Shown: positions 1-64,000 of the stretch, in pieces
How the letters are laid out: every line of letters starts with the position of its first letter
How positions within the stretch are numbered: position 1 is the first letter of the stretch
Virus record (IMG/VR): IMGVR_UViG_3300027734_000038
DNA length: 64,000 nucleotides
Reading direction: 5' to 3' (one strand)
From: a virus
Notes under the pieces: model-generated
The model's input: the letters and a program-made list of their open reading frames with translations, nothing else
The model's database searches: none
What the model was told of the DNA's origin: nothing
Made by a program: the position numbers and the translations under genes

Positions 1-1
1 T

Positions 2-163
2 TTAGATACAGTAGGCACAGAAGAATTCTTGAAGTTGATTCATGAAATGGGAACAGATACTAATGTGTTTGTTATCTCACACAAAGGCGACCAACTATTT
101 GATAAGTTCCGTTCGGTCATTAAATTTAAGAAAGTAAATAATTTTAGTCAGGTTGAAAAATGA
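2..163 (+). CDS. 46: 3' end of gp46-like recombination endonuclease subunit (SbcC/Rad50-like ABC ATPase), partial
   Basis: Frame 2 reads LDTVGTEEFLKLIHEMGTDTNVFVISHKGDQLFDKF...; VISH is the ABC ATPase H-loop; T4-like gene order upstream of gp45. Confidence 0.8.
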   Translation, partial: LDTVGTEEFLKLIHEMGTDTNVFVISHKGDQLFDKFRSVIKFKKVNNFSQVEK

Positions 164-759
164 GTGATACAATTATATTTGATACAGAAGCAGCGGTACA
201 AAACAAACCTTTAATGCAACAGGTAAAAACATTTACCTTGGTGCCAGAGAATCATCCAGCACTACATGAGGTTTTACCAGAATTTGATTTTAGTAATCCG
301 CCTGTAAATACAAATGAATTTGCTTCCACACTGGTAGAAACTTGTAAATTAAATAAAGGTATTGGTTTATCTGCCAACCAATGTGGATTTAAACATAGAG
401 TATTTGTAATGGGTGCTGGTGATGAGTATGTGGCATTCTTTAATCCGAAAGTTATTTCCTTATCGGATGAAATGGCATTGATGGATGAAGGATGCCTTTC
501 TTATCCTTTACTCTCATTGAAGATTAGTAGACCAAAAGAAATTATGGTTGAATACCAAGACTTCAATGGAGAGATTAGAAATACCAAACTAGTTGGTATA
601 TCTGCTCGTTGTTTTCTCCATGAGCTTGACCATATGAATGGAATAGTGTATACTAGTCGTGTTAAACCTTTGGCATTTCAGGTAGCCATGAAGAAAAGAG
701 ATAAACTCTTTAAAATGGTTAAGAAGATGCAGAAAAATTTGAGTAAGATTAAAAAATAA
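160..759 (+). CDS. def: Peptide deformylase
   Basis: Three PDF motifs: GIGLSANQ, EGCLS, HELDH. Confidence 0.95.
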   Translation: MSDTIIFDTEAAVQNKPLMQQVKTFTLVPENHPALHEVLPEFDFSNPPVNTNEFASTLVETCKLNKGIGLSANQCGFKHRVFVMGAGDEYVAFFNPKVISLSDEMALMDEGCLSYPLLSLKISRPKEIMVEYQDFNGEIRNTKLVGISARCFLHELDHMNGIVYTSRVKPLAFQVAMKKRDKLFKMVKKMQKNLSKIKK

Positions 760-2024
760 TGGCAACACCTATAGAATTCGTTGAGAAACAATGGCAAGCT
801 TGGCAAGAAAAAAATTCTGCCGATAAGTTTGAACATATTGATGAAGATAATATGAAAGAAGTCCTGATTAAGGATTTAACATATGCTTCTCAAATGGATG
901 TTCGTGAATATACTTTATATCAAAAATGGTGCGAAGTAAAAGAAAGATATCCCGTTCATGAAGTATCCACATTGTTTGGTACTGAAGTTCAAATGGTGGA
1001 TCCTGAGCAAAAGAAACTAGTTGATAAAGTCAAAGCAAACTTTTGGGTACCACAATCACCTGATGATTATGAAAATTTAAAACCTAAAATGGTTCTCTCA
1101 AATGGTCCTGATGCCGAAACTTGGAATGCCGTTAGGACATTTTCTTCAACAATGAAGAACAATAGTAACATTGGTCGCAATCTATTTTACATTCTTACCG
1201 ATGAAGTTACCAAAAAATATCTTGGTGTTATCTGTATCTCCTCAGACTTTCTGGACTTGACTCCGAGAGATAATGCAATCGGATGGTCAAGAGATGTTAA
1301 GACACAGCAACACATGATTAATCACACCGCAATTGGATCCACCATCGTTCCGTTGCAACCATTAGGTTTTAATTACATGGGAGGCAAACTGCTTGCCTTA
1401 ATGTGTTTATCTGATACAGTTCAAAAAGATTGGAAGCGTCAATATGGAGACACTCTTGTTGGCGTTACTACAACGTCACTCTATGGAAAAACAAAAGCCG
1501 GAGGCCTCTCGCAGTATGATGGCCTTGAACATTGGAATCCTATGGGTTTTTCTTCTGGTTCTGTGGCTTTCGAACCATCTAGGTCAACCAAGAAATTAGT
1601 CTTTGATTGGATTAAAGAAAATCATACTCGTAAATATTTTGAATGGTGGGAAGCCAAGAATACACAAGGACTTCCACTTAAGCGTGACCATAAGAATCGG
1701 TCTTTAAATTTTGCATATTCTAAATTGCAAATACCAAAAGAATTGATTCGTACCGAACATCAGCGTGGTATCTATTTTAGTCCACTCTATAATAATACCT
1801 TTGAATTTCTCCGCAAGGAGATTACCGATTCTGAACTGGTAAAGTCTTTTGATACCAGTGAAGAAACCCTTGCTAATATTTGGAAACAAAAATATGCTAA
1901 GGGTCGTATTAGGCAATTACAGAAAAAGAATACCGTTTCATACGATTCTTTATTCTATGATGACCTAATATACTTGTCTTGGGAAGATACCAAGGCAAAA
2001 TATTTGCCACAAGTTGGCAGATAA
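759..2024 (+). CDS. DUF4338 / Druantia DruA-like protein (paralog 1)
   Basis: GRNL..., RD..IGW, GFNYMGGKLLA, TTSLYG and SQYDG motifs; shares motifs with 18334..19440. Confidence 0.65.
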   Translation: MATPIEFVEKQWQAWQEKNSADKFEHIDEDNMKEVLIKDLTYASQMDVREYTLYQKWCEVKERYPVHEVSTLFGTEVQMVDPEQKKLVDKVKANFWVPQSPDDYENLKPKMVLSNGPDAETWNAVRTFSSTMKNNSNIGRNLFYILTDEVTKKYLGVICISSDFLDLTPRDNAIGWSRDVKTQQHMINHTAIGSTIVPLQPLGFNYMGGKLLALMCLSDTVQKDWKRQYGDTLVGVTTTSLYGKTKAGGLSQYDGLEHWNPMGFSSGSVAFEPSRSTKKLVFDWIKENHTRKYFEWWEAKNTQGLPLKRDHKNRSLNFAYSKLQIPKELIRTEHQRGIYFSPLYNNTFEFLRKEITDSELVKSFDTSEETLANIWKQKYAKGRIRQLQKKNTVSYDSLFYDDLIYLSWEDTKAKYLPQVGR

Positions 2025-2097
2025 AGTATCATATATGTTACATAAACCGCTTTAATGGCACATATATGATACATTAACAAGTATACCGCAAATATGC

Positions 2098-2127
2098 TTG
2101 ACTTACACACATACATAATGATATACT
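2098..2127 (+). promoter_or_regulatory. sigma70-type promoter
   Basis: TTGACT-N18-TATACT upstream of the ORF at 2190. Confidence 0.6.
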
Positions 2128-2189
2128 ATGTGGACTCGTTGAAGATGTTGACGAGATTTTATTATTAACTTTACTATGGAGTATTAAAA

Positions 2190-2459
2190 ATGGCTAAATT
2201 ATCAGCTAAACAAAAAATGTTGAACGCCTTGACACAAACAGAAGGCTACAACACATTCACAACCAAACAAGCTCAACGCCGTTTTGGTATCACCAATGTT
2301 TCTGCTCGCATCTCTGAGTTGCGCCAAGAAGGTTATGCTGTTTATGGTAACAAGAAAAACATCGGTGGCGAAGTGCAGACTGTGTATCGTTTAGGTACAC
2401 CAAGCAAGTCTTTCAAGGCACAATGCCGTGCTAACGGTGTTCGTGTTCAATCAGTTTAA
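2190..2459 (+). CDS. Small basic winged-HTH DNA-binding protein
   Basis: HTH pattern FTTKQAQRRFGITNVSARISELRQEGY followed by a wing; GGAG RBS; own promoter and terminator. Confidence 0.7.
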   Translation: MAKLSAKQKMLNALTQTEGYNTFTTKQAQRRFGITNVSARISELRQEGYAVYGNKKNIGGEVQTVYRLGTPSKSFKAQCRANGVRVQSV

Positions 2460-2473
2460 TCTGATTTGATGTG

Positions 2474-2508
2474 AGGGGTTTCCACGAAAGTGGTTACCCC
2501 TTTTTTTT
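2474..2508 (+). terminator. Rho-independent terminator
   Basis: GGGGTTTCCAC-GAAA-GTGGTTACCCC followed by T8. Confidence 0.85.
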
Positions 2509-2524
2509 ATTTCTCGGAGAACAA

Positions 2525-3343
2525 ATGGAAATTTCAATTAAGAAAGAAGAACTACAAACAAAAAGCCTATTTGTCGCCACACCAATGTATGGCGGTATGA
2601 ATCATGGCCTATACATGAAAGCCTGTTTAGATTTACAAGGACTGTGTATACAATATGGCATTCAGATTAAATTTTCATTTCTTTTCAATGAATCATTAAT
2701 TACTCGTGCAAGAAACTATTTGGTCGATGAATTCATTCACCGTTCAGAATGTTCACATATGCTATTTTTAGATTCGGATATTTCATTTAATCCACAAGAT
2801 GTGATTGCTTTATTGGCACTAGACAAAGAAGTTTCAGGTGGTCCTTATCCAAAGAAAGCAATTAAGTGGAAATCAGTCAAGAAAGCACTAGAAAGAAAAC
2901 CTGATATTGAAGCACAAACACTAGAAAAAGTTACTGGTGATTATGTGTTTAATCCTGTCAAAGGCACGGCACAATTCTCAGTTACAACTCCGTTAGAGGT
3001 TCTGGAGATTGGTACTGGATTCATGATGATTAAGCGTGAAGTGTTTGCTAAGATGGAACAAGCATACCCGATGATTCGTTATAAGCCAGACCATGTTGGC
3101 CAAGCCAATTTTGATGGCACAAGATATATTCATGCTTTCTTTGATACAGTCATTGATACAAAAGATAGTATTGTTGGTGGCGGCTCGGATCGTTACCTAT
3201 CAGAAGATTATATGTTCTGTCAGATGTGGCGTAAAATGGGTGGTTCAATTTGGTTATGTCCGTGGATGAGAACAGCACACATTGGTACCTATCATTTCCA
3301 AGGAGATATGCCAGCTGTTGCCAATTATGTTGGAGAAATGTAA
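2525..3343 (+). CDS. GT-A-fold glycosyltransferase-like protein
   Basis: ATPMYGG, NESLITRARN, FLDSD (DxD), GTGFM, YLSEDYMFC; ATG at 2525 follows GGAG. Confidence 0.65.
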   Translation: MEISIKKEELQTKSLFVATPMYGGMNHGLYMKACLDLQGLCIQYGIQIKFSFLFNESLITRARNYLVDEFIHRSECSHMLFLDSDISFNPQDVIALLALDKEVSGGPYPKKAIKWKSVKKALERKPDIEAQTLEKVTGDYVFNPVKGTAQFSVTTPLEVLEIGTGFMMIKREVFAKMEQAYPMIRYKPDHVGQANFDGTRYIHAFFDTVIDTKDSIVGGGSDRYLSEDYMFCQMWRKMGGSIWLCPWMRTAHIGTYHFQGDMPAVANYVGEM

Positions 3344-3693
3344 TGAACAAGCTTGTTGATGAAGCACCTTATCATCCAGGTTATGAAGATGCTTCCTTTG
3401 AAACCAAGGGTCGTAAGTTTGATGGTGGTAAACTAGAATATGGTCTGGTTCCACCACTTGCATTAAAATCTCTTGCGGAAGTTTTAACTTTTGGTGCTCA
3501 AAAGTATGAAAGAGATAATTGGCAAAAAGTACCAGATTCAAAGCGTAGATATTTTGATGCCTTACAACGCCATGTATGGGCTTGGAAAGAAGGCGAGAAG
3601 TTTGATACCGAATCTGGATTACATCACTTGGCACACGCCATGTGTTGTTTGATGTTTTTATATGAACACGATGTTAAGTATTCCAAAGAATAA
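3343..3693 (+). CDS. dATP/dGTP diphosphohydrolase-domain protein (DUF5664-like)
   Basis: GRKFDGGK...VLTFGAQKY..DNW...D.ESGLHHLAHA. Confidence 0.8.
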   Translation: MNKLVDEAPYHPGYEDASFETKGRKFDGGKLEYGLVPPLALKSLAEVLTFGAQKYERDNWQKVPDSKRRYFDALQRHVWAWKEGEKFDTESGLHHLAHAMCCLMFLYEHDVKYSKE

Positions 3694-3694
3694 C

Positions 3695-3723
3695 TTGACA
3701 ATGTATTTTGGATGTAGTATGAT
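3695..3723 (+). promoter_or_regulatory. sigma70-type promoter for the clamp operon
   Basis: TTGACA-N17-TATGAT. Confidence 0.7.
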
Positions 3724-3752
3724 AAAAGGACTTTTACATAATGGAGAATCAA

Positions 3753-4427
3753 ATGAAGTTAACCAGTGAAACACTATCCGTATTAAAAAACTTTGCCAGT
3801 ATCAACCAAGGCATTGAGTTTAAAAAAGGCAATACAATTCGCACCATGTCATCAGGCAAAACTGTTCTTGCCAAAGCCACTCTGAAAGATGAATTTCCAC
3901 AAGACTTTTGTGTATATGATTTGAATCAATTTTTGTCGGTACATTCAATGTTCGATAATACTGAAATTGAATTTGATGATAAGAATGTCATCTTCAAAAG
4001 TGGTACTAAAAAATCCACTAAGTATCGTAAGACAGCAAAAGAAATGATTGTGACCGCACCAGACAAAGAATTATCTTTGCCATCGGTTGATGTTGCTTTC
4101 ACTCTCACCAAAGAAGATTTCTCTGATTTGTTGAAGATTGCCTCTATTCTTCAATCACCTCATATTGCTGTTGAATCACAAGGTGATAAAATTTCTTTGA
4201 CTACTTTCAATGCCAAAGATGATTCATCACATACGAATTCTATTGAAGTTGGCGAAGGCAACGGCAAAAAATTTAAGATGGTGTTTTTGACAGACAACCT
4301 TAAAATGATTCCCGGTGGTTATGATGTTGAAATTTCTGCTAAAGGATTGGCAACATTTAAAAACAAAGCTGTTGATATTCAATATTGGGTTGCAACCGAA
4401 TCTAAAGAATCTAAATTTGAAGGATAA
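3753..4427 (+). CDS. 45: DNA polymerase sliding clamp
   Basis: MKLT.ETL.VLKNFASINQ N-terminus; IYDLNQFL-like motif; synteny with 44/62/regA. Confidence 0.92.
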   Translation: MKLTSETLSVLKNFASINQGIEFKKGNTIRTMSSGKTVLAKATLKDEFPQDFCVYDLNQFLSVHSMFDNTEIEFDDKNVIFKSGTKKSTKYRKTAKEMIVTAPDKELSLPSVDVAFTLTKEDFSDLLKIASILQSPHIAVESQGDKISLTTFNAKDDSSHTNSIEVGEGNGKKFKMVFLTDNLKMIPGGYDVEISAKGLATFKNKAVDIQYWVATESKESKFEG

Positions 4428-4429
4428 TT

Positions 4430-4621
4430 ATGTTAGTATATTTTACTGATGCAACCAATCAACAAAAAGTTGCCATTAATCCAAAATATGTTGTAGTTGT
4501 ATTTGTTTTACCTGACGGTGAAATGAAAGGCAAAACAGTTGTTGGATTAACAAATGGTAACATTGTTGTGGAAGAATCACAAATTGATGTTGTTGGTGTT
4601 CTGCAAGGACAAATTGAGTAG
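4430..4621 (+). CDS. Hypothetical protein
   Basis: 63-aa ORF with RBS between gp45 and gp44. Confidence 0.6.
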   Translation: MLVYFTDATNQQKVAINPKYVVVVFVLPDGEMKGKTVVGLTNGNIVVEESQIDVVGVLQGQIE

Positions 4622-4657
4622 TATTTTTGTTATATATTATATTATGGAGTATGTGAA

Positions 4658-5590
4658 ATGGAACATTTATTATGGGTCGAAAAGTATCGACCAGCTAGAA
4701 TAGAAGATTGTATTCTTCCAGATGCGCTCAAAGAAACTTTTCAGGAGTTCGTTAAGAGAAAAGAAATACCAAATCTTCTTTTATCTGGTACGGCTGGTGT
4801 TGGAAAAACAACAGTTGCTAAAGCATTGTGTAATGAGGTTGGTTGCGATTACATTATCATCAATGGCTCTGATGAGTCTGGCATTGATGTCCTTCGCAAT
4901 AAAATTAAAAACTATGCTTCATCAGTTTCTCTTATGGGTGGCAGAAAGGTTGTCATCATTGATGAGGCCGATTATCTTAATCCTAATTCAACTCAGCCTG
5001 CATTACGGGGAGCAATTGAAGAATTTGCATCAAATTGCTCATTCATCTTCACTTGCAATTTCAAAAATAGGATCATCGATCCAATCCATTCTCGTTGTTC
5101 TGTTATCGATTTTAAAATCAATGGTTCTAAACCAAAACTGGCAGCACAACTTTTCAAAAGAGTGGAAAACATCCTTTCGCAAGAAGGCATTACATACGAT
5201 AAAGAAGTTGTCGCAGCCGTCATCACAAAACACTTTCCAGATAATCGTAGGATTCTTAATGAACTTCAGAGATACTCAATTTCTGGTACAATTGATAAAG
5301 GCATTCTTGCTAGTGTTAGTGATATACAACTTGCTGATTTACTTCGAGCCCTCGCAGAAAAAGACTTTGCCTCTGCCAGAAAATGGGTCACAAACAATCT
5401 CGATAACGACCCAGCCAGAATCTTTCGGAAACTATACGACAACTTATATGAATCGTTGAAATCACAATCTGTTCCACAATTGGTTTTGATTCTTGCTAAG
5501 TATCAATATCAGGCAGCTTTTGTTGCCGATGCGGAGATTAATCTTATTGCTTGTTTGACAGAGATTATGGTGGATTGTGAGTTTAAATAA
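4658..5590 (+). CDS. 44: Clamp loader large subunit
   Basis: LWVEKYRP, Walker A GTAGVGKTT, IIDEAD, SRC. Confidence 0.95.
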   Translation: MEHLLWVEKYRPARIEDCILPDALKETFQEFVKRKEIPNLLLSGTAGVGKTTVAKALCNEVGCDYIIINGSDESGIDVLRNKIKNYASSVSLMGGRKVVIIDEADYLNPNSTQPALRGAIEEFASNCSFIFTCNFKNRIIDPIHSRCSVIDFKINGSKPKLAAQLFKRVENILSQEGITYDKEVVAAVITKHFPDNRRILNELQRYSISGTIDKGILASVSDIQLADLLRALAEKDFASARKWVTNNLDNDPARIFRKLYDNLYESLKSQSVPQLVLILAKYQYQAAFVADAEINLIACLTEIMVDCEFK

Positions 5591-5973
5591 TGCCGGATCT
5601 ATTCAAGGAGATTATACCCTCAATACTTCAAACTAAAAAATCTGTAATACATGACGATATCGACCTAAAAGACTATACTCCCTTTGTGGTCAATCGTGCT
5701 TTGTCATATCATATGGATTGTGTCCTATATGCCAACGAGATGAACCTTCATCCAGAGTTGGAAAAAGACCTTCAATATCAATATCTTCTAAATACCATCA
5801 GGTCAATGAAACGGAAATTTCAACCGTGGCAGAAATCAGAGACCGATAAGAACATAGATTGCGTAAAGACCTACTTCGGTTACTCTAACCAGAAGGCTAA
5901 AGAAGCTTTACGAATTCTTAATGATGACCAAATCGCTGAAATAAAAAGAAGAACAGATAAAGGCGGAGTATGA
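5590..5973 (+). CDS. 62: Clamp loader small subunit
   Basis: Y.PFVVNRALS, YFGYS..KAKEAL; lies between 44 and regA. Confidence 0.9.
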   Translation: MPDLFKEIIPSILQTKKSVIHDDIDLKDYTPFVVNRALSYHMDCVLYANEMNLHPELEKDLQYQYLLNTIRSMKRKFQPWQKSETDKNIDCVKTYFGYSNQKAKEALRILNDDQIAEIKRRTDKGGV

Positions 5974-6377
5974 TTAACATTACTGATTTAGTTGAAGTGA
6001 CTTTGAATGAGAATGATGATTTCCTCAAAGTCCGTGAAACCCTTACACGCATTGGAGTGGCTTCAAAGAAAGACCAAACCTTATTCCAATCGTGTCATAT
6101 ACTACATAAAAGAGGTCAATACTACATTGTCCACTTTAAAGAGTTGTTTGCCTTAGATGGTAAACCAACCGACATTACCGAAAACGACTTATCTCGTAGG
6201 AATGCCATAGTAAAGTTGTTAGAGGATTGGGGTCTGGTAACTGTTGTCCGAAAACAACAGATTGAAAACCCACCACCTATATTCCTCAGTCAGATTAAGA
6301 TTCTTTCCCATAAAGAAAAGGATGACTGGCAATTAGTACCAAAATATAATATTGGTAAAAAAACACAGGACTATTGA
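5970..6377 (+). CDS. regA: Translational repressor RegA
   Basis: DDFLKVRETLTRIGVAS, QSCHILHK.G.YYIVHFKELF. Confidence 0.95.
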   Translation: MINITDLVEVTLNENDDFLKVRETLTRIGVASKKDQTLFQSCHILHKRGQYYIVHFKELFALDGKPTDITENDLSRRNAIVKLLEDWGLVTVVRKQQIENPPPIFLSQIKILSHKEKDDWQLVPKYNIGKKTQDY

Positions 6378-6402
6378 CAAGTCGTATAAATAATAGTATA
6401 CT
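6374..6402 (+). promoter_or_regulatory. Overlapping sigma70 promoter and T4-type late promoter for hsp20
   Basis: TTGACA-N17-TATACT with TATAAATA (6385-6392) inside the spacer. Confidence 0.7.
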
Positions 6403-6407
6403 TATGG

Positions 6408-6470
6408 TGTGGTGCTCATTTGAGGCCACAGTTTTATTGACTAACTCGCTTAATTAAGGAGAAATCTATG
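6408..6470 (+). promoter_or_regulatory. ROSE-like RNA thermometer in the hsp20 5' UTR
   Basis: Hairpin TGTGGT..GCCACA, then CTCGCTT-aatt-AAGGAG; UCGCU pairs with the SD leaving a bulged G. Confidence 0.6.
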
Positions 6471-6929
6471 ACAAGCACAAATCTATTATTCCCACAATGG
6501 GCTTCACTATCCAAATCTTTGGATCCTTTCTCGGTTGGTTTCGAGGATGTATTGGACCAAATCCGTGATATCTCAGAAACAGTAGCCAAAGCATCACCCG
6601 GTTATCCTCCATACAATATCAAACAAGTAAAAGAAAACAAGTATGTCATTGAAATGGCAGTTGCTGGCTTTGCTAAGACCGACATTGAAGTTACTTTAGA
6701 AGGTAACAAACTGGTAATCAAAGGTGCTGTAGTTGATAGTTCTGATGATGATAACTATCTCTACAAAGGTATTGCTAACCGTAATTTCAATCGTGCTTTT
6801 ACTCTTGCCGACAAGGTAGAAATTAAAGATGCCGAAATTACAAATGGTATGCTTAAAGTTTGGTTGGAGAACATGGTAAAGGTTCAAGATGCGGTAAAGA
6901 AAATTACTGTAAAATCAAAAGATGAGTAA
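6468..6929 (+). CDS. Small heat shock protein (Hsp20, IbpA-like)
   Basis: YPPYNI, IEMAVAGF, YLYKGIA.R.F.R.FTL, NGML. Confidence 0.95.
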   Translation: MTSTNLLFPQWASLSKSLDPFSVGFEDVLDQIRDISETVAKASPGYPPYNIKQVKENKYVIEMAVAGFAKTDIEVTLEGNKLVIKGAVVDSSDDDNYLYKGIANRNFNRAFTLADKVEIKDAEITNGMLKVWLENMVKVQDAVKKITVKSKDE

Positions 6930-6989
6930 TTGGTGGCCTGTATCCGATGAGGAATGGGAACAATTGAACTACCCAAACGGTAGGTAATA

Positions 6990-7028
6990 TAGGGGGCTCT
7001 TGACAGCCCCCTTCTTTTGTGTTACAAT
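6990..7028 (+). terminator. Terminator hairpin overlapping a sigma70 promoter
   Basis: AGGGGGCT-cttgac-AGCCCCCT followed by TCTTTT; also TTGACA-N17-TACAAT. Confidence 0.7.
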
Positions 7029-7034
7029 TATATT

Positions 7035-7277
7035 ATGAAAAACTGGAACAAAACTAAACCTTCTCGACCTGGTTATATTGCCACCACAACTGGTGGTAAA
7101 GCCATTCTCAAAAAAGTTCGTTCAAAAACAAACCAAGACATTTATTACACATATTCAAATTGGGCAACCAATGAAATTGATGGCATAACTTTCATTCCTG
7201 TTGTTAAGAGTTCAAGTCAAACTGAAAATCAAGTAATTCATTATATGCGTAAAGATAATTTGGAGTATGTGAAATGA
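7035..7277 (+). CDS. Hypothetical protein
   Basis: ORF directly after the promoter; likely start ATG 7035. Confidence 0.55.
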   Translation: MKNWNKTKPSRPGYIATTTGGKAILKKVRSKTNQDIYYTYSNWATNEIDGITFIPVVKSSSQTENQVIHYMRKDNLEYVK

Positions 7278-7477
7278 GTAAATTACTTCAATTACAAATA
7301 TTGGGTAATCCAAAATATTTGTTTGATCCAAAAAATAAGTACCACATAAACTTATTAAGATGTTTTTTAAATGAAAACAAGTGGGGAGCTCCTTGTCCAT
7401 TTATATTAGAAGAACCATATCTAACAATACCAGATATGTTGAAAGACAAATATATTAAATCACAATTGGGTATATAA
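7274..7477 (+). CDS. Hypothetical protein
   Basis: ATGA overlap and GGAG RBS. Confidence 0.55.
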   Translation: MSKLLQLQILGNPKYLFDPKNKYHINLLRCFLNENKWGAPCPFILEEPYLTIPDMLKDKYIKSQLGI

Positions 7478-7650
7478 TGATTAATTGGATAATGTATTCC
7501 GGATGTAACATTACTTTGAAATTAAATCCATTTCATTGGAGAATTTCTTGTGCATATAATAAAACCAATGAAGCATGGGAACAAGATGCCTTGGTCATTG
7601 AGTTATTGCCTATCACTATTCGTGTATGGTTTGATAATGGTGAGTGGTAA
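7477..7650 (+). CDS. Hypothetical 57-aa protein (absent from ORF track)
   Basis: MINWIMYSGCNITLKLNPFHW...DNGEW*; TAATG-coupled to the upstream ORF. Confidence 0.5.
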   Translation: MINWIMYSGCNITLKLNPFHWRISCAYNKTNEAWEQDALVIELLPITIRVWFDNGEW

Positions 7651-7749
7651 TAAATTTTTTTGATAACGCTCATTAAAATATATCATATATCAGATAACGC
7701 TTAATTTATTGATTTGAGAGATACATAATATTTTAACTATGGAGTAAAT

Positions 7750-8199
7750 ATGTCTATTACAATTAAAAACCTTGAAAGTGCATTGGCTGGCGAATCAATG
7801 GCTCATATCAAGTATCGTTATTTTGCTAAGATTGCTCGTGAAGAAGGATTTGAAGATGTTGCAAAACACTTTGAACACACGGCAGACCAAGAGATTCTAC
7901 ACGCTTGGGGTCATCTTGAATTATTGGTTGGTAAACCATCTACAAAAGAATGTTTAGAAAAAGCAATTGAAGGTGAAACATATGAGTTTACTACAATGTA
8001 TCCGTCATTCTTAAAAGAAGCTCATTTAGAAGGCGTTGATAATTTTGTAAAAGAAATTAATGAACAAATTGCTGAATCTAAAGAGCACGCAGAACAATTT
8101 CAGTCAATTCTTGAAAAAGCAGAAAAACGATTTGCTGCTCTTGCAAAAGTAGAAAAGCGTCATGCCGAATCATATCAACAAGTATTGGAGAAACTATAA
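7750..8199 (+). CDS. Rubrerythrin (ferritin-like di-iron protein)
   Basis: NL..ALAGES.A..KY..FA..A.EEG; E..HA; EGETYE...MYP; E..H. Confidence 0.92.
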   Translation: MSITIKNLESALAGESMAHIKYRYFAKIAREEGFEDVAKHFEHTADQEILHAWGHLELLVGKPSTKECLEKAIEGETYEFTTMYPSFLKEAHLEGVDNFVKEINEQIAESKEHAEQFQSILEKAEKRFAALAKVEKRHAESYQQVLEKL

Positions 8200-8330
8200 T
8201 GGAACAACATATTTGTGTAGTTTGTGGCCATGTCCACGATGAACAGACAGAAGGTAAATGGAAAGATTTACCTGAAACTTTTGAATGTCCTGAATGTGGT
8301 GTAGGTAAAGAAGATTATTACATTTTATAA
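8199..8330 (+). CDS. Rubredoxin (43 aa, absent from ORF track)
   Basis: MEQHICVVCGHVHDEQTEGKWKDLPETFECPECGVGKEDYYIL; two CxxCG motifs and W..LP..F.CP.C. Confidence 0.9.
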   Translation: MEQHICVVCGHVHDEQTEGKWKDLPETFECPECGVGKEDYYIL

Positions 8331-8818
8331 TGAAACAAAAATTTATTGATGCTTATATGGATGTGGCAGAAAGATTTGCTAAGTTATCTTCTGCCAAACG
8401 ATTGCAGGTGGGCGCCATTGTGGTAAAAGAAGATAGAATCATATCTATTGGATACAATGGTATGCCTGCAGGCTGGACAAATGAATGTGAAGAAAAAGAG
8501 TATTTTATTGGTAATATACCAGAAAAATATAGTACCGACCCATGGATATTCAAAGACGAAGATGGTGGTGTTGGACGCATTAAAACCAAAACGGAAGTGA
8601 TTCATGCAGAAGCCAATGCAATCGTTAAGTTGGCCAAAAGTAATGATTCTGGAGATGGTTCTACCATGTTCCTAACCCATGCACCTTGTGTAGACTGTGC
8701 CAAACAGATGTATGCCATGGGTGTCAAATCGGTATATTACCGCCATTCCTATCGAGATAATGACGGCTTGACATTCTTGGAGAAGTGTGATATAATGGTA
8801 TCTAAGGTGGAGAAGTAA
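8330..8818 (+). CDS. cd: dCMP deaminase
   Basis: VGA.IV, GYNG, HAEANA, PCVDC. Confidence 0.93.
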   Translation: MKQKFIDAYMDVAERFAKLSSAKRLQVGAIVVKEDRIISIGYNGMPAGWTNECEEKEYFIGNIPEKYSTDPWIFKDEDGGVGRIKTKTEVIHAEANAIVKLAKSNDSGDGSTMFLTHAPCVDCAKQMYAMGVKSVYYRHSYRDNDGLTFLEKCDIMVSKVEK

Positions 8819-8890
8819 TTTCACCAGGTGAAATTGATGCAGGTCATAAATATGCTTTGTATTGGGTCAATTTACTAAGGAGAAACCCAA

Positions 8891-9394
8891 ATGCAGCTAA
8901 GTATAGTTGGTTGTCCCGATAAAAAGCGATTTAGACCGTTCGTTAAAAGGGCTGCTCAGTTTTACGCAAAAGAATTAATATCCGAGAAAATGTTGGAAAA
9001 CATATTTGTTAGGATAAAATTCAATAAGGATATTCCAGCCTACGGTTATGCCTCTGTTGAAGATTATAACGAAAGTGGTAAACCAAGAGAATTTGAAATT
9101 GAAATTCATTCTGGTATTAGTGGTTATGATATATTAAAAACACTAGCTCATGAAATGGTTCATATTAAACAATATGTTTATGGAGAAACCAACGAAAAAT
9201 TAACTCGTTGGAAAGGTGAAAGGGTTGATTCTGATACGATTGATTATTGGGTTCAACCTTGGGAAATAGAAGCACACGGATATGAAGCTGGATTATTTAC
9301 CAAGTTTGCTATTAAAGAAAAACTTTGGAATGTATTTCAAGGTGTTCAAAATCCAGATTCAGATATTATTCCAGAACCACTAGGGTGGAAATAG
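8891..9394 (+). CDS. Zincin-type metallopeptidase-like protein
   Basis: TLAHEMVHIKQY (HExxH) plus PWEIEA. Confidence 0.7.
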   Translation: MQLSIVGCPDKKRFRPFVKRAAQFYAKELISEKMLENIFVRIKFNKDIPAYGYASVEDYNESGKPREFEIEIHSGISGYDILKTLAHEMVHIKQYVYGETNEKLTRWKGERVDSDTIDYWVQPWEIEAHGYEAGLFTKFAIKEKLWNVFQGVQNPDSDIIPEPLGWK

Positions 9395-9416
9395 ACTATA
9401 TAAGTGGCAAACATTC

Positions 9417-9442
9417 AACCCTAGTTTTTACTAGGGTTTTTT
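9417..9442 (+). terminator. Rho-independent terminator
   Basis: AACCCTAGT-tttt-ACTAGGGTT followed by a T run. Confidence 0.75.
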
Positions 9443-9445
9443 ATT

Positions 9446-9496
9446 TGTTGTTTTGGTACAACAGCCACTTGACATATTGTATGGTTCGTGTATAAT
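9446..9496 (+). promoter_or_regulatory. Promoter of the tRNA cluster with TGTTGT-N6-ACAACA palindrome
   Basis: Palindrome at 9446-9463, then TTGACA-N16-TATAAT. Confidence 0.75.
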
Positions 9497-9508
9497 GGTT
9501 CACTTAAT

Positions 9509-9583
9509 GCACCTATCGTCTATCGGTTAGGACACCGCCCTTTCACGGCGGGAAGAGGAGTTCGATTCTCCTTAGGTGTACCA
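9509..9583 (+). tRNA. tRNA-Glu(TTC)
   Basis: Cloverleaf; anticodon arm CCGCC-CT-TTC-AC-GGCGG; GTTCGA T-loop; encoded CCA. Confidence 0.93.
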
Positions 9584-9584
9584 C

Positions 9585-9668
9585 GGAGCAGAAGAATCAA
9601 TGGTGATTCAGCGGACTGTAAATCCGCCGCCTCTGGCACGCTTGGTTCGATCCCAAGATGCTCCACCA
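9585..9668 (+). tRNA. tRNA-Tyr(GTA)
   Basis: GCGGA-CT-GTA-AA-TCCGC; long variable arm; GGTTCGA; CCA; 1 nt after tRNA-Glu. Confidence 0.93.
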
Positions 9669-9717
9669 AATTTAACTTTACAATAATTTTAAAAAACTTT
9701 ACAATCGGGAGAGTATT

Positions 9718-9879
9718 ATGAAAAAGAAAACTACTCCTCAACCACGAAACTATCTTGTCAAATTGGCATTGTTTCGTAAAGCAGGAGTTCATCGTAAGAG
9801 TAACAAAGCAGTAAGGCGTTCCGAGAAGTCTAAAAAATTGTATCCTATTATGTGCATTAACTTAGGCTATTGTCTATAA
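9718..9879 (+). CDS. Small basic protein, possibly ArfA-like (absent from ORF track)
   Basis: MKKKTTPQPRNYLVKLALFRKAGVHRKSNKAVRRSEKSKKLYPIMCINLGYCL*; GGGAGAG RBS. Confidence 0.6.
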   Translation: MKKKTTPQPRNYLVKLALFRKAGVHRKSNKAVRRSEKSKKLYPIMCINLGYCL

Positions 9880-9890
9880 TAGGATACAAT

Positions 9891-9968
9891 GTGAGAGTGG
9901 CAGAGTGGTCCAATGCAACGGCCTGCAAAGCCGTAAATCCGTGAGTTCGAATCTCACCTTTCACTTCA
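9891..9968 (+). tRNA. tRNA-Cys(GCA)
   Basis: ACGGC-CT-GCA-AA-GCCGT; U73; 3' end reads TCA rather than CCA. Confidence 0.9.
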
Positions 9969-9988
9969 AAATATACCACACAAAGTTG

Positions 9989-10017
9989 TTGACAAAGTAA
10001 CATAAGTAGTGTATTAT
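9989..10017 (+). promoter_or_regulatory. sigma70-type promoter
   Basis: TTGACA-N17-TATTAT just upstream of the tRNA-like element at 10027. Confidence 0.65.
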
Positions 10018-10026
10018 GGTTTAAAT

Positions 10027-10093
10027 GCGGTGTGTGATAGCACGACAGAAGATACCCTCTTTTGTTATCTGAGCAAAGCAGACCACCGCTCCA
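10027..10093 (+). ncRNA. Non-canonical tRNA-Gly(ACC)-like RNA
   Basis: GCGGTG/CACCGC acceptor stem, U73-CCA, mini D-arm, 8-bp anticodon stem with loop ATACCCT, atypical T-arm. Confidence 0.65.
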
Positions 10094-10098
10094 AATTT

Positions 10099-10172
10099 GC
10101 GGGATTAGTTTAATGGTAAAATTAGAGTTTTCCAAACTCCAGTCATTGGTTCGATTCCAATATCCCGCTCCA
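10099..10172 (+). tRNA. tRNA-Gly(TCC)
   Basis: GCGGGAT/ATCCCGC acceptor; GAGT-TT-TCC-AA-ACTC; GGTTCGA; TCCA end. Confidence 0.9.
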
Positions 10173-10174
10173 TC

Positions 10175-10394
10175 ATTGAGAATGTGAAAGAAAGAATAAG
10201 CAATCCCAACTGTTAGGGAAATCACTATCTCAGAAACCGTGTCCGCTATAAGGAGATTATCTAACAACGCAAAAGTTAGATTGAAAACGCAAAGCTGAGA
10301 GAACGACTGACGAGTGGTAACGCATAAAGATAGGCGCCTATACTTTATGATAATTCCACCCATTAGTTCTTAAACACGAAACAGTATTCTCAAT
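10175..10394 (+). ncRNA. Candidate ~220-nt structured ncRNA
   Basis: Closing stem ATTGAGAAT/ATTCTCAAT with several internal helices; no credible + strand ORF. Confidence 0.45.
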
Positions 10395-10430
10395 AATGGA
10401 CTATATACTAATTTGATTGAAAGGTAAATT

Positions 10431-10688
10431 ATGGTTTTGCAACCTATGAAAGATAAGATTATTGTTTCACGAATTGCTGGAGAAAAACAAACTGAATTTG
10501 GTATTATTCTCAAATCATCAGAAGGTCCTGATAGAGCATTAGTTGAATCTATTGGTCCTAAAGTTGATGAAGTTTCTGTAGGTGATGAAGTTCTAATTAA
10601 TTGGAATGGCGCAGTTAAAGTTTCTGGTAAAGAAATTGAAAAAGAATTGTATGTTGTTGCTATCGAACACGTAATATTAATTTTTTAA
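10431..10688 (+). CDS. GroES-like co-chaperonin
   Basis: LQPMKDKIIV..., T.FGIIL mobile loop, V.SIGP, VSVGDEVL. Confidence 0.85.
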   Translation: MVLQPMKDKIIVSRIAGEKQTEFGIILKSSEGPDRALVESIGPKVDEVSVGDEVLINWNGAVKVSGKEIEKELYVVAIEHVILIF

Positions 10689-10693
10689 TCTAT

Positions 10694-10767
10694 AGCGGGT
10701 TGGTGAAAAGGAATCACAGAGGACTCATAATCCTCAGTTCTTGGTTCGAGTCCAGGATCCGCAACCA
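10694..10767 (+). tRNA. tRNA-Met(CAT), initiator-like 1:72 mismatch
   Basis: GAGGA-CT-CAT-AA-TCCTC; A1:A72 unpaired; A73-CCA. Confidence 0.88.
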
Positions 10768-10780
10768 CTAAGGAGATGTT

Positions 10781-10903
10781 ATGACTGAACAAAAGAAACC
10801 AGCAGTAATCAAACCAATTCAAAAAGCACCACAACAACCAAAACCAAAACAAACATTTGTTCCTAAGATGACTGTGCAACGCAAAGCAGGTAGGGGAAGA
10901 TGA
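10781..10903 (+). CDS. Small basic Pro/Lys-rich protein
   Basis: AAGGAG RBS; MTEQKKPAVIKP...RKAGRGR*. Confidence 0.5.
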   Translation: MTEQKKPAVIKPIQKAPQQPKPKQTFVPKMTVQRKAGRGR

Positions 10904-11013
10904 CACAAGAACATGATCCTGTTCAAGAACAGGACGACAAAAATTTGGATGACGAATTCAAACGAATTGAAGCCGAACAGAAACTAAAAGAAAAACAAAA
11001 CCAATCGAGTTAG
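10900..11013 (+). CDS. Small charged hypothetical protein
   Basis: ATGA overlap; MTQEHDPVQEQDDKNLDDEFKRIEAEQ... Confidence 0.45.
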   Translation: MTQEHDPVQEQDDKNLDDEFKRIEAEQKLKEKQNQSS

Positions 11014-11096
11014 TGTTTTGCTAAAACTTCTAGCGTCATGATTATAAGACTGCCAATTAAACATATGGTAAAAATTATTTGAGGCAATTTATTCAT
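11010..11096 (-). CDS. 28-aa single-TM membrane peptide
   Basis: MNKLPQIIFTICLIGSLIIMTLEVLAKH*. Confidence 0.5.
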   Translation of the reverse strand: MNKLPQIIFTICLIGSLIIMTLEVLAKH

Positions 11097-11114
11097 AGTT
11101 ATCTCACTTTCAGT

Positions 11115-11204
11115 TTATTTAAATACTGCTCCCGATTCTACTACCATTAGTGTTAAACAGAGAATCAAAACGGCTACGAATATGAATGGTTGCACATCTT
11201 TCAT
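11115..11204 (-). CDS. 29-aa single-TM membrane peptide
   Basis: MKDVQPFIFVAVLILCLTLMVVESGAVFK*; ATGA-coupled to the upstream minus-strand gene. Confidence 0.5.
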   Translation of the reverse strand: MKDVQPFIFVAVLILCLTLMVVESGAVFK

Positions 11205-11644
11205 ATTTTATACAACTTAAAAAAATAAGTTATTAATGCTGAAGCAGTCATGCACCACCAAAAAACTTGAATTTGTTTTTGACGGTCTTTGTCTACTAAT
11301 TTGTTTTCTTCTTCTCTTTCCTTTTGTAGTTTAGACTTTAATGCCTCCACTTCAGTCCAAGCATTTTTTCCATGTTTTCGGATAGTATCTTGTTTGAGTT
11401 TTTCTAACTCTCGTTCATGTGCCTTTTGCTGTTCGTATTTTTCCACAGCACGAACTTCCAACATAGTAGCCCGTCTTTCTTCTGCGAGCTTGGCTTGAAC
11501 CCGTGCCTTATGTTGTTGTTGAACGGCTCTTTCCATGTCGGCTTGTTGGTCACCGACCACGGCACCCAATTGTTTACCAACATTTTGAGCACTTTTTAAA
11601 GAGGAAACAGCGGTCTGTCCGCCAGCAGATATTGGATCAGGCAT
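11201..11644 (-). CDS. Coiled-coil protein with C-terminal TM anchor
   Basis: 147-aa ORF; charged helical core; hydrophobic C-terminus. Confidence 0.65.
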   Translation of the reverse strand: MPDPISAGGQTAVSSLKSAQNVGKQLGAVVGDQQADMERAVQQQHKARVQAKLAEERRATMLEVRAVEKYEQQKAHERELEKLKQDTIRKHGKNAWTEVEALKSKLQKEREEENKLVDKDRQKQIQVFWWCMTASALITYFFKLYKI

Positions 11645-11664
11645 CTAAGTATACCATTAAAGTG

Positions 11665-11721
11665 TTGACAAAAAAGACAAAAAATAGTATACTGTAACTC
11701 AAATCATTATAGGTATTTATA
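11665..11721. promoter_or_regulatory. Face-to-face promoters: + strand sigma70 and - strand T4 late promoter
   Basis: TTGACA-N17-TATACT (11665-11693); TATTTATA at 11714-11721 is TATAAATA on the minus strand. Confidence 0.6.
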
Positions 11722-11736
11722 TTAAAAAGGAATAGT

Positions 11737-12048
11737 ATGAAAATTTTAGCACTTAAATTGGTAACTGGTGAAGATGTTCTTGGTGAAGTAGAATCTGAAT
11801 CTGAAACAGAACTGGTACTAACTAATCCGGTTGGTATTGCAGTAGTTCGAGGTCCTGATGGTAAACCTTCTGTTGGTTTTGCACCATTTCCGATTCATGC
11901 CCAACAAAAAACTGATGCCACGGTTGCCTTGGCTAAGAAGAATATAGTATACTCATATACACCAGCAGAAGATTTTATTACTAACTATAATTCAATCTTT
12001 GGTTCAGGTATTGTTCTTCCACCAACAAAACAACTAATTACAGGTTAA
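11737..12048 (+). CDS. Conserved T4-like hypothetical protein (Sm-like fold) upstream of gp43
   Basis: LKLVTGEDVLG...NP...Y..IFGSGIV.P. Confidence 0.65.
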   Translation: MKILALKLVTGEDVLGEVESESETELVLTNPVGIAVVRGPDGKPSVGFAPFPIHAQQKTDATVALAKKNIVYSYTPAEDFITNYNSIFGSGIVLPPTKQLITG

Positions 12049-12049
12049 C

Positions 12050-14587
12050 TTGGCAAATTTCTATACAAATGTTCAGAGTATTGGCGGCAATATTCTGTAT
12101 CGTGGCATCAAAAATGGTCAACGAATAAAAGAGAAAATTGAGTATTCGCCTTCTCTTTATTTGCCATCCAAAAAGATTACAAACGTCACTTCACTCGATG
12201 GTGATTATCTCGACCAAAAAATCTTTGGCACAATTCAAAAGGCAAAAGATTTCATCAAACAATTTGATGGCGTTTCTGGTGCCTCCAAAATTTATGGTCA
12301 AACACGATTTGAGTATGCCTATATTGCAGATGAACATAGAGGTATGGTTGATTATGATTATGATAAAGTATCTGTCGCTGTAATCGATATTGAGGTAGGT
12401 TCTGAGAATGGATTTCCTGACCCATATCAAGCAAATGAACCTATCACAGCAATTTGTATTCGCTTCACCAATAGTGAATCGTATGTGTTTGGTTGTGGTG
12501 AGTATGAAGTAAAAGGCAAAGAAATTTATTTCCGTTGTAAAGATGAATATAATCTCTGTAAATCATTTGTGAACTTTTGGAAAGACCACTATCCTGATAT
12601 TATCACAGGATGGAATACTAAGTTCTTTGATATACCATATCTTGTAAATCGTTTTAATAAAATTCTTGGTGAACCAGAAACTAAAAAACTTTCACCTTGG
12701 AATTATATTACAGAACGCAAGGCCATCATCAATGGTCGTGAAATGACTTCTTATAGTCTTGTTGGTGTTGAATCGTTGGACTATATTGAACTATACAAAT
12801 GGTATGCGCCAGGTGGTAAGTCACAAGAATCGTATCGTTTAGATAATATTGCTCAAGTAGAACTTGGTGAAGGTAAGATTGCATATGATGATTATGATAA
12901 TCTACACTCACTCTATCGTTTGAATTATCAACTGTTTATTGAGTATAACATTAAAGACGTTGAACTCATTATCAAACTGGAAGAAAAGTTAAAGTTACTT
13001 GAATTGGCAGTAACCTTGGCATATGATACCAAAACAAACTTTGAAGATGTCTTTGCACAAACTCGTATGTGGGATTCTTTGACATATGCTTATTTGTTTG
13101 AGAAAGATATTATTGTTCCGCCAAGAGTTACCAAAGATAAAGATTCTGCATTTGAAGGTGCATATGTTAAAGTGCCACAAACTGGACTACATGATTGGGT
13201 TGCCTCATTTGACTTGAACTCTTTGTATCCACATTTGATGATGCAATATAATATCAGTCCTGAAACTTTGATTGAACCTGAGAACTACACAGATGAAATG
13301 CGTGAGGTTCTTTCTCAAGGTGTTTCTGTTGATAAGATGTTAAGTAAATCAATCAATACCACCAATCTTCAAGATGTAACTCTTACTCCAAATGGTCAAT
13401 TCTTCCGTACCGACATTCAAGGTTTCTTGCCTAAGATGATGGAAGAAATGTATACAGATAGAAGTAAGTTCAAACAGTTGATGTTAAAAGCAAAACAAGA
13501 ATATGAAAATGAAAAAGATTCTAACAAACTTTATGAAATTGAAAAGCGAATTGCTAAGTATAACAACATACAATTGGCCAAGAAAGTATCTCTTAACTCT
13601 GCCTATGGTGCTTTGGGTTCTCAGTATTTTCGTTTTTATGACCTACGCATGGCCTTGGGTGTTACAACAGCAGGCCAGTTATCCATAAGATGGATTGAAA
13701 ACAAAATTAATGCTTGGATGAATAAGATTCTTGGTACAGATGATAAAGACTATGTGATTGCATCTGATACCGATTCAATCTATCTCCGTATGGGAGAATT
13801 GGTTAATAAGTTCATTAAAGATACCTCAGATAAACAAAAAGTAATTTCTCTCATGGATAAAATCTGTGAAGAAAAGATACAACCATATATCGATAAGTCT
13901 TATGATGAATTGGCTGAATATGTTCATGCGTATGAACAAAAGATGCAGATGAAGCGTGAAGGCCTTTCTGATAAAGGTATTTGGACTGCCAAGAAACGAT
14001 ATATTCTCAATGTGTATAACAATGAGGGTGTTCAATACAATGAACCACAAATGAAGGTGATGGGTTTGGAAATGATTAAATCTTCCACACCATCCGCCAT
14101 TCGTGAAAAAATGAAAGAGGCAATTCAGTTAATGGTGAATGGAACTCAAGATGATATTCATACCTTTATTGCAGATTTTAGAAAAGAGTTTAAGAAGTTG
14201 CCTGTGGAAGAAATTTCTTTTCCCCGTGGTCTCAATGGCCTAAATACCTATTCTGATGCGGTTAACCTTTATAAAAAAGGTACGCCAATTCATGTTAAAG
14301 GTGCAATTATCTATAACAACAATCTAAAACGATTGGATCTCACCAAAAAATATCCACTCATTCAAGAAGGTGAAAAGGTTAAGTTTACTTACCTTAAAAT
14401 GCCAAATCCATTTAAAGATACAGTTATCTCGTATCCATCTCGTTTACCAAAAGAGTTTGAACTGCAACAATATATCGACTATGATATGCAGTTCGATAAG
14501 GCATTCTTGGAACCAATCAAAGTTATTCTTGATTGTATGAAGTGGTCAACAGAAAAAACAAGTTCAATAGAGGATTTCTTCTCATGA
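12050..14587 (+). CDS. 43: Family B DNA polymerase
   Basis: Exo DIEV, SFDLNSLYP, KVSLNSAYG, SDTDS, KKRY; C-terminal clamp-binding SIEDFF; TTG start. Confidence 0.97.
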   Translation: MANFYTNVQSIGGNILYRGIKNGQRIKEKIEYSPSLYLPSKKITNVTSLDGDYLDQKIFGTIQKAKDFIKQFDGVSGASKIYGQTRFEYAYIADEHRGMVDYDYDKVSVAVIDIEVGSENGFPDPYQANEPITAICIRFTNSESYVFGCGEYEVKGKEIYFRCKDEYNLCKSFVNFWKDHYPDIITGWNTKFFDIPYLVNRFNKILGEPETKKLSPWNYITERKAIINGREMTSYSLVGVESLDYIELYKWYAPGGKSQESYRLDNIAQVELGEGKIAYDDYDNLHSLYRLNYQLFIEYNIKDVELIIKLEEKLKLLELAVTLAYDTKTNFEDVFAQTRMWDSLTYAYLFEKDIIVPPRVTKDKDSAFEGAYVKVPQTGLHDWVASFDLNSLYPHLMMQYNISPETLIEPENYTDEMREVLSQGVSVDKMLSKSINTTNLQDVTLTPNGQFFRTDIQGFLPKMMEEMYTDRSKFKQLMLKAKQEYENEKDSNKLYEIEKRIAKYNNIQLAKKVSLNSAYGALGSQYFRFYDLRMALGVTTAGQLSIRWIENKINAWMNKILGTDDKDYVIASDTDSIYLRMGELVNKFIKDTSDKQKVISLMDKICEEKIQPYIDKSYDELAEYVHAYEQKMQMKREGLSDKGIWTAKKRYILNVYNNEGVQYNEPQMKVMGLEMIKSSTPSAIREKMKEAIQLMVNGTQDDIHTFIADFRKEFKKLPVEEISFPRGLNGLNTYSDAVNLYKKGTPIHVKGAIIYNNNLKRLDLTKKYPLIQEGEKVKFTYLKMPNPFKDTVISYPSRLPKEFELQQYIDYDMQFDKAFLEPIKVILDCMKWSTEKTSSIEDFFS

Positions 14588-15585
14588 TATTTTTAACACT
14601 ACTATCCGCATTATTACTATCAGGCATTGCAGCCTATTATTCCGTTATTGGTTTGGCTGCAATCTTTACTGGTGCATTTTGGCCAATCGTTTTTATGGGC
14701 TCGGTTTTAGAACTAAGCAAATTAGTTACTACATCATGGTTATATCGTAATTGGAAAACCTGCCCACTTTTATTAAAATCATATTTGACCTTCTCTGTGG
14801 TCATTTTGATGATTATTACCTCGATGGGTATTTTTGGTTTCCTATCAAAGGCACATATTGATTCGACAATGGATGCCGGTGCCAATACACTTGAAGTCAA
14901 AACTTTGGTGCAACAAGAAAAGATTACTAAAGAAAGATTAGATTATTTGTTGGCTCGTGCTAAAGATCCATCAACGGCAAGTAACCGACTCGACAAACAA
15001 ATTCAAGATACCCAAAAAGAACTTACCGAAATTAATAAAAGAAAGTTACCATTACTTAAAGAATCAAATAAACTTACCGCAGAAGTTGGTCCTATCAAGT
15101 ATATTGGTGATATGGTATATGGTACTGACGATGAAGATGGCTTAGATAAGGCTGTAAGATTGGTAATCATGTTGATAATGGTTGTATTTGACCCGTTAGC
15201 TGTGTTATTATTGATAGCAGCGAATATGTCGATGGTGAAAGGAAATGGTAGACCCATCATTGAAAATGGTACGATTGTTGGACTATCAGCAAGCGATATT
15301 CCTATATTCACAAAGAAAAAAACTGAGCCTGTCAAGCCTGAAGAGCCACAAGATCCGGTTAAAAAAGAAGAACAAACAGTAGAAGTGAATAAAGAAAATA
15401 TCACCGAAATACAAGTTGAAGAAAATATTGTTATTAGTGAAGCTTCAGGTGAAACTATACCACCAATAACAAAAAGCAAACGAGGATTTCCTGTTAGAAA
15501 GACTAAAACAGAAGATATAAGTAAATATGATGAGAAAGCAGAATTGGCTTTCAAAGAAAAAAGATTAGATGGTGGTGACTTTTAA
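14584..15585 (+). CDS. Multi-TM membrane protein with coiled coil and disordered tail
   Basis: AAYYSV.GL, LEL.K, ITSMGIFGFLSKAH, EVGPIKY, VFDPLAVLLL. Confidence 0.65.
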   Translation: MIFLTLLSALLLSGIAAYYSVIGLAAIFTGAFWPIVFMGSVLELSKLVTTSWLYRNWKTCPLLLKSYLTFSVVILMIITSMGIFGFLSKAHIDSTMDAGANTLEVKTLVQQEKITKERLDYLLARAKDPSTASNRLDKQIQDTQKELTEINKRKLPLLKESNKLTAEVGPIKYIGDMVYGTDDEDGLDKAVRLVIMLIMVVFDPLAVLLLIAANMSMVKGNGRPIIENGTIVGLSASDIPIFTKKKTEPVKPEEPQDPVKKEEQTVEVNKENITEIQVEENIVISEASGETIPPITKSKRGFPVRKTKTEDISKYDEKAELAFKEKRLDGGDF

Positions 15586-15596
15586 AAGGAAAAATT

Positions 15597-16679
15597 ATGA
15601 GTATACTTGACAAAATTAAAAAGAATAGTAGTATTAAAGAATCAGCTATTCTTTCCAAATCAAAATTCTTCACACAGAAGGATATGATTCCAACCTCGGT
15701 GCCTATTATCAATGTGGCACTTTCAGGTAAATTAGATGGTGGTTTAACACCAGGTCTTACAATGTGGGCAGGTCCATCCAAACATTTTAAGACTGCGTTT
15801 TCGTTATTGATGGCCAAATCTTACTTGGACAAATATCCCAATGCAGCACTTTTATTCTATGATTCGGAGTTTGGTACTCCGCAATCTTACTTTGATTCCT
15901 TTGGTATTGATACTGAGCGTGTTCTTCATACACCACTTACTGACATAGAACAACTCAAGTTCGATATCATGCAACAACTTACGAACCTTGATAGGGACGA
16001 CAAATTAATTATCATCATTGATTCTATTGGTAACTTGGCATCTAAGAAAGAAGTTGACGATGCACTTGAAGGCAAATCTGTTGCAGATATGTCCAGAGCA
16101 AAACAAGTTAAATCATTATTCAGAATGGTAACACCTCATTTGACGATGAAAGATATTCCAATGGTTGTAGTCAACCATACTTACAAAGAAATTGGAATGT
16201 TCCCTAAAGATATCGTGGGTGGTGGCACAGGTTCTTATTATTCAGCCGATAATATTTTCATTCTTGGTCGCCAACAAGAAAAAGAAGGCACAGAGGTTGT
16301 AGGTTATAACTTTATTATTAATGTGGAAAAATCTCGATATGTTAAAGAAAAATCTAAAATTCCTGTTTCTGTATCTTTTGATGGTGGTATTAGCCGTTGG
16401 TCAGGCTTACTTGATATCGCACTTGATTCCGGCCTCGTTATCAAACCATCTAATGGTTGGTATTCAAGGGTAGATGTAACCACCGGTGAAGTAGAAGATA
16501 AAAAATGGAGAATTAAAGATACAGATACCAAAGATTTCTGGATGCCACTAATTACAAGTGAAAAGTTCCAAAATTATGTTAAAGACAAATACCAAATTGC
16601 TACTGGTGCCATCATGCAAGGCGGTGAAGAAGAATTATTTGATGAGGTTGTAACCATGAATGGTGCTGAAAATGACTGA
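15597..16679 (+). CDS. uvsX: RecA-like recombinase UvsX
   Basis: GPSKHFKT, YDSEFG, DSIGNLASKKE, NHTY. Confidence 0.95.
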   Translation: MSILDKIKKNSSIKESAILSKSKFFTQKDMIPTSVPIINVALSGKLDGGLTPGLTMWAGPSKHFKTAFSLLMAKSYLDKYPNAALLFYDSEFGTPQSYFDSFGIDTERVLHTPLTDIEQLKFDIMQQLTNLDRDDKLIIIIDSIGNLASKKEVDDALEGKSVADMSRAKQVKSLFRMVTPHLTMKDIPMVVVNHTYKEIGMFPKDIVGGGTGSYYSADNIFILGRQQEKEGTEVVGYNFIINVEKSRYVKEKSKIPVSVSFDGGISRWSGLLDIALDSGLVIKPSNGWYSRVDVTTGEVEDKKWRIKDTDTKDFWMPLITSEKFQNYVKDKYQIATGAIMQGGEEELFDEVVTMNGAEND

Positions 16680-16992
16680 AGGCCTTGATTACTGTTTCAT
16701 TTATCCCAAAGATGATGATACTGCGGTAAACATTCGTCTATTGGCTGGACCATATAAAGATACAATATTTAAATATGGTAAGGTAAAGTTCAAAGAAGAA
16801 AATGAACAAATGTATTTACTTTTTGCTTATGATGTGTTAGAATCTACAGTAGATAAACCCAAGAATTTGGAAAAAGATGACAAGTTTAAAAATTACCTTG
16901 GTGATTTACTTGTTGAGTTGATGTCAAACAATATTGAGCAGGAAATAGTTGATGAAACTGGAACAGACGATATTAAAAACCCTGATTTATAA
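16672..16992 (+). CDS. Hypothetical protein, positional gp40 equivalent
   Basis: Lies between uvsX and gp41, as T4 gene 40 does. Confidence 0.5.
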   Translation: MTEGLDYCFIYPKDDDTAVNIRLLAGPYKDTIFKYGKVKFKEENEQMYLLFAYDVLESTVDKPKNLEKDDKFKNYLGDLLVELMSNNIEQEIVDETGTDDIKNPDL

Positions 16993-18337
16993 TGATGACT
17001 TTCTACGGAAAGTTTTACCATTTTTAAAGACGGAATATTTTGGTGATAATGTAGAGAAAGTATTATTTAATGAAATCACATCGTTCACGGAAACTTACAA
17101 TAATTCGCCATCGATTGAGGCAGTTGGACTTGCCGTCAAAGAAAGGCGTAACCTTACGGATGACGAAGTTAAGAGATGTGAAGATTATCTTAAAGAAATT
17201 GAGGCAAATCGTCAAACAGAAACCGAGATTCAATGGCTTGTTGACAAGACGGAAAAGTTTTGCCAAGAGAAGGCCATATATAATGCTGTATTGGGGTCTA
17301 TTTCGATTCTCGATGGTAAAGACAAAACAAATGACAAAGGTGCGATTCCCAAGATATTATCGGACGCCTTGGCAATCTCATTCGACAACTCCGTAGGACA
17401 CGATTATCTTGAAAACTCAGATGACCGATACGAATTTTATCACCGCAAAGAAGAACGAATCCCCTTTGATTTGGAATATTTTAACAAAATTACAAAGGGA
17501 GGACTACCTGCCAAAACCCTTAATATTGCTCTTGCTGGTACTGGCGTTGGTAAATCTTTGTTTATGTGCCATGTTGCTGCCAGTGCTATGGTGCAAGGCA
17601 AGAATGTCCTCTATATCACCCTTGAAATGGCTGAAGAAAAGATTGCAGAGAGAATAGATGCAAACTTATTGAATGTTACACTTGATGACTTGATGAGTTT
17701 ACCTAAAGATTTATATGATAAGAAAGTAAATCGTGTAAAAGAAAAAGTAACTGGTAAACTTATTATCAAAGAATATCCAACCGCTTCTGCTTCAACAACA
17801 CATTTTAGAACTTTATTAAATGAACTCAACCTCAAAAGGTCTTTCGTGCCTGATATTATCTTTGTGGATTATCTTAATATCTGTTGTTCTTCTCGTATCA
17901 AAGCTGGTGCGAATATTAACTCTTACACCTATGTCAAGTCCATTGCAGAAGAACTTAGGGGACTTGCGGTTGAATATAATGTTCCTATTGTATCTGCTAC
18001 TCAAACTACCAGAAGCGGATTCACATCGAGTGATCCAGGCTTGGAGGATACGAGTGAGAGCTTCGGGCTGCCTGCGACCGCCGATTTAATGTTTGCCTTA
18101 ATCTCATCTGAAGATTTAGAAGCAATGGGTCAGATTATGGTAAAACAGTTGAAGAATCGTTATAACGATCCAACATTCCATAAACGATTTACACTTGGTG
18201 TCGATAGAGCAAAGATGAAACTGTATGATGTAGAACAATCTGCACAACAAGGAATTGCTGATGCTGGCCATCAAGGTATTGGTGCTCACAACAAAATTAA
18301 GCATGAGAAAAAACAATTTGATGGATTCAAAGTATGA
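16952..18337 (+). CDS. 41: Replicative DNA helicase (DnaB-like)
   Basis: AGTGVGKS, TLEMAEE, VDYLNIC, SATQTTR, SESFGLPATAD. Confidence 0.96.
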   Translation: MKLEQTILKTLIYNDDFLRKVLPFLKTEYFGDNVEKVLFNEITSFTETYNNSPSIEAVGLAVKERRNLTDDEVKRCEDYLKEIEANRQTETEIQWLVDKTEKFCQEKAIYNAVLGSISILDGKDKTNDKGAIPKILSDALAISFDNSVGHDYLENSDDRYEFYHRKEERIPFDLEYFNKITKGGLPAKTLNIALAGTGVGKSLFMCHVAASAMVQGKNVLYITLEMAEEKIAERIDANLLNVTLDDLMSLPKDLYDKKVNRVKEKVTGKLIIKEYPTASASTTHFRTLLNELNLKRSFVPDIIFVDYLNICCSSRIKAGANINSYTYVKSIAEELRGLAVEYNVPIVSATQTTRSGFTSSDPGLEDTSESFGLPATADLMFALISSEDLEAMGQIMVKQLKNRYNDPTFHKRFTLGVDRAKMKLYDVEQSAQQGIADAGHQGIGAHNKIKHEKKQFDGFKV

Positions 18338-19440
18338 TGTTATCTAAAGACGATGCGGTACATTGTGCCAAGGTATTTCAAGATTACTTTGGTAACTTTG
18401 ACCGCATCGATGAATATATGCGTGACCAAAAGTTGGCATCATTATCTGAAATGTCTTTGAATCCTCTATTTGCACCAGAAGATGATTTGTTTTCTGATTT
18501 CACGATGCATCCAAAAGATATGGATATTGAAGTGGTAGAAATTCATAATGATACATGGGAAACCTTACTTTCAATTACCAGTTCTCATGTTAATATCCGA
18601 CCTGTTGGTCGTAGCATTCACTTGGCAGTTAAAGAGAAGAAGTCAGGAAAGTTCGTAGGTTTCATTCGGTTAGGTTCACCAGTCATCAACTGCAAACCTA
18701 GAAATGAAATGCTTGGACAAGTGTTTACGCAACAACCTGAATGGGGTAAACGCTTCAATGATTCTGCTATGATGGGTTTTGTAATTGTGCCCTCTCAACC
18801 ATTTGGTTTTAATTATCTAGGTGGTAAACTTCTGGCTGCCATCTGTACCAGTCATGAAGTCCGTGAAATGATAAACAAGAAATATAATATGAATATGTGT
18901 TTGTTTGAAACTACCAGTTTGTATGGTTCTTCTAAATCATCTTCACAATATGATGGTATGAAACCATATATTCGTTATAAAGGCTTGACAGAATCAGATT
19001 TTTTGCCTATGATGCATGGTAAACCTTATTCAGATTTGGTTGCATTTGTTGAATCGAAGATTGGTAAGATTGTAGATGATGGAATCTCTAGTCGTAAACT
19101 AAAAATCTCCATGAAAATTATTTCATTAACTAGAGCTGCATTGAAAGGCACACCAGAACTGGTTGCTTTTGATACAACGATTGGGAATGCTAAGAAGTTG
19201 ACAGAACAGAAACGATATTATATTTCCGATTATGGTTTTAAGAATATGGTAGACTATGTAACCTGTAAAACAGATACTCTTTTACCTGGTGAAAACTATG
19301 AAAAATTTCATTTGAAGAATGTGATAGAATGGTGGAAGAATAAAGCCACCAATCGTTATGATACATTGAAGTCAGAAAGTCGTTTAAGAACAACACTTGA
19401 GGTTTGGACCAATGATACAAATATTGACATTATTCGTTAA
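18334..19440 (+). CDS. DUF4338 / Druantia DruA-like protein (paralog 2)
   Basis: PVGR, VPSQPFGFNYLGGKLLA, ETTSLYG, SQYDG. Confidence 0.65.
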   Translation: MMLSKDDAVHCAKVFQDYFGNFDRIDEYMRDQKLASLSEMSLNPLFAPEDDLFSDFTMHPKDMDIEVVEIHNDTWETLLSITSSHVNIRPVGRSIHLAVKEKKSGKFVGFIRLGSPVINCKPRNEMLGQVFTQQPEWGKRFNDSAMMGFVIVPSQPFGFNYLGGKLLAAICTSHEVREMINKKYNMNMCLFETTSLYGSSKSSSQYDGMKPYIRYKGLTESDFLPMMHGKPYSDLVAFVESKIGKIVDDGISSRKLKISMKIISLTRAALKGTPELVAFDTTIGNAKKLTEQKRYYISDYGFKNMVDYVTCKTDTLLPGENYEKFHLKNVIEWWKNKATNRYDTLKSESRLRTTLEVWTNDTNIDIIR

Positions 19441-19477
19441 ATGTGTATAATAAATACTCTTACTTAACGGAGATAAT

Positions 19478-20581
19478 ATGGCTTATACTTTCTTTCCAAC
19501 ATCGGCAATCGAGGTTTCTAAAACACTCAAACCGAAAAATGTTAGCGAAAAAACTAAAATACAAGAGATAAATGCTCTTTTAAGTTATTTACAAAATAAT
19601 GCAAAAACAAAAAAAGTTATTGCTACACCTATTAATATTGATCCAACTAACATTAGTATGGTAAATATTTCCAGAAAAATAAAAGGAATACTTACCGAAA
19701 AACAAATAGCAACAGCAGTAGGACTAAAAACACTTAAAATCAAATTTGGTGACGGTTCTGCTGGTGGGCGAGGTGTTAATAATAAAGGAAATAAGTTTGA
19801 GAAAGATTTGGGTCCAGCATTTAAATCTTGGTGGTCAGGCAAAAAAGTAACAGATGCTGATTTAAATTATTCAATAGACGAAGTTTACGATATAACAAAT
19901 CTAAAAAATTTTTCCACTTTAGATGTTGATGCTGAAGCTGGAGCAAAAAATACAAAAAGACCAATACAATACACACCAAACATTCATTTATATTCGACAT
20001 CAGCAGACAATAATATTGGCGATATGCTTACTGATATTACACTAATTGGTACTGTTGGCAATAAAAAACAAAATATATATTTGAGTTTAAAAACAACATC
20101 AACCGTAACTTTTTTTAATGTTGGTATTAAAGAAGTATTACCAACATCAGAAATTAAATCAGGAAACATTTCAAATAAAAATGGATTAAAATTATTAAAA
20201 ATGTTTAGTATAGATCCTTCAGTTTTTTGTGATGTTTATAATCAAAAAAGTTTTAAAGGTTATTCTGAAGATATTAATTTGACCGCATCACAAACCTCAA
20301 ATATACAAACATTTTTAGAATCTGGTATTGGTTACGGGTATACTGTTGTGCATCAAATACGAAAAGGAAATGTTAAAGTTTTTAATGTTACTAAAAAATA
20401 TATGCAAGATGCTGCAAAACCAAATTCATTAAAAATATATTATGGTGGAAAAACTGGTACAGGCAAAAGAGTTGATATGGAAATTATTACCAACAAATAT
20501 CTTTTAAAATTGAACATTAGAGATACACAAGGCAAAGATGGTTACCCCACTCGTTTAATGTGTGACTTTTCTTACTTATAG
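19478..20581 (+). CDS. AT-rich hypothetical protein, putative PD-(D/E)xK nuclease
   Basis: GNKFE, TDITL, YLSLK spacing; sigma70 promoter at 19424-19451. Confidence 0.45.
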   Translation: MAYTFFPTSAIEVSKTLKPKNVSEKTKIQEINALLSYLQNNAKTKKVIATPINIDPTNISMVNISRKIKGILTEKQIATAVGLKTLKIKFGDGSAGGRGVNNKGNKFEKDLGPAFKSWWSGKKVTDADLNYSIDEVYDITNLKNFSTLDVDAEAGAKNTKRPIQYTPNIHLYSTSADNNIGDMLTDITLIGTVGNKKQNIYLSLKTTSTVTFFNVGIKEVLPTSEIKSGNISNKNGLKLLKMFSIDPSVFCDVYNQKSFKGYSEDINLTASQTSNIQTFLESGIGYGYTVVHQIRKGNVKVFNVTKKYMQDAAKPNSLKIYYGGKTGTGKRVDMEIITNKYLLKLNIRDTQGKDGYPTRLMCDFSYL

Positions 20582-20590
20582 GATTAAATT

Positions 20591-20872
20591 ATGGCACTAG
20601 TTGATTTTGATAAATTGGCAAAAGAATATGCCAATATACAGGATGATTTTGGATTTTCTGCGGTAAGTGAGGCTGAGTATAATGCAGTTATCAATAAGAC
20701 TGCTGAAACAGCCGATGACTACAAAGTTCGTTTAAAAGAAGTAGAAAAGATGATTATTCCTTTTCTTCAGAAATTACATTCTACTGGAGATAAAGAATAT
20801 ATATATTGGCCAAATCGTAAACCAATGATTGAAAAACAAATAGAGAAAATTTTAAAACTGACTAGAGATTAA
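20591..20872 (+). CDS. Hypothetical protein
   Basis: DFGFSAV...YIYWPNR. Confidence 0.6.
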   Translation: MALVDFDKLAKEYANIQDDFGFSAVSEAEYNAVINKTAETADDYKVRLKEVEKMIIPFLQKLHSTGDKEYIYWPNRKPMIEKQIEKILKLTRD

Positions 20873-20875
20873 ATT

Positions 20876-21598
20876 ATGACTGCTACTGTGATTATACCGA
20901 CCACCGGTTCGGCTGAGGTTCACACCGCTATTAAATCTGTATTGAATCAAACATATGATACCAAATGTTATGTTGTTTGTGATGGTCCTGAATATGTTCA
21001 TGCTGTTAAAAATCATGTAAAGATTTTTGAGAGCCATCCGAAATACAAAAATATTATGGTTTGTAATTTGCCTTTGAATGTGGGTGCCAGAGGTTTCTAT
21101 GGCCACCGAGTTTATGCAGCTTTTACACACTTGATTGATACAAAATATGTAATGTGGTTAGACCAAGATAATTGGTTATATGAAAACCATGTTAAAAGTT
21201 GTATTGACACTATCGAAGCAACTAATCTAGACTGGTGTTATTCCCTACGACAAATACATAATAAGACCGGTGATTTTGTTTGCTTTGATGATTGTGAATC
21301 GTTAGGCAAATGGCAAACCTATCATGGCATACATCACATAGATACAAATAGTTATTGCGTTAAGACAGAAATTGCAATAAAATTAGCAACCGCTTGGCAT
21401 GGTGGTTGGGGTCAAGATAGAGTATTTTTGGCAACAATTGCTCAACACTTCCCTAAATGGGATTGCACAGGCAACTATACAGTCCATTATCGTGTTGATG
21501 GTGGTCAAGGTTCTGTTACGGCAGATTTTTTTGAAAATGGCAATAAAGTAATGTTTGAAAAATATAATGGAGTTTACCCATGGCGTCAAAAAGTTTAA
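20876..21598 (+). CDS. Glycosyltransferase family 2-like
   Basis: VIIPT, SVLNQT, VCDG, WLDQDN. Confidence 0.8.
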   Translation: MTATVIIPTTGSAEVHTAIKSVLNQTYDTKCYVVCDGPEYVHAVKNHVKIFESHPKYKNIMVCNLPLNVGARGFYGHRVYAAFTHLIDTKYVMWLDQDNWLYENHVKSCIDTIEATNLDWCYSLRQIHNKTGDFVCFDDCESLGKWQTYHGIHHIDTNSYCVKTEIAIKLATAWHGGWGQDRVFLATIAQHFPKWDCTGNYTVHYRVDGGQGSVTADFFENGNKVMFEKYNGVYPWRQKV

Positions 21599-22428
21599 TA
21601 ATCGGTGCATTTACTAATTACAACTACAATCAATTAAAACCATGGGTTGAATCGATTGATGAATGTGGTTTTACTGGCGATAAAGCCATGGTTGTTGGTA
21701 ATGCTTCAGAAGAAACAATCGGTGAGTTAATCAAACGAGATTTCATCATCATTAAGATGCATGATATTAAAGCACCAATTCATGTGGCTCGCTTTCTTTC
21801 AATCTACGACTTTCTTAAAAACACTTGGCAGAATTATAGTCATGTGGTAACCACAGATGTCAAAGATGTTTACTTCCAAACAAATCCAATTGTATGGTTA
21901 GAATTAAATCTTAAAGGTAAAAAACTTGTTGCCGGTTCTGAAGGTATGAGATATGCAGACGAACCATGGGGTAATGAGAATCTTATGCAATCTTATGGAC
22001 CATATGTTCATGAGCAGTTCAAAAATAATGAGATATACAATGTAGGAACAATCGGTGGTGTATCTGAGTATGTAAAAGATATGATGTTCAATATTCTATT
22101 CAATGCAATCAACCGACCCATTCCTATTTGTGACCAAGCGGTCTATAATGTTCTCATTCAGACACAACCATTCAAAGGTGTAACTTACTTTGCTAAACAA
22201 TTAGATGGTTGGGCTTGTCAGGCTGGCACAACAGTTGACCCATCCAAGATTGAATCATTTAGACCACATCTATTAGAACCAGAACCAAAGTTTGAAGATG
22301 GCATTGTTAAGACATCATTAGGCAGAACATTTGCAATTGTTCACCAATATGACCGAGTACCTGCATGGAAAGAACATATCAAACAAAAATATCAACAAGA
22401 AGAAATATTAACTTTTAGGACCGAATAA
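21580..22428 (+). CDS. Putative GT-A glycosyltransferase
   Basis: TDVKDVYFQTNP, NVGTIGG, DQAVYN, VHQYDR. Confidence 0.65.
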   Translation: MASKSLIIGAFTNYNYNQLKPWVESIDECGFTGDKAMVVGNASEETIGELIKRDFIIIKMHDIKAPIHVARFLSIYDFLKNTWQNYSHVVTTDVKDVYFQTNPIVWLELNLKGKKLVAGSEGMRYADEPWGNENLMQSYGPYVHEQFKNNEIYNVGTIGGVSEYVKDMMFNILFNAINRPIPICDQAVYNVLIQTQPFKGVTYFAKQLDGWACQAGTTVDPSKIESFRPHLLEPEPKFEDGIVKTSLGRTFAIVHQYDRVPAWKEHIKQKYQQEEILTFRTE

Positions 22429-22955
22429 TGGACTTTGAAAAAGAATATCAAGATGCCTGTGTAAGAGATACAGACATACACGAACATTTACCAACAATAT
22501 CCGTTTTAACTTCAGAGTGTAATCATGTAACCGAACTTGGTGTTGGTTGGGCTCAAAGCACCCGTGCATTTCTACGACATGATATAGAATTGCATAGTTA
22601 TGAATTTATGCCTCAACCGGGTATTCGTGAATTCTTTGAAGAAGCCAAAAATGCTGGTCGTAATGTAACGCTTCATGTTGATGACACTCGTAAAGTAGAA
22701 ATTGCAGAAACCGATTTGATGTTGGTGGACAGTCTACATATCTATGAGCAGGTACAAAAAGAATTAGAATTACACGCAGGTAAAGTTCGTAAATATCTTT
22801 TATTTCACGACACCACATTATTTGCTGACCGTGGTGAATTTGGTGGCAAGGGTATTTGGCCAGCGGTTCAAGAATTCATTGATTCTCATCCTGAATGGCA
22901 ATTAGTTGAAAGACGGCACAATAATAATGGATTAACTATTTTAAAGAGAGTATAA
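22428..22955 (+). CDS. Class I SAM methyltransferase-like protein
   Basis: ELGV, LLVDSLH.Y, FHDT, NNNGLT. Confidence 0.75.
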   Translation: MDFEKEYQDACVRDTDIHEHLPTISVLTSECNHVTELGVGWAQSTRAFLRHDIELHSYEFMPQPGIREFFEEAKNAGRNVTLHVDDTRKVEIAETDLMLVDSLHIYEQVQKELELHAGKVRKYLLFHDTTLFADRGEFGGKGIWPAVQEFIDSHPEWQLVERRHNNNGLTILKRV

Positions 22956-23956
22956 TGAAAATCTTTATCACGGGAATTGCAGGTTTCCTAGGTAGTCACC
23001 TTGCAGATAGAATGTTGGAATTGGGACACGAAGTTATTGGTAACGATACACTTATTGGTGGTTATCGTGATAATGTTCCAAAGAAAGCAAAGTTGTATGT
23101 TGTGGATTGTTGCGATATAGAAAAAATGACTTACATCATGGAAGGTTGTGATATTGTTATACACTCAGCCGCTACTGCACACGAAGGACTTTCTGTATTC
23201 AGTCCTAGTTTTATTACCAAAAATATATTTGAAGCTTCTGTTGCAACAATCTCAGCTGCGGTACAAAACAAAGTAAAACGATTTGTATATTGCACATCGA
23301 TGGCAAGATATGGTAATCAACCTCATCCTTTCACCGAAGATATGGCACCGAAACCAGTAGACCCTTATGGTGTTGCAAAAGTTGCTGGTGAAGATGTATT
23401 AAAGATTCTTGCTGAAACGCATGGCATGGAATGGAACATTGCGGTGCCACATAACATCGTTGGTCCTCGTCAAAAGTTTGATGACCCTTTCCGTAATGTT
23501 ATGAGTATCATGGCTAATCGTAATCTCCGTGGTTTACCTGCAATCATCTATGGTGACGGCAATCAAACTCGTTGTTTCTCATATGTTGCTGACTGTATCA
23601 ACTGTTTAGAGAAGATGGCATTGGATCCCAAAGTTGTTGGTGAGATTATCAACATTGGTCCTGATGACGGCACAATCTCAATCAAAGACTTGGCAGTATT
23701 GGTAGCCAAAGAAACCGGATTTGAAGGTAAAGCAATTCATATGCCAGACCGACCAAGAGAAGTTAAACACGCTGATTGTTCTGCTGACAAGGCAAGATGG
23801 TTATTGCAATATGAAACTAAAACCACATTAGAGAAATCTATCCAAGAAACTGTGGCATATATTAAGAAAAAAGGACCTAGACAATTTGATTATTCTTATC
23901 CTTTAGAAATCATTTCTGATAAAACTCCTAAAACTTGGAAAGATAGGTTAATGTAA
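22955..23956 (+). CDS. NAD-dependent nucleotide-sugar epimerase/dehydratase
   Basis: TGIAGFLGS Rossmann motif; YGVAK (YxxxK); GDGNQTR.F. Confidence 0.92.
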   Translation: MKIFITGIAGFLGSHLADRMLELGHEVIGNDTLIGGYRDNVPKKAKLYVVDCCDIEKMTYIMEGCDIVIHSAATAHEGLSVFSPSFITKNIFEASVATISAAVQNKVKRFVYCTSMARYGNQPHPFTEDMAPKPVDPYGVAKVAGEDVLKILAETHGMEWNIAVPHNIVGPRQKFDDPFRNVMSIMANRNLRGLPAIIYGDGNQTRCFSYVADCINCLEKMALDPKVVGEIINIGPDDGTISIKDLAVLVAKETGFEGKAIHMPDRPREVKHADCSADKARWLLQYETKTTLEKSIQETVAYIKKKGPRQFDYSYPLEIISDKTPKTWKDRLM

Positions 23957-24735
23957 TGGCATCTATATCATTTCTTCATTTGGCTTCGGCTGGTAAATCA
24001 ATATCAACAGAAAAAGTTGTTAGTAACATTAGACAATATCATCCAGATGCTTATTATTTTTTGGGATCTGATGCTGCTGATGATTTATCGGATATTGCCA
24101 AACAATACAATTTAGATTATCATTATTTCGATGATAAGTTGGGATATCCAACACAACCTTTTGGTTACAGAAAAGAAAAGGTATTATTGTGGTTGGAACG
24201 ATTTCATTATGCCTGTGAAAATTGTAACACATCACATATAATGATGGTAGAAGATGATGTTTGGATTAAAAAACCTATTACAGTAAAAGATGAATGGGAG
24301 ATGTCTTGCCATAAGATTAGTCATGGTAATCGTTTTCCTCCTGCTGTATTAGATATCATGGAACAATTTTCTGGTGTAAAACCTAAAACCGATTTCTATG
24401 GTGGCGGCGGTGGTTCAATTTACAATGTCAAAACATTTTTAAAGAACTACACAAGAATGACCGCATTGATTGATGATAAGTGGGATTACATACAAGACAA
24501 TCATTATCCTACGATTGGTTGGATGGACTGTTTAATGGTCGCATACTATTTCTTTTGTGGTAAAAATTATACAGAGAATCCTCATATGACAGATACACAC
24601 CATCACCAAAAAGGATTTGATTTTGATAAATTTGTAGAAGAACAGCCAGAACACATTGAAATAGTTAATAACTATAAAAAGTATTACTGGCCTAATGAAA
24701 ATGAAGTTATAACATTTAATACAGAATCAATATGA
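23956..24735 (+). CDS. Putative glycosyltransferase
   Basis: MMVEDDV DxD-like motif; cluster context. Confidence 0.55.
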   Translation: MASISFLHLASAGKSISTEKVVSNIRQYHPDAYYFLGSDAADDLSDIAKQYNLDYHYFDDKLGYPTQPFGYRKEKVLLWLERFHYACENCNTSHIMMVEDDVWIKKPITVKDEWEMSCHKISHGNRFPPAVLDIMEQFSGVKPKTDFYGGGGGSIYNVKTFLKNYTRMTALIDDKWDYIQDNHYPTIGWMDCLMVAYYFFCGKNYTENPHMTDTHHHQKGFDFDKFVEEQPEHIEIVNNYKKYYWPNENEVITFNTESI

Positions 24736-25529
24736 ACGACATAACAATAGTCACCGCTTTCTTTGATATTGGTCGTGGTGATTGGACACCAGACAAAGGA
24801 TTACCACACTATTTACATAGAACGACCAAAACATATCTTGACCGATTTAGTCATATGGCTAAATTGGAAAATCCTATGGTTGTTTATACATCAAAAGATT
24901 TGGTTGATGAGGTAAAATTTCTCAGACAGGATAGACCTACTGACATACTCACAATTGATTTTCCTAATAGTTTTCAAAAACTAAGAGATGAGATTACCAG
25001 AGTTCAAAAAGACTCAGAATATCAAGCTAAAATAAATCCCGCACAAGCAAAAAATCCAGAGTATTGGAATGCTGACTATGTTCTCGTCAATTTTTTAAAG
25101 TCATCTTTTGTTACAAGAGCTTTACAATCTAATCTTATTAATACTGATTTGGTTGCTTGGATGGATTTCGGATACTGTAGAGACCTATCTACACTTAATG
25201 ATGTTAAACATTGGCAATATCCTTTTGCCAAAGATAAAATACACTTTTTCAATTTAAAAGATTGGCAAGAAGGCACATTCATTGAGAATGTTATTTTCAA
25301 TAATGATGTTCACATTACAGGTCCATGTATTGTTGCGGGTAAAGATATGTGGCAAACACTAGAGCATTTAGTTCACCATAGTGTAGACCAATTACTTAAA
25401 AATAATTTAATAGATGATGACCAAACCATCTTATTGATGTCGTATTTACAAAAACCAGAATTGTTTGAATTGCATAAAGTATCAGCTGATGATTGGTTTG
25501 TTGCTTTTAAGGATTATAATGAAAATTAA
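24732..25529 (+). CDS. HtrL/YibB (WlaTC)-family glycosyltransferase-like protein
   Basis: ITIVTAFFDIGRGDW, PEY...Y, WMDFG, DDDQ. Confidence 0.8.
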   Translation: MNDITIVTAFFDIGRGDWTPDKGLPHYLHRTTKTYLDRFSHMAKLENPMVVYTSKDLVDEVKFLRQDRPTDILTIDFPNSFQKLRDEITRVQKDSEYQAKINPAQAKNPEYWNADYVLVNFLKSSFVTRALQSNLINTDLVAWMDFGYCRDLSTLNDVKHWQYPFAKDKIHFFNLKDWQEGTFIENVIFNNDVHITGPCIVAGKDMWQTLEHLVHHSVDQLLKNNLIDDDQTILLMSYLQKPELFELHKVSADDWFVAFKDYNEN

Positions 25530-26250
25530 AATTGATTGTACCGCCAATCTAGGTGATTTTTGTAATGCACTACCTGTAATCTCAGGTATCTCAAAATATA
25601 AAAATGAAAAGATTCATCTCATTATCAGACCAGAGATGCGTAAGTTTAATGGTATTAAAGAGTTTTTAAAATATCAACCAATGATTGAAGATGTCGATTT
25701 CTCCGATGATTTATTGACTTTTGGTGACATTATGACTATCAGTTCATGGACACGCATGGACCAAGAAGATTCAAATCGTCCTATTGAGACCTGTCGTTAT
25801 GAGAATTGGGTAAATGATAATTACAGAATGTTATTTGAAGTTGATGATGATTTTGAGATTCAAGTTTTCCCAATGTTTGTTGATGATTTCAATGATAAAA
25901 CTATTATTGGTGATAGATGGTCTGCAAAACAAGATCCTAGTGTTGATGCAAGACGATACACCAATGTAATTGAGAATGGTGCAAATCTTGATAAAGACAA
26001 AGTTGTATATATGGACTACTCAAAGCCATTAATGTATAATTGCAATCTTATCAAACAGAATCCTAATCCATTTATTACTACATTCACAGGCATTGGTATT
26101 ATTGCTGACCTAATGAATAAAGAAACAATCGTTGGTTGGGACGAAGATATGAGGACTTGGGATGGCCATCCTGTTGAGTTTGATTTTAAACGACACTATT
26201 ATGGTAATCGTAAATCAAAATTAGTTTATGTGAAAGATATTACACTATGA
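25519..26250 (+). CDS. Putative GT-B (GT9-like) glycosyltransferase
   Basis: LGD....LP N-terminus; FITTFTG; cluster context. Confidence 0.45.
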   Translation: MKIKIDCTANLGDFCNALPVISGISKYKNEKIHLIIRPEMRKFNGIKEFLKYQPMIEDVDFSDDLLTFGDIMTISSWTRMDQEDSNRPIETCRYENWVNDNYRMLFEVDDDFEIQVFPMFVDDFNDKTIIGDRWSAKQDPSVDARRYTNVIENGANLDKDKVVYMDYSKPLMYNCNLIKQNPNPFITTFTGIGIIADLMNKETIVGWDEDMRTWDGHPVEFDFKRHYYGNRKSKLVYVKDITL

Positions 26251-26963
26251 TTATCAATATTGAACCTGGAACTTTTGGCACAGTTCGAAATGGAGATATG
26301 ATTGCTGTTGCGAATGTCTTGGAACATATCAGAAAAACAAATAACAATCCTACAATACAGTTTCATTTGAAACCAGGAAATGTTAGCTCAGACACACATT
26401 GTCAAACATTTTATGAGATAATGTTGAAGATGACTAATTATTTTTCAACAGAACCGGGTGAACAATCATTGCCTTGGAGAAAAGTAAATGTTTGGGATTT
26501 CAGAGATATATGTGGTGATTTGATAAAAATACCAAATAATGCACCGATGGAAAAGAAGATTGCTGTATTTCCATTATTTGATGCACCATATAATCAATGG
26601 CGTAACTGGCCAAAGAATGTATATGAACAGATTATTGCCAAGTATTCTACTGAAGAATATAAAGATTATGAAAAAGTAATCTGTAAAAAAGGCGAATCAA
26701 CCGAAGGTTGCCCATTTGAGGGTTGGCGGTATTCTACCAATTTTGTGCAGAATTATTACCACATTACCACAGCGGAAATCTTTGTTGGTGGTGATACTGG
26801 TTCTAGCCACTTTGCATGGGCGCTTGACAAAGGACCTAAAGACCTGATATACTATGGATCCAGTCGAGCATTAGTTCATACCCTACCATTCTATTTACTT
26901 CAAGGAAAAGGTCGTATGGCCAATTATTGGTTGGATTTTGAAGGTACAAAATGGAATAATTAA
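26247..26963 (+). CDS. Putative GT9-like glycosyltransferase
   Basis: RNGD, RNWP, FVGGDTGSSHFA (GT9 D-T/S-G..H motif). Confidence 0.6.
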   Translation: MIINIEPGTFGTVRNGDMIAVANVLEHIRKTNNNPTIQFHLKPGNVSSDTHCQTFYEIMLKMTNYFSTEPGEQSLPWRKVNVWDFRDICGDLIKIPNNAPMEKKIAVFPLFDAPYNQWRNWPKNVYEQIIAKYSTEEYKDYEKVICKKGESTEGCPFEGWRYSTNFVQNYYHITTAEIFVGGDTGSSHFAWALDKGPKDLIYYGSSRALVHTLPFYLLQGKGRMANYWLDFEGTKWNN

Positions 26964-27020
26964 GCCACTATGTATCGAAGCCAATCTTTCTAAGAATTGA
27001 GCTCAAGAACCAAGAAGTTG

Positions 27021-27028
27021 TATAAATA
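27021..27028 (+). promoter_or_regulatory. T4-type late promoter
   Basis: Exact TATAAATA about 45 nt upstream of ATG 27073. Confidence 0.75.
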
Positions 27029-27072
27029 AGCAACTGGCAATCAAAGTGTATTGCAAATCAGAAGGAAATTCA

Positions 27073-28263
27073 ATGTTATCATTTAAGTCATTCTTAACGG
27101 AGGAATCTGAACAAGGTTCTGAACTTAAACATATTCATCATGCGGAAGATAGGCCTTTGATGCACGGCCACGCAGGTTTTGAACACGCCCATGCAGCTTT
27201 GATGAAAGCTCATGCACACATGACTGGTGGTCATAAGAATACCAATTTAACGATGAAATATGATGGTTCTCCATCAATCGTTTTTGGTCATCACCCCAAA
27301 AATGGTAAATTCTTTGTTGCAACCAAATCTGCTTTTAATAAGAATCCAAAGATTAACCATACAGAAAAAGATATTGACAAGAATCATGGTCATGCTCCTG
27401 GTTTAGCAAAAACACTCAAACACGCATTAAAACATTTACCAAAAGTAACACCAAAAGAAGGTGTATTCCAAGGTGACCTAATGCATCATGCTGATACAAA
27501 GCATTTACATGAAGGTTATATTGTAGAAGCGAAAGGTGATGTTTCTTTTACTCCAAATACAATCACTTATACTGCCAAAGGTAAAGAAGCAGAAAAAATA
27601 AAACGCTCTAAGGTTGGTGTGGTGGTTCACCACCAGTATAGTAATGATATGAAACACGCTTCACCTCATGTAGATACGTCAAAGTTTAAAGAACATCCAG
27701 ATGTTCATATTCACGGTGCAGAACATGATACAAGTAAAGTAAAACATTCTGCTGAGAATGAGAAACACTTTCAAAAACACATGGCTGCAGCTAAAGAAAT
27801 CCACGACACTCATGGTCACAAGATGTATGATGCGATTCATCCAAAACATGGCGGAGAAACTGGCCACCTGTCAACCTACATAAACAAGACAGTAAGACAT
27901 GACGAAGTGCCAAGTGTTAAAGGCTTTAAAGAACATTTACACGACATTCATGCAAAACAGGCTGCCAAAGTAAAAACTGAGAAATCCAAGTCTGAAAAGA
28001 CCAAAGAAGGTGCCTCACAGATTGCTCATGTTGAAAAACACAAAGCACATTATGGTAATTTGTTTGCTATGCATCACCATTTACATCAAGCTAAAAATGC
28101 TTTGGTTAAATCACTAGAAACACATGAAGGACATTACCAACATCACATTGAAGGTAAGAAGTCTAAACCTGAAGGTTTTGTAGTTCACCACGATAATCAA
28201 CCAACCAAATTGGTTAATCGTGCTGAGTTTGCTAAACAAAATTTATTAAAAGTTAGAAAATGA
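27073..28263 (+). CDS. His-rich DUF6267-like protein with ligase-type KxDG motif
   Basis: HIHHAED, TMKYDGSPS, FFVATKS.FN, QGDLM, PEGFV, KLVNR.EF; N-terminus MLSFKSFLTE. Confidence 0.65.
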   Translation: MLSFKSFLTEESEQGSELKHIHHAEDRPLMHGHAGFEHAHAALMKAHAHMTGGHKNTNLTMKYDGSPSIVFGHHPKNGKFFVATKSAFNKNPKINHTEKDIDKNHGHAPGLAKTLKHALKHLPKVTPKEGVFQGDLMHHADTKHLHEGYIVEAKGDVSFTPNTITYTAKGKEAEKIKRSKVGVVVHHQYSNDMKHASPHVDTSKFKEHPDVHIHGAEHDTSKVKHSAENEKHFQKHMAAAKEIHDTHGHKMYDAIHPKHGGETGHLSTYINKTVRHDEVPSVKGFKEHLHDIHAKQAAKVKTEKSKSEKTKEGASQIAHVEKHKAHYGNLFAMHHHLHQAKNALVKSLETHEGHYQHHIEGKKSKPEGFVVHHDNQPTKLVNRAEFAKQNLLKVRK

Positions 28264-30053
28264 AATCGTTTTTAGAACTAGTCGAAGAAACAAAACAAGG
28301 TGAAAAACACCATGTGATGACCTTTGGTCGCATGAATCCTCCAACCACAGGTCATTTGAAGTTAATTGACAAGGTTAAGGAAGTAGCAGCTAAACACAAT
28401 GCCTCACATTCTGTTGTAACTTCACACTCCCAAGATTCTAAGAAGAATCCATTATCAGCTGAACAGAAAATTAAACACCTTAAAAGGTATTCTCCAGGTA
28501 CACACTTTGAGGCATCTTCCAAAGAACATCCAACATTCCTACATCATGCAGCCGAATTACATAAGAAAGGTGTAACACATCTTCATATGGTTGCTGGTTC
28601 TGACCGTGTTGATGAGTATAAAAAGAAATTACACCAATACAATGGTACACACAAAGGTGCGTTGTACCATTTCAAAAAGATTACTGTCCATTCAGCAGGT
28701 CAAAGAGATCCTGATGCCGAAGGTTCAACTGGTATGTCTGGTACCAAAATGCGAGCTCATGCCGCTTCTGGTAATGCAAAAGAATTCAAAAAAGGTGTGC
28801 CAGAACACGTTTCAGATAAACACGCAAAAGAACTTATGCATGATACCCGTAAGGGTATGGGGTTACATGAAAACTTTAATCGTGGTCTATTCAAAGCCAT
28901 CTTTGTAACCGGTGGACCTGGTTCTGGCAAAGATATCATTATCCGTGAATCAATACCAGAAGCTCGTGCCGTGGAACTTAACGCCAATCAAGCCTATGAT
29001 TACCTTGCTGATAAACAAAAACTATCTGAAAAAACCAGTGATTTCCGCAGAGAAGCCATTCGGAATCGTGGTCCTTTAATTATCAACGGACCAGCAGATA
29101 GTATTGACAAAATCAACTATATCAAAGAGGAATTAGAAGATTTAGGTTATTCCAGTATGATGATATTTGTGAATACCACAAATGAAGTAAGTCAAGAAAG
29201 AAATACTAAACTGTCCCGTATGATGGTCGAATCCATTCGATACGACAAATGGACACAAGCTCAGAAAAATAAAAATCTCTTTGCCGAATCTTTTGACAAT
29301 TTCGTGCAGATAGACAATACGGGCTCACTTGAATCCATTGAGGAAGATATAACTCAAACTTACCTAAATATTCATAACTTCATTGAAGGTAGGACCTATG
29401 GAGATGTGTCTTTGTCGTGGTTAGAAAAGCACGGTAAGTTAAATAAAAGTGATAATTTAATTAAGGAAGAAAAAAATGTTCAAAGCGCTAGTAAATTTAC
29501 TAAAATTAAAACCAATCCAGAACTCAAAGCCCCTGGACTCGACAGCATCCCAGCCGACAACAGACCAAACGACTCCAACGGAGATGACATCAAGTGGAAC
29601 TCCAACAGTAAGCGAAAAACCTTCATCTTCCGCACCTACAGCGAAGCCCAAGAACCAACGCTCACCGTCAACCCGCAGCCGAAAGAAACCAACTTCTCCA
29701 AAGACAAAGAGCAAGTAAAGAAGAAACGAATAGTAGATGCTCCAACCGTAAGTCAAAGACTACGGAACACCGCAGGTGTGGGGCCAGAATTTGATACACG
29801 CCAACAAGGAACAGTATATCCTATGTCAGGTCTAGGCGATGTAACATACAGAGAACAAAAAGAATTTAGTAGTTTTAGAAAAACAATTAAAGAATATAAT
29901 GGTTTTCAAAATGACATTTCTATACCTGACATGGGTGTAGGTGGAACTTTGAATGGCGCTACTAATTTTGAACCAATGCAATCATATAAAGATGCAAATA
30001 GAAATATTGGCACCCAAATAAAAATTAAAAAGAAAAAGAAACAGGAGAAATAA
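28260..30053 (+). CDS. Cytidylyltransferase-like domain fused to a P-loop kinase
   Basis: FGRMNPPTTGH, GSDR, SAG.RDPD, MS.TKMR; then GGPGSGKD. Confidence 0.8.
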   Translation: MKSFLELVEETKQGEKHHVMTFGRMNPPTTGHLKLIDKVKEVAAKHNASHSVVTSHSQDSKKNPLSAEQKIKHLKRYSPGTHFEASSKEHPTFLHHAAELHKKGVTHLHMVAGSDRVDEYKKKLHQYNGTHKGALYHFKKITVHSAGQRDPDAEGSTGMSGTKMRAHAASGNAKEFKKGVPEHVSDKHAKELMHDTRKGMGLHENFNRGLFKAIFVTGGPGSGKDIIIRESIPEARAVELNANQAYDYLADKQKLSEKTSDFRREAIRNRGPLIINGPADSIDKINYIKEELEDLGYSSMMIFVNTTNEVSQERNTKLSRMMVESIRYDKWTQAQKNKNLFAESFDNFVQIDNTGSLESIEEDITQTYLNIHNFIEGRTYGDVSLSWLEKHGKLNKSDNLIKEEKNVQSASKFTKIKTNPELKAPGLDSIPADNRPNDSNGDDIKWNSNSKRKTFIFRTYSEAQEPTLTVNPQPKETNFSKDKEQVKKKRIVDAPTVSQRLRNTAGVGPEFDTRQQGTVYPMSGLGDVTYREQKEFSSFRKTIKEYNGFQNDISIPDMGVGGTLNGATNFEPMQSYKDANRNIGTQIKIKKKKKQEK

Positions 30054-30054
30054 A

Positions 30055-31296
30055 ATGTTTGTCAATAAACTTAAAATGAATTCAGTTGCTGATGCTGTAA
30101 GTAAAATTACAGATGAAACTATTGCTGAAGCAGAAAAGGTAACCACTTCAACTGGCATGAAAGTTTATGGTTCTTCTTATGGTGATTCGGCCAAAGCACG
30201 CCGTGACCAAGTTAAGAGAGATATCGACACAATTAAAGGTCCTACAACTAAAGAGTTGACTGGTAAAGACAAAAAAGATTACGAGAAAACCAAAAGTAGA
30301 TATGATGAAGCTGCCAAACCAGACTTCTTGGACATGGATAAAGATGGCGACAAGAAAGAGCCAATGAAGAAGGCAGTTGCTGATAAGAAAAAGAACGAAT
30401 CGACTGAATTTAAAGCCAAACTAATTGAAGCTCTTAAAGGCAATCAACATAAGATTGACAAAAATAAAAATAATAAAATTGATTCTCAAGATTTTAAAAT
30501 TCTTCGTGGCCAAAAAAATGTAGCAGAAGATTCATGTGAAGATGAAGCCAAACAAGAAGTAAAAAAGCATGAAAAAAGATTACATGGTAAAGATGGTGAA
30601 GTTTCCAAACACGTAGATAAAATGCACAAAGAAGAAGTTGAGTCAATTGAAGAAAAACACATGACTGACGCTGAAATGGCCAAGCGTGAAAAAATTGTTA
30701 AGTCAATGAAAAAAGGTTTTGCTGGATTTAGACAGCGTTATGGAAAAGATGCAAAATCTGTAATGTATGCCACAGCAACAAAACAGTCAATGAAAGAAGA
30801 TGCTGTTGAAGAAGAAATTGATCCTAAAGTTCGCACCAAAGATACACTAAAAGGTCAAGAACGAACAGCACAATCTGATGATGTTGGTCCTAATTCAAAT
30901 GGTAGATCCACAAAAGTAAAATTTCGTGGAGGTCCAATGAAAGAAGAAGTAAAAAAGTCTGACATTCCAGCTTTCTTGCGTAAGGCTCGTGGTGATAAAC
31001 CATTGACAGTTGCTGATGCAAAAGCTGGAAATAAAGATTCAATTTCTTCAAAAGAAAATTTAGCCAAAGCTCGTGGCGTTCAAGAAGGTAAACAACCTGA
31101 ATCTGATACAGTTCCTTTTGTAACAAATGCGGAACAACCTCCTTTTGATAAACCATACAAAAAAATTAGTGCTTCAGTAACAGATAAATCTGGTGCAAAA
31201 CACACACCAATGTCCCGTGCTAAAGATTTGGCTCGTTCAGCTATGAAAAGAATTAAAACAGAGATGTTAGGTAAAGCTCCAGGAAATAACGGTTAA
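30055..31296 (+). CDS. Lys/Glu-rich modular protein, putative internal virion protein
   Basis: Short basic modules separated by acidic xxE linkers. Confidence 0.6.
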   Translation: MFVNKLKMNSVADAVSKITDETIAEAEKVTTSTGMKVYGSSYGDSAKARRDQVKRDIDTIKGPTTKELTGKDKKDYEKTKSRYDEAAKPDFLDMDKDGDKKEPMKKAVADKKKNESTEFKAKLIEALKGNQHKIDKNKNNKIDSQDFKILRGQKNVAEDSCEDEAKQEVKKHEKRLHGKDGEVSKHVDKMHKEEVESIEEKHMTDAEMAKREKIVKSMKKGFAGFRQRYGKDAKSVMYATATKQSMKEDAVEEEIDPKVRTKDTLKGQERTAQSDDVGPNSNGRSTKVKFRGGPMKEEVKKSDIPAFLRKARGDKPLTVADAKAGNKDSISSKENLAKARGVQEGKQPESDTVPFVTNAEQPPFDKPYKKISASVTDKSGAKHTPMSRAKDLARSAMKRIKTEMLGKAPGNNG

Positions 31297-31305
31297 GGTA
31301 AAAAC

Positions 31306-33273
31306 ATGGATGCAAAAAAATTAAAAATGATTGTTAAGGGTGAAAAGAAACCCACCTTTGGTACAGACCCTAATGAACCATGGTCTGTTCGTGCAGGTAT
31401 CACCGAAAGTCAAAAAGGTGAACTACACGATTATCTTAAATCTCGTGGTATTAATCCAGATTTCGTCAGCAAAGACACAAAAATATCTCATGCAAAATCT
31501 TCTGAGTTTCATAAATGGAGGCGTGACCACCAGTTTGATGATCCAATTAACTATGTTTCAACTACTGTTGCCGACAAAATGAAAACACAACGGGCACAAA
31601 CAGAAGAAGTTGAGCCTATCGATGAAAAAAATGTACCAACAAGTCCAGAAAAATGGGCTCGTGCCAAGGCTGCGGCTAAATCCAAATTTGCAGTATATCC
31701 ATCCGCATATGCAAATGGTTGGGCATCTAAGAAATATAAAGCAATGGGTGGTGGATGGAAATCGGTATCTGAAAAAACGGAACAATCTGATGAATTGACA
31801 TCAGAGGCATGGGACAATAGTGCAACTAAAATTAAAAAAAGTTTGAGTGCCGGTACATATAATACCAAACCAACCGCATTAGAAAGATTTCGTGCAGCTG
31901 CAGCAGTCCGAGCAAAGAAACACGATGAGATTGAGAAGAACCAATCTAAAGATGGTTCTGATATGACATCTGCTATTGACCGTTTAGAGAAACATTTAAA
32001 CAAAGAAGAAACTGTCAATGAAGTTTCTGATTCAGAAGTTCAACATCACTTTGATAATTGGACAAATTCCGACCACGCTCCTTATAATAGTGATGCTGGA
32101 GATGATAATAAAGTTCACCAGTCAGCTTTAAGATATTTGAGAGGTACCAATGTGCCAAAAGAAAAGCATGAAAAGTTGGCCATGCACATTGCTCACAAAT
32201 ATCATGGAAGTGGTATTGATGAAGCATCTGGTATTAGTAAAGCTAAAGAAACTTCATTTCATAAAAACTTAGATACTCTTGTTCATAAGACTTTTGGTAA
32301 AAGAAAAGATGAACTGAAAATGAAAGAGGAAGTTGTTACTGAAAAAAATGATTCTCATACACACGCTGCACATTACGAAGATCCAAAAACAGGTGAGTGG
32401 ACAGGAATGAATTTGTTGATTGCAAAAGACGATGAGGATGCAATTCGTCAAGCAAATGAAAAATGTAAAGAAGGTTGCCGCCTAACAAAAGTGGAACGAC
32501 ACATTACTGTTAAAGAAGATGTTGAGATAGAAGAAGGTGAACATCGTCCTGGTCATCCAATGTATAAATCGGATCCTTCATTGTATAAAAAAACTCCAAA
32601 GGGTATAGCAAAAAGCCTTGCAACTCACGGAGCCAAATATTTCTCAAATACAGATAGTGGAAATTACAGAACTACGGATAAAGAAGCACCACGATATAGA
32701 AATGAAGAAGTGGAAGAAATTGATGAACTCAAAAAGACCACAGTATTTTCTTGGTTGAAAAAACAACCAGTTGTACCTGAGAAAAAACCAGGTATGAGTA
32801 GAAAAGACCATAACCAAAAAATTAAAACTCATAATAAGAGTTGGAATAGAGCTCTAGACCGTTTGTCTGGTTACAAACCAACATCAGAAGATGTGTTCCA
32901 AGACACACAAGCTGCAACACAAACTGCTTTTGATATGGGAACTCAAGCTGACGATAGAGAACCAGTTTATTCCAAGAAAAAAGAAATGTCCAAATCAGCT
33001 CGTATAATTAAGTCATTATACAAGAAACACAAGATGGTCAAAGAAGATTTGTATGACCACGAAAAAGAAGATAAATCAGTAGCAAGTTATGGTAAAAAAC
33101 CAAAGATGGACAAACAAGAGGTTTATGGTGATGATGATAATCAAGCCGCTATGGTTTTAAAGGGTGGAACAACATTAACAGGTCAACCAAGAGATACTTT
33201 AGAAATCGATCCTATAATGAGAAAATCAGTAAGACCTGATAATAAAATCAGCAATCAGAAAACAGATAAATAG
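31306..33273 (+). CDS. Modular protein, putative internal virion polyprotein
   Basis: Contains AKSKFAVYPSAYANGW module; repeated IDE/VNE/MKE/VKE linkers. Confidence 0.6.
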   Translation: MDAKKLKMIVKGEKKPTFGTDPNEPWSVRAGITESQKGELHDYLKSRGINPDFVSKDTKISHAKSSEFHKWRRDHQFDDPINYVSTTVADKMKTQRAQTEEVEPIDEKNVPTSPEKWARAKAAAKSKFAVYPSAYANGWASKKYKAMGGGWKSVSEKTEQSDELTSEAWDNSATKIKKSLSAGTYNTKPTALERFRAAAAVRAKKHDEIEKNQSKDGSDMTSAIDRLEKHLNKEETVNEVSDSEVQHHFDNWTNSDHAPYNSDAGDDNKVHQSALRYLRGTNVPKEKHEKLAMHIAHKYHGSGIDEASGISKAKETSFHKNLDTLVHKTFGKRKDELKMKEEVVTEKNDSHTHAAHYEDPKTGEWTGMNLLIAKDDEDAIRQANEKCKEGCRLTKVERHITVKEDVEIEEGEHRPGHPMYKSDPSLYKKTPKGIAKSLATHGAKYFSNTDSGNYRTTDKEAPRYRNEEVEEIDELKKTTVFSWLKKQPVVPEKKPGMSRKDHNQKIKTHNKSWNRALDRLSGYKPTSEDVFQDTQAATQTAFDMGTQADDREPVYSKKKEMSKSARIIKSLYKKHKMVKEDLYDHEKEDKSVASYGKKPKMDKQEVYGDDDNQAAMVLKGGTTLTGQPRDTLEIDPIMRKSVRPDNKISNQKTDK

Positions 33274-33304
33274 TAACACAACCCAAGGTTAAAAGGAGAA
33301 AAAA

Positions 33305-33925
33305 ATGCCATTATGGGGAAATAACGATAGAGCAAACAGCGAACCACTCTTTCCAGAAAATAGAGAAGTTATTCCTGTAGCTACATTAGTAACTGCCAAT
33401 GCGACAGCATTAGGCACCAATGAAATTATATTTACAACCAATCCAACCACATCCGGTATTGCAAACGGAATGTATGTTTATGCAACCGCAAATAACGGAT
33501 TATCTCGTTTCTTTGATACATCTATCATTGACCAACAAGATATTTCCTTTAAACGTGGTAACAATAGCGTTGCAGTAATCAGAACTGGTGCGGCCAACAT
33601 TCGTGTTCAGTTTGCAAACAACACAGTAGCTCCAATCGCCGCTGGTGAAACAATCTACTTTGCTACCGCAATTAATCACGGCACAAATGCAGCTTCACGT
33701 TTTGCTAACGACACAATCTTGGTAACATCCACTCGTTTAGCAAATACTTTGATTGCTGGTGCAAACAACGGTGTTCATACTGGTTGGAATCGTTTTACAT
33801 ACAAAGTAAACAACGATGGTACTAAGCGTCAATTAAGAGAAACTTTAGTTGTTATTGCAGCTCCAACTGCATTGAACGTAAGTTCTGGTAACACAAGCAC
33901 AAACTCTGTGTTCCAAGGTGTTTAA
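33305..33925 (+). CDS. Putative virion structural protein
   Basis: MPLWG start; Asn/Thr/Ala-rich; HTGW..., ETLV; AAGGAG RBS. Confidence 0.55.
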   Translation: MPLWGNNDRANSEPLFPENREVIPVATLVTANATALGTNEIIFTTNPTTSGIANGMYVYATANNGLSRFFDTSIIDQQDISFKRGNNSVAVIRTGAANIRVQFANNTVAPIAAGETIYFATAINHGTNAASRFANDTILVTSTRLANTLIAGANNGVHTGWNRFTYKVNNDGTKRQLRETLVVIAAPTALNVSSGNTSTNSVFQGV

Positions 33926-34386
33926 TGTTGGGATTTAAACAATTTGTTGTAGAAGGAAATGATTTAATAATTCCTACTGCACAGATTATGAAAAGTGGTT
34001 CGAACTTGGCGGACAAGATAACCCGCCAAGAATTGAACCGCAACCTAGCGTTAGCTGTAAGTGGAAATCATATGAATCCATATTCTGCTTGGGTTCGTGC
34101 AAGTAAAGTATTAGTTTTATATGGCATTACTCTCCCAAAAGTAGTATTTCATGATTTAGATGCTGGTGAAGAAATTATTCATATCGACCAATTCGGTGCT
34201 CGCTCGGGTGCCGAATTGAATGGTACAGTAGAGAAGTTGAATAATTTAGATGAAGTTAAACATTATTTTTATTTTTCATATGAAACAGATGATAATGGTT
34301 ATTACGATGTTGAAGCGATGATTTCTGATGAAAATGAATTAGATGATTATCTTTCTTCAGAGGAACCAGACATAGAAGAAGAATGA
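33925..34386 (+). CDS. Hypothetical protein with capsid-targeting-like N-terminus
   Basis: MLGFKQFVVE. Confidence 0.55.
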   Translation: MLGFKQFVVEGNDLIIPTAQIMKSGSNLADKITRQELNRNLALAVSGNHMNPYSAWVRASKVLVLYGITLPKVVFHDLDAGEEIIHIDQFGARSGAELNGTVEKLNNLDEVKHYFYFSYETDDNGYYDVEAMISDENELDDYLSSEEPDIEEE

Positions 34387-34390
34387 CAGA

Positions 34391-34777
34391 ATGATTGATA
34401 ATTTAAATGATGATAATTTTTTGATATATGCAATGAAATGTTATAATTCACCACATTGTATCATGTCTGAATTTGAAAGTGATATTAAACGAACCAAATA
34501 TTTGAAGCGTTTATTTCGTAGATATAAAATTACCAAATCTCTCAAAGAGAGGTTGATATTAAATCATATCATTTTATTGAATAATGTTTTTGGTCCAGAA
34601 CACACGGCAAGAATATTATTTTATAAAATAGACGAGAGAGATTATGATATACTCAAAACTTTCTTGTCATATTTAAATATTGTACCAGAAATGGTTTATG
34701 GAATTAGAGATAAAAACATTTCGATTGTAGAAATACCAATAGACGTTAATGTCGCAGAGATATTGAGGCAAATATGA
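34391..34777 (+). CDS. Conserved T4-like hypothetical protein
   Basis: NFLIYA.K.Y..P, EF..D.KR.KY.KRL, ERLILNHII.L.NVFG. Confidence 0.7.
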   Translation: MIDNLNDDNFLIYAMKCYNSPHCIMSEFESDIKRTKYLKRLFRRYKITKSLKERLILNHIILLNNVFGPEHTARILFYKIDERDYDILKTFLSYLNIVPEMVYGIRDKNISIVEIPIDVNVAEILRQI

Positions 34778-35094
34778 AAACATTTAAACAGTTTGTAACC
34801 GAAGAATACTTAGACGAAAAATCTCCAGCATGGCAACGAGCCGCCGGTAAAGATCCAGAAGGTGGTTTAAATCGTAAAGGTATTGCCTCTTATCGTAGAG
34901 AAAATCCAGGTTCTAAATTATCGATGGCTGTTACAACAAAACCATCTAAACTAAAACCAGGTTCTAAATCAGCCAATCGTAGAAAATCATTTTGTGCTAG
35001 AATGGGTGGCATGAAGAAACGATTAACATCCGCTAAGACAGCAAATGATCCGGATAGCCGCATCAACAAAGCTTTAAGAAAGTGGAATTGCTGA
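34774..35094 (+). CDS. Small basic protein (DUF6321-like)
   Basis: MKTFKQFVTE; AWQR..GK.P.GGLN.KG, RRKSFCARM, ALRKWNC. Confidence 0.65.
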   Translation: MKTFKQFVTEEYLDEKSPAWQRAAGKDPEGGLNRKGIASYRRENPGSKLSMAVTTKPSKLKPGSKSANRRKSFCARMGGMKKRLTSAKTANDPDSRINKALRKWNC

Positions 35095-35702
35095 TGAAAT
35101 CATTTAAACAATATCTTGGTGAAGATTTACGCCAATGGTTTAAACAGAAGTGGGTTCGTATGGACACCAAAGGTAATATTAAAGGTGACTGTGCAAGAGA
35201 ACCGGGTGAAGGCAAACCAAAGTGTTTACCTCAAGCAAAAGCTCATGCAATTGGTAAAGAAGCTCGTGCTAGTGCTGCTCAAAGAAAGCGTAGAGAAGAT
35301 CCAAATCCAGAACGCCGTGGTGCACCAATCAATGTAAAGACCGAAGAAACTTTCCTTGAGAAGTGGTCACAAAAATACAAAAAAAGTATTAACTGTAATA
35401 ATCCTAAAGGATTTTCTCAAAAGGCACATTGTCAAGGTCGAGAAAAAAATGAAGAAGTTGATGAAGCCTGTTGGGATGGATACACAGCAAAAGGTATGAA
35501 GAAAAAAGGCAACCGTATGGTACCTAATTGTGTCAAAGAAGATGGTGCGATGGGTGGTTCTGCTGGTCCAACGAATGTGGTTAGTAGCGGTGCAATTGCT
35601 GGTACAGGACGACCCAATGGTGGAGAACCAGGTGTTTATTTACCCCGTAGAAAGAAAAGTCCTGTTATGATGTCTATCAGGAGAAAATCTCCAAAGGCTT
35701 AA
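35094..35702 (+). CDS. Multi-module basic protein (DUF5872-like first module)
   Basis: MKSFKQYLGE; LRQWF.QKWV; KWSQKYKKSINCNNPKGFSQKAHC; CWDGY....G.KKKG..VPNC. Confidence 0.6.
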   Translation: MKSFKQYLGEDLRQWFKQKWVRMDTKGNIKGDCAREPGEGKPKCLPQAKAHAIGKEARASAAQRKRREDPNPERRGAPINVKTEETFLEKWSQKYKKSINCNNPKGFSQKAHCQGREKNEEVDEACWDGYTAKGMKKKGNRMVPNCVKEDGAMGGSAGPTNVVSSGAIAGTGRPNGGEPGVYLPRRKKSPVMMSIRRKSPKA

Positions 35703-35703
35703 T

Positions 35704-36201
35704 ATGTGGTTTTTATCATTCATACCTGATTTGATTTTACAATGGGCAATACATGGTCTAGTCATTCTTGGACTTGTATTAACATTTATAGGATCACTTG
35801 TTAGATTTATACCTGTTATTCAACCATATGCTTTGATTGGTAGACAGTTAGGTATAGTGTTGTTGATAGTTGGTGTATTCTTTGAAGGAGGATATGCAAC
35901 TGAAATGTCGTATCGTGCTAGAATAGCCGAAATGCAAGCAAAAATTAAAGAAGCAGAAATTAAGTCTGCTAAAGTTAATCAAAAATTAACAAATGAATTA
36001 GATAAAAAAAGAAGTGAAATTAAAGATAGGGTGAAAAACAATGCAAAAGATATTCAAGCGCAACGGCAAAATATTGATGCTGAGTGCCGTCTGTCTGATA
36101 CTGCTTGGATGCTCTACAACCGTTCCATTGACTCAAAAGTTTCCACAGGCACCACAAGTCTTGATGGAACCACCACCAAGTCTAAAACAACTCCCCGATA
36201 A
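35704..36201 (+). CDS. Inner-membrane spanin (Rz-like)
   Basis: N-terminal TMs plus coiled coil with a late Cys; overlapped by a lipoprotein gene. Confidence 0.65.
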   Translation: MWFLSFIPDLILQWAIHGLVILGLVLTFIGSLVRFIPVIQPYALIGRQLGIVLLIVGVFFEGGYATEMSYRARIAEMQAKIKEAEIKSAKVNQKLTNELDKKRSEIKDRVKNNAKDIQAQRQNIDAECRLSDTAWMLYNRSIDSKVSTGTTSLDGTTTKSKTTPR

Positions 36202-36334
36202 TAAAAAAACACTAACAGATTTGTTAGACAATGCCAATGAAAATTATGGCATTTATTTTGACGTTCTGGAAAGATATAAATCTTGGCAAGAGTGGTATAT
36301 TCAACAAAAACAAATTTACGAAAGTGTGAAATGA
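36041..36334 (+). CDS. Outer-membrane spanin lipoprotein (Rz1-like)
   Basis: Lipobox LLGC, Pro-rich segment; overlaps the i-spanin in another frame. Confidence 0.65.
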   Translation: MQKIFKRNGKILMLSAVCLILLGCSTTVPLTQKFPQAPQVLMEPPPSLKQLPDNKKTLTDLLDNANENYGIYFDVLERYKSWQEWYIQQKQIYESVK

Positions 36335-36768
36335 AAAAACTATTAATTGCATTAATGTTGATTACTTCAACAACAGTATTTGCACAGAAACAAAAAGAAG
36401 GCGTAACCTATAATGCAACCATCACCAGAGTTATTGATGGCGATACTGTTGCATTTCAAGCATTATGGTTACCAGATCCATTGAAGAAAGAATTGTCAAT
36501 TCGTGTATTTGGTGTAGATACACCAGAAAAAGGATTCAGAGCACAATGTCCATCAGAAGATGCTCGTGGGCAAGCAGCAACGGCATTTACCAAGAGTTTG
36601 ATTAATGGTGCCACTACACGACAGGTTGTATTGATGGATTGGGACAAATATGGTGGTCGAGTATTGGGTGATGTATTGTTAGATGGTAAATCATTACGCA
36701 GTATGTTGATACAACAAGGTTATGCAAGAGAATATTATGGTGAAGCTAAAACAAGCTGGTGTAACTAA
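36331..36768 (+). CDS. Secreted thermonuclease (SNase family)
   Basis: Signal peptide; VIDGDT, IRVFGVDTPE, DKYGGRVLG. Confidence 0.9.
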   Translation: MKKLLIALMLITSTTVFAQKQKEGVTYNATITRVIDGDTVAFQALWLPDPLKKELSIRVFGVDTPEKGFRAQCPSEDARGQAATAFTKSLINGATTRQVVLMDWDKYGGRVLGDVLLDGKSLRSMLIQQGYAREYYGEAKTSWCN

Positions 36769-36769
36769 T

Positions 36770-37177
36770 ATGAAAAAACAACTTTTAATTTGTATTTGTG
36801 CTTTACAACTTTCTGGATGTGCATTGTTTGATGCTTACTTTATGGCCAAATATGATACAACAGAATATTCATTGGTAAATCAAATTAAAACTAAAGCACA
36901 AGTGGCTGAAGAAAATTGTGCTAATCATATTTTAGTTATTACACAGGTAAATGACCTGTATAATAGTGCTTTAGAGTTCAAAAATTTCACAGTATATATT
37001 CCTCGAAATGAAGATGCTGCGAAATTATCTGCCAAATTATTTACTTTAACCAAAGATGCAAGAGATTACTTCAATAAAGCTGATAAAATATCACCTATTT
37101 TTTGTAAAGTAAAACTACAACAAATTGAAAAATCTGCTGAAACCATTCAACAAGCACTAGGGAGTAAACCAAGATGA
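36770..37177 (+). CDS. Lipoprotein
   Basis: MKK + hydrophobic stretch + LSGC lipobox. Confidence 0.7.
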   Translation: MKKQLLICICALQLSGCALFDAYFMAKYDTTEYSLVNQIKTKAQVAEENCANHILVITQVNDLYNSALEFKNFTVYIPRNEDAAKLSAKLFTLTKDARDYFNKADKISPIFCKVKLQQIEKSAETIQQALGSKPR

Positions 37178-37380
37178 ACCCACAAGAACTACAAAACTTA
37201 TGTGACCAGTATAAAGCCATGGTGGACGCTGGAAGTATCACTAAGGAAGAGTATCTCCAACTACTTTTAGGTATAAATATCATGGAGGGAATTAACGAGG
37301 ATGCAGAAGGCCTCCAGTTAAAAGAAACCTTGAATACTATTTTAAACGCTGCCGTAGCGGCCGCATCATTAATGGCTTAA
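37174..37380 (+). CDS. Hypothetical protein
   Basis: 68-aa coupled ORF; contains internal TATAAATA at 37272-37279 upstream of the endolysin. Confidence 0.55.
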   Translation: MNPQELQNLCDQYKAMVDAGSITKEEYLQLLLGINIMEGINEDAEGLQLKETLNTILNAAVAAASLMA

Positions 37381-37381
37381 A

Positions 37382-38005
37382 ATGGAACTGACAAAAGAAC
37401 AACTAAAACAATTATTACCAAAGAATCCATACATTGACAACTGGTATGGTGCTCTTTCACAATTGTTGCCAGATTACGAAATCAATACACCACAACGTAT
37501 TGCGGCCTTTATTGCCCAATGCGCTCACGAATCTGGTGAGTTCACCACACTCAAGGAAAATCTAAACTACAGAGCAGTTACACTCCGTAAGATATTTCCA
37601 AAGTATTTCCCTACTGATGAGATTGCCAATCATTACGCCAGCCTTCCAAACAAACAGGAAGCGATTGCCAATAAGGTCTACGCTAATCGTATGGGTAATG
37701 GAGATGAAGCGTCTGGTGATGGTTTCCGTTACTGTGGTCGTGGTTTAATCCAATTGACTGGTAAGAGTAATTACCAATCGTTTGCAGATAGTCTGGAAAT
37801 GAATGTTGAAGATGTGCCAGAATATTTACAAACATTTGAAGGTGCTGCACAATCAGCTTGCTGGTTTTGGGAATCAAACAACCTAAACCAATGGGCGGAT
37901 AAAGAAGATATCTTAACATTAACTAAACGTATCAATGGTGGTACGATTGGACTTGATGATAGAATTGCACATTATGAGCACGCTAAACATATTTTAGGAA
38001 CATAA
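37382..38005 (+). CDS. GH19 (chitinase-like) endolysin
   Basis: AAFIAQ.AHES, ENLNY, GDGFRY.GRGLIQLTG..NY, TKRINGG..GL.DR. Confidence 0.92.
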   Translation: MELTKEQLKQLLPKNPYIDNWYGALSQLLPDYEINTPQRIAAFIAQCAHESGEFTTLKENLNYRAVTLRKIFPKYFPTDEIANHYASLPNKQEAIANKVYANRMGNGDEASGDGFRYCGRGLIQLTGKSNYQSFADSLEMNVEDVPEYLQTFEGAAQSACWFWESNNLNQWADKEDILTLTKRINGGTIGLDDRIAHYEHAKHILGT

Positions 38006-38006
38006 T

Positions 38007-38384
38007 ATGGAATTGGAACAAATCAAAGAAAAGATGAGTGCTGGCGAAGCCAAAGGTGCGCTGATTGAAAAGGTAACATTTGCAGTATTGCCCATCATGT
38101 TTGCCTGTGTGGTATACTTGATGAACGCTTTGTCTAGTGTCAATCATCAGTTGACCATTCTCGAAAGCAAGATGCAGTTGGTGGTGACATCAGACAACAA
38201 ACAAGCACCAAACATGGGTGCTGAACTGGCTCGTGAAAAACTACGCCAAGACTTTATGCAACAGAATACAGAAGCACTAGCAAGAAGCGGTGCCAACAAA
38301 GCAGTGCTTGACACATTGGTATGGCGTGTTCAAGAGTTGGAAAAGCACAAAGAAAAACAAACTGCCAATGTTGGGAAGAAATAA
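38007..38384 (+). CDS. Single-TM membrane protein
   Basis: TM FAVLPIMFACVVYLM plus coiled coil. Confidence 0.6.
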   Translation: MELEQIKEKMSAGEAKGALIEKVTFAVLPIMFACVVYLMNALSSVNHQLTILESKMQLVVTSDNKQAPNMGAELAREKLRQDFMQQNTEALARSGANKAVLDTLVWRVQELEKHKEKQTANVGKK

Positions 38385-38386
38385 TC

Positions 38387-38770
38387 ATGGCCGATATTAA
38401 AAAAGACGAAGATTGGATGCAAAAAAGATGGCGTCCTGCCATGGGTTGGATGTATATGATTGTTTGTATGATGGACATGGTTATATTTCCTATTTTGTGG
38501 AGCATACTACAAGCATTAAATCACGGCCAAGTCAACAATCAATGGCAACCATTAACACTACAAGGTGCAGGATTATTTCATCTTGCTATGGGTGCAGTTC
38601 TTGGTATTGCTGCTTTTGGTAGAACACAAGAGAAGGTGGCTGGTACTGCTGCAAACAATATGCAGACACCCGCACCCGTATCAAGTTTTGTTGCACCAAC
38701 ACCTACGCCAATGCCAACAACCATGAGTGGAAAGTTTGCTCCACCACCGGCATCACAACCTGAACTATAA
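38387..38770 (+). CDS. Holin (GTA 3TM-holin-like)
   Basis: WRPAMGW, two TMs, GRTQEK; next to the endolysin. Confidence 0.75.
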   Translation: MADIKKDEDWMQKRWRPAMGWMYMIVCMMDMVIFPILWSILQALNHGQVNNQWQPLTLQGAGLFHLAMGAVLGIAAFGRTQEKVAGTAANNMQTPAPVSSFVAPTPTPMPTTMSGKFAPPPASQPEL

Positions 38771-38779
38771 GGAATCAAA

Positions 38780-39424
38780 ATGAAAAAATTATGTTTATCT
38801 CTATTGATGTTTTTTAGTGGTTTAACTTTTGCACAAACCACTCCTACGATTGCCTTGTGTGATGGTGATTATGCTCTTTGTGCAGCTTCTACTTGTAGAC
38901 TTACAGGTAATAAAATTCAAACTAATGATGGAAAATCTTGGCCAGAAGTTATTTGTACCTGTCCTATTCTAAAAGGTAAAGCAATTGCAGATTTGACTGG
39001 TGGTAATATGAAAGGTTCTTGTGCTGCTCCAACAGGTCAAGTATGGAGTTTATTTGCACCAAAAGTATATTATCCACAAGAAGCTAGTAACTTTGTAACT
39101 ACTCCAAAATCTGCAACTAGAGCATCAGTTCAAGCTTGCTCTGGACAATTTGCACAGGGGTCAACAAATTGCTGGAGTATGATTTGCACAATTGGAAAAA
39201 CAATTAATGGTTCACCTACTGCTGAGTGTAAGTGTCCTATTGGTCAAATTCAACACGGCACCGAGTTCTTAACAGAAGCTGGTCAAAGCAATCAATCTGC
39301 TTGCACCGAACATCCTGTTGCAGCACCTGACTTTTTATCATCATCATTATTGGAAAAACTTGATAAACCTGAAAATGATGAAAGTTTAATAAGAGAAATT
39401 GTAAAGAAAAGAAATAAAAAATGA
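38780..39424 (+). CDS. Secreted cysteine-rich protein
   Basis: Signal peptide; 12 Cys in the mature part. Confidence 0.65.
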   Translation: MKKLCLSLLMFFSGLTFAQTTPTIALCDGDYALCAASTCRLTGNKIQTNDGKSWPEVICTCPILKGKAIADLTGGNMKGSCAAPTGQVWSLFAPKVYYPQEASNFVTTPKSATRASVQACSGQFAQGSTNCWSMICTIGKTINGSPTAECKCPIGQIQHGTEFLTEAGQSNQSACTEHPVAAPDFLSSSLLEKLDKPENDESLIREIVKKRNKK

Positions 39425-39582
39425 AATCATTAATCTTAGCCCTAACATTAGTATTTGCATTACCAACCTTTGCATCCGAAACAAAAAAAGTTTGTGTTAA
39501 AGATTCTAAAGGTAAAGAAACTTGCAAAACAATTAAGGTGCATAAAAAATTAGAAGGTACGAAAGTACCAGAAAAAAAGTAA
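39421..39582 (+). CDS. Small secreted basic protein (absent from ORF track)
   Basis: MKSLILALTLVFALPTFA-SETKKVCVKDSKGKETCKTIKVHKKLEGTKVPEKK*. Confidence 0.6.
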   Translation: MKSLILALTLVFALPTFASETKKVCVKDSKGKETCKTIKVHKKLEGTKVPEKK

Positions 39583-40011
39583 ATGGCAGACAAATCACAA
39601 GAATGTGTTGATGTTTTAATAGACGTTGGCATATTAAAGACCCAAGTGTTGACATTATCAGCACTTTGTAATAAAATGGACCAAGTCATCGAAAAACTTG
39701 TGGACCAACACGACCGACATTTATCAAAGGTGTATGAATCAATGGACAGTCAAAGAAAAGAAAAAGATGATGATATTGCCGAAATACATCAAAGGGTGGA
39801 TATGGTATTGGATAAAGTGCAACAATCCGAAAATCGTATTATGGCAGAAATTAAAGATTTGAAAGAAACCATGGCTAACCATGTGGATTCATCCAAATCA
39901 CAATATGAGAAATTAAATCAATGGAAGTGGTCAATTGCCGGTGGTATTATTGTCATAACATGGTTGATTTCTCACTCAAGTTTTGATACAATACTGAAAG
40001 CATTGCGTTAA
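39583..40011 (+). CDS. Coiled-coil protein with C-terminal TM
   Basis: Heptad repeats; L.QWKW.IAGG then hydrophobic segment. Confidence 0.6.
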   Translation: MADKSQECVDVLIDVGILKTQVLTLSALCNKMDQVIEKLVDQHDRHLSKVYESMDSQRKEKDDDIAEIHQRVDMVLDKVQQSENRIMAEIKDLKETMANHVDSSKSQYEKLNQWKWSIAGGIIVITWLISHSSFDTILKALR

Positions 40012-40036
40012 ATAATTTTTTTATAATTGGTATATA

Positions 40037-41050
40037 ATGAGTATTTTTATTGATAGGCAGTTTTTGCTTAGGATTTCTCCTAAGCTTCAACGATTTACAC
40101 AGAAAAAGGATGACCTGTATAATTTCAGGTGTCCTCTCTGTGGAGATTCACAAAAAAATAAAACAAAATGTCGTGGATATGTTTATCGCAAAAAGAATGA
40201 CTATTTCTATATGTGTCATAATTGTGGTGCTGGAACAAATTTCTATAATTTCCTAGAAAAAGTTGATCCAACTTTAATTAAAGAATATTCTTTAGAAAGA
40301 TATAAGAATGGAGATAACAACAGAAGCAACCACATCGAACCAGATTTTCAGGAGTGTAAGCAAGAAGCGCCCAAGTTTAAGAAAGCCTTGGAACTTCCAT
40401 CACTTGACTCTTTACCAGAGGCGCATTTTGCTAAGAAGTATGTTCAACAAAGAAGGATTCCAGAGACCTTTTACTCGCAACTATACTTTGCGGAAGACTT
40501 TGCATCCTTCATACAAAATCTTGGGATTGAGAAAGATGGACTTCATAAGGAAGACAAGCGCCTCGTTATTCCCTTTTATGATAAAGAAAAAAACCTTGTT
40601 GCCATACAGGGGCGAGCGCTAGGAGAATCAAAGTTAAGATATATTACTATCAAACTGCATGATGATAACCAGAAAGTCTTTGGTGCTGATAGGATAGACG
40701 AGGACAAGACGATATATGTGGTGGAAGGTCCTATTGACAGTATGTTCCTAGACAATGCTGTGGCTACTGCGGACAGTAACTTGGAATCCATCACCTCTAT
40801 ATACGATAAGAGTAAAGTTGTTTTGGTGTTTGATAATGAACCAAGAAATAAAGAAATAGTTAAAAAAATTGATGATGCTATAGAAAATCATTTTCATGTT
40901 GTAATTTGGCCTGAAATGATTGATTCCAAAGACATTAATGATATGGTGCTTGATGGGTTTTCACCTGACGAAATCCAAGACATTATAAGTAAATATACGT
41001 TTGTAAATTTAAGAGCCAAAGCCGAATTGGTGAATTGGAAAAAGATTTAA
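40037..41050 (+). CDS. 61: DNA primase
   Basis: NFRCPLCGDS, CHNCG zinc finger; VEGPIDS, FDNEPRN, KDINDM. Confidence 0.95.
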   Translation: MSIFIDRQFLLRISPKLQRFTQKKDDLYNFRCPLCGDSQKNKTKCRGYVYRKKNDYFYMCHNCGAGTNFYNFLEKVDPTLIKEYSLERYKNGDNNRSNHIEPDFQECKQEAPKFKKALELPSLDSLPEAHFAKKYVQQRRIPETFYSQLYFAEDFASFIQNLGIEKDGLHKEDKRLVIPFYDKEKNLVAIQGRALGESKLRYITIKLHDDNQKVFGADRIDEDKTIYVVEGPIDSMFLDNAVATADSNLESITSIYDKSKVVLVFDNEPRNKEIVKKIDDAIENHFHVVIWPEMIDSKDINDMVLDGFSPDEIQDIISKYTFVNLRAKAELVNWKKI

Positions 41051-41097
41051 GTTTGTGTAGTAAAATAATAATAACGATAACACTTTAAGGCAAAAGC

Positions 41098-42903
41098 ATG
41101 ACTGACTATTTGGGCATTAAAATAGATTTGGAACGAGATAAATTATTTGATGAACTTGGAATTAAACGATTACAAGAATCATACATGAAAGAAGATGAAA
41201 CTTCACCACAACATAGATTTGCATTTGTATCAAAATCATTTGGAACTAACGATGAACACGCACAAAGACTATATGAATACAGCAGTAAGCATTGGCTCTC
41301 TTATTCTACTCCCATTCTCAGTTTTGGTCGTAGTAAGCGTGGGATGCCTATATCATGTTTCCTTAATTATATTGAAGATACTGCGGAGGGATTAGTTGAT
41401 AATCTATCAGAAACTAATTGGCTTTCTATGCTCGGGGGTGGTGTTGGCATTGGCTTTGGTATTCGTTCAGCAGACGATAAATCTACTGGTGTCATGCCTC
41501 ACCTCAAAATCTATGACGCCAGTTCTTTGGCATACAGGCAAGGTCGCACTCGCCGGGGCAGTTATGCTGCTTACCTCGACATTTCTCATCCGGACATTAT
41601 CGGGTTTTTAGAAATGCGTAAACCGACTGGTGATCCAAACCAGCGGTGTTTAAATTTACATCACGGCATCAATATTACAGATGAGTTTATGCACATCATT
41701 GAACAGTCTATGTTGGATCCTGAATTCGATGATTCATGGAATCTAGTTGATCCAGCATCAAAAGAAATCCGTGAAACTGTATCAGCAAAGATGTTATGGC
41801 AAATGATCCTTGAGTTGCGTATGCACACAGGTGAACCATATATTCATTATATTGATACAAGCAACAATCATTTACCGCAATGGTTGAAAGATAAAGGTTT
41901 GAAAGTTCATCAATCAAATCTTTGTTCTGAAATCATTTTACCAACAAACGAAGAACGAACAGCCGTATGTTGTTTATCTTCATTGAATCTGGAGACTTAT
42001 GATGAATGGAAAGATAACAAACTATTTCTCAAAGATGTTGCTGAGATGCTTGATAACGTGCTTAACTTCTTCATCGATAATGCTCCTGACGCTATTGCTC
42101 GTGCTAGATACTCCGCTCAGCGAGAGCGCTCTATTGGTATTGGTGCTCTCGGGTTTCATGCTTATCTACAACGTAACGGAATTGCTTTTGAAGGTGTTAT
42201 GGCCAAAGTTGCCAACAACCGCATTTTCAAATCTATTCGAGAAGGACTAAATGAAGCTAATAAACAACTTGGATTGGAAAGAGGTGAGGCTCCTGATGCG
42301 GTGGGAACTGGCAATCGTTTCAGTCATCTTATGGCTATTGCACCAAACGCATCTTCTTCAATTATTATGGGTAACACTAGCCCTAGTATTGAGCCTTACC
42401 GTGCTAATGCTTATCGACAAGATACTCTTTCGGGATCCTTCTTAAATAAGAATAAATGGTTAGATGCGGTTATTCAAAATCATTTAACCAATGAAAAACA
42501 TGAAATTAATACTGATGAGTATAATGACATCTGGTCATCAATCATTGCTAATGATGGTTCAGTTCAACATCTTGATATTTTAGACCAACATGAAAAAGAT
42601 GTATTCAAGACATCGATGGAAATCGACCAACGATGGGTAATTGAACTGGCTGGTGATAGACAACAATATATTGACCAAGCACAGTCATTGAATTTATTCT
42701 TTAGACCAGATGCACACATCAAATATATCCACGCCATTCACTTTATGGCATGGAAAAAAGGACTGAAAACACTTTACTACTGCCGTTCTGAAAAGATTGG
42801 TAAGGCTGATAAAGTATCTAAGAAGATTGAAAGAAATGTTATCAAAGAGTTAGATATGACACAAATTGCTCAAGGCAACGATTGTATTGCTTGCGAGGGA
42901 TAA
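41098..42903 (+). CDS. nrdA: Ribonucleotide reductase class Ia alpha subunit (no ATP cone)
   Basis: ISCF, GGGVG, SNLCSE, APNASSS, KTLYY, C-terminal CIACEG. Confidence 0.95.
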   Translation: MTDYLGIKIDLERDKLFDELGIKRLQESYMKEDETSPQHRFAFVSKSFGTNDEHAQRLYEYSSKHWLSYSTPILSFGRSKRGMPISCFLNYIEDTAEGLVDNLSETNWLSMLGGGVGIGFGIRSADDKSTGVMPHLKIYDASSLAYRQGRTRRGSYAAYLDISHPDIIGFLEMRKPTGDPNQRCLNLHHGINITDEFMHIIEQSMLDPEFDDSWNLVDPASKEIRETVSAKMLWQMILELRMHTGEPYIHYIDTSNNHLPQWLKDKGLKVHQSNLCSEIILPTNEERTAVCCLSSLNLETYDEWKDNKLFLKDVAEMLDNVLNFFIDNAPDAIARARYSAQRERSIGIGALGFHAYLQRNGIAFEGVMAKVANNRIFKSIREGLNEANKQLGLERGEAPDAVGTGNRFSHLMAIAPNASSSIIMGNTSPSIEPYRANAYRQDTLSGSFLNKNKWLDAVIQNHLTNEKHEINTDEYNDIWSSIIANDGSVQHLDILDQHEKDVFKTSMEIDQRWVIELAGDRQQYIDQAQSLNLFFRPDAHIKYIHAIHFMAWKKGLKTLYYCRSEKIGKADKVSKKIERNVIKELDMTQIAQGNDCIACEG

Positions 42904-43290
42904 ATGGCATACTCAGATAAAGTATTAGACCATTACGAAAATCCACGCAACGTTGGTAAAATGGATTCAACTGATGAAAACGTTGGCACAGGTATGGTGG
43001 GAGCACCTGCCTGTGGTGATGTAATGAAACTTCAAATCAAAGTGCAAGATGGAATAATTACTGATGCAAAATTTAAAACTTACGGGTGCGGCTCGGCTAT
43101 TGCAAGTAGTTCGCTCGTCACGGAGTGGGTCAAGGGTAAAACGTTGGACCAAGCTAGACAAATTAAGAATGCTGAAATTGCAGAGGAACTCGCACTCCCG
43201 CCGGTTAAGATTCATTGTAGTATCCTTGCGGAAGACGCTATTAAAGCAGCAATAAAAGATTACGAACTTAAATGTTCATGTAAGGTATAA
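42904..43290 (+). CDS. iscU: Fe-S cluster scaffold IscU
   Basis: [41 protein letters not shown]. Confidence 0.96.
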
Positions 43291-43291
43291 A

Positions 43292-43618
43292 ATGGTTACT
43301 GTAACAGATAACGCTTTCAATAAAATTAGAGATTTAATTGTTGAAGAAAAAGATAACGATAATTTGGCATTAAGAATGTCAGTTAAAGGTGGAGGATGTT
43401 CAGGTTTTCAATATGAATTCACCTTTGATGACAAACAAGAAGAAGATGATTTTGTGATTGAAAAAGATTCCATTAAAGTGTTTGTTGATTCAATGTCAGC
43501 ACAATACTTAATGGGAGCAACTTTAGATTATAAAGATGAAAAATTTAATTCACAATTTATTATAACTAATCCAGAGGTTAAATCGACCTGTGGTTGTGGT
43601 TCATCAGTAGCATTTTGA
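43292..43618 (+). CDS. erpA: A-type Fe-S carrier (ErpA/IscA)
   Basis: [11 protein letters not shown]....TCGCGSS. Confidence 0.88.
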
Positions 43619-44253
43619 AACCTACACTTGCTTTATTTGTATGTGATCCTAAATGTTCCATACAATCAAGTAATGGTGTAATCAAAGCATTATCTTCACA
43701 CTATAATTTTAAATTATTTTCAAAGAATGAAGTTGAAGATGGATTTCTTGATGGCGTAGATATGGTTGTTTTTCCTGGTGGATTTGGAAGTTCAGATTCA
43801 TATGATACTATACTTAAAAATAATACAAAATTAATAACTGATTTTGTAAAAAACAGAGGCAGGTATCTTGGTATTTGTATGGGAGCATATTGGGCTGGTA
43901 AACATTACTTCAACATACTTGACAATGTGGATGCAGTTCAGTATATTAAACAACCTAATACTGATACAAAAAGGCCTCACGCCAAAGCAATCAACGTTAC
44001 ATGGAATGGCCAAAAAGAAAAGATGTTTTTTTATGATGGTTGTGCTTTAACAGGTGAAGAATTTAAAACAATTGCAACATACGCTAACGGAGATCCAATG
44101 GCGATAATACAAAAAAGAATTGGATTGATAGGTTGTCATCCTGAGAGTGAGAAGTTTTGGTATGATAGTTATTCTTGGATGAAACCACATTGGCATAATA
44201 ATAGCCATCATAAATTATTATTAGAGTTTGTCGATGAATTAATGCAGCAATAA
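43615..44253 (+). CDS. Class I glutamine amidotransferase-like (BPL_N) protein
   Basis: [17 protein letters not shown]. Confidence 0.8.
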
Positions 44254-44261
44254 AGGAAAAA

Positions 44262-45248
44262 ATGATTAAAAAAACAGAATCAAGAATGACCGATGAACGG
44301 ACATATTTTAAACCTTTTAATTATCCTTGGGCTTATGATGCATGGCTCAAGCATGAGCAATCTCACTGGTTACATACTGAAGTACCAATGCTCGAGGATG
44401 TTAAGGATTGGAAAAAGAAACTTACTAAGGAAGAGAAACAATTTCTCACACACATCTTTAGATTCTTCACCCAAGGAGATATTGACGTTGCTGGCGGTTA
44501 TGTTAACAATTATCTTCCTTATTTCCCCCAACCCGAAATACGAATGATGTTGTTGGGCTTTGCTGCTCGTGAAGCCTTACATATTGCTGCTTACTCACAT
44601 TTGATTGAAACTCTTGGATTACCGGATACAACATACAATGAATTTATGGAGTATGCTGAAATGAAAGAGAAGCACGACTATGTGTTGAATATCTCCAGTC
44701 AAAATACTACCAAAGAAAATACAGCAACACATATTGCCGTGTTCTCTGCCTTTACTGAAGGTATGCAGTTGTTCTCATCATTCATTATGTTGTTGAATTT
44801 CCCACGCCATGGCAAGATGAAAGGTATGGGTCAGATTGTTACTTGGTCTATTGTTGATGAAACGCAACATACGGAGAATATGGTTAAATTATTCCGCACA
44901 TACATAGAAGAAAATCGTGAGATTTGGAACGATGAGCTCAAAGGTAGATTATACACCATTGCTGAACGCATGGTAGAATTAGAAGATAAGTTTATTGACC
45001 TGGCATTTCAGATGGGCGCCATGGAAGATTTATCTGCTGAAGATGTTAAGAAGTATATTCGTTATATTGCCGACCGCAGATTGATTTCTTTAGGACTCAA
45101 AGGTCAGTTTAAAGTGAAACGTAATCCTTTACCATGGGTAGAGGAAATGATTAACGCACCAACTCACACAAACTTCTTTGAAAATAGAGCAACCGATTAC
45201 GCTAAAGGTGCCTTGTCTGGAGATTGGGGTGATGTGTGGGCCAAATAA
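44262..45248 (+). CDS. nrdB: Ribonucleotide reductase class Ia beta subunit
   Basis: FFTQGD, EALHIAAY, EGMQLFSSF, DETQH, NFFE. Confidence 0.95.
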   Translation: MIKKTESRMTDERTYFKPFNYPWAYDAWLKHEQSHWLHTEVPMLEDVKDWKKKLTKEEKQFLTHIFRFFTQGDIDVAGGYVNNYLPYFPQPEIRMMLLGFAAREALHIAAYSHLIETLGLPDTTYNEFMEYAEMKEKHDYVLNISSQNTTKENTATHIAVFSAFTEGMQLFSSFIMLLNFPRHGKMKGMGQIVTWSIVDETQHTENMVKLFRTYIEENREIWNDELKGRLYTIAERMVELEDKFIDLAFQMGAMEDLSAEDVKKYIRYIADRRLISLGLKGQFKVKRNPLPWVEEMINAPTHTNFFENRATDYAKGALSGDWGDVWAK

Positions 45249-45257
45249 GGAAGTATA

Positions 45258-45443
45258 ATGACACACAAACAATTATCAGGAGAATGTTTAAGTTGTGAAT
45301 CAACTTATACTGTATCATTTATGGAAGAAATGGTCTCACAAGATTTACCTGAAATGTGTCCGTTTTGTGGTGAACAAATCGAAGAATTATCCGAGGACTA
45401 TATAGAGGATGATGAAGATTTGGATACTGGAGAATGGGACTAA
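45258..45443 (+). CDS. Small acidic zinc-ribbon protein
   Basis: CLSC...CPFCG. Confidence 0.7.
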   Translation: MTHKQLSGECLSCESTYTVSFMEEMVSQDLPEMCPFCGEQIEELSEDYIEDDEDLDTGEWD

Positions 45444-45880
45444 ACTGGCAATATGATGGTAAAGATTTTACTGAAGATTTGATTGGTAATAATTACGGGT
45501 TCGTGTATCAGATAATTAATCTGACGAATGGTAGAAAATACATAGGCAAGAAATTCTTTTATTCTGCCAAAACCAAACAAGTCAAAGGTAAGAAAAAACG
45601 ATATAAAGCACCAAGTGATTGGCAAACTTACTATGGAAGTAGTGCCGAATTGGTTCAAGATGTGTTATCATTAGGGAATGAAAACTTCACTAGAGAAATA
45701 CTACATCTTTGCCAATCCAAAGGCGAATGTGGTTATCTTGAAGCTAAAGAACAATTTATCCGTGGTGTCATGGAATCAGATGACTACTACAACTCATGGA
45801 TAATGGTACGAGTTAGAAAATCACATATCAAGGACTATAATGCTAGACTTCTTAAAATATCTGAAGGAAGAACCGTTTGA
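45434..45880 (+). CDS. GIY-YIG-family endonuclease
   Basis: GFVY.I.N..NGRKYIGKK, YYGSS, FTREIL, E...Q, YYN. Confidence 0.75.
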   Translation: MGLNWQYDGKDFTEDLIGNNYGFVYQIINLTNGRKYIGKKFFYSAKTKQVKGKKKRYKAPSDWQTYYGSSAELVQDVLSLGNENFTREILHLCQSKGECGYLEAKEQFIRGVMESDDYYNSWIMVRVRKSHIKDYNARLLKISEGRTV

Positions 45881-46190
45881 CTTTTTAACCTTTTTAGAAG
45901 GTGACGAAAAAGACCAGATTACAATCATAGGACAAGAGTATGCTAATAAAGGTCTTCCAGTTGGCGGAAGCACTCTAGGTGAATCTTATCACATTGTCTT
46001 GTTCAGAGATAGTAAAGAAAAAAAAGATGAGTATGGCGACTTGGATTCGTTTGAGGCAATACTATCAGATCCATTAGAATACATTTCTGGATTAATACCA
46101 TCCGGATTTTATGGTATAATTGCTAAAAGAACGACCACATCAGAAAAAATAATTAATAAACTACTTGACAATATGAAAGAATCCATGTAA
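45840..46190 (+). CDS. Hypothetical protein
   Basis: 116-aa ORF. Confidence 0.5.
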   Translation: MLDFLKYLKEEPFDFLTFLEGDEKDQITIIGQEYANKGLPVGGSTLGESYHIVLFRDSKEKKDEYGDLDSFEAILSDPLEYISGLIPSGFYGIIAKRTTTSEKIINKLLDNMKESM

Positions 46191-46221
46191 AATGGAGTTT
46201 TGAAACTATTGAAAGTTTGGT

Positions 46222-47067
46222 ATGATTCTCGTTGACTTAAATCAAGTATTACTATCTGGTCTTATGGCACAGATATCAAATCAGAAAGGTGTAAAGCTGG
46301 ATGAAAATCTAGTAAGACACATGATTCTGAATATTCTGCGTATGCACATTCGAAATTTCCGTAAAGAATATGGTGATGTTGTATTGTGTTGCGATAATCG
46401 TAAGTATTGGCGTAAAGAGTATTTTCCATTCTACAAAGCTGGCCGTAAGAAAACTCGTGAAAAATCAGATTTAGATTGGCACATGATTTTCGATATGTTG
46501 GCCAAGTTCAAGGTAGAACTCAAAGAAAACTTCCCATATAAAGTAATTGATGTAGAAGGTGCTGAAGCGGATGATATCATTGGTACATTAACGCCAATTT
46601 ATTCGGCACACGAAAAGATTTTGATTCTTTCTAGTGATGGTGATTTTTTACAATTACAAAACTATAAAGATGTAAAACAATACAATCCTGCACAAAAGAA
46701 ATATGTAATCTCCAAGAACCCAATCATGGATTTAAAAGAGAAGATTATTCGTGGTGATAAAGGTGATGGCATTCCTAATATCTTATCACCTGGAGATTGT
46801 TTTGTGCGTGACCTAAGACAGAAACCAATTACCAAAGGTACACTTGACAAACTTATGCAGGAGAGTTACCTTGAACAGGATGAAACGACCAAGGCCAATT
46901 ATATGCGTAATGCTACATTAATTGACTTAACTTTTATTCCAATTGAGATTAAAGAAAAAATTATAAATACATATGAAGAAACAAAACCGGCATCTCGCCA
47001 AAAGTTACTGAACTATTTTATAGAACATAAACTGAAAAACTTAATGGATGTAATAGAGGAATTTTAA
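46222..47067 (+). CDS. rnh: RNase H / 5'-3' flap exonuclease
   Basis: MILVD, WR...FP.YK..R, EADDIIG, SSDGDF.QL, GDKGDGIPN. Confidence 0.93.
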   Translation: MILVDLNQVLLSGLMAQISNQKGVKLDENLVRHMILNILRMHIRNFRKEYGDVVLCCDNRKYWRKEYFPFYKAGRKKTREKSDLDWHMIFDMLAKFKVELKENFPYKVIDVEGAEADDIIGTLTPIYSAHEKILILSSDGDFLQLQNYKDVKQYNPAQKKYVISKNPIMDLKEKIIRGDKGDGIPNILSPGDCFVRDLRQKPITKGTLDKLMQESYLEQDETTKANYMRNATLIDLTFIPIEIKEKIINTYEETKPASRQKLLNYFIEHKLKNLMDVIEEF

Positions 47068-47489
47068 TGAAAAATATTTATGAAGTATTTGATGAATTTG
47101 AAGAAGCCAATGGTAAAAAAGCCAAGATGGAAGTAATAGAGAAGAACCTATCAAAGACTTTGGTGGATGTCTTACAATTCACATTTCATCCAGATTGTAA
47201 TTGGAAAATCAAGGATATGCCAGAGAACTACAAAATTCCTGATACAAAACCAGGAATCTCACCATGTCAACTTTCTACCGAAATTAGAAAGTTGTATCTA
47301 TTTCAGGAAGGACATCCTGAAGCTGAAAAATTATCCCCAAGAAGGCAAAATGAACTATTGATTCTTTTATTGGAATCTTTAGAACCTCGTGAAGCTGAAG
47401 TTATTATTGGTATCTTTAGAAAAGACCAAGGCGTGAGAGGTTTAGATTATAAATTCGTAAAGGAAGCATTTCCCACTCTCATACCTTAA
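47067..47489 (+). CDS. Conserved T4-like hypothetical protein
   Basis: LLESL.P.EAE...VKEAFP; follows rnh. Confidence 0.65.
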   Translation: MKNIYEVFDEFEEANGKKAKMEVIEKNLSKTLVDVLQFTFHPDCNWKIKDMPENYKIPDTKPGISPCQLSTEIRKLYLFQEGHPEAEKLSPRRQNELLILLLESLEPREAEVIIGIFRKDQGVRGLDYKFVKEAFPTLIP

Positions 47490-47860
47490 TGCAAAAAAGA
47501 GATAGAATAATTATCGTCTGTGGTGAATTCGACCCGTTAACATCGGAAGACCTCCAATTTCTAAAAAAAAGTAAACGAAAGGGAGATTGGTTGGTTGTCG
47601 GAGTTCATTCAGATTGGTGGATGATGTATGCTCGTGGAGGGTTTGTTCACAACTACGACACTCGCCGAGATATTGTAAGTAATCTTAGATGTGTTGATGA
47701 ACTGTTCACTTTCAATGATTCTGATGGCACAGTCTGTCAGCTTCTCAAAATTGTAAAAATTTGTTATCCAAATACCGATATCACTTATGTGTCGGATATG
47801 GATATGCATAATATGCCGGAAACAAAAATCAGAGGCATAACATTTGAAACCATGAAATAG
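47489..47860 (+). CDS. Cytidylyltransferase-like protein with degenerate HxGH motif
   Basis: GEFDPLTSED, GDWLVVGVHSD, R..IV..LRCVD. Confidence 0.7.
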   Translation: MQKRDRIIIVCGEFDPLTSEDLQFLKKSKRKGDWLVVGVHSDWWMMYARGGFVHNYDTRRDIVSNLRCVDELFTFNDSDGTVCQLLKIVKICYPNTDITYVSDMDMHNMPETKIRGITFETMK

Positions 47861-47869
47861 GAGATAGTA

Positions 47870-48052
47870 GTGACCAAGTTTGTTGGTAAGTTTAGAAAAA
47901 ACAAAGAGTATAATGATGATTACATTTATACTCACAGTAAACATCGTAATGAACACGCTGAGATTAAAAAATTATTAACTCAGCATGAAGAAGAATCGTT
48001 ATTGGAAGATACTGAAACATCAGAATCCGACAGTCGGTGGGAAAATAGTTAA
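47870..48052 (+). CDS. Hypothetical protein
   Basis: GTG start, GGAG RBS. Confidence 0.5.
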   Translation: MTKFVGKFRKNKEYNDDYIYTHSKHRNEHAEIKKLLTQHEEESLLEDTETSESDSRWENS

Positions 48053-48147
48053 TTTCACCTAATGAGAAATAATAAGAATACCACTAAATTCTGATTTTTT
48101 TATTATAAGTATTGGTGTCCGCTTTTGAAATAAGGCTTTGGTACTAC

Positions 48148-48200
48148 TGTTGTACCAAAACAACAAAAGACTTGACATTTCACATAAACTATCGTATAAT
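48148..48200 (+). promoter_or_regulatory. Promoter with TGTTGT-N6-ACAACA palindrome
   Basis: TGTTGTACCAAAACAACA, then TTGACA-N17-TATAAT. Confidence 0.8.
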
Positions 48201-48226
48201 GGTTTCTCCAAGTCGGAGATTACATT

Positions 48227-48571
48227 ATGATGATATACGGTTACATTCCAAAATCAAAAAAACGCAAAGTTCCAAAAACCGTGAAGTTACGTCACGAAGA
48301 ATGGTTAAAATCAATTTCCGAAATACCACGGATTTGCAATAAATCGATTTCCAAAACGGTAATTAAAACATTACCACTTCCAAAAATTCCTGCTGGTCGG
48401 GAAACTCCCCAATGTCTTTCCATTGATACAGGTTTTATACCTTGTACCAAGAAAACCCAACATTCATATACAGGCGAAAAGATGAGAGGTGTGGCAACAA
48501 TGCACAAGTCTAATGCTGTTCCTGTATTTACCGATAGTGAAGCAAAAGAAATTTCAAGTATGAGGAGATAA
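48227..48571 (+). CDS. Conserved basic T4-like hypothetical protein
   Basis: YTG....G.ATMHKSNAVPV....A.EI..MRR. Confidence 0.65.
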   Translation: MMIYGYIPKSKKRKVPKTVKLRHEEWLKSISEIPRICNKSISKTVIKTLPLPKIPAGRETPQCLSIDTGFIPCTKKTQHSYTGEKMRGVATMHKSNAVPVFTDSEAKEISSMRR

Positions 48572-48572
48572 G

Positions 48573-49092
48573 ATGGAAGCACCAAAAGGTTGGACAGTAG
48601 AAGATTGGCAAGATTATGAGGACTATTTCAATTCTTTGACTTGCCAAGAACAAGAAATTGAGTTAAAATCGATGAAAGCATTCGGTGAAGCAAAAGTGAG
48701 TGGTAAAAATGTAGTTGTTATAGACCAATATTATGAAATGTGAGAAATTATGTTAATGCAATGGGAAGAAACACAGATACATAGAGGTATCGATGAGATT
48801 ATGTTTAATATGCGACATATTCCAGCAGATGATGTAGCGTATTTTTTAGTAAAATTCAATCCAAAGCTTGCGGAAGAATTGGTAACATCGCTGGAACAAC
48901 AAATTTTCGATAAAAATGAAGGAAGTAAGCATGAATGAGCAAAATCAACCATTAATTTTTGATGCCCGAGCAGATGATGATGAAATTCCTGCTTGGAAAC
49001 GCTTGGATATTGTAACCCGTAAGTGGGCAACACTAACAGGAATGGAAAAAGACCTTTCCGACTACCAAAAACGCAAGGAATTGTATCAATAA
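48573..49092 (+). other. Three small coupled hypothetical ORFs (48573-48743, 48750-48938, 48931-49092)
   Basis: Consecutive ORFs with RBS-like sequences. Confidence 0.5.
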
Positions 49093-49099
49093 TCGCTGG

Positions 49100-49161
49100 T
49101 GTTGCTAGGAAACAACACTTCCGAACAAATTTCTTGACGGATTCTAGGATTCCTGTATAAT
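49100..49161 (+). promoter_or_regulatory. Promoter with palindrome variant
   Basis: TGTTGCTAGGAAACAACA, then TTGACG-N16-TATAAT. Confidence 0.75.
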
Positions 49162-49186
49162 GGTACTATATTAATACGGAGAAGCT

Positions 49187-51325
49187 ATGGAATTATTAGA
49201 ATCTAAATCACTACTAGCCAAATTGATGGCAACCGAAAACCTTGTTGTAGAACAACGCAAAGTTCATACCGCTATGTTTGATGTCAAAAATCGTATTTTG
49301 ACAATTCCCGTTTTAGATGAAAAAATCAATGGCCACACTTATGACCTTTTCGTTGGTCATGAAGTCGGTCATGCTCTCTATACTCCTATGGAAGGAATGC
49401 TCAAAGCACGAGCTGAAAAAGTAAACGCTTCCATTCTCAATGTTGTAGAAGATTCTCGCATTGAACGCAAAATCAAATCCAAATATCCTGGCCTCCGTAA
49501 TTCTTTTGTCAAAGCATACAGAGAATTATCAGACAAAGATTTCTTTGGCACAAAAGGAATCGACCTCAATGAGATGAATTTTATCGACCGTGTAAACTTA
49601 CATTGTAAGGGCGGTGCAATTCTTGGTATTAAATTTGATGCCGAAGAAAAGGCATTACTTAACGAAGTAGAAACTACACAGACTTATGAAGAGGTAATTG
49701 AAGTTACCAAACGTATTACTGAATTCATGAAACAAAAAGAAGAAGAACGCAAAGCAAATCAACCAGAAGAAGAATTTGATGAAGTTGATGAAGATGAAGA
49801 ATTTGATGGTTTTGGTAATTCAGATGACTTTGAGGACTTTGATGAAGAAAGCGAAGAACAAGATGATAAAGATGGACAATCTAGTCAGAGTGATTCAATC
49901 GAAGGCGAAGAAAAAAATGAAGATGATGAACTAATCAATGGTGATGACCGATTCAATTATGATGAAGTCGAAGATGATAAGGTTCGTTCTTTCACGGATG
50001 ATGCCTTCAAACAAAATGAGAAAAAACTCTTTGCTGAAAATGCGAAGAATTACCTCTATGCCAACATTCCAGAATTCGACACTAAAAAAGGTATTTTCAC
50101 TTATAAAGCTCTGTATAAAAAATATAGAGAACATATCAATGAATGGCCTTCAGAAGTTACCCGTTCTAGTAATGAAAAATATCAAAAACTCCGTAAAGAA
50201 ACAAATAAAGTGGTTTCTTACCTTGTCAAAGAATTTGAATTGCGTAAAAATGCCGACCAGTTAAAACGGGCTTCTACTGCCAAAACTGGCGACCTTGATA
50301 TGAAGAAGATTTTCTCTTATCAATTTAGTGAAGATATTTTCAAAAAGATTTCGGTTGTGCCGAATGGTAAATCACATGGTCTTGTAATGTTCCTTGACTG
50401 GTCTGGTTCTATGTCTGACCATATTGAGAATACTGTAAAACAATTACTCTCATTGGTAATGTTTTGCAAGAAAGTAAATATTCCTTATGAAGTATATGCT
50501 TTTGCAACACCAGAATCTCACGCATCACACGATTATACAATTACTCCTAAACATGGTGATTTACAAGCAAGAAATTTTTATCTGATGAATCTTTTATCAA
50601 GTAAAATGACTGCTGGTGAATTTACCTTTGCGGCCATTTCATTGGTTCGTTGGTCTGGAAGTCCTCGTTATATTCCACATTGGATGGGAATGGGTGGCAC
50701 ACCATTAAACGAAGCTACTATTGCTGCTATGGAAATTGTTCCTGAGTTTCAAAAATATTATAAATTGCAAATTGTAAATGCTGTATTTTTGACTGATGGT
50801 GAAGGACATACAATTCGTAGTAAATATGAATTTGATCCTGTATCTGGTAGAATGGGTTCTAAAGGTCACGAATATGTTTACGGTTCTAAGGCAGAAAATG
50901 GCATGATTATTCGTGACCCTAAAACCAAACATCAAGAAATTGTGGAGAATATATATGGTTGTGCTTCACACACATCTGCTTATGTTAAACTATTAAAATC
51001 TCGAACAAATTGTAATGTGCTTGGTTTCTATGTAATTTCTGGTCGTGAATTTAATCGTAAAATGTATGAATTCTATCCACGCTCGGTTGACTTTGAGAAA
51101 ATCAAAGTGACCTTTCGTAAGAACAAATTTGCGGTCATTGAAACTGCCGGTTTTGATGAGTATTATGTTCTCCGCTCTGAAGCCTTGAATACAGAAGAAG
51201 ATGCTGGTTTTGAAGTGCGAGAAAATGCCACTACTCGTGGACTTGTTTCGGCTTTCAGTAAGTATACTGGTGGTCGAGTTGCTAACCGTGTTGTTCTAAA
51301 CAGATTTATAGGAATGATATCATGA
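49187..51325 (+). CDS. Metallopeptidase-like + acidic linker + VWA domain protein (CobT-like)
   Basis: HEVGH, NVVED.RIE; MIDAS DWSGSM, GTPL, LTDG. Confidence 0.8.
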   Translation: MELLESKSLLAKLMATENLVVEQRKVHTAMFDVKNRILTIPVLDEKINGHTYDLFVGHEVGHALYTPMEGMLKARAEKVNASILNVVEDSRIERKIKSKYPGLRNSFVKAYRELSDKDFFGTKGIDLNEMNFIDRVNLHCKGGAILGIKFDAEEKALLNEVETTQTYEEVIEVTKRITEFMKQKEEERKANQPEEEFDEVDEDEEFDGFGNSDDFEDFDEESEEQDDKDGQSSQSDSIEGEEKNEDDELINGDDRFNYDEVEDDKVRSFTDDAFKQNEKKLFAENAKNYLYANIPEFDTKKGIFTYKALYKKYREHINEWPSEVTRSSNEKYQKLRKETNKVVSYLVKEFELRKNADQLKRASTAKTGDLDMKKIFSYQFSEDIFKKISVVPNGKSHGLVMFLDWSGSMSDHIENTVKQLLSLVMFCKKVNIPYEVYAFATPESHASHDYTITPKHGDLQARNFYLMNLLSSKMTAGEFTFAAISLVRWSGSPRYIPHWMGMGGTPLNEATIAAMEIVPEFQKYYKLQIVNAVFLTDGEGHTIRSKYEFDPVSGRMGSKGHEYVYGSKAENGMIIRDPKTKHQEIVENIYGCASHTSAYVKLLKSRTNCNVLGFYVISGREFNRKMYEFYPRSVDFEKIKVTFRKNKFAVIETAGFDEYYVLRSEALNTEEDAGFEVRENATTRGLVSAFSKYTGGRVANRVVLNRFIGMIS

Positions 51326-51990
51326 TTCAAGAAATTGTAACTTTTATGGGTGCCCAAGGACACCGTATTGCCGAAATTGGATTCCTTGCAACTTGTGTTG
51401 TAACACCATTTTACATTGTTGATTTTATTGATACTGTAACTGGTTCAAAATTAACTAAATTTTTTAATAATGAAGAAGAAGCCGAAGAAGCAGCCAAACT
51501 GTTTGCTTTCGATGGCATTTTAGAGGAAACAAAATGAAACCTGATTTAATTGTAGAGAATGGAAATAGAGTTGCTGATATTTTTAATCGTAAATCACATT
51601 ACACCATTGAACACTATGAGAATGGTGAATGGCGTATGGTGAGAACTGCGGTGACATTAGATGAAGCTAAGTTAATTGCTGAACAATATGTTGGTCCATC
51701 AACCCCTACACTATTGAACGAAAATGCGTGATATTATAGAAGCGGATGATTTCAATCCAAAGAAGATTTATGATGATATGATTAAACGAGCACAACAAGC
51801 AAAAGCTTGGTATGTGCATTGTTATATCGAAGAAGAATGGATGCCAAAAGGTGAAGCGATGCCTTTTGACCTTTCTATTAAAGATGGAGTATTTACTTGT
51901 CGTGTTGTTTGCACAACTTATACAGAAGCACAGACAATTGTGGCAAATGTTTTGCCTGTGATTAAATTTATTGAAGATCCAAATGAATGA
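51322..51990 (+). other. Three small hypothetical ORFs (51322-51537, 51534-51731, 51724-51990)
   Basis: Translationally coupled ORFs. Confidence 0.55.
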
Positions 51991-52252
51991 CCAAACAAGA
52001 GAAGCACTACTAATTTTACAAGAAGAATGTGCTGAAGTTACCCAAGCGATATCAAAAGTATTTCGTTTTGGATTAGATACACAATGGCCAGAAGGAGCTC
52101 CATCAAATAAATGGAAATTGGAAGAAGAAGTTGGTGACCTTTTGGCTATGGTTGATATTTTAATTGAAAACGGAACTTTATCCGATTCGTATATTAATCA
52201 GGCAAGAAAAAATAAAAGAACAAAATTAAAAACTTGGTCGAGTTTTAATTAA
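51983..52252 (+). CDS. MazG-like NTP pyrophosphohydrolase
   Basis: EECAEV.QAISK..RFG...LEEEVGDL. Confidence 0.75.
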   Translation: MNDQTREALLILQEECAEVTQAISKVFRFGLDTQWPEGAPSNKWKLEEEVGDLLAMVDILIENGTLSDSYINQARKNKRTKLKTWSSFN

Positions 52253-52374
52253 TGGATATTAGGGATTTATTACAACAACTGCGAAGGATTAGGTGTTGGA
52301 CTTTTGAAGGAACAATGGCAAGAAAATTGCTTACCGAATTAATTGACCATCTCCAAAAGCAAGTACCACAATAG

Positions 52375-52426
52375 TGTTGTACCAAAACAACAGCAGTATT
52401 GCCATCCTCCGTGGTTCGTGTATAAT
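52375..52426 (+). promoter_or_regulatory. Promoter with TGTTGT-N6-ACAACA palindrome
   Basis: TGTTGTACCAAAACAACA, then TTGCCA-N16-TATAAT. Confidence 0.75.
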
Positions 52427-52455
52427 GGTACCAACAATTGAGAAGGAGTTTTATT

Positions 52456-52608
52456 ATGGGTTTTTATAAAAGTATGGTAATTGACATTATTGATGATTAT
52501 GCTCGTGGCGAGAGCGAATTTGAATTGGCAAAAAAATATGATTTGCCTGTGGAGAAAATCCAAGATGTTATTGAACAATATTACAATTTTGCAGACGAGG
52601 CTGTATAA
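52456..52608 (+). CDS. 50-aa HTH protein (absent from ORF track)
   Basis: MGFYKSMVIDIIDDYARGESEFELAKKYDLPVEKIQDVIEQYYNFADEAV; AAGGAG RBS. Confidence 0.6.
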   Translation: MGFYKSMVIDIIDDYARGESEFELAKKYDLPVEKIQDVIEQYYNFADEAV

Positions 52609-52937
52609 TGACTAAAACTGGTGAAAAACTTTTAAAGATTCTTCCTCATATTGAAGAATATCAAAAACATTTAGAATCAAATTATGCTAGTTTTGGCCGT
52701 AGCTGTGAATTCAAAAATGATTTAGGATTTGCCACAGGTTTTGAAGCAGGATCCAAGTATATTAAAATATTTCATTTTTATAATAACGGTACAAGCAGCC
52801 AGAGGTCTTGCCATTCATTCGTAGATTATGAAGGCAATATTTGGAAAGCGGCTAGTTGGAAAGCACCAGCAAAAAACTTTCCTCGTGGTAATGTAATCAA
52901 TAAAGATTATGCCACAATCCGTTGGACTGGTTGTTAA
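52608..52937 (+). CDS. Hypothetical protein, paralog of 62373..62699
   Basis: G.KY, RS.HSF, G.I.K.ASWKAPA.N..RGN. Confidence 0.7.
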   Translation: MTKTGEKLLKILPHIEEYQKHLESNYASFGRSCEFKNDLGFATGFEAGSKYIKIFHFYNNGTSSQRSCHSFVDYEGNIWKAASWKAPAKNFPRGNVINKDYATIRWTGC

Positions 52938-52939
52938 TC

Positions 52940-53053
52940 TTATTTGTAGATTGACTGTGCTTCTTTGATTTTACCATTTCTGGCTAAATCAGCGGCATAC
53001 TTGGCTTCTGCCATGTCAAGTAAGAATGACCAAATTTGTTTGATGAGTTTCAT
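52940..53053 (-). CDS. 37-aa protein on the minus strand
   Basis: MKLIKQIWSFLLDMAEAKYAADLARNGKIKEAQSIYK*; AAGGAAG RBS. Confidence 0.55.
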   Translation of the reverse strand: MKLIKQIWSFLLDMAEAKYAADLARNGKIKEAQSIYK

Positions 53054-53213
53054 AATGCTTCCTTATTAGTGTTAATACTATTAGTGTTTATACTAATATA
53101 TATGTTGCGGTGCATTACAGTTTGATGACAATGGCATATATTTTTGAAAGTATTGACCGTGGTCAATTTTTGTAGTATAATTTGAATGTAGTATAACCTT
53201 ATGGAGATTTAAA

Positions 53214-53453
53214 GTGAAGAAGTATCTTTTGTTATTGCCCTTGTTATTATTGCCAGCTTGTGCCTCACAACCACCCCAAGTTTCAGGATATGAAAAAGTG
53301 GAAAAGATGGAACGCCGTGATGTCATTCGTGGTGTTACTGAATGTGAAGAAGCTGATATGAAACCTTATGTCGAGTATGTTACACAAACAACTGCTCACG
53401 GCAAGGTATTAGTACCTATCAATGTGCATTGTGATCCTGTTCGTAAGAAGTAA
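53214..53453 (+). CDS. Lipoprotein
   Basis: MKK + Leu-rich + LPAC lipobox; sigma70 promoter at 53153-53181. Confidence 0.65.
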   Translation: MKKYLLLLPLLLLPACASQPPQVSGYEKVEKMERRDVIRGVTECEEADMKPYVEYVTQTTAHGKVLVPINVHCDPVRKK

Positions 53454-53455
53454 TC

Positions 53456-54033
53456 ATGGACTATAATCAAATTCTAACCACCTTAGGAATCACTCAAGGT
53501 AGATTAGAAACCATTATCATCTTTACGGTGATTGCCATTGGTATAGGAATAATTGCCGTATTGTATTGGAAGTTTTTACTGGCTGGTTTCTTTGCCTTGA
53601 TTGTGATATTCATTTTCTCCCGCCACGAACCAGATATTGCCGTGGTGGCAAAATCATCTTCAACACCTATAATCGTTGAAGAACTGAATACACCACCTCC
53701 TGTGGTAGAAGTCAAACCCAATGTTAAACCTGTGGAATCTAAACAGATAAGTAAAGCAGAACAAGAGTTTATGGAAGATTGTTTATCTCTTGCTGACAAA
53801 AAATCTATTTGTGAGGATTTATGGAAACAACGAAATCATTAGCAGAAATCTTTAGTTTGACTTTAAGTGTAATCATACTCATTGGGTATATTACATATCA
53901 CTATCAACACCAGAGTAGTGTTGTGATTTATGATTGTTCGCTTGCAGAAATATCTCCCGATTATCCTGTAAGTGTGAAAGAAGAATGTAGAAAAGTGAAA
54001 AATGACAGAAGAACAAATCAAACATCTAAATGA
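53456..54033 (+). other. Two small membrane proteins (53456-53842, 53821-54033)
   Basis: N-terminal TM segments; C-terminal Cys pairs. Confidence 0.55.
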
Positions 54034-54610
54034 ACTGGTAGCAAAAACCACTAAACGAGCACCCTCATATGCCATGATGTTAAGTCATGTGGCAAATATT
54101 CAAAACCCACTTATTGTGGAAACTGGATGTGCCAGACAAGAGGACAACTTTGAAGGTGATGGAATGTCAACCGTCATCTTTGATACTCTGGTGGATTATC
54201 ATGGTGGCGAGTTCTATTCTGTAGATATTAATCCTGATAATGTAAAGTTTGCACAGAGTAATACCAAGAAGGCCAAAGTTTTCTGTGGTGATTCTGTGGC
54301 ATATCTGCATAATCAAAATAAGATGTGGGTAGAACAAGGTCGTAAGATTGACCTGCTTTACCTAGATTCTTTTGACTTTGACCTTAAAGAACCCCACCCA
54401 TCCTCATTACATCATATTTTAGAAATGGTTGCAATCTCTCCAAGTTTGGGACCTGGTACTATGATTTGTGTTGATGATAATTTTGTGGTAGAACAAAGTA
54501 ATACAGGTGAGAGATTTGAAATTGGTAAAGGTGGTTATGTAAAGCAATACATGGACGCTATCCATAAAGATAGAATTTTCAACGGTTATCAATGGATTTG
54601 GAAACTATGA
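54002..54610 (+). CDS. Class I SAM methyltransferase-like protein
   Basis: IVETG, SVDI, GDSV..L, IDLLYLDS, VDD. Confidence 0.75.
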   Translation: MTEEQIKHLNELVAKTTKRAPSYAMMLSHVANIQNPLIVETGCARQEDNFEGDGMSTVIFDTLVDYHGGEFYSVDINPDNVKFAQSNTKKAKVFCGDSVAYLHNQNKMWVEQGRKIDLLYLDSFDFDLKEPHPSSLHHILEMVAISPSLGPGTMICVDDNFVVEQSNTGERFEIGKGGYVKQYMDAIHKDRIFNGYQWIWKL

Positions 54611-56233
54611 CAACATTCACCAGCGAAGATAGAGAATGGGCTTATTGGGACAATTATGTTTGTCCCAAGTATACTCGACAGACAGAGATTCAATTCTTCT
54701 TTCCGCTGACTGAACAGATACCGTTAGGACTTGATTATACTGGTTGTGCAAAACTTAACGCCACAGAGTATACTAATGGTGATACTACAGGATTTGCATT
54801 TTATCCTACTGGCACATGGGAAGGTGTCGGTACTATCACACTCAAAGCAACAGAACTAACTATTGAAACACCGAATATGCCATGGTACAGAAAACTGGCA
54901 TTCAAACTACTTGGATTTAAATGGAAATAAACATGACTATATTAGGTTTTATTGGATTTATTATTACACTACTGATTATCGTGCCGGCCTCATTGGTTGC
55001 ACTTATTAAGGTATTCACCCATCCCGTCAGAGAAATCACCAATCTTTGGATATCTCTGGCAGATGTCATTCTTGATACTATCGAAACTATTAAAAGAGAA
55101 TTCAAAAAGTAATATTATGCGAAACACAAAAGACATGACAGCGAAACAGATGATCCTATTCCTATCTCTAACTGCTCTGATTTTGGCGGCGCTTTCCAGC
55201 GCTTCCGGCTTATTCGATTCCGAACCACCACCCACTATCTCCGTAGAGAAACTCAAAGCCATGGAATCTGGCCAAATCATCTGCCTTCCAGAATATCCTT
55301 CCTCAGAGCAACTGTGGCGTTGCGAAGATGCTTATGGTAATTCACACAATAACCTCATTATCAAAAAATCATTTATATGATTCTCCAATGATTCTCAATG
55401 GCAATCAAAAATAATAAAGAATACGATTGGGTGGAGGGAGACCGTTTAGGTAACTATCTCTATTACGAAGTTGGTACCGGTCGTATCATTGGTGAAGTAT
55501 CCCGTGTTGGTATGACTGGTACTAGAAGTCAGGCATCTTGCTATATCGATGTCAATAACCACATCTATCTCGGTAACTATATCGATGCCACATGGGCTAA
55601 ACTGGCCGTAGAGCGTAAACAACATTGGTTTGATAACAATATCGATAATGGTATTGAATACGACCCAATAACCTCTGTATGATACTGAATAAGAGGAACA
55701 TCCAATCTGCTCGATGGGACCACAGTAATAATAAGTGGTTAGTCGGTACAGAAGAATATCAATGGGTGGACATGAAGAACAAACCTATTTCTGCTTGGAT
55801 GAACTTTGATGATGCTCTGATATGGATACAAGAATATGACAATGGAAACTCCAATCAAAATACTGAAATACTACTGGAACGATAAACTGGTCTCTGAGGC
55901 GGAGTACCAGCAGTTGGATGAGGAATGGAAACAGAAGTGTATAAACGAAGAATCCACACAGGACCTTCCAGAAAAAAAATCTAGGAAATCGAAGAAGTGA
56001 AAAGACAAAAAGCACAAGGTGTAGGGTTACACCAGAATGATGTTACCAAGTCCCTTAATAGAGAGGCTTTCAAGAAAACTCTGTATACGGTTTCATTGAA
56101 TGACAAGTATAGAGAATACCAAAAGAAGTTAGTGGAAGGTGAAAGAATGATGACCTTTCTGGAATTTAAAGAATCCATTAAACCGGTCCGCAGAAAAAAA
56201 TTTCGAAACTCTAAATCTGGCTCCAGAAAATAA
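54607..56233 (+). other. Run of small hypothetical ORFs (54607-54930, 54921-55112, 55117-55380, 55398-55682, 55679-55885, 55997-56233)
   Basis: Coupled short ORFs, some with TM segments. Confidence 0.5.
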
Positions 56234-56279
56234 AAAATTGAAAAAAAGAGTTTGACCTGGTTTCACGTTTTTAGCTTAA

Positions 56280-56500
56280 CACTTTACTCCACCCCCTCCC
56301 CCCTTACACCATATAGTCGTTTTCAGAGCAGCCCTCCGAGCAGTACCAGGCAAGCGTCCTAGAGCAGTCACGAAGCAGTCCCCACACGGCTCCAGAGGCA
56401 TCCGCAGCCAGTATCCCACCCAATCCCCACACGGCTCCGGAGCTGGCTCCGCACCTCTCCGACCCTTGCCCCATCTCGGCGCCCATCGTGCCATTCTCTA
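56280..56500. repeat. GC-rich, C-skewed non-coding element with direct repeats; candidate replication origin
   Basis: TCCCCACACGGCTCC at 56379 and 56424; RAGCAG x4; C-runs at 56289-56303. Confidence 0.5.
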
Positions 56501-56577
56501 TATGCCATAATACTTGACCAAAATGCTAGAGTATTATCCTCAATATAATCAACCACTTAGAAGCGCAAAATTAACGG

Positions 56578-56698
56578 TTGACAATTCTACCAATTCCTGT
56601 ATACTCCAAGAGTAGAGAGATTTTCGCTCGGTGCTGTTGTTTCCATACAACACTTCCAGTGAAAATTTCAGAATTTTATTATTTGAAAGTATTATAAT
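56578..56698 (+). promoter_or_regulatory. Tandem early promoters with palindrome
   Basis: TTGACA-N16-TATACT at 56578; palindrome at 56635-56652; TATAAT at 56693. Confidence 0.65.
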
Positions 56699-56700
56699 AT

Positions 56701-57613
56701 ATGAATAACGATTTAAAAGCATTATCTAATATGAGTATCGCAGAATTAAAACAGTTATTATCATGCGTTAATCAAGATTTAAAAAGTATTAAAAAAGCAG
56801 AGAAAATCGCTGCTGAATATGTACCAAGTGAATATGATATATGCAATAGTATATCTAAAAGATTTACTAAAACAGTTATTATTGAGAATATCGAAAATAA
56901 AAAGATTAAACAAGATATTCAAATTCAAAAAGATATTCTCGATTATCTGAATAGCGGCAACCATATTATTACTGCTAAACCAAGAAAATCAAGAAAATAT
57001 AGTAATAAACCATTTGTAGTAGCATTATCTAATCAAGTATCACTTTAATATAAACTAAAAAGGAAATTATATGTTATTAATCGAAACCATCCAGTCCCTC
57101 TCATTATCTGATAAACGTGCTTTAGTTAAAACAATTAAAAGCATTATCTCTGAGGAAGTAAAAGACAAAAAGATAATGGCAGTATTTACTAAACAACAAA
57201 AAGAAAATGCTAAAAAGGCAAAAATACAAGCGCAGATTAATGCTGCCGCTGAAAAACTTGCTAAATTACAAGCAAAACTAGCATAATAGTGCTTATAATA
57301 ACCTTTGATATTACAGAGGTTATTAGTAAGTATTATTACCACTTATTATGAAAGAGAAAATATGATTATAGAAAAAACCCGTTATTATACCATTACACAA
57401 TCATTTGCGTCCCGTACCGAAAATGAATATGAAGTATATGATATTAACCAAAATCGTGCTGGTTATATTGTAGAGAATGCTGTAGATAATACATTTGAAG
57501 TATATCATAATGCTACTAGTGATTTTGAAGATTATACCAGTATTGACTATGCAGATAATTATAGTGATGCATTACAGATTATATTAAGAGAGTTAGAATA
57601 TGATATGAATTAA
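56701..57613 (+). other. Three AT-rich early ORFs (56701-57048, 57071-57286, 57362-57613)
   Basis: ORFs with RBS; the first two are basic and helical. Confidence 0.55.
57284..57338 (+). promoter_or_regulatory. Bulged-G RNA hairpin, copy 1
   Basis: 12 bp + bulged G + 12 bp, with G-U pairs. Confidence 0.6.
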
Positions 57614-57624
57614 TACCATTATCC

Positions 57625-57683
57625 CGATGATTTATAATAATGATTGTGCTCTGAGGTGCATAGTGATTATTAGTAAGTTATTG
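57625..57683 (+). promoter_or_regulatory. Bulged-G RNA hairpin, copy 2
   Basis: 10 bp + bulged G + 14/15 bp. Confidence 0.55.
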
Positions 57684-57853
57684 ATTATATTAGATATTAT
57701 TATTGTGGCATATTGAGATACTGCTCGGAATTTCTCTCAGGATTAACTAGGACGCTCTAGGATAATCAGAAACAGAAACTAAGACTCGAATGGTATACTA
57801 TATTTGCGACATAATCAACGACATTATTACTAATTATTATAAAGGAGTATTAT

Positions 57854-58000
57854 ATGAGTAAAAAGCACTATATTATCGTAGCAAAGTCACTAAATGACAA
57901 TAAAGCATCATTTCAATTATGTTCCGATTTAGCAGTCCAGTTTAAAAATGATAATCGGTTATTTGATATTAACCGTTTTCTAACAGCGTGTGGTCATTAA
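57854..58000 (+). CDS. 48-aa hypothetical protein (absent from ORF track)
   Basis: MSKKHY...DNRLFDINRFLTACGH; AAGGAG RBS. Confidence 0.6.
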   Translation: MSKKHYIIVAKSLNDNKASFQLCSDLAVQFKNDNRLFDINRFLTACGH

Positions 58001-58001
58001 T

Positions 58002-58307
58002 ATGAATATTGTGGAAGATAATGATTTAGATAATGCGGTATTATGCGATGAGGTATTATCTATCGCCAAATCGGTATTATCTGAAAAAGAATTTGATATT
58101 CTATTAGATTATACATTAACCAGTATAACCTTTAAAGCACTAGGTGGTGATTATGGAGTATCTGGTGAGCGTATTAAGCAGATTTATGATAAATCTATTC
58201 GGAAATTAAAGGGGTCATTATCTTATACTAAAATGGTATATAATAGGCACACTGGTCGTTATAATGAAGTGAATAAAAATATATTATTTGATAGGGAGTT
58301 TATATGA
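58002..58307 (+). CDS. Stand-alone sigma70 region-4 HTH protein
   Basis: LSEKEFDIL...TFKALG..YGVSGERIKQI..KSIRKLK. Confidence 0.75.
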   Translation: MNIVEDNDLDNAVLCDEVLSIAKSVLSEKEFDILLDYTLTSITFKALGGDYGVSGERIKQIYDKSIRKLKGSLSYTKMVYNRHTGRYNEVNKNILFDREFI

Positions 58308-58474
58308 GTTTATCTAATGCAGATATGGTAGCATTATTAGAAAAAGCACAGGAATTAATCGATACTGTTATTGGTGATTATACAGATGATAATGATATTG
58401 ATGATATGGATTCACCATTATCTTATCTTACTAATGCTTCTGGTGATATTCAGGACGCTATTAATCTGATAGAA

Positions 58475-58524
58475 TAGTGATATTATAGTAACCATTATTA
58501 TAGTGGTTATTAGTAATATTATTA
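58475..58524 (+). promoter_or_regulatory. Bulged-G RNA hairpin, copy 3
   Basis: 11 bp + bulged G + 12 bp, ending at an AGGAG RBS. Confidence 0.6.
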
Positions 58525-58776
58525 GGAGTTATTATGAAGTATATTGTATTATGTTTGGTTGTATCATTATCATATCATTTTAGTGATATTGATACGGAGT
58601 TTATGGTTATGAGTGGTAATTTAAATATTGAGAGGTCATTATGAAGTATAGTTATTTTGTTTGGATTGGTGATACATTCAGGTCGGTATTATATGATAAT
58701 TATACTGAAGCGTATAATCGTTATATTTCACTGGTTAATGATGGTTTTAGTAATGCTCGTATTGAAAGGATATAAT

Positions 58777-58980
58777 ATGAAGTTTATTGCAGATAATACA
58801 CGGGTAATTGGTTTATTCAAGGATGAGGCGATTATTGGTAAAGTAGAATCCAGTAGAGTATATGGTAAGCGTATTATCTACACGGTTAATCTAGATAATC
58901 CAATTACATTAAGGTGGCGTACCGATCCAGTATATACCTTATTAATGAGTGACCATGAGATTAAGGCGGCGCCATTATGA
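58777..58980 (+). CDS. Small beta-rich hypothetical protein
   Basis: AAAGGA RBS before ATG 58777. Confidence 0.5.
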   Translation: MKFIADNTRVIGLFKDEAIIGKVESSRVYGKRIIYTVNLDNPITLRWRTDPVYTLLMSDHEIKAAPL

Positions 58981-59076
58981 GAAAGGTATATTATATGACG
59001 GTATTATTATGTATTATTACTGGTGTATATTGTGCCTTTAATCTATTCGTCCAGATAATGTATTATAAGTTTTACT

Positions 59077-59170
59077 TGTTGTGAGGATACAACAGGTTAG
59101 TGATTATTCACCAAGAATAGTCATTAGAATATGCCATATTGCTTGTGGTCTATTCTAATGCCTGTATAAT
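59077..59170 (+). promoter_or_regulatory. Promoter with palindrome and inverted repeat
   Basis: TGTTGTGAGGATACAACA ... GCTTGTGGT ... CCTGTATAATGG. Confidence 0.7.
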
Positions 59171-59235
59171 GGTTTTTTAAGTACGGCAGTTGCGGTATTC
59201 TATTGATTATTGATTTTATTAGAAAAGGTTATATT

Positions 59236-60006
59236 ATGAATTTATTGAGTACGGGTAATCCCAAAACATTAAAAGGAATGAAGGAAGGTTATAATACCTA
59301 CATTCTACATTTAGCACCATCAACATTATCAGGTCATAATACCTGTCCTAAGGCGACAGCAGGTTGTATATCTGCCTGCCTTAATACTGCTGGTCGTGGT
59401 GGTATGTTTAAAAAAGGTGAGTTTACTAATAATATTCAAAAAGCTCGTATTCGTAAAACTAACCTATTCTATGATAATCGTGATGAGTTTATGTCATTAT
59501 TAGTAAAAGATATTGAATTGGCGATTAAGCAATCTGCTAAAGTAGGTCTTATTCCAGTATTCCGTTTAAATGGCACCAGTGATTTATCATGGGAAAAGTA
59601 TTCAGTAACCAAAGATGGTGTAGTATTTACTAACATATTCTCAGCTTTTGATAATATTCAATTCTATGATTATACCAAGGTGCTTGGTCGTAAAGTAAAA
59701 GGCATTGCTAATTATCACCTTACATTCAGTATGGCAGACGGTAATTACTTAGATTGCAAACAGGCGGTGCTTGAAGGTATGAATATTGCTACGGTATTTG
59801 GTATTAAGAAGAATACACCAATGCCAAAGGTATTCTTTAATTCTAATATGCCTGTATTTAATGGTGATGAAAGTGATTTACGCTTTCTAGATCCAAAAGG
59901 TGTGGTAGTTGGTCTATATGCCAAAGGTAAGGCAAAGAAGGATACAAGTGGTTTCGTAAAATATCCCGTTGGTGATTATCAATTCACTATTAAGATTGCG
60001 GCATAA
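59236..60006 (+). CDS. GP88-family (radical-SAM-like) protein
   Basis: CPKATAGCISAC, RLNGTSDL.WE, QFYDYTK, NYHLTFS, D..DLRFLD. Confidence 0.75.
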   Translation: MNLLSTGNPKTLKGMKEGYNTYILHLAPSTLSGHNTCPKATAGCISACLNTAGRGGMFKKGEFTNNIQKARIRKTNLFYDNRDEFMSLLVKDIELAIKQSAKVGLIPVFRLNGTSDLSWEKYSVTKDGVVFTNIFSAFDNIQFYDYTKVLGRKVKGIANYHLTFSMADGNYLDCKQAVLEGMNIATVFGIKKNTPMPKVFFNSNMPVFNGDESDLRFLDPKGVVVGLYAKGKAKKDTSGFVKYPVGDYQFTIKIAA

Positions 60007-60297
60007 TGATTAGAATATTATTAATTATTATATTGGTATTGGTGATTGTCCATTTATTGGCACCAATACTGTTTTTATCAATGTTTTCACTAATGGCATA
60101 TACATTAGTGAGTATTAACTAGGAGTATTATATGAGTACGAAAGAATTTAGTAGCGTAGTGTCAGTTCAATTTTATGGTAATAATCTCGAAGCAGAGAAT
60201 GAATCAGAATATATTACCAAAGTAAAAGCATTATTTGCTGAGCAGTATAACATTAACCTGTCCGATGATGAAATCGGCGAAATCGAGGAAATGACTG

Positions 60298-61014
60298 ATG
60301 AGTAAAGCAATTTATAGCATTACCAGAACGGTTGAAGGTAAAGCAGATTATACTGTTACCATGACCGATGATGATATGGATTTAATCTATGAAGCATTAA
60401 ATGATTATCCACAATGGAATGATGATGAGGATGATAATCCAACCTCCGTCATTATGTCTAAACTGTATAATATGTTGGAGTTTTAATATGAATCTATTTA
60501 AATTGATTGACGAAGTTACCGAATTGACCGATAGTTATGTTGGTGGTAATATGGAAATGGTGCCTGCAAATCGTTTAGGACTTGATCCTCGTTGCGGTAA
60601 GGTGTTTGTATCACCAGATTGTATTGCTATTCATAAAGCAAATGACCGTGCGGTACAGTATTATGGTGGTTTTGAATATGTTGATAAAGAATTCCGCCAT
60701 GAAATGGGTGATTATGTATTCTATTCAGCAGAAGATGGTAGAGTATCTGGTCATTTAGAAACTTATTTAAATGCTGAGGTAGAATAATGGTAACTAGTTT
60801 TAGACCTGAATGGCGGGATAAAGCCATTGAAACATTGATTAACGATGATATTAATTCTATATTCACCATGAAAGGTGAATTTAATGATGAATCAATGATA
60901 GCAGAAATGCTATATTCTGGTTTCAAAGGTTATCAAGAGTATTTTGATGATGAATTAGAAACGGAATTGCGTGAGCGTGATATTTCAACAGTATTTGGAG
61001 ATAATGATGATTAG
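60298..61014 (+). other. Small acidic early ORFs (60298-60486, 60488-60787, 60787-61014)
   Basis: Coupled ORFs with RBS. Confidence 0.55.
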
Positions 61015-61213
61015 TCAAACTGTATTAATCGTATTATTTGCCTTAACTGGTACATTATTAGTAATTGCCAGCATTGGATTTATTAAACTATTTAAGGAAC
61101 CAATTAAGTGAATGACAGAAATAGATGGAAATTTGTAATTACTGAATTAACTGCATTACAGCGTGGTTTTGAAGATCCACAACCAATTGCGGAATTATAT
61201 GTTGAACGGATAT

Positions 61214-61307
61214 TGTTGTGTGGATACAACATTACCAAAAGTAAGGACCAAGTATACCATGCCTAATATGACAAAGTGCTTGTGGTATAGTGTGGTACCT
61301 GTATAAT
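61214..61307 (+). promoter_or_regulatory. Promoter with palindrome and inverted repeat
   Basis: TGTTGTGTGGATACAACA ... GCTTGTGGT ... CCTGTATAATGG. Confidence 0.7.
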
Positions 61308-61333
61308 GGTATTTTTAGTTGAGAAGGAATTAT

Positions 61334-62380
61334 ATGTTGAAATTTGAAGGTATTGCAACAGTTGGTGATATTATCAGAGCATACGATTTTAAACCAATGG
61401 CAGGTCGTGATGATGCATTTATTGAAGGTGTGGTGATTGATGCCAATTCTCATGAGTCCGGTTTTAGTTCATACAAAATAAAAGTAACGGTCGATAAGTT
61501 TAAGAAATACGAAACCAAAGTTACTGCTAGAAACCGTGTTGATCAGTATGCTTTTGTACCGCATCAAACCAGTTTTATGGAATTTGATTTTAGAGTGGTA
61601 AATTTAAGTAAAGTATAATGGTTCAATGAGGCATCCTGTCGGGTATAAGACCTCATCTTTTTGAAAGTATATATGGAATATCGTTTAAAAGAAATAGCAA
61701 TGTGTCAAGCATTAGAAAGTTATCAGGCACCAGCCAATTTTCGTTCTACTTATAAGGCAGCACCAATTGCTTTGTATGAAGAAGTGAAAAGGTTTATTGA
61801 TTTTACCAAGTATTATGTTTGCTTTCGTGGTCCCCGTTTTAATGGTAGTTATTCTACCCGTAAGCGTGATGCTTATGCTTTTGATGTATATCAGCGTAGC
61901 GACCGTGATACTAGGGAAATTCGTATTGAGCGTGATGCTTTTAAGCGTGGCGTTCATTGGGCAAATGCAAGGAGCCATTAATGAGTAATATTGAATTGAT
62001 TGATAAGTTGCAACAGGCACAGCATTTGCTTTCTGATGTATACCATTGGGCTAATGCCAAAGCTGCTGGTGAGTTGAAGGTTAACTCCAATATTGCCAGT
62101 TTGATGAGTTGTGCTGATGATTGTGTTATTGAAGCATTAGATTATCTTAGAGGTGAAAACGATGAGTAATAGTTCTTTGAGAGAAGTTGGTATGAATAAT
62201 ATCTATGTTGTAAAATCTGGTGTATTGGTTGATTTTGTTGGTTGGGAATGGATGACCATCAAAGCTTTTACCAAGCGTGAAAAAGCTGAAGCATGGATCG
62301 AATCATACATTAAGCAAGATAAAAGCTTTAATGAAGATAGAGATGCTTTGGAAATTGACGAGGTGACATTATATGAGTAA
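61334..62380 (+). other. Small early ORFs (61334-61618, 61673-61981, 61981-62169, 62162-62380)
   Basis: Coupled ORFs. Confidence 0.55.
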
Positions 62381-62699
62381 TGTGTATAAAGATTTAGATA
62401 TTGGTTTGCAAGAGTATGTATTACACCTACAAGCAGATTATGATAGTAGAGGTGGTAATCAATTCATAGAGTTTTATTATGAGATTGGTCGTAAGTATGC
62501 TCATGTGATTATGAAACATATTGGTCAATTTAGTGCTGGTCAGCGTTCTTCACATTCTTGGATTATGCTTGATGATGATAAACAGTTTAAGCAAGGTGAG
62601 ATTCTAAAGTCGGCAAGTTGGAAAGCACCGGCTCGTAATTTTGGCCGTGGTAATGTATTGACTGGTGAATTTAAACATATTAGATGGGCAGGTGTATGA
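62373..62699 (+). CDS. Hypothetical protein, paralog of 52608..52937
   Basis: GRKY, QRSSHSW, GEILKSASWKAPARNFGRGNV...IRW.G. Confidence 0.7.
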   Translation: MSNVYKDLDIGLQEYVLHLQADYDSRGGNQFIEFYYEIGRKYAHVIMKHIGQFSAGQRSSHSWIMLDDDKQFKQGEILKSASWKAPARNFGRGNVLTGEFKHIRWAGV

Positions 62700-62883
62700 G
62701 CAGAATGATTAACCGTTTGATTGCTGAGATTGTTGAAGATGATATGGTTATGGTTAAAAAGATGAAGAAATCAGAGTTGTTAGAATTGACCAAAGTATTA
62801 ATGAAAGATAATCTCCGTGAATGCCACGATGAGAGTATTGTAGAAATGTATGAAGAGCAGTTTAATACACATTTAGCGAGGTA

Positions 62884-63339
62884 ATGATTATGGGTACCAG
62901 AAGTTTGACATTTGTATATGAAAAGTATGATGAAGTCCAAAAACCAGTAGTTAATATGTACCGGCAGTTTGATGGTTATCCAACTGGTCATGGTGCTGAG
63001 TTGGCAGAGTTTTTGAGTTCTGGTCGTTTGGTGAATGGATTAATCTATACAGAAACGGCAGAAGAATTGGTTTATAATGGTATGGGTTGTTTGGCCGCTA
63101 GTATGGTTGCTCATTTTAAAGAAACGCCTGGTGCTTTTTACATTTATTCAACCGATGAAAAAGATTGTGGCCAAGATTATGAATATCACATTTATAATAG
63201 TGGTAAGGGTTTGTATGTTGAAGTGATTGATTGTGGTTGTAATATGTTTGGTGTCACCATGAGTGATAAACATGATTTTATATTCAAAGGTAATCTAAAA
63301 GAGTTTACAGAGTTTTGTAAAGTAAAGGAAATTGCATGA
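62884..63339 (+). CDS. Conserved phage hypothetical protein
   Basis: MGTRS..., Y.Q.DGYP.G.G, EY.Y. Confidence 0.65.
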   Translation: MIMGTRSLTFVYEKYDEVQKPVVNMYRQFDGYPTGHGAELAEFLSSGRLVNGLIYTETAEELVYNGMGCLAASMVAHFKETPGAFYIYSTDEKDCGQDYEYHIYNSGKGLYVEVIDCGCNMFGVTMSDKHDFIFKGNLKEFTEFCKVKEIA

Positions 63340-63575
63340 GTTATTTTGATGGCATGAGTGTTGATGAATTACAATCTTATTATTCCGATTTTCATAAGGA
63401 TTATTTTGGTTATCGTCCTCGGTCATCAACACCAGAACAATGGGTCAACCGTGATTGGTTGATTGAACAAATTAATGCCATCCATAATGCTATGGATGAA
63501 ATGAAAAAGACCTATGGTGGTCGTGAACAGTTGCGTGCTGAAGGTTGGCACCTTGATGAAAAGGATTTTGTATGA
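63336..63575 (+). CDS. Hypothetical protein
   Basis: YSDFHKDYFGYRPR motif. Confidence 0.6.
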   Translation: MSYFDGMSVDELQSYYSDFHKDYFGYRPRSSTPEQWVNRDWLIEQINAIHNAMDEMKKTYGGREQLRAEGWHLDEKDFV

Positions 63576-64000
63576 GTTATGATTCAGATTTTGAAAGAGT
63601 TTACATGGTTGAATTTCAATCGGGTAGAGTTATTCATATTGGCCAATATACGGTTCAAGATGTATTGGAATATTGTGCCGATGAGCATGAGAGTGAAGTT
63701 ATCAAATCAATCTATGAAGAAGTTTACACTGGTGAAAGATACTAATGTCGGTAAGATATTCAACCAATTGGATGGGTGTTATCAATATGCAATGGTATAT
63801 TGACCGTGGATTAACCAAAAGAGTAACACGAACACTTACCGAAGATTCTAAATTAACTGGCAGAAAAGCTGGTGAATCGTTTGAGTATAATGAGATTATT
63901 CAATCGTATTCGTGTGGTCGTATTGATTGCAATGGTGATGGTCTAGGTCCTTTTGGTGCAGAAATCGGTGTTGATCCTATGAAAGATTCATCATGGGCTC

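Follow-up and report, generated by a model that had tools for sequence, protein, structure and literature searches.

Why would a phage that encodes a normal glycine tRNA carry, directly in front of it, a miniature RNA that keeps the glycine identity elements within a remodelled tRNA architecture, and what could a glycine attached to such an RNA be used for? The question is raised by a stretch of 64,000 nucleotides (hereinafter the window; IMG/VR virus record IMGVR_UViG_3300027734_000038) that comes from a T4-like phage encoding a family B polymerase, UvsX, a clamp, Hsp20, GroES and dCMP deaminase, and has a G+C content of 36%. The RNA runs that contain part of the window come from lake water.

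The miniature RNA and its neighbourhood

The RNA occupies positions 10027-10093 of the plus strand (67 nt), and its sequence and fold are as given in a preliminary description of the locus: the minimum free energy is -21.2 kcal/mol (z -3.43), and none of 200 shuffled sequences folds as well. The acceptor stem consists of 6 bp and an unpaired U7/C66; the D arm has a 3-bp stem and a 4-nt loop without GG; the 8-bp anticodon stem carries the loop A32 U33 A34 C35 C36 C37 U38, in which positions 32 and 38 can pair; and a 1-nt connector leads to the T arm, with a 4-bp stem and the loop AGCAAAG. The 61-72 arm is short, at 11 nt, and the 3' end, U73-CCA, is encoded. Where a canonical tRNA has G18G19, T54-psi55-C56, a purine at position 37 and 7+5 bp, this RNA has no G18G19, AGC at 54-56, C37 and 6+4 bp with a mismatch. 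As had been anticipated, ARAGORN overlooks the window copy, and it also missed all 42 homologues (66-69 nt) on which it was run; nor did Rfam match the window copy at E values up to 10 in the test against the tRNA family RF00005.

The two neighbours that had been described for the RNA are both in place. A sigma70-type promoter match, TTGACA-17-TATTAT (9989-10017, plus strand), lies directly upstream and ends 9 nt before the RNA, and a normal tRNA-Gly(TCC) starts 5 nt downstream (10099-10172, plus strand). The promoter is a consensus match only, as are those located directly upstream of 61 of the 128 miniature RNAs and of 18 of the 97 normal phage tRNA-Gly genes. Because the normal tRNA-Gly(TCC) is adjacent, the miniature RNA is an additional gene, not a replacement, and the two are probably co-transcribed. 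A lake RNA contig of depth 2 spans positions 10044-10174; as its form shows neither strand, ends nor level, we do not use it as evidence. The T stem of the normal tRNA-Gly(TCC) is itself A-U-rich (A49-U65, U50-A64, U51-A63), a type described as weak for EF-Tu, so the T-stem pairs alone do not tell the two RNAs apart.

Several other elements are found in this part of the window. Further normal tRNA genes, for Glu, Tyr, Cys and Met(CAT), are located at 9509-9668, 9891-9965 and 10694-10767. There are also two perfect sigma70 matches, at 8768 and 9469, and between them a hairpin that resembles a terminator (9417-9438). Directly 3' of tRNA-Gly(TCC) lies a second conserved structured RNA (10176-10394, plus strand; z -3.0), of which 22 distinct homologues were identified in the fetched loci; its ends are paired, its middle is variable (about 170-225 nt), and a conserved hairpin has a loop with the potential to base-pair with AACAGT on the 3' side. 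An Rfam search with this second RNA returned no match, and RNA contigs from two lake studies touch it.

Selection on the RNA family

The miniature RNA is a real element under selection. About 120 distinct members, 63-70 nt in length, were collected from aquatic T4-like phages; in GTDB genomes, none of the 48 pattern matches was a true miniature RNA, and blastn searches of cultured phages with two of the variants yielded only chance matches or normal tRNA-Gly. The first homologue search, with a pattern of the two acceptor strands, retrieved 42 phage homologues of 66-69 nt, among which conservation of the acceptor is circular, being the search pattern itself, and it was therefore re-tested with an internal pattern that left the acceptor unspecified. 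With this pattern, 69 of the 73 distinct matches end in CCGC-U73-CCA, and compensatory changes are seen at 5-68 and 6-67. Since the covariance model R1 misses some of the 63-65-nt and 74-nt variants, presence and absence were scored by pattern searches. Two 62-nt candidates from a loose scan (L503:3070-3131 and L499:11673-11734), with a GCGG start and a CCA end, proved to be the 3' part of a tRNA-Leu(TAA) gene.

The comparison with relatives that the preliminary description had proposed was made on 17 distinct 67-nt homologues, in which 98.9% of the cells pair and 9 of the 21 pairs change on both sides; none of 500 shuffles scored as high, and slid controls pair at 32-56%. All four stems covary, and a single compensatory T-stem pair is all that separates the window copy from the nearest virus record. 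Pairwise identity in the family goes down to 36%, with the stems intact and covarying and the glycine end invariant, which bears out the earlier suggestion of a selection that retained the glycine identity elements but reshaped the elbow.

Positions were counted in 118 parsed miniature RNAs, with 100 normal phage tRNA-Gly as the control. G1-C72, C2-G71, G3-C70, U73 and CCA are fixed in the parsed set, which was found by the acceptor. C35 and C36 are present in 117 of the 118 miniature RNAs found by the acceptor, the single exception being a parsing artefact; in the set of 69 matches, these two positions belonged to the internal search pattern. The bacterial glycine identity set comprises U73, G1-C72, C2-G71, C35 and C36 (PMC9976931), and the RNA in the window has the complete set of GlyRS identity elements, with the core remodelled at the G10-Y25:G45 triple.

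Outside this set, the picture is different at the positions that matter for the anticodon loop and the elbow. Position 34 is free (A in 63, U in 43, C in 9 and G in 3 of the 118), with A the commonest, and position 33 is U in 83, G in 20 and C in 15, that is, not U in 35 of the 118. Position 37 is C in 90 of the 118, against A in 98 of the 100 normal tRNA-Gly, and positions 32 and 38 can pair in 114. G55 is present in 116 members, the G51-C63 pair in only 2 of 118 compared with 41 of 100 normal phage tRNA-Gly, and the 61-72 arm is one base short (11 nt) in 57. The 54-58 pair alternates between U-A, A-A and A-U, suggesting a T-loop that has retained its fold. Read from the sequences, this conservation profile is that of an RNA selected for charging, not for decoding. 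The weight that had been placed on the ACC anticodon is not sustained: because position 34 is free, ACC is not the essential feature of the RNA; position 34 is not specifically recognized by GlyRS; and activity in elongation has been reported for a tRNA-Gly(ACC) mutant of E. coli (PMC4928997), so we do not take A34 as an argument against translation. Conversely, C37, G55 and the short 61-72 arm had been passed over, and it is ACC that is not fixed in the family.

Two DruA/DUF4338 paralogues and their linkage to the RNA

The window encodes two paralogous GNATs of the DruA/DUF4338 family. Paralogue A (18334-19440, plus strand; 368 aa) is located directly after the gp41-type helicase gene and passes the gathering score of PF14236, its only Pfam match (37 bits against a cut-off of 27, E 2.8e-09); its Atlas cluster is DruA, 98% viral. 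Paralogue B (759-2024, plus strand; 421 aa) follows the peptide deformylase gene and was assigned to DruA/DUF4338 by homology, with 35% identity to A over 145 aa, and by the DUF4338 label given in phage Mosig. Neither paralogue has a match in NCBIfam. In one contig (L274, G035:14962-15830), a stop or frameshift interrupts paralogue A, perhaps through an assembly error or a recent loss, and paralogue B and the RNA are kept. On the 3' side of paralogue A, the window contains a cluster of glycosyltransferase, methyltransferase, NAD-dependent epimerase and HtrL/YibB genes (20876-26963).

The structure model of paralogue A (pLDDT 92.7) predicts a GNAT fold, and nearly all of its top structural matches have this fold. 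Mu Mom (8bv8_B) ranks first of 48,161 chains (Z 10.1, rmsd 3.7, 165 residues aligned), in a tied match, with unrelated acetyl-CoA GNATs no more than 1 Z away; a Foldseek search with the model gave no match below E 0.001. HHalign of the paralogue family against a 57-sequence Mom alignment returned a probability of 0.2, that is, no profile-level similarity, and PDB sequence searches produced no link between the paralogues and Mom. In a comparison by eye, the invariant residues of the paralogue family did not map clearly onto the catalytic H58, Y59, R111, S124, D149, R151 and Y159 of Mom. One GenBank record gives a homologue with 52% identity the name 'methylcarbamoylase mom', a label that is the depositor's only. 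By sequence, the paralogues are not members of PF25680, and we infer at most that they might work like Mom. In one paper, DUF4338 GNATs are read as possible protein-targeting effectors (PMC10853773).

Physical linkage connects the RNA with these genes. Among the 76 distinct miniature RNAs that have a paralogue in the locus, 31 follow paralogue B at a distance of 23-140 nt, and the 67-nt subtype found in the window is among them, compared with none of 54 normal tRNA-Gly genes within 500 nt of either paralogue; in the window itself, the RNA is about 8 kb from either one. A paralogue is present in 24 of the 26 RNA-bearing contigs, both misses being 8 kb long, and 18 of the 19 contigs that were chosen by other markers and hold both paralogues carry the RNA. 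In the UvsX-plus-helicase tree, five separate lineages are without paralogue A and the RNA was seen in none of them; with 5 independent pairs, this test cannot reach p 0.05, three of the A-less contigs span the whole interval, and most of the negative contigs are fragments. Paralogues occur without the RNA in G081, G050, G054 and G062, in three metagenome loci (L627, L636 and L640) and in ten cyanophages. Almost the whole clade has paralogue B, and the adjacency of this gene to the miniature RNA may go back to one ancestral event. In several loci (L365/L388 of G018, L059, L065, L110 and L027), two different miniature tRNA-Gly variants stand in tandem directly 3' of paralogue B.

Two other sets of elements resemble this arrangement. 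A search in which ACC was part of the pattern identified a group of 30 full-length tRNA-Gly(ACC) genes, mostly in T4-like contigs; many have a GG-less D loop and G55, some have normal loops, and 6 of 13 are found on one side or the other of paralogue A at a distance of no more than 500 nt. Two cultured SAR11 phages, HTVC008M (L516:9141-9214) and Mosig (L517:4780-4853, minus strand), both carry such a gene with a GG-less D loop and a G55 T loop; one of the two records has no annotation for it, the other presents it as an ORF, and the annotated tRNA count of HTVC008M is zero. HTVC008M has both paralogues, Mosig has B alone, and cyanophage S-SSM7 is an example with A alone. In nine loci of unrelated, non-T4 phages (L009, L028, L034, L042, L056, L073, L086, L096 and L098), a 76-nt Gly-tRNA-like element either immediately precedes or lies within the 3' end of a true Mom-profile ORF that keeps the HY and ExxR motifs; in L056 and L096, the element doubles as the coding sequence for the C-terminal tail of the Mom-family protein.

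Candidate roles and known systems

Taking the sequences, the structure model and the known precedents together, we favour, with a probability of roughly 0.65, the view that the miniature RNA is a dedicated non-proteinogenic glycine donor for one or both of the DruA/DUF4338 GNATs. Of the three roles suggested in the preliminary description, the non-ribosomal donor is thus preferred to the decoy and the decoder, and the linkage now puts a name to the partner, namely, the two GNAT genes, not the glycan genes that had been among the examples given at first. Its own sigma70 promoter would drive transcription of the RNA, which would be trimmed to a 67-mer with a CCA end and charged by host GlyRS via the G1-C72, C2-G71, U73 and C35/C36 present in its sequence, with the long anticodon stem presumably offsetting the short D stem and so preserving the distance between the anticodon and CCA. 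The lost G18G19 and psi55, C37 and the avoided G51-C63 would, by analogy with the staphylococcal NP tRNAs, keep the RNA off EF-Tu and the ribosome, so that the glycine stays available. One or both GNATs would then take the glycyl group as does Mu Mom, which uses Gly-tRNAGly to modify adenine (dA) in DNA (PMC13219725). The likeliest acceptor would be a base in new phage DNA, conceivably protecting it from host nucleases; this part of the proposal, which draws on the Mom precedent and on the place of the enzyme among replication genes, is tentative and, to our minds, falls somewhat short of an even chance. Held with the same reserve, the broader picture would be that of a widespread two-part phage system, in which a translation-proof miniature tRNA-Gly serves DruA/DUF4338 GNATs that aminoacylate DNA bases, and in which the pairing of a Mom-type enzyme with its own glycine carrier would have arisen in several phage lineages. 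Given that Mu manages with host tRNA and that some phages have no such RNA, the RNA would be an accessory that secures the supply when EF-Tu holds the normal Gly-tRNA.

Other explanations have to be weighed against the same evidence. A decaying tRNA pseudogene, named at first as the alternative, would account for the failure of ARAGORN and Rfam to find the RNA and for the U7/C66 mismatch, but about 120 distinct sequences with covarying stems and an invariant glycine end refute it in practice. It also appears unlikely that the RNA is a decoy or counter-defence RNA that soaks up tRNA-Gly-targeting toxins or anticodon nucleases, or alters host GlyRS activity, whether charged or not, with the GNATs uninvolved. 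The strong promoter match of its own, the frequent position beside a normal tRNA-Gly and the A34 and C37 unlike those of host loops are compatible with such a role, as is the behaviour of the glycine-specific tRNA toxins FaRel2 and TacT, which are reported to inspect the acceptor end. However, a decoy leaves unexplained both the 31 miniature RNAs directly behind paralogue B, where none of the 54 normal tRNA-Gly is found, and the parallel case of the true Mom genes, which have Gly-tRNA-like elements beside them.

We consider it quite improbable that the RNA is a specialized decoder, a small working tRNA for GGU (or all GGN) codons. Its architecture does resemble that of tRNA-Pyl and of mitochondrial tRNA-Ser, with their short connector, small D loop and long anticodon stem; GGT is the main glycine codon in the window (350 of 590 in 30 ORFs); A34 is the commonest variant, in addition to which a full-length Gly(ACC) family exists, some of it with normal loops; and the E. 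coli tRNA-Gly(ACC) can elongate. Against this stand the predominant C37, the 35 members without U33, the free position 34 and the 11-nt arm of 57 members, as well as the normal tRNA-Gly genes that are usually alongside, and the linkage to paralogue B would have no explanation; a decoding role may hold for some of the full-length Gly(ACC) members. Of similarly low probability is a glycine donor for another enzyme, without a link to the paralogues, for example in the glycan-modifying cluster at about 20.9-27 kb. Glycosyltransferase and epimerase genes are indeed present in the window, and tRNA-dependent GNATs modify lipids, peptides and the cell wall, but the scan of about 35 proteins, with about half of the window ORFs annotated, revealed no Fem or MprF-like gene, and the physical linkage favours the DruA-family genes.

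To our knowledge, reports of dedicated non-proteinogenic tRNAs are confined to staphylococci, and Mom, which uses host tRNA, is the sole reported case of tRNA-dependent DNA modification. Precedents thus exist for both halves of the proposed system, namely, the staphylococcal glycine donors and the tRNA-dependent DNA modification by Mom, and our search of the literature outside subscription journals found no description of a phage miniature glycine donor or of Gly-tRNA mimics beside Mom or DruA genes. Should the donor reading be correct, phages that abound in lakes and oceans, among them HTVC008M and Mosig, two cultured phages of SAR11, would bring their own glycine carrier, an aminoacyl-tRNA pool would be split off from translation during infection, the DruA family would have its first reaction, and an undescribed DNA modification would be predicted in culturable phages. 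The RNA offers a handle for testing the chemistry of DruA/DUF4338, represents a class of tRNA genes overlooked by annotation because tRNA finders miss it, and, at 63-67 nt, provides a natural scaffold for studies of the requirements of a synthetase and of rejection by EF-Tu.

One close parallel is with the staphylococcal NP tRNA-Gly (NP1-3), in which TGC or TGT replaces TTC, which bind EF-Tu weakly, and which feed the Fem GNATs FmhB, FemA and FemB and are preferred by these transferases (PMC7826273). They share with the miniature RNA the retained glycine identity, a TGC-type T-loop in place of TTC, a paired 32-38 that leaves a 5-nt loop, weak T-stem pairs, a position as an extra gene beside a normal tRNA-Gly and a partner enzyme of the GNAT fold, which for the miniature RNA is a proposed one; G55 in 116 of 118 members and G51-C63 in 2 of 118 against 41 of 100 are of the NP type. 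In contrast, the NP tRNA-Gly are full-size, chromosomal and devoted to cell-wall bridges, whereas the miniature RNA is phage-borne, 63-70 nt long and found outside the staphylococcal lineage; its D stem has 3 bp and its anticodon stem 8 bp, it lacks a variable loop, and its position 34 is free.

On the enzyme side, Mu Mom (PF25680, PDB 8BV8), the known donor for which is Gly-tRNA (PMC13219725), resembles paralogue A in being a phage gene product with a GNAT fold and is the top structural match of its model. Mu uses the host tRNA-Gly and has no Gly-tRNA-like element next to mom, and the paralogues differ from Mom in belonging to PF14236, in being longer and paired, and in lacking detectable profile similarity. 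Paralogue A has its family in common with DruA of Druantia (PF14236) but has replication genes of the T4-like type as its surroundings here, in place of a Druantia defence operon.

In its architecture, the RNA is reminiscent of tRNA-Pyl and mammalian mitochondrial tRNA-Ser(UGA), which likewise combine a one-base connector, a small GG-less D loop, a lengthened anticodon stem and a shrunken variable region. These, however, are working decoders with a purine at position 37, whereas the miniature family departs further and mostly has C37.
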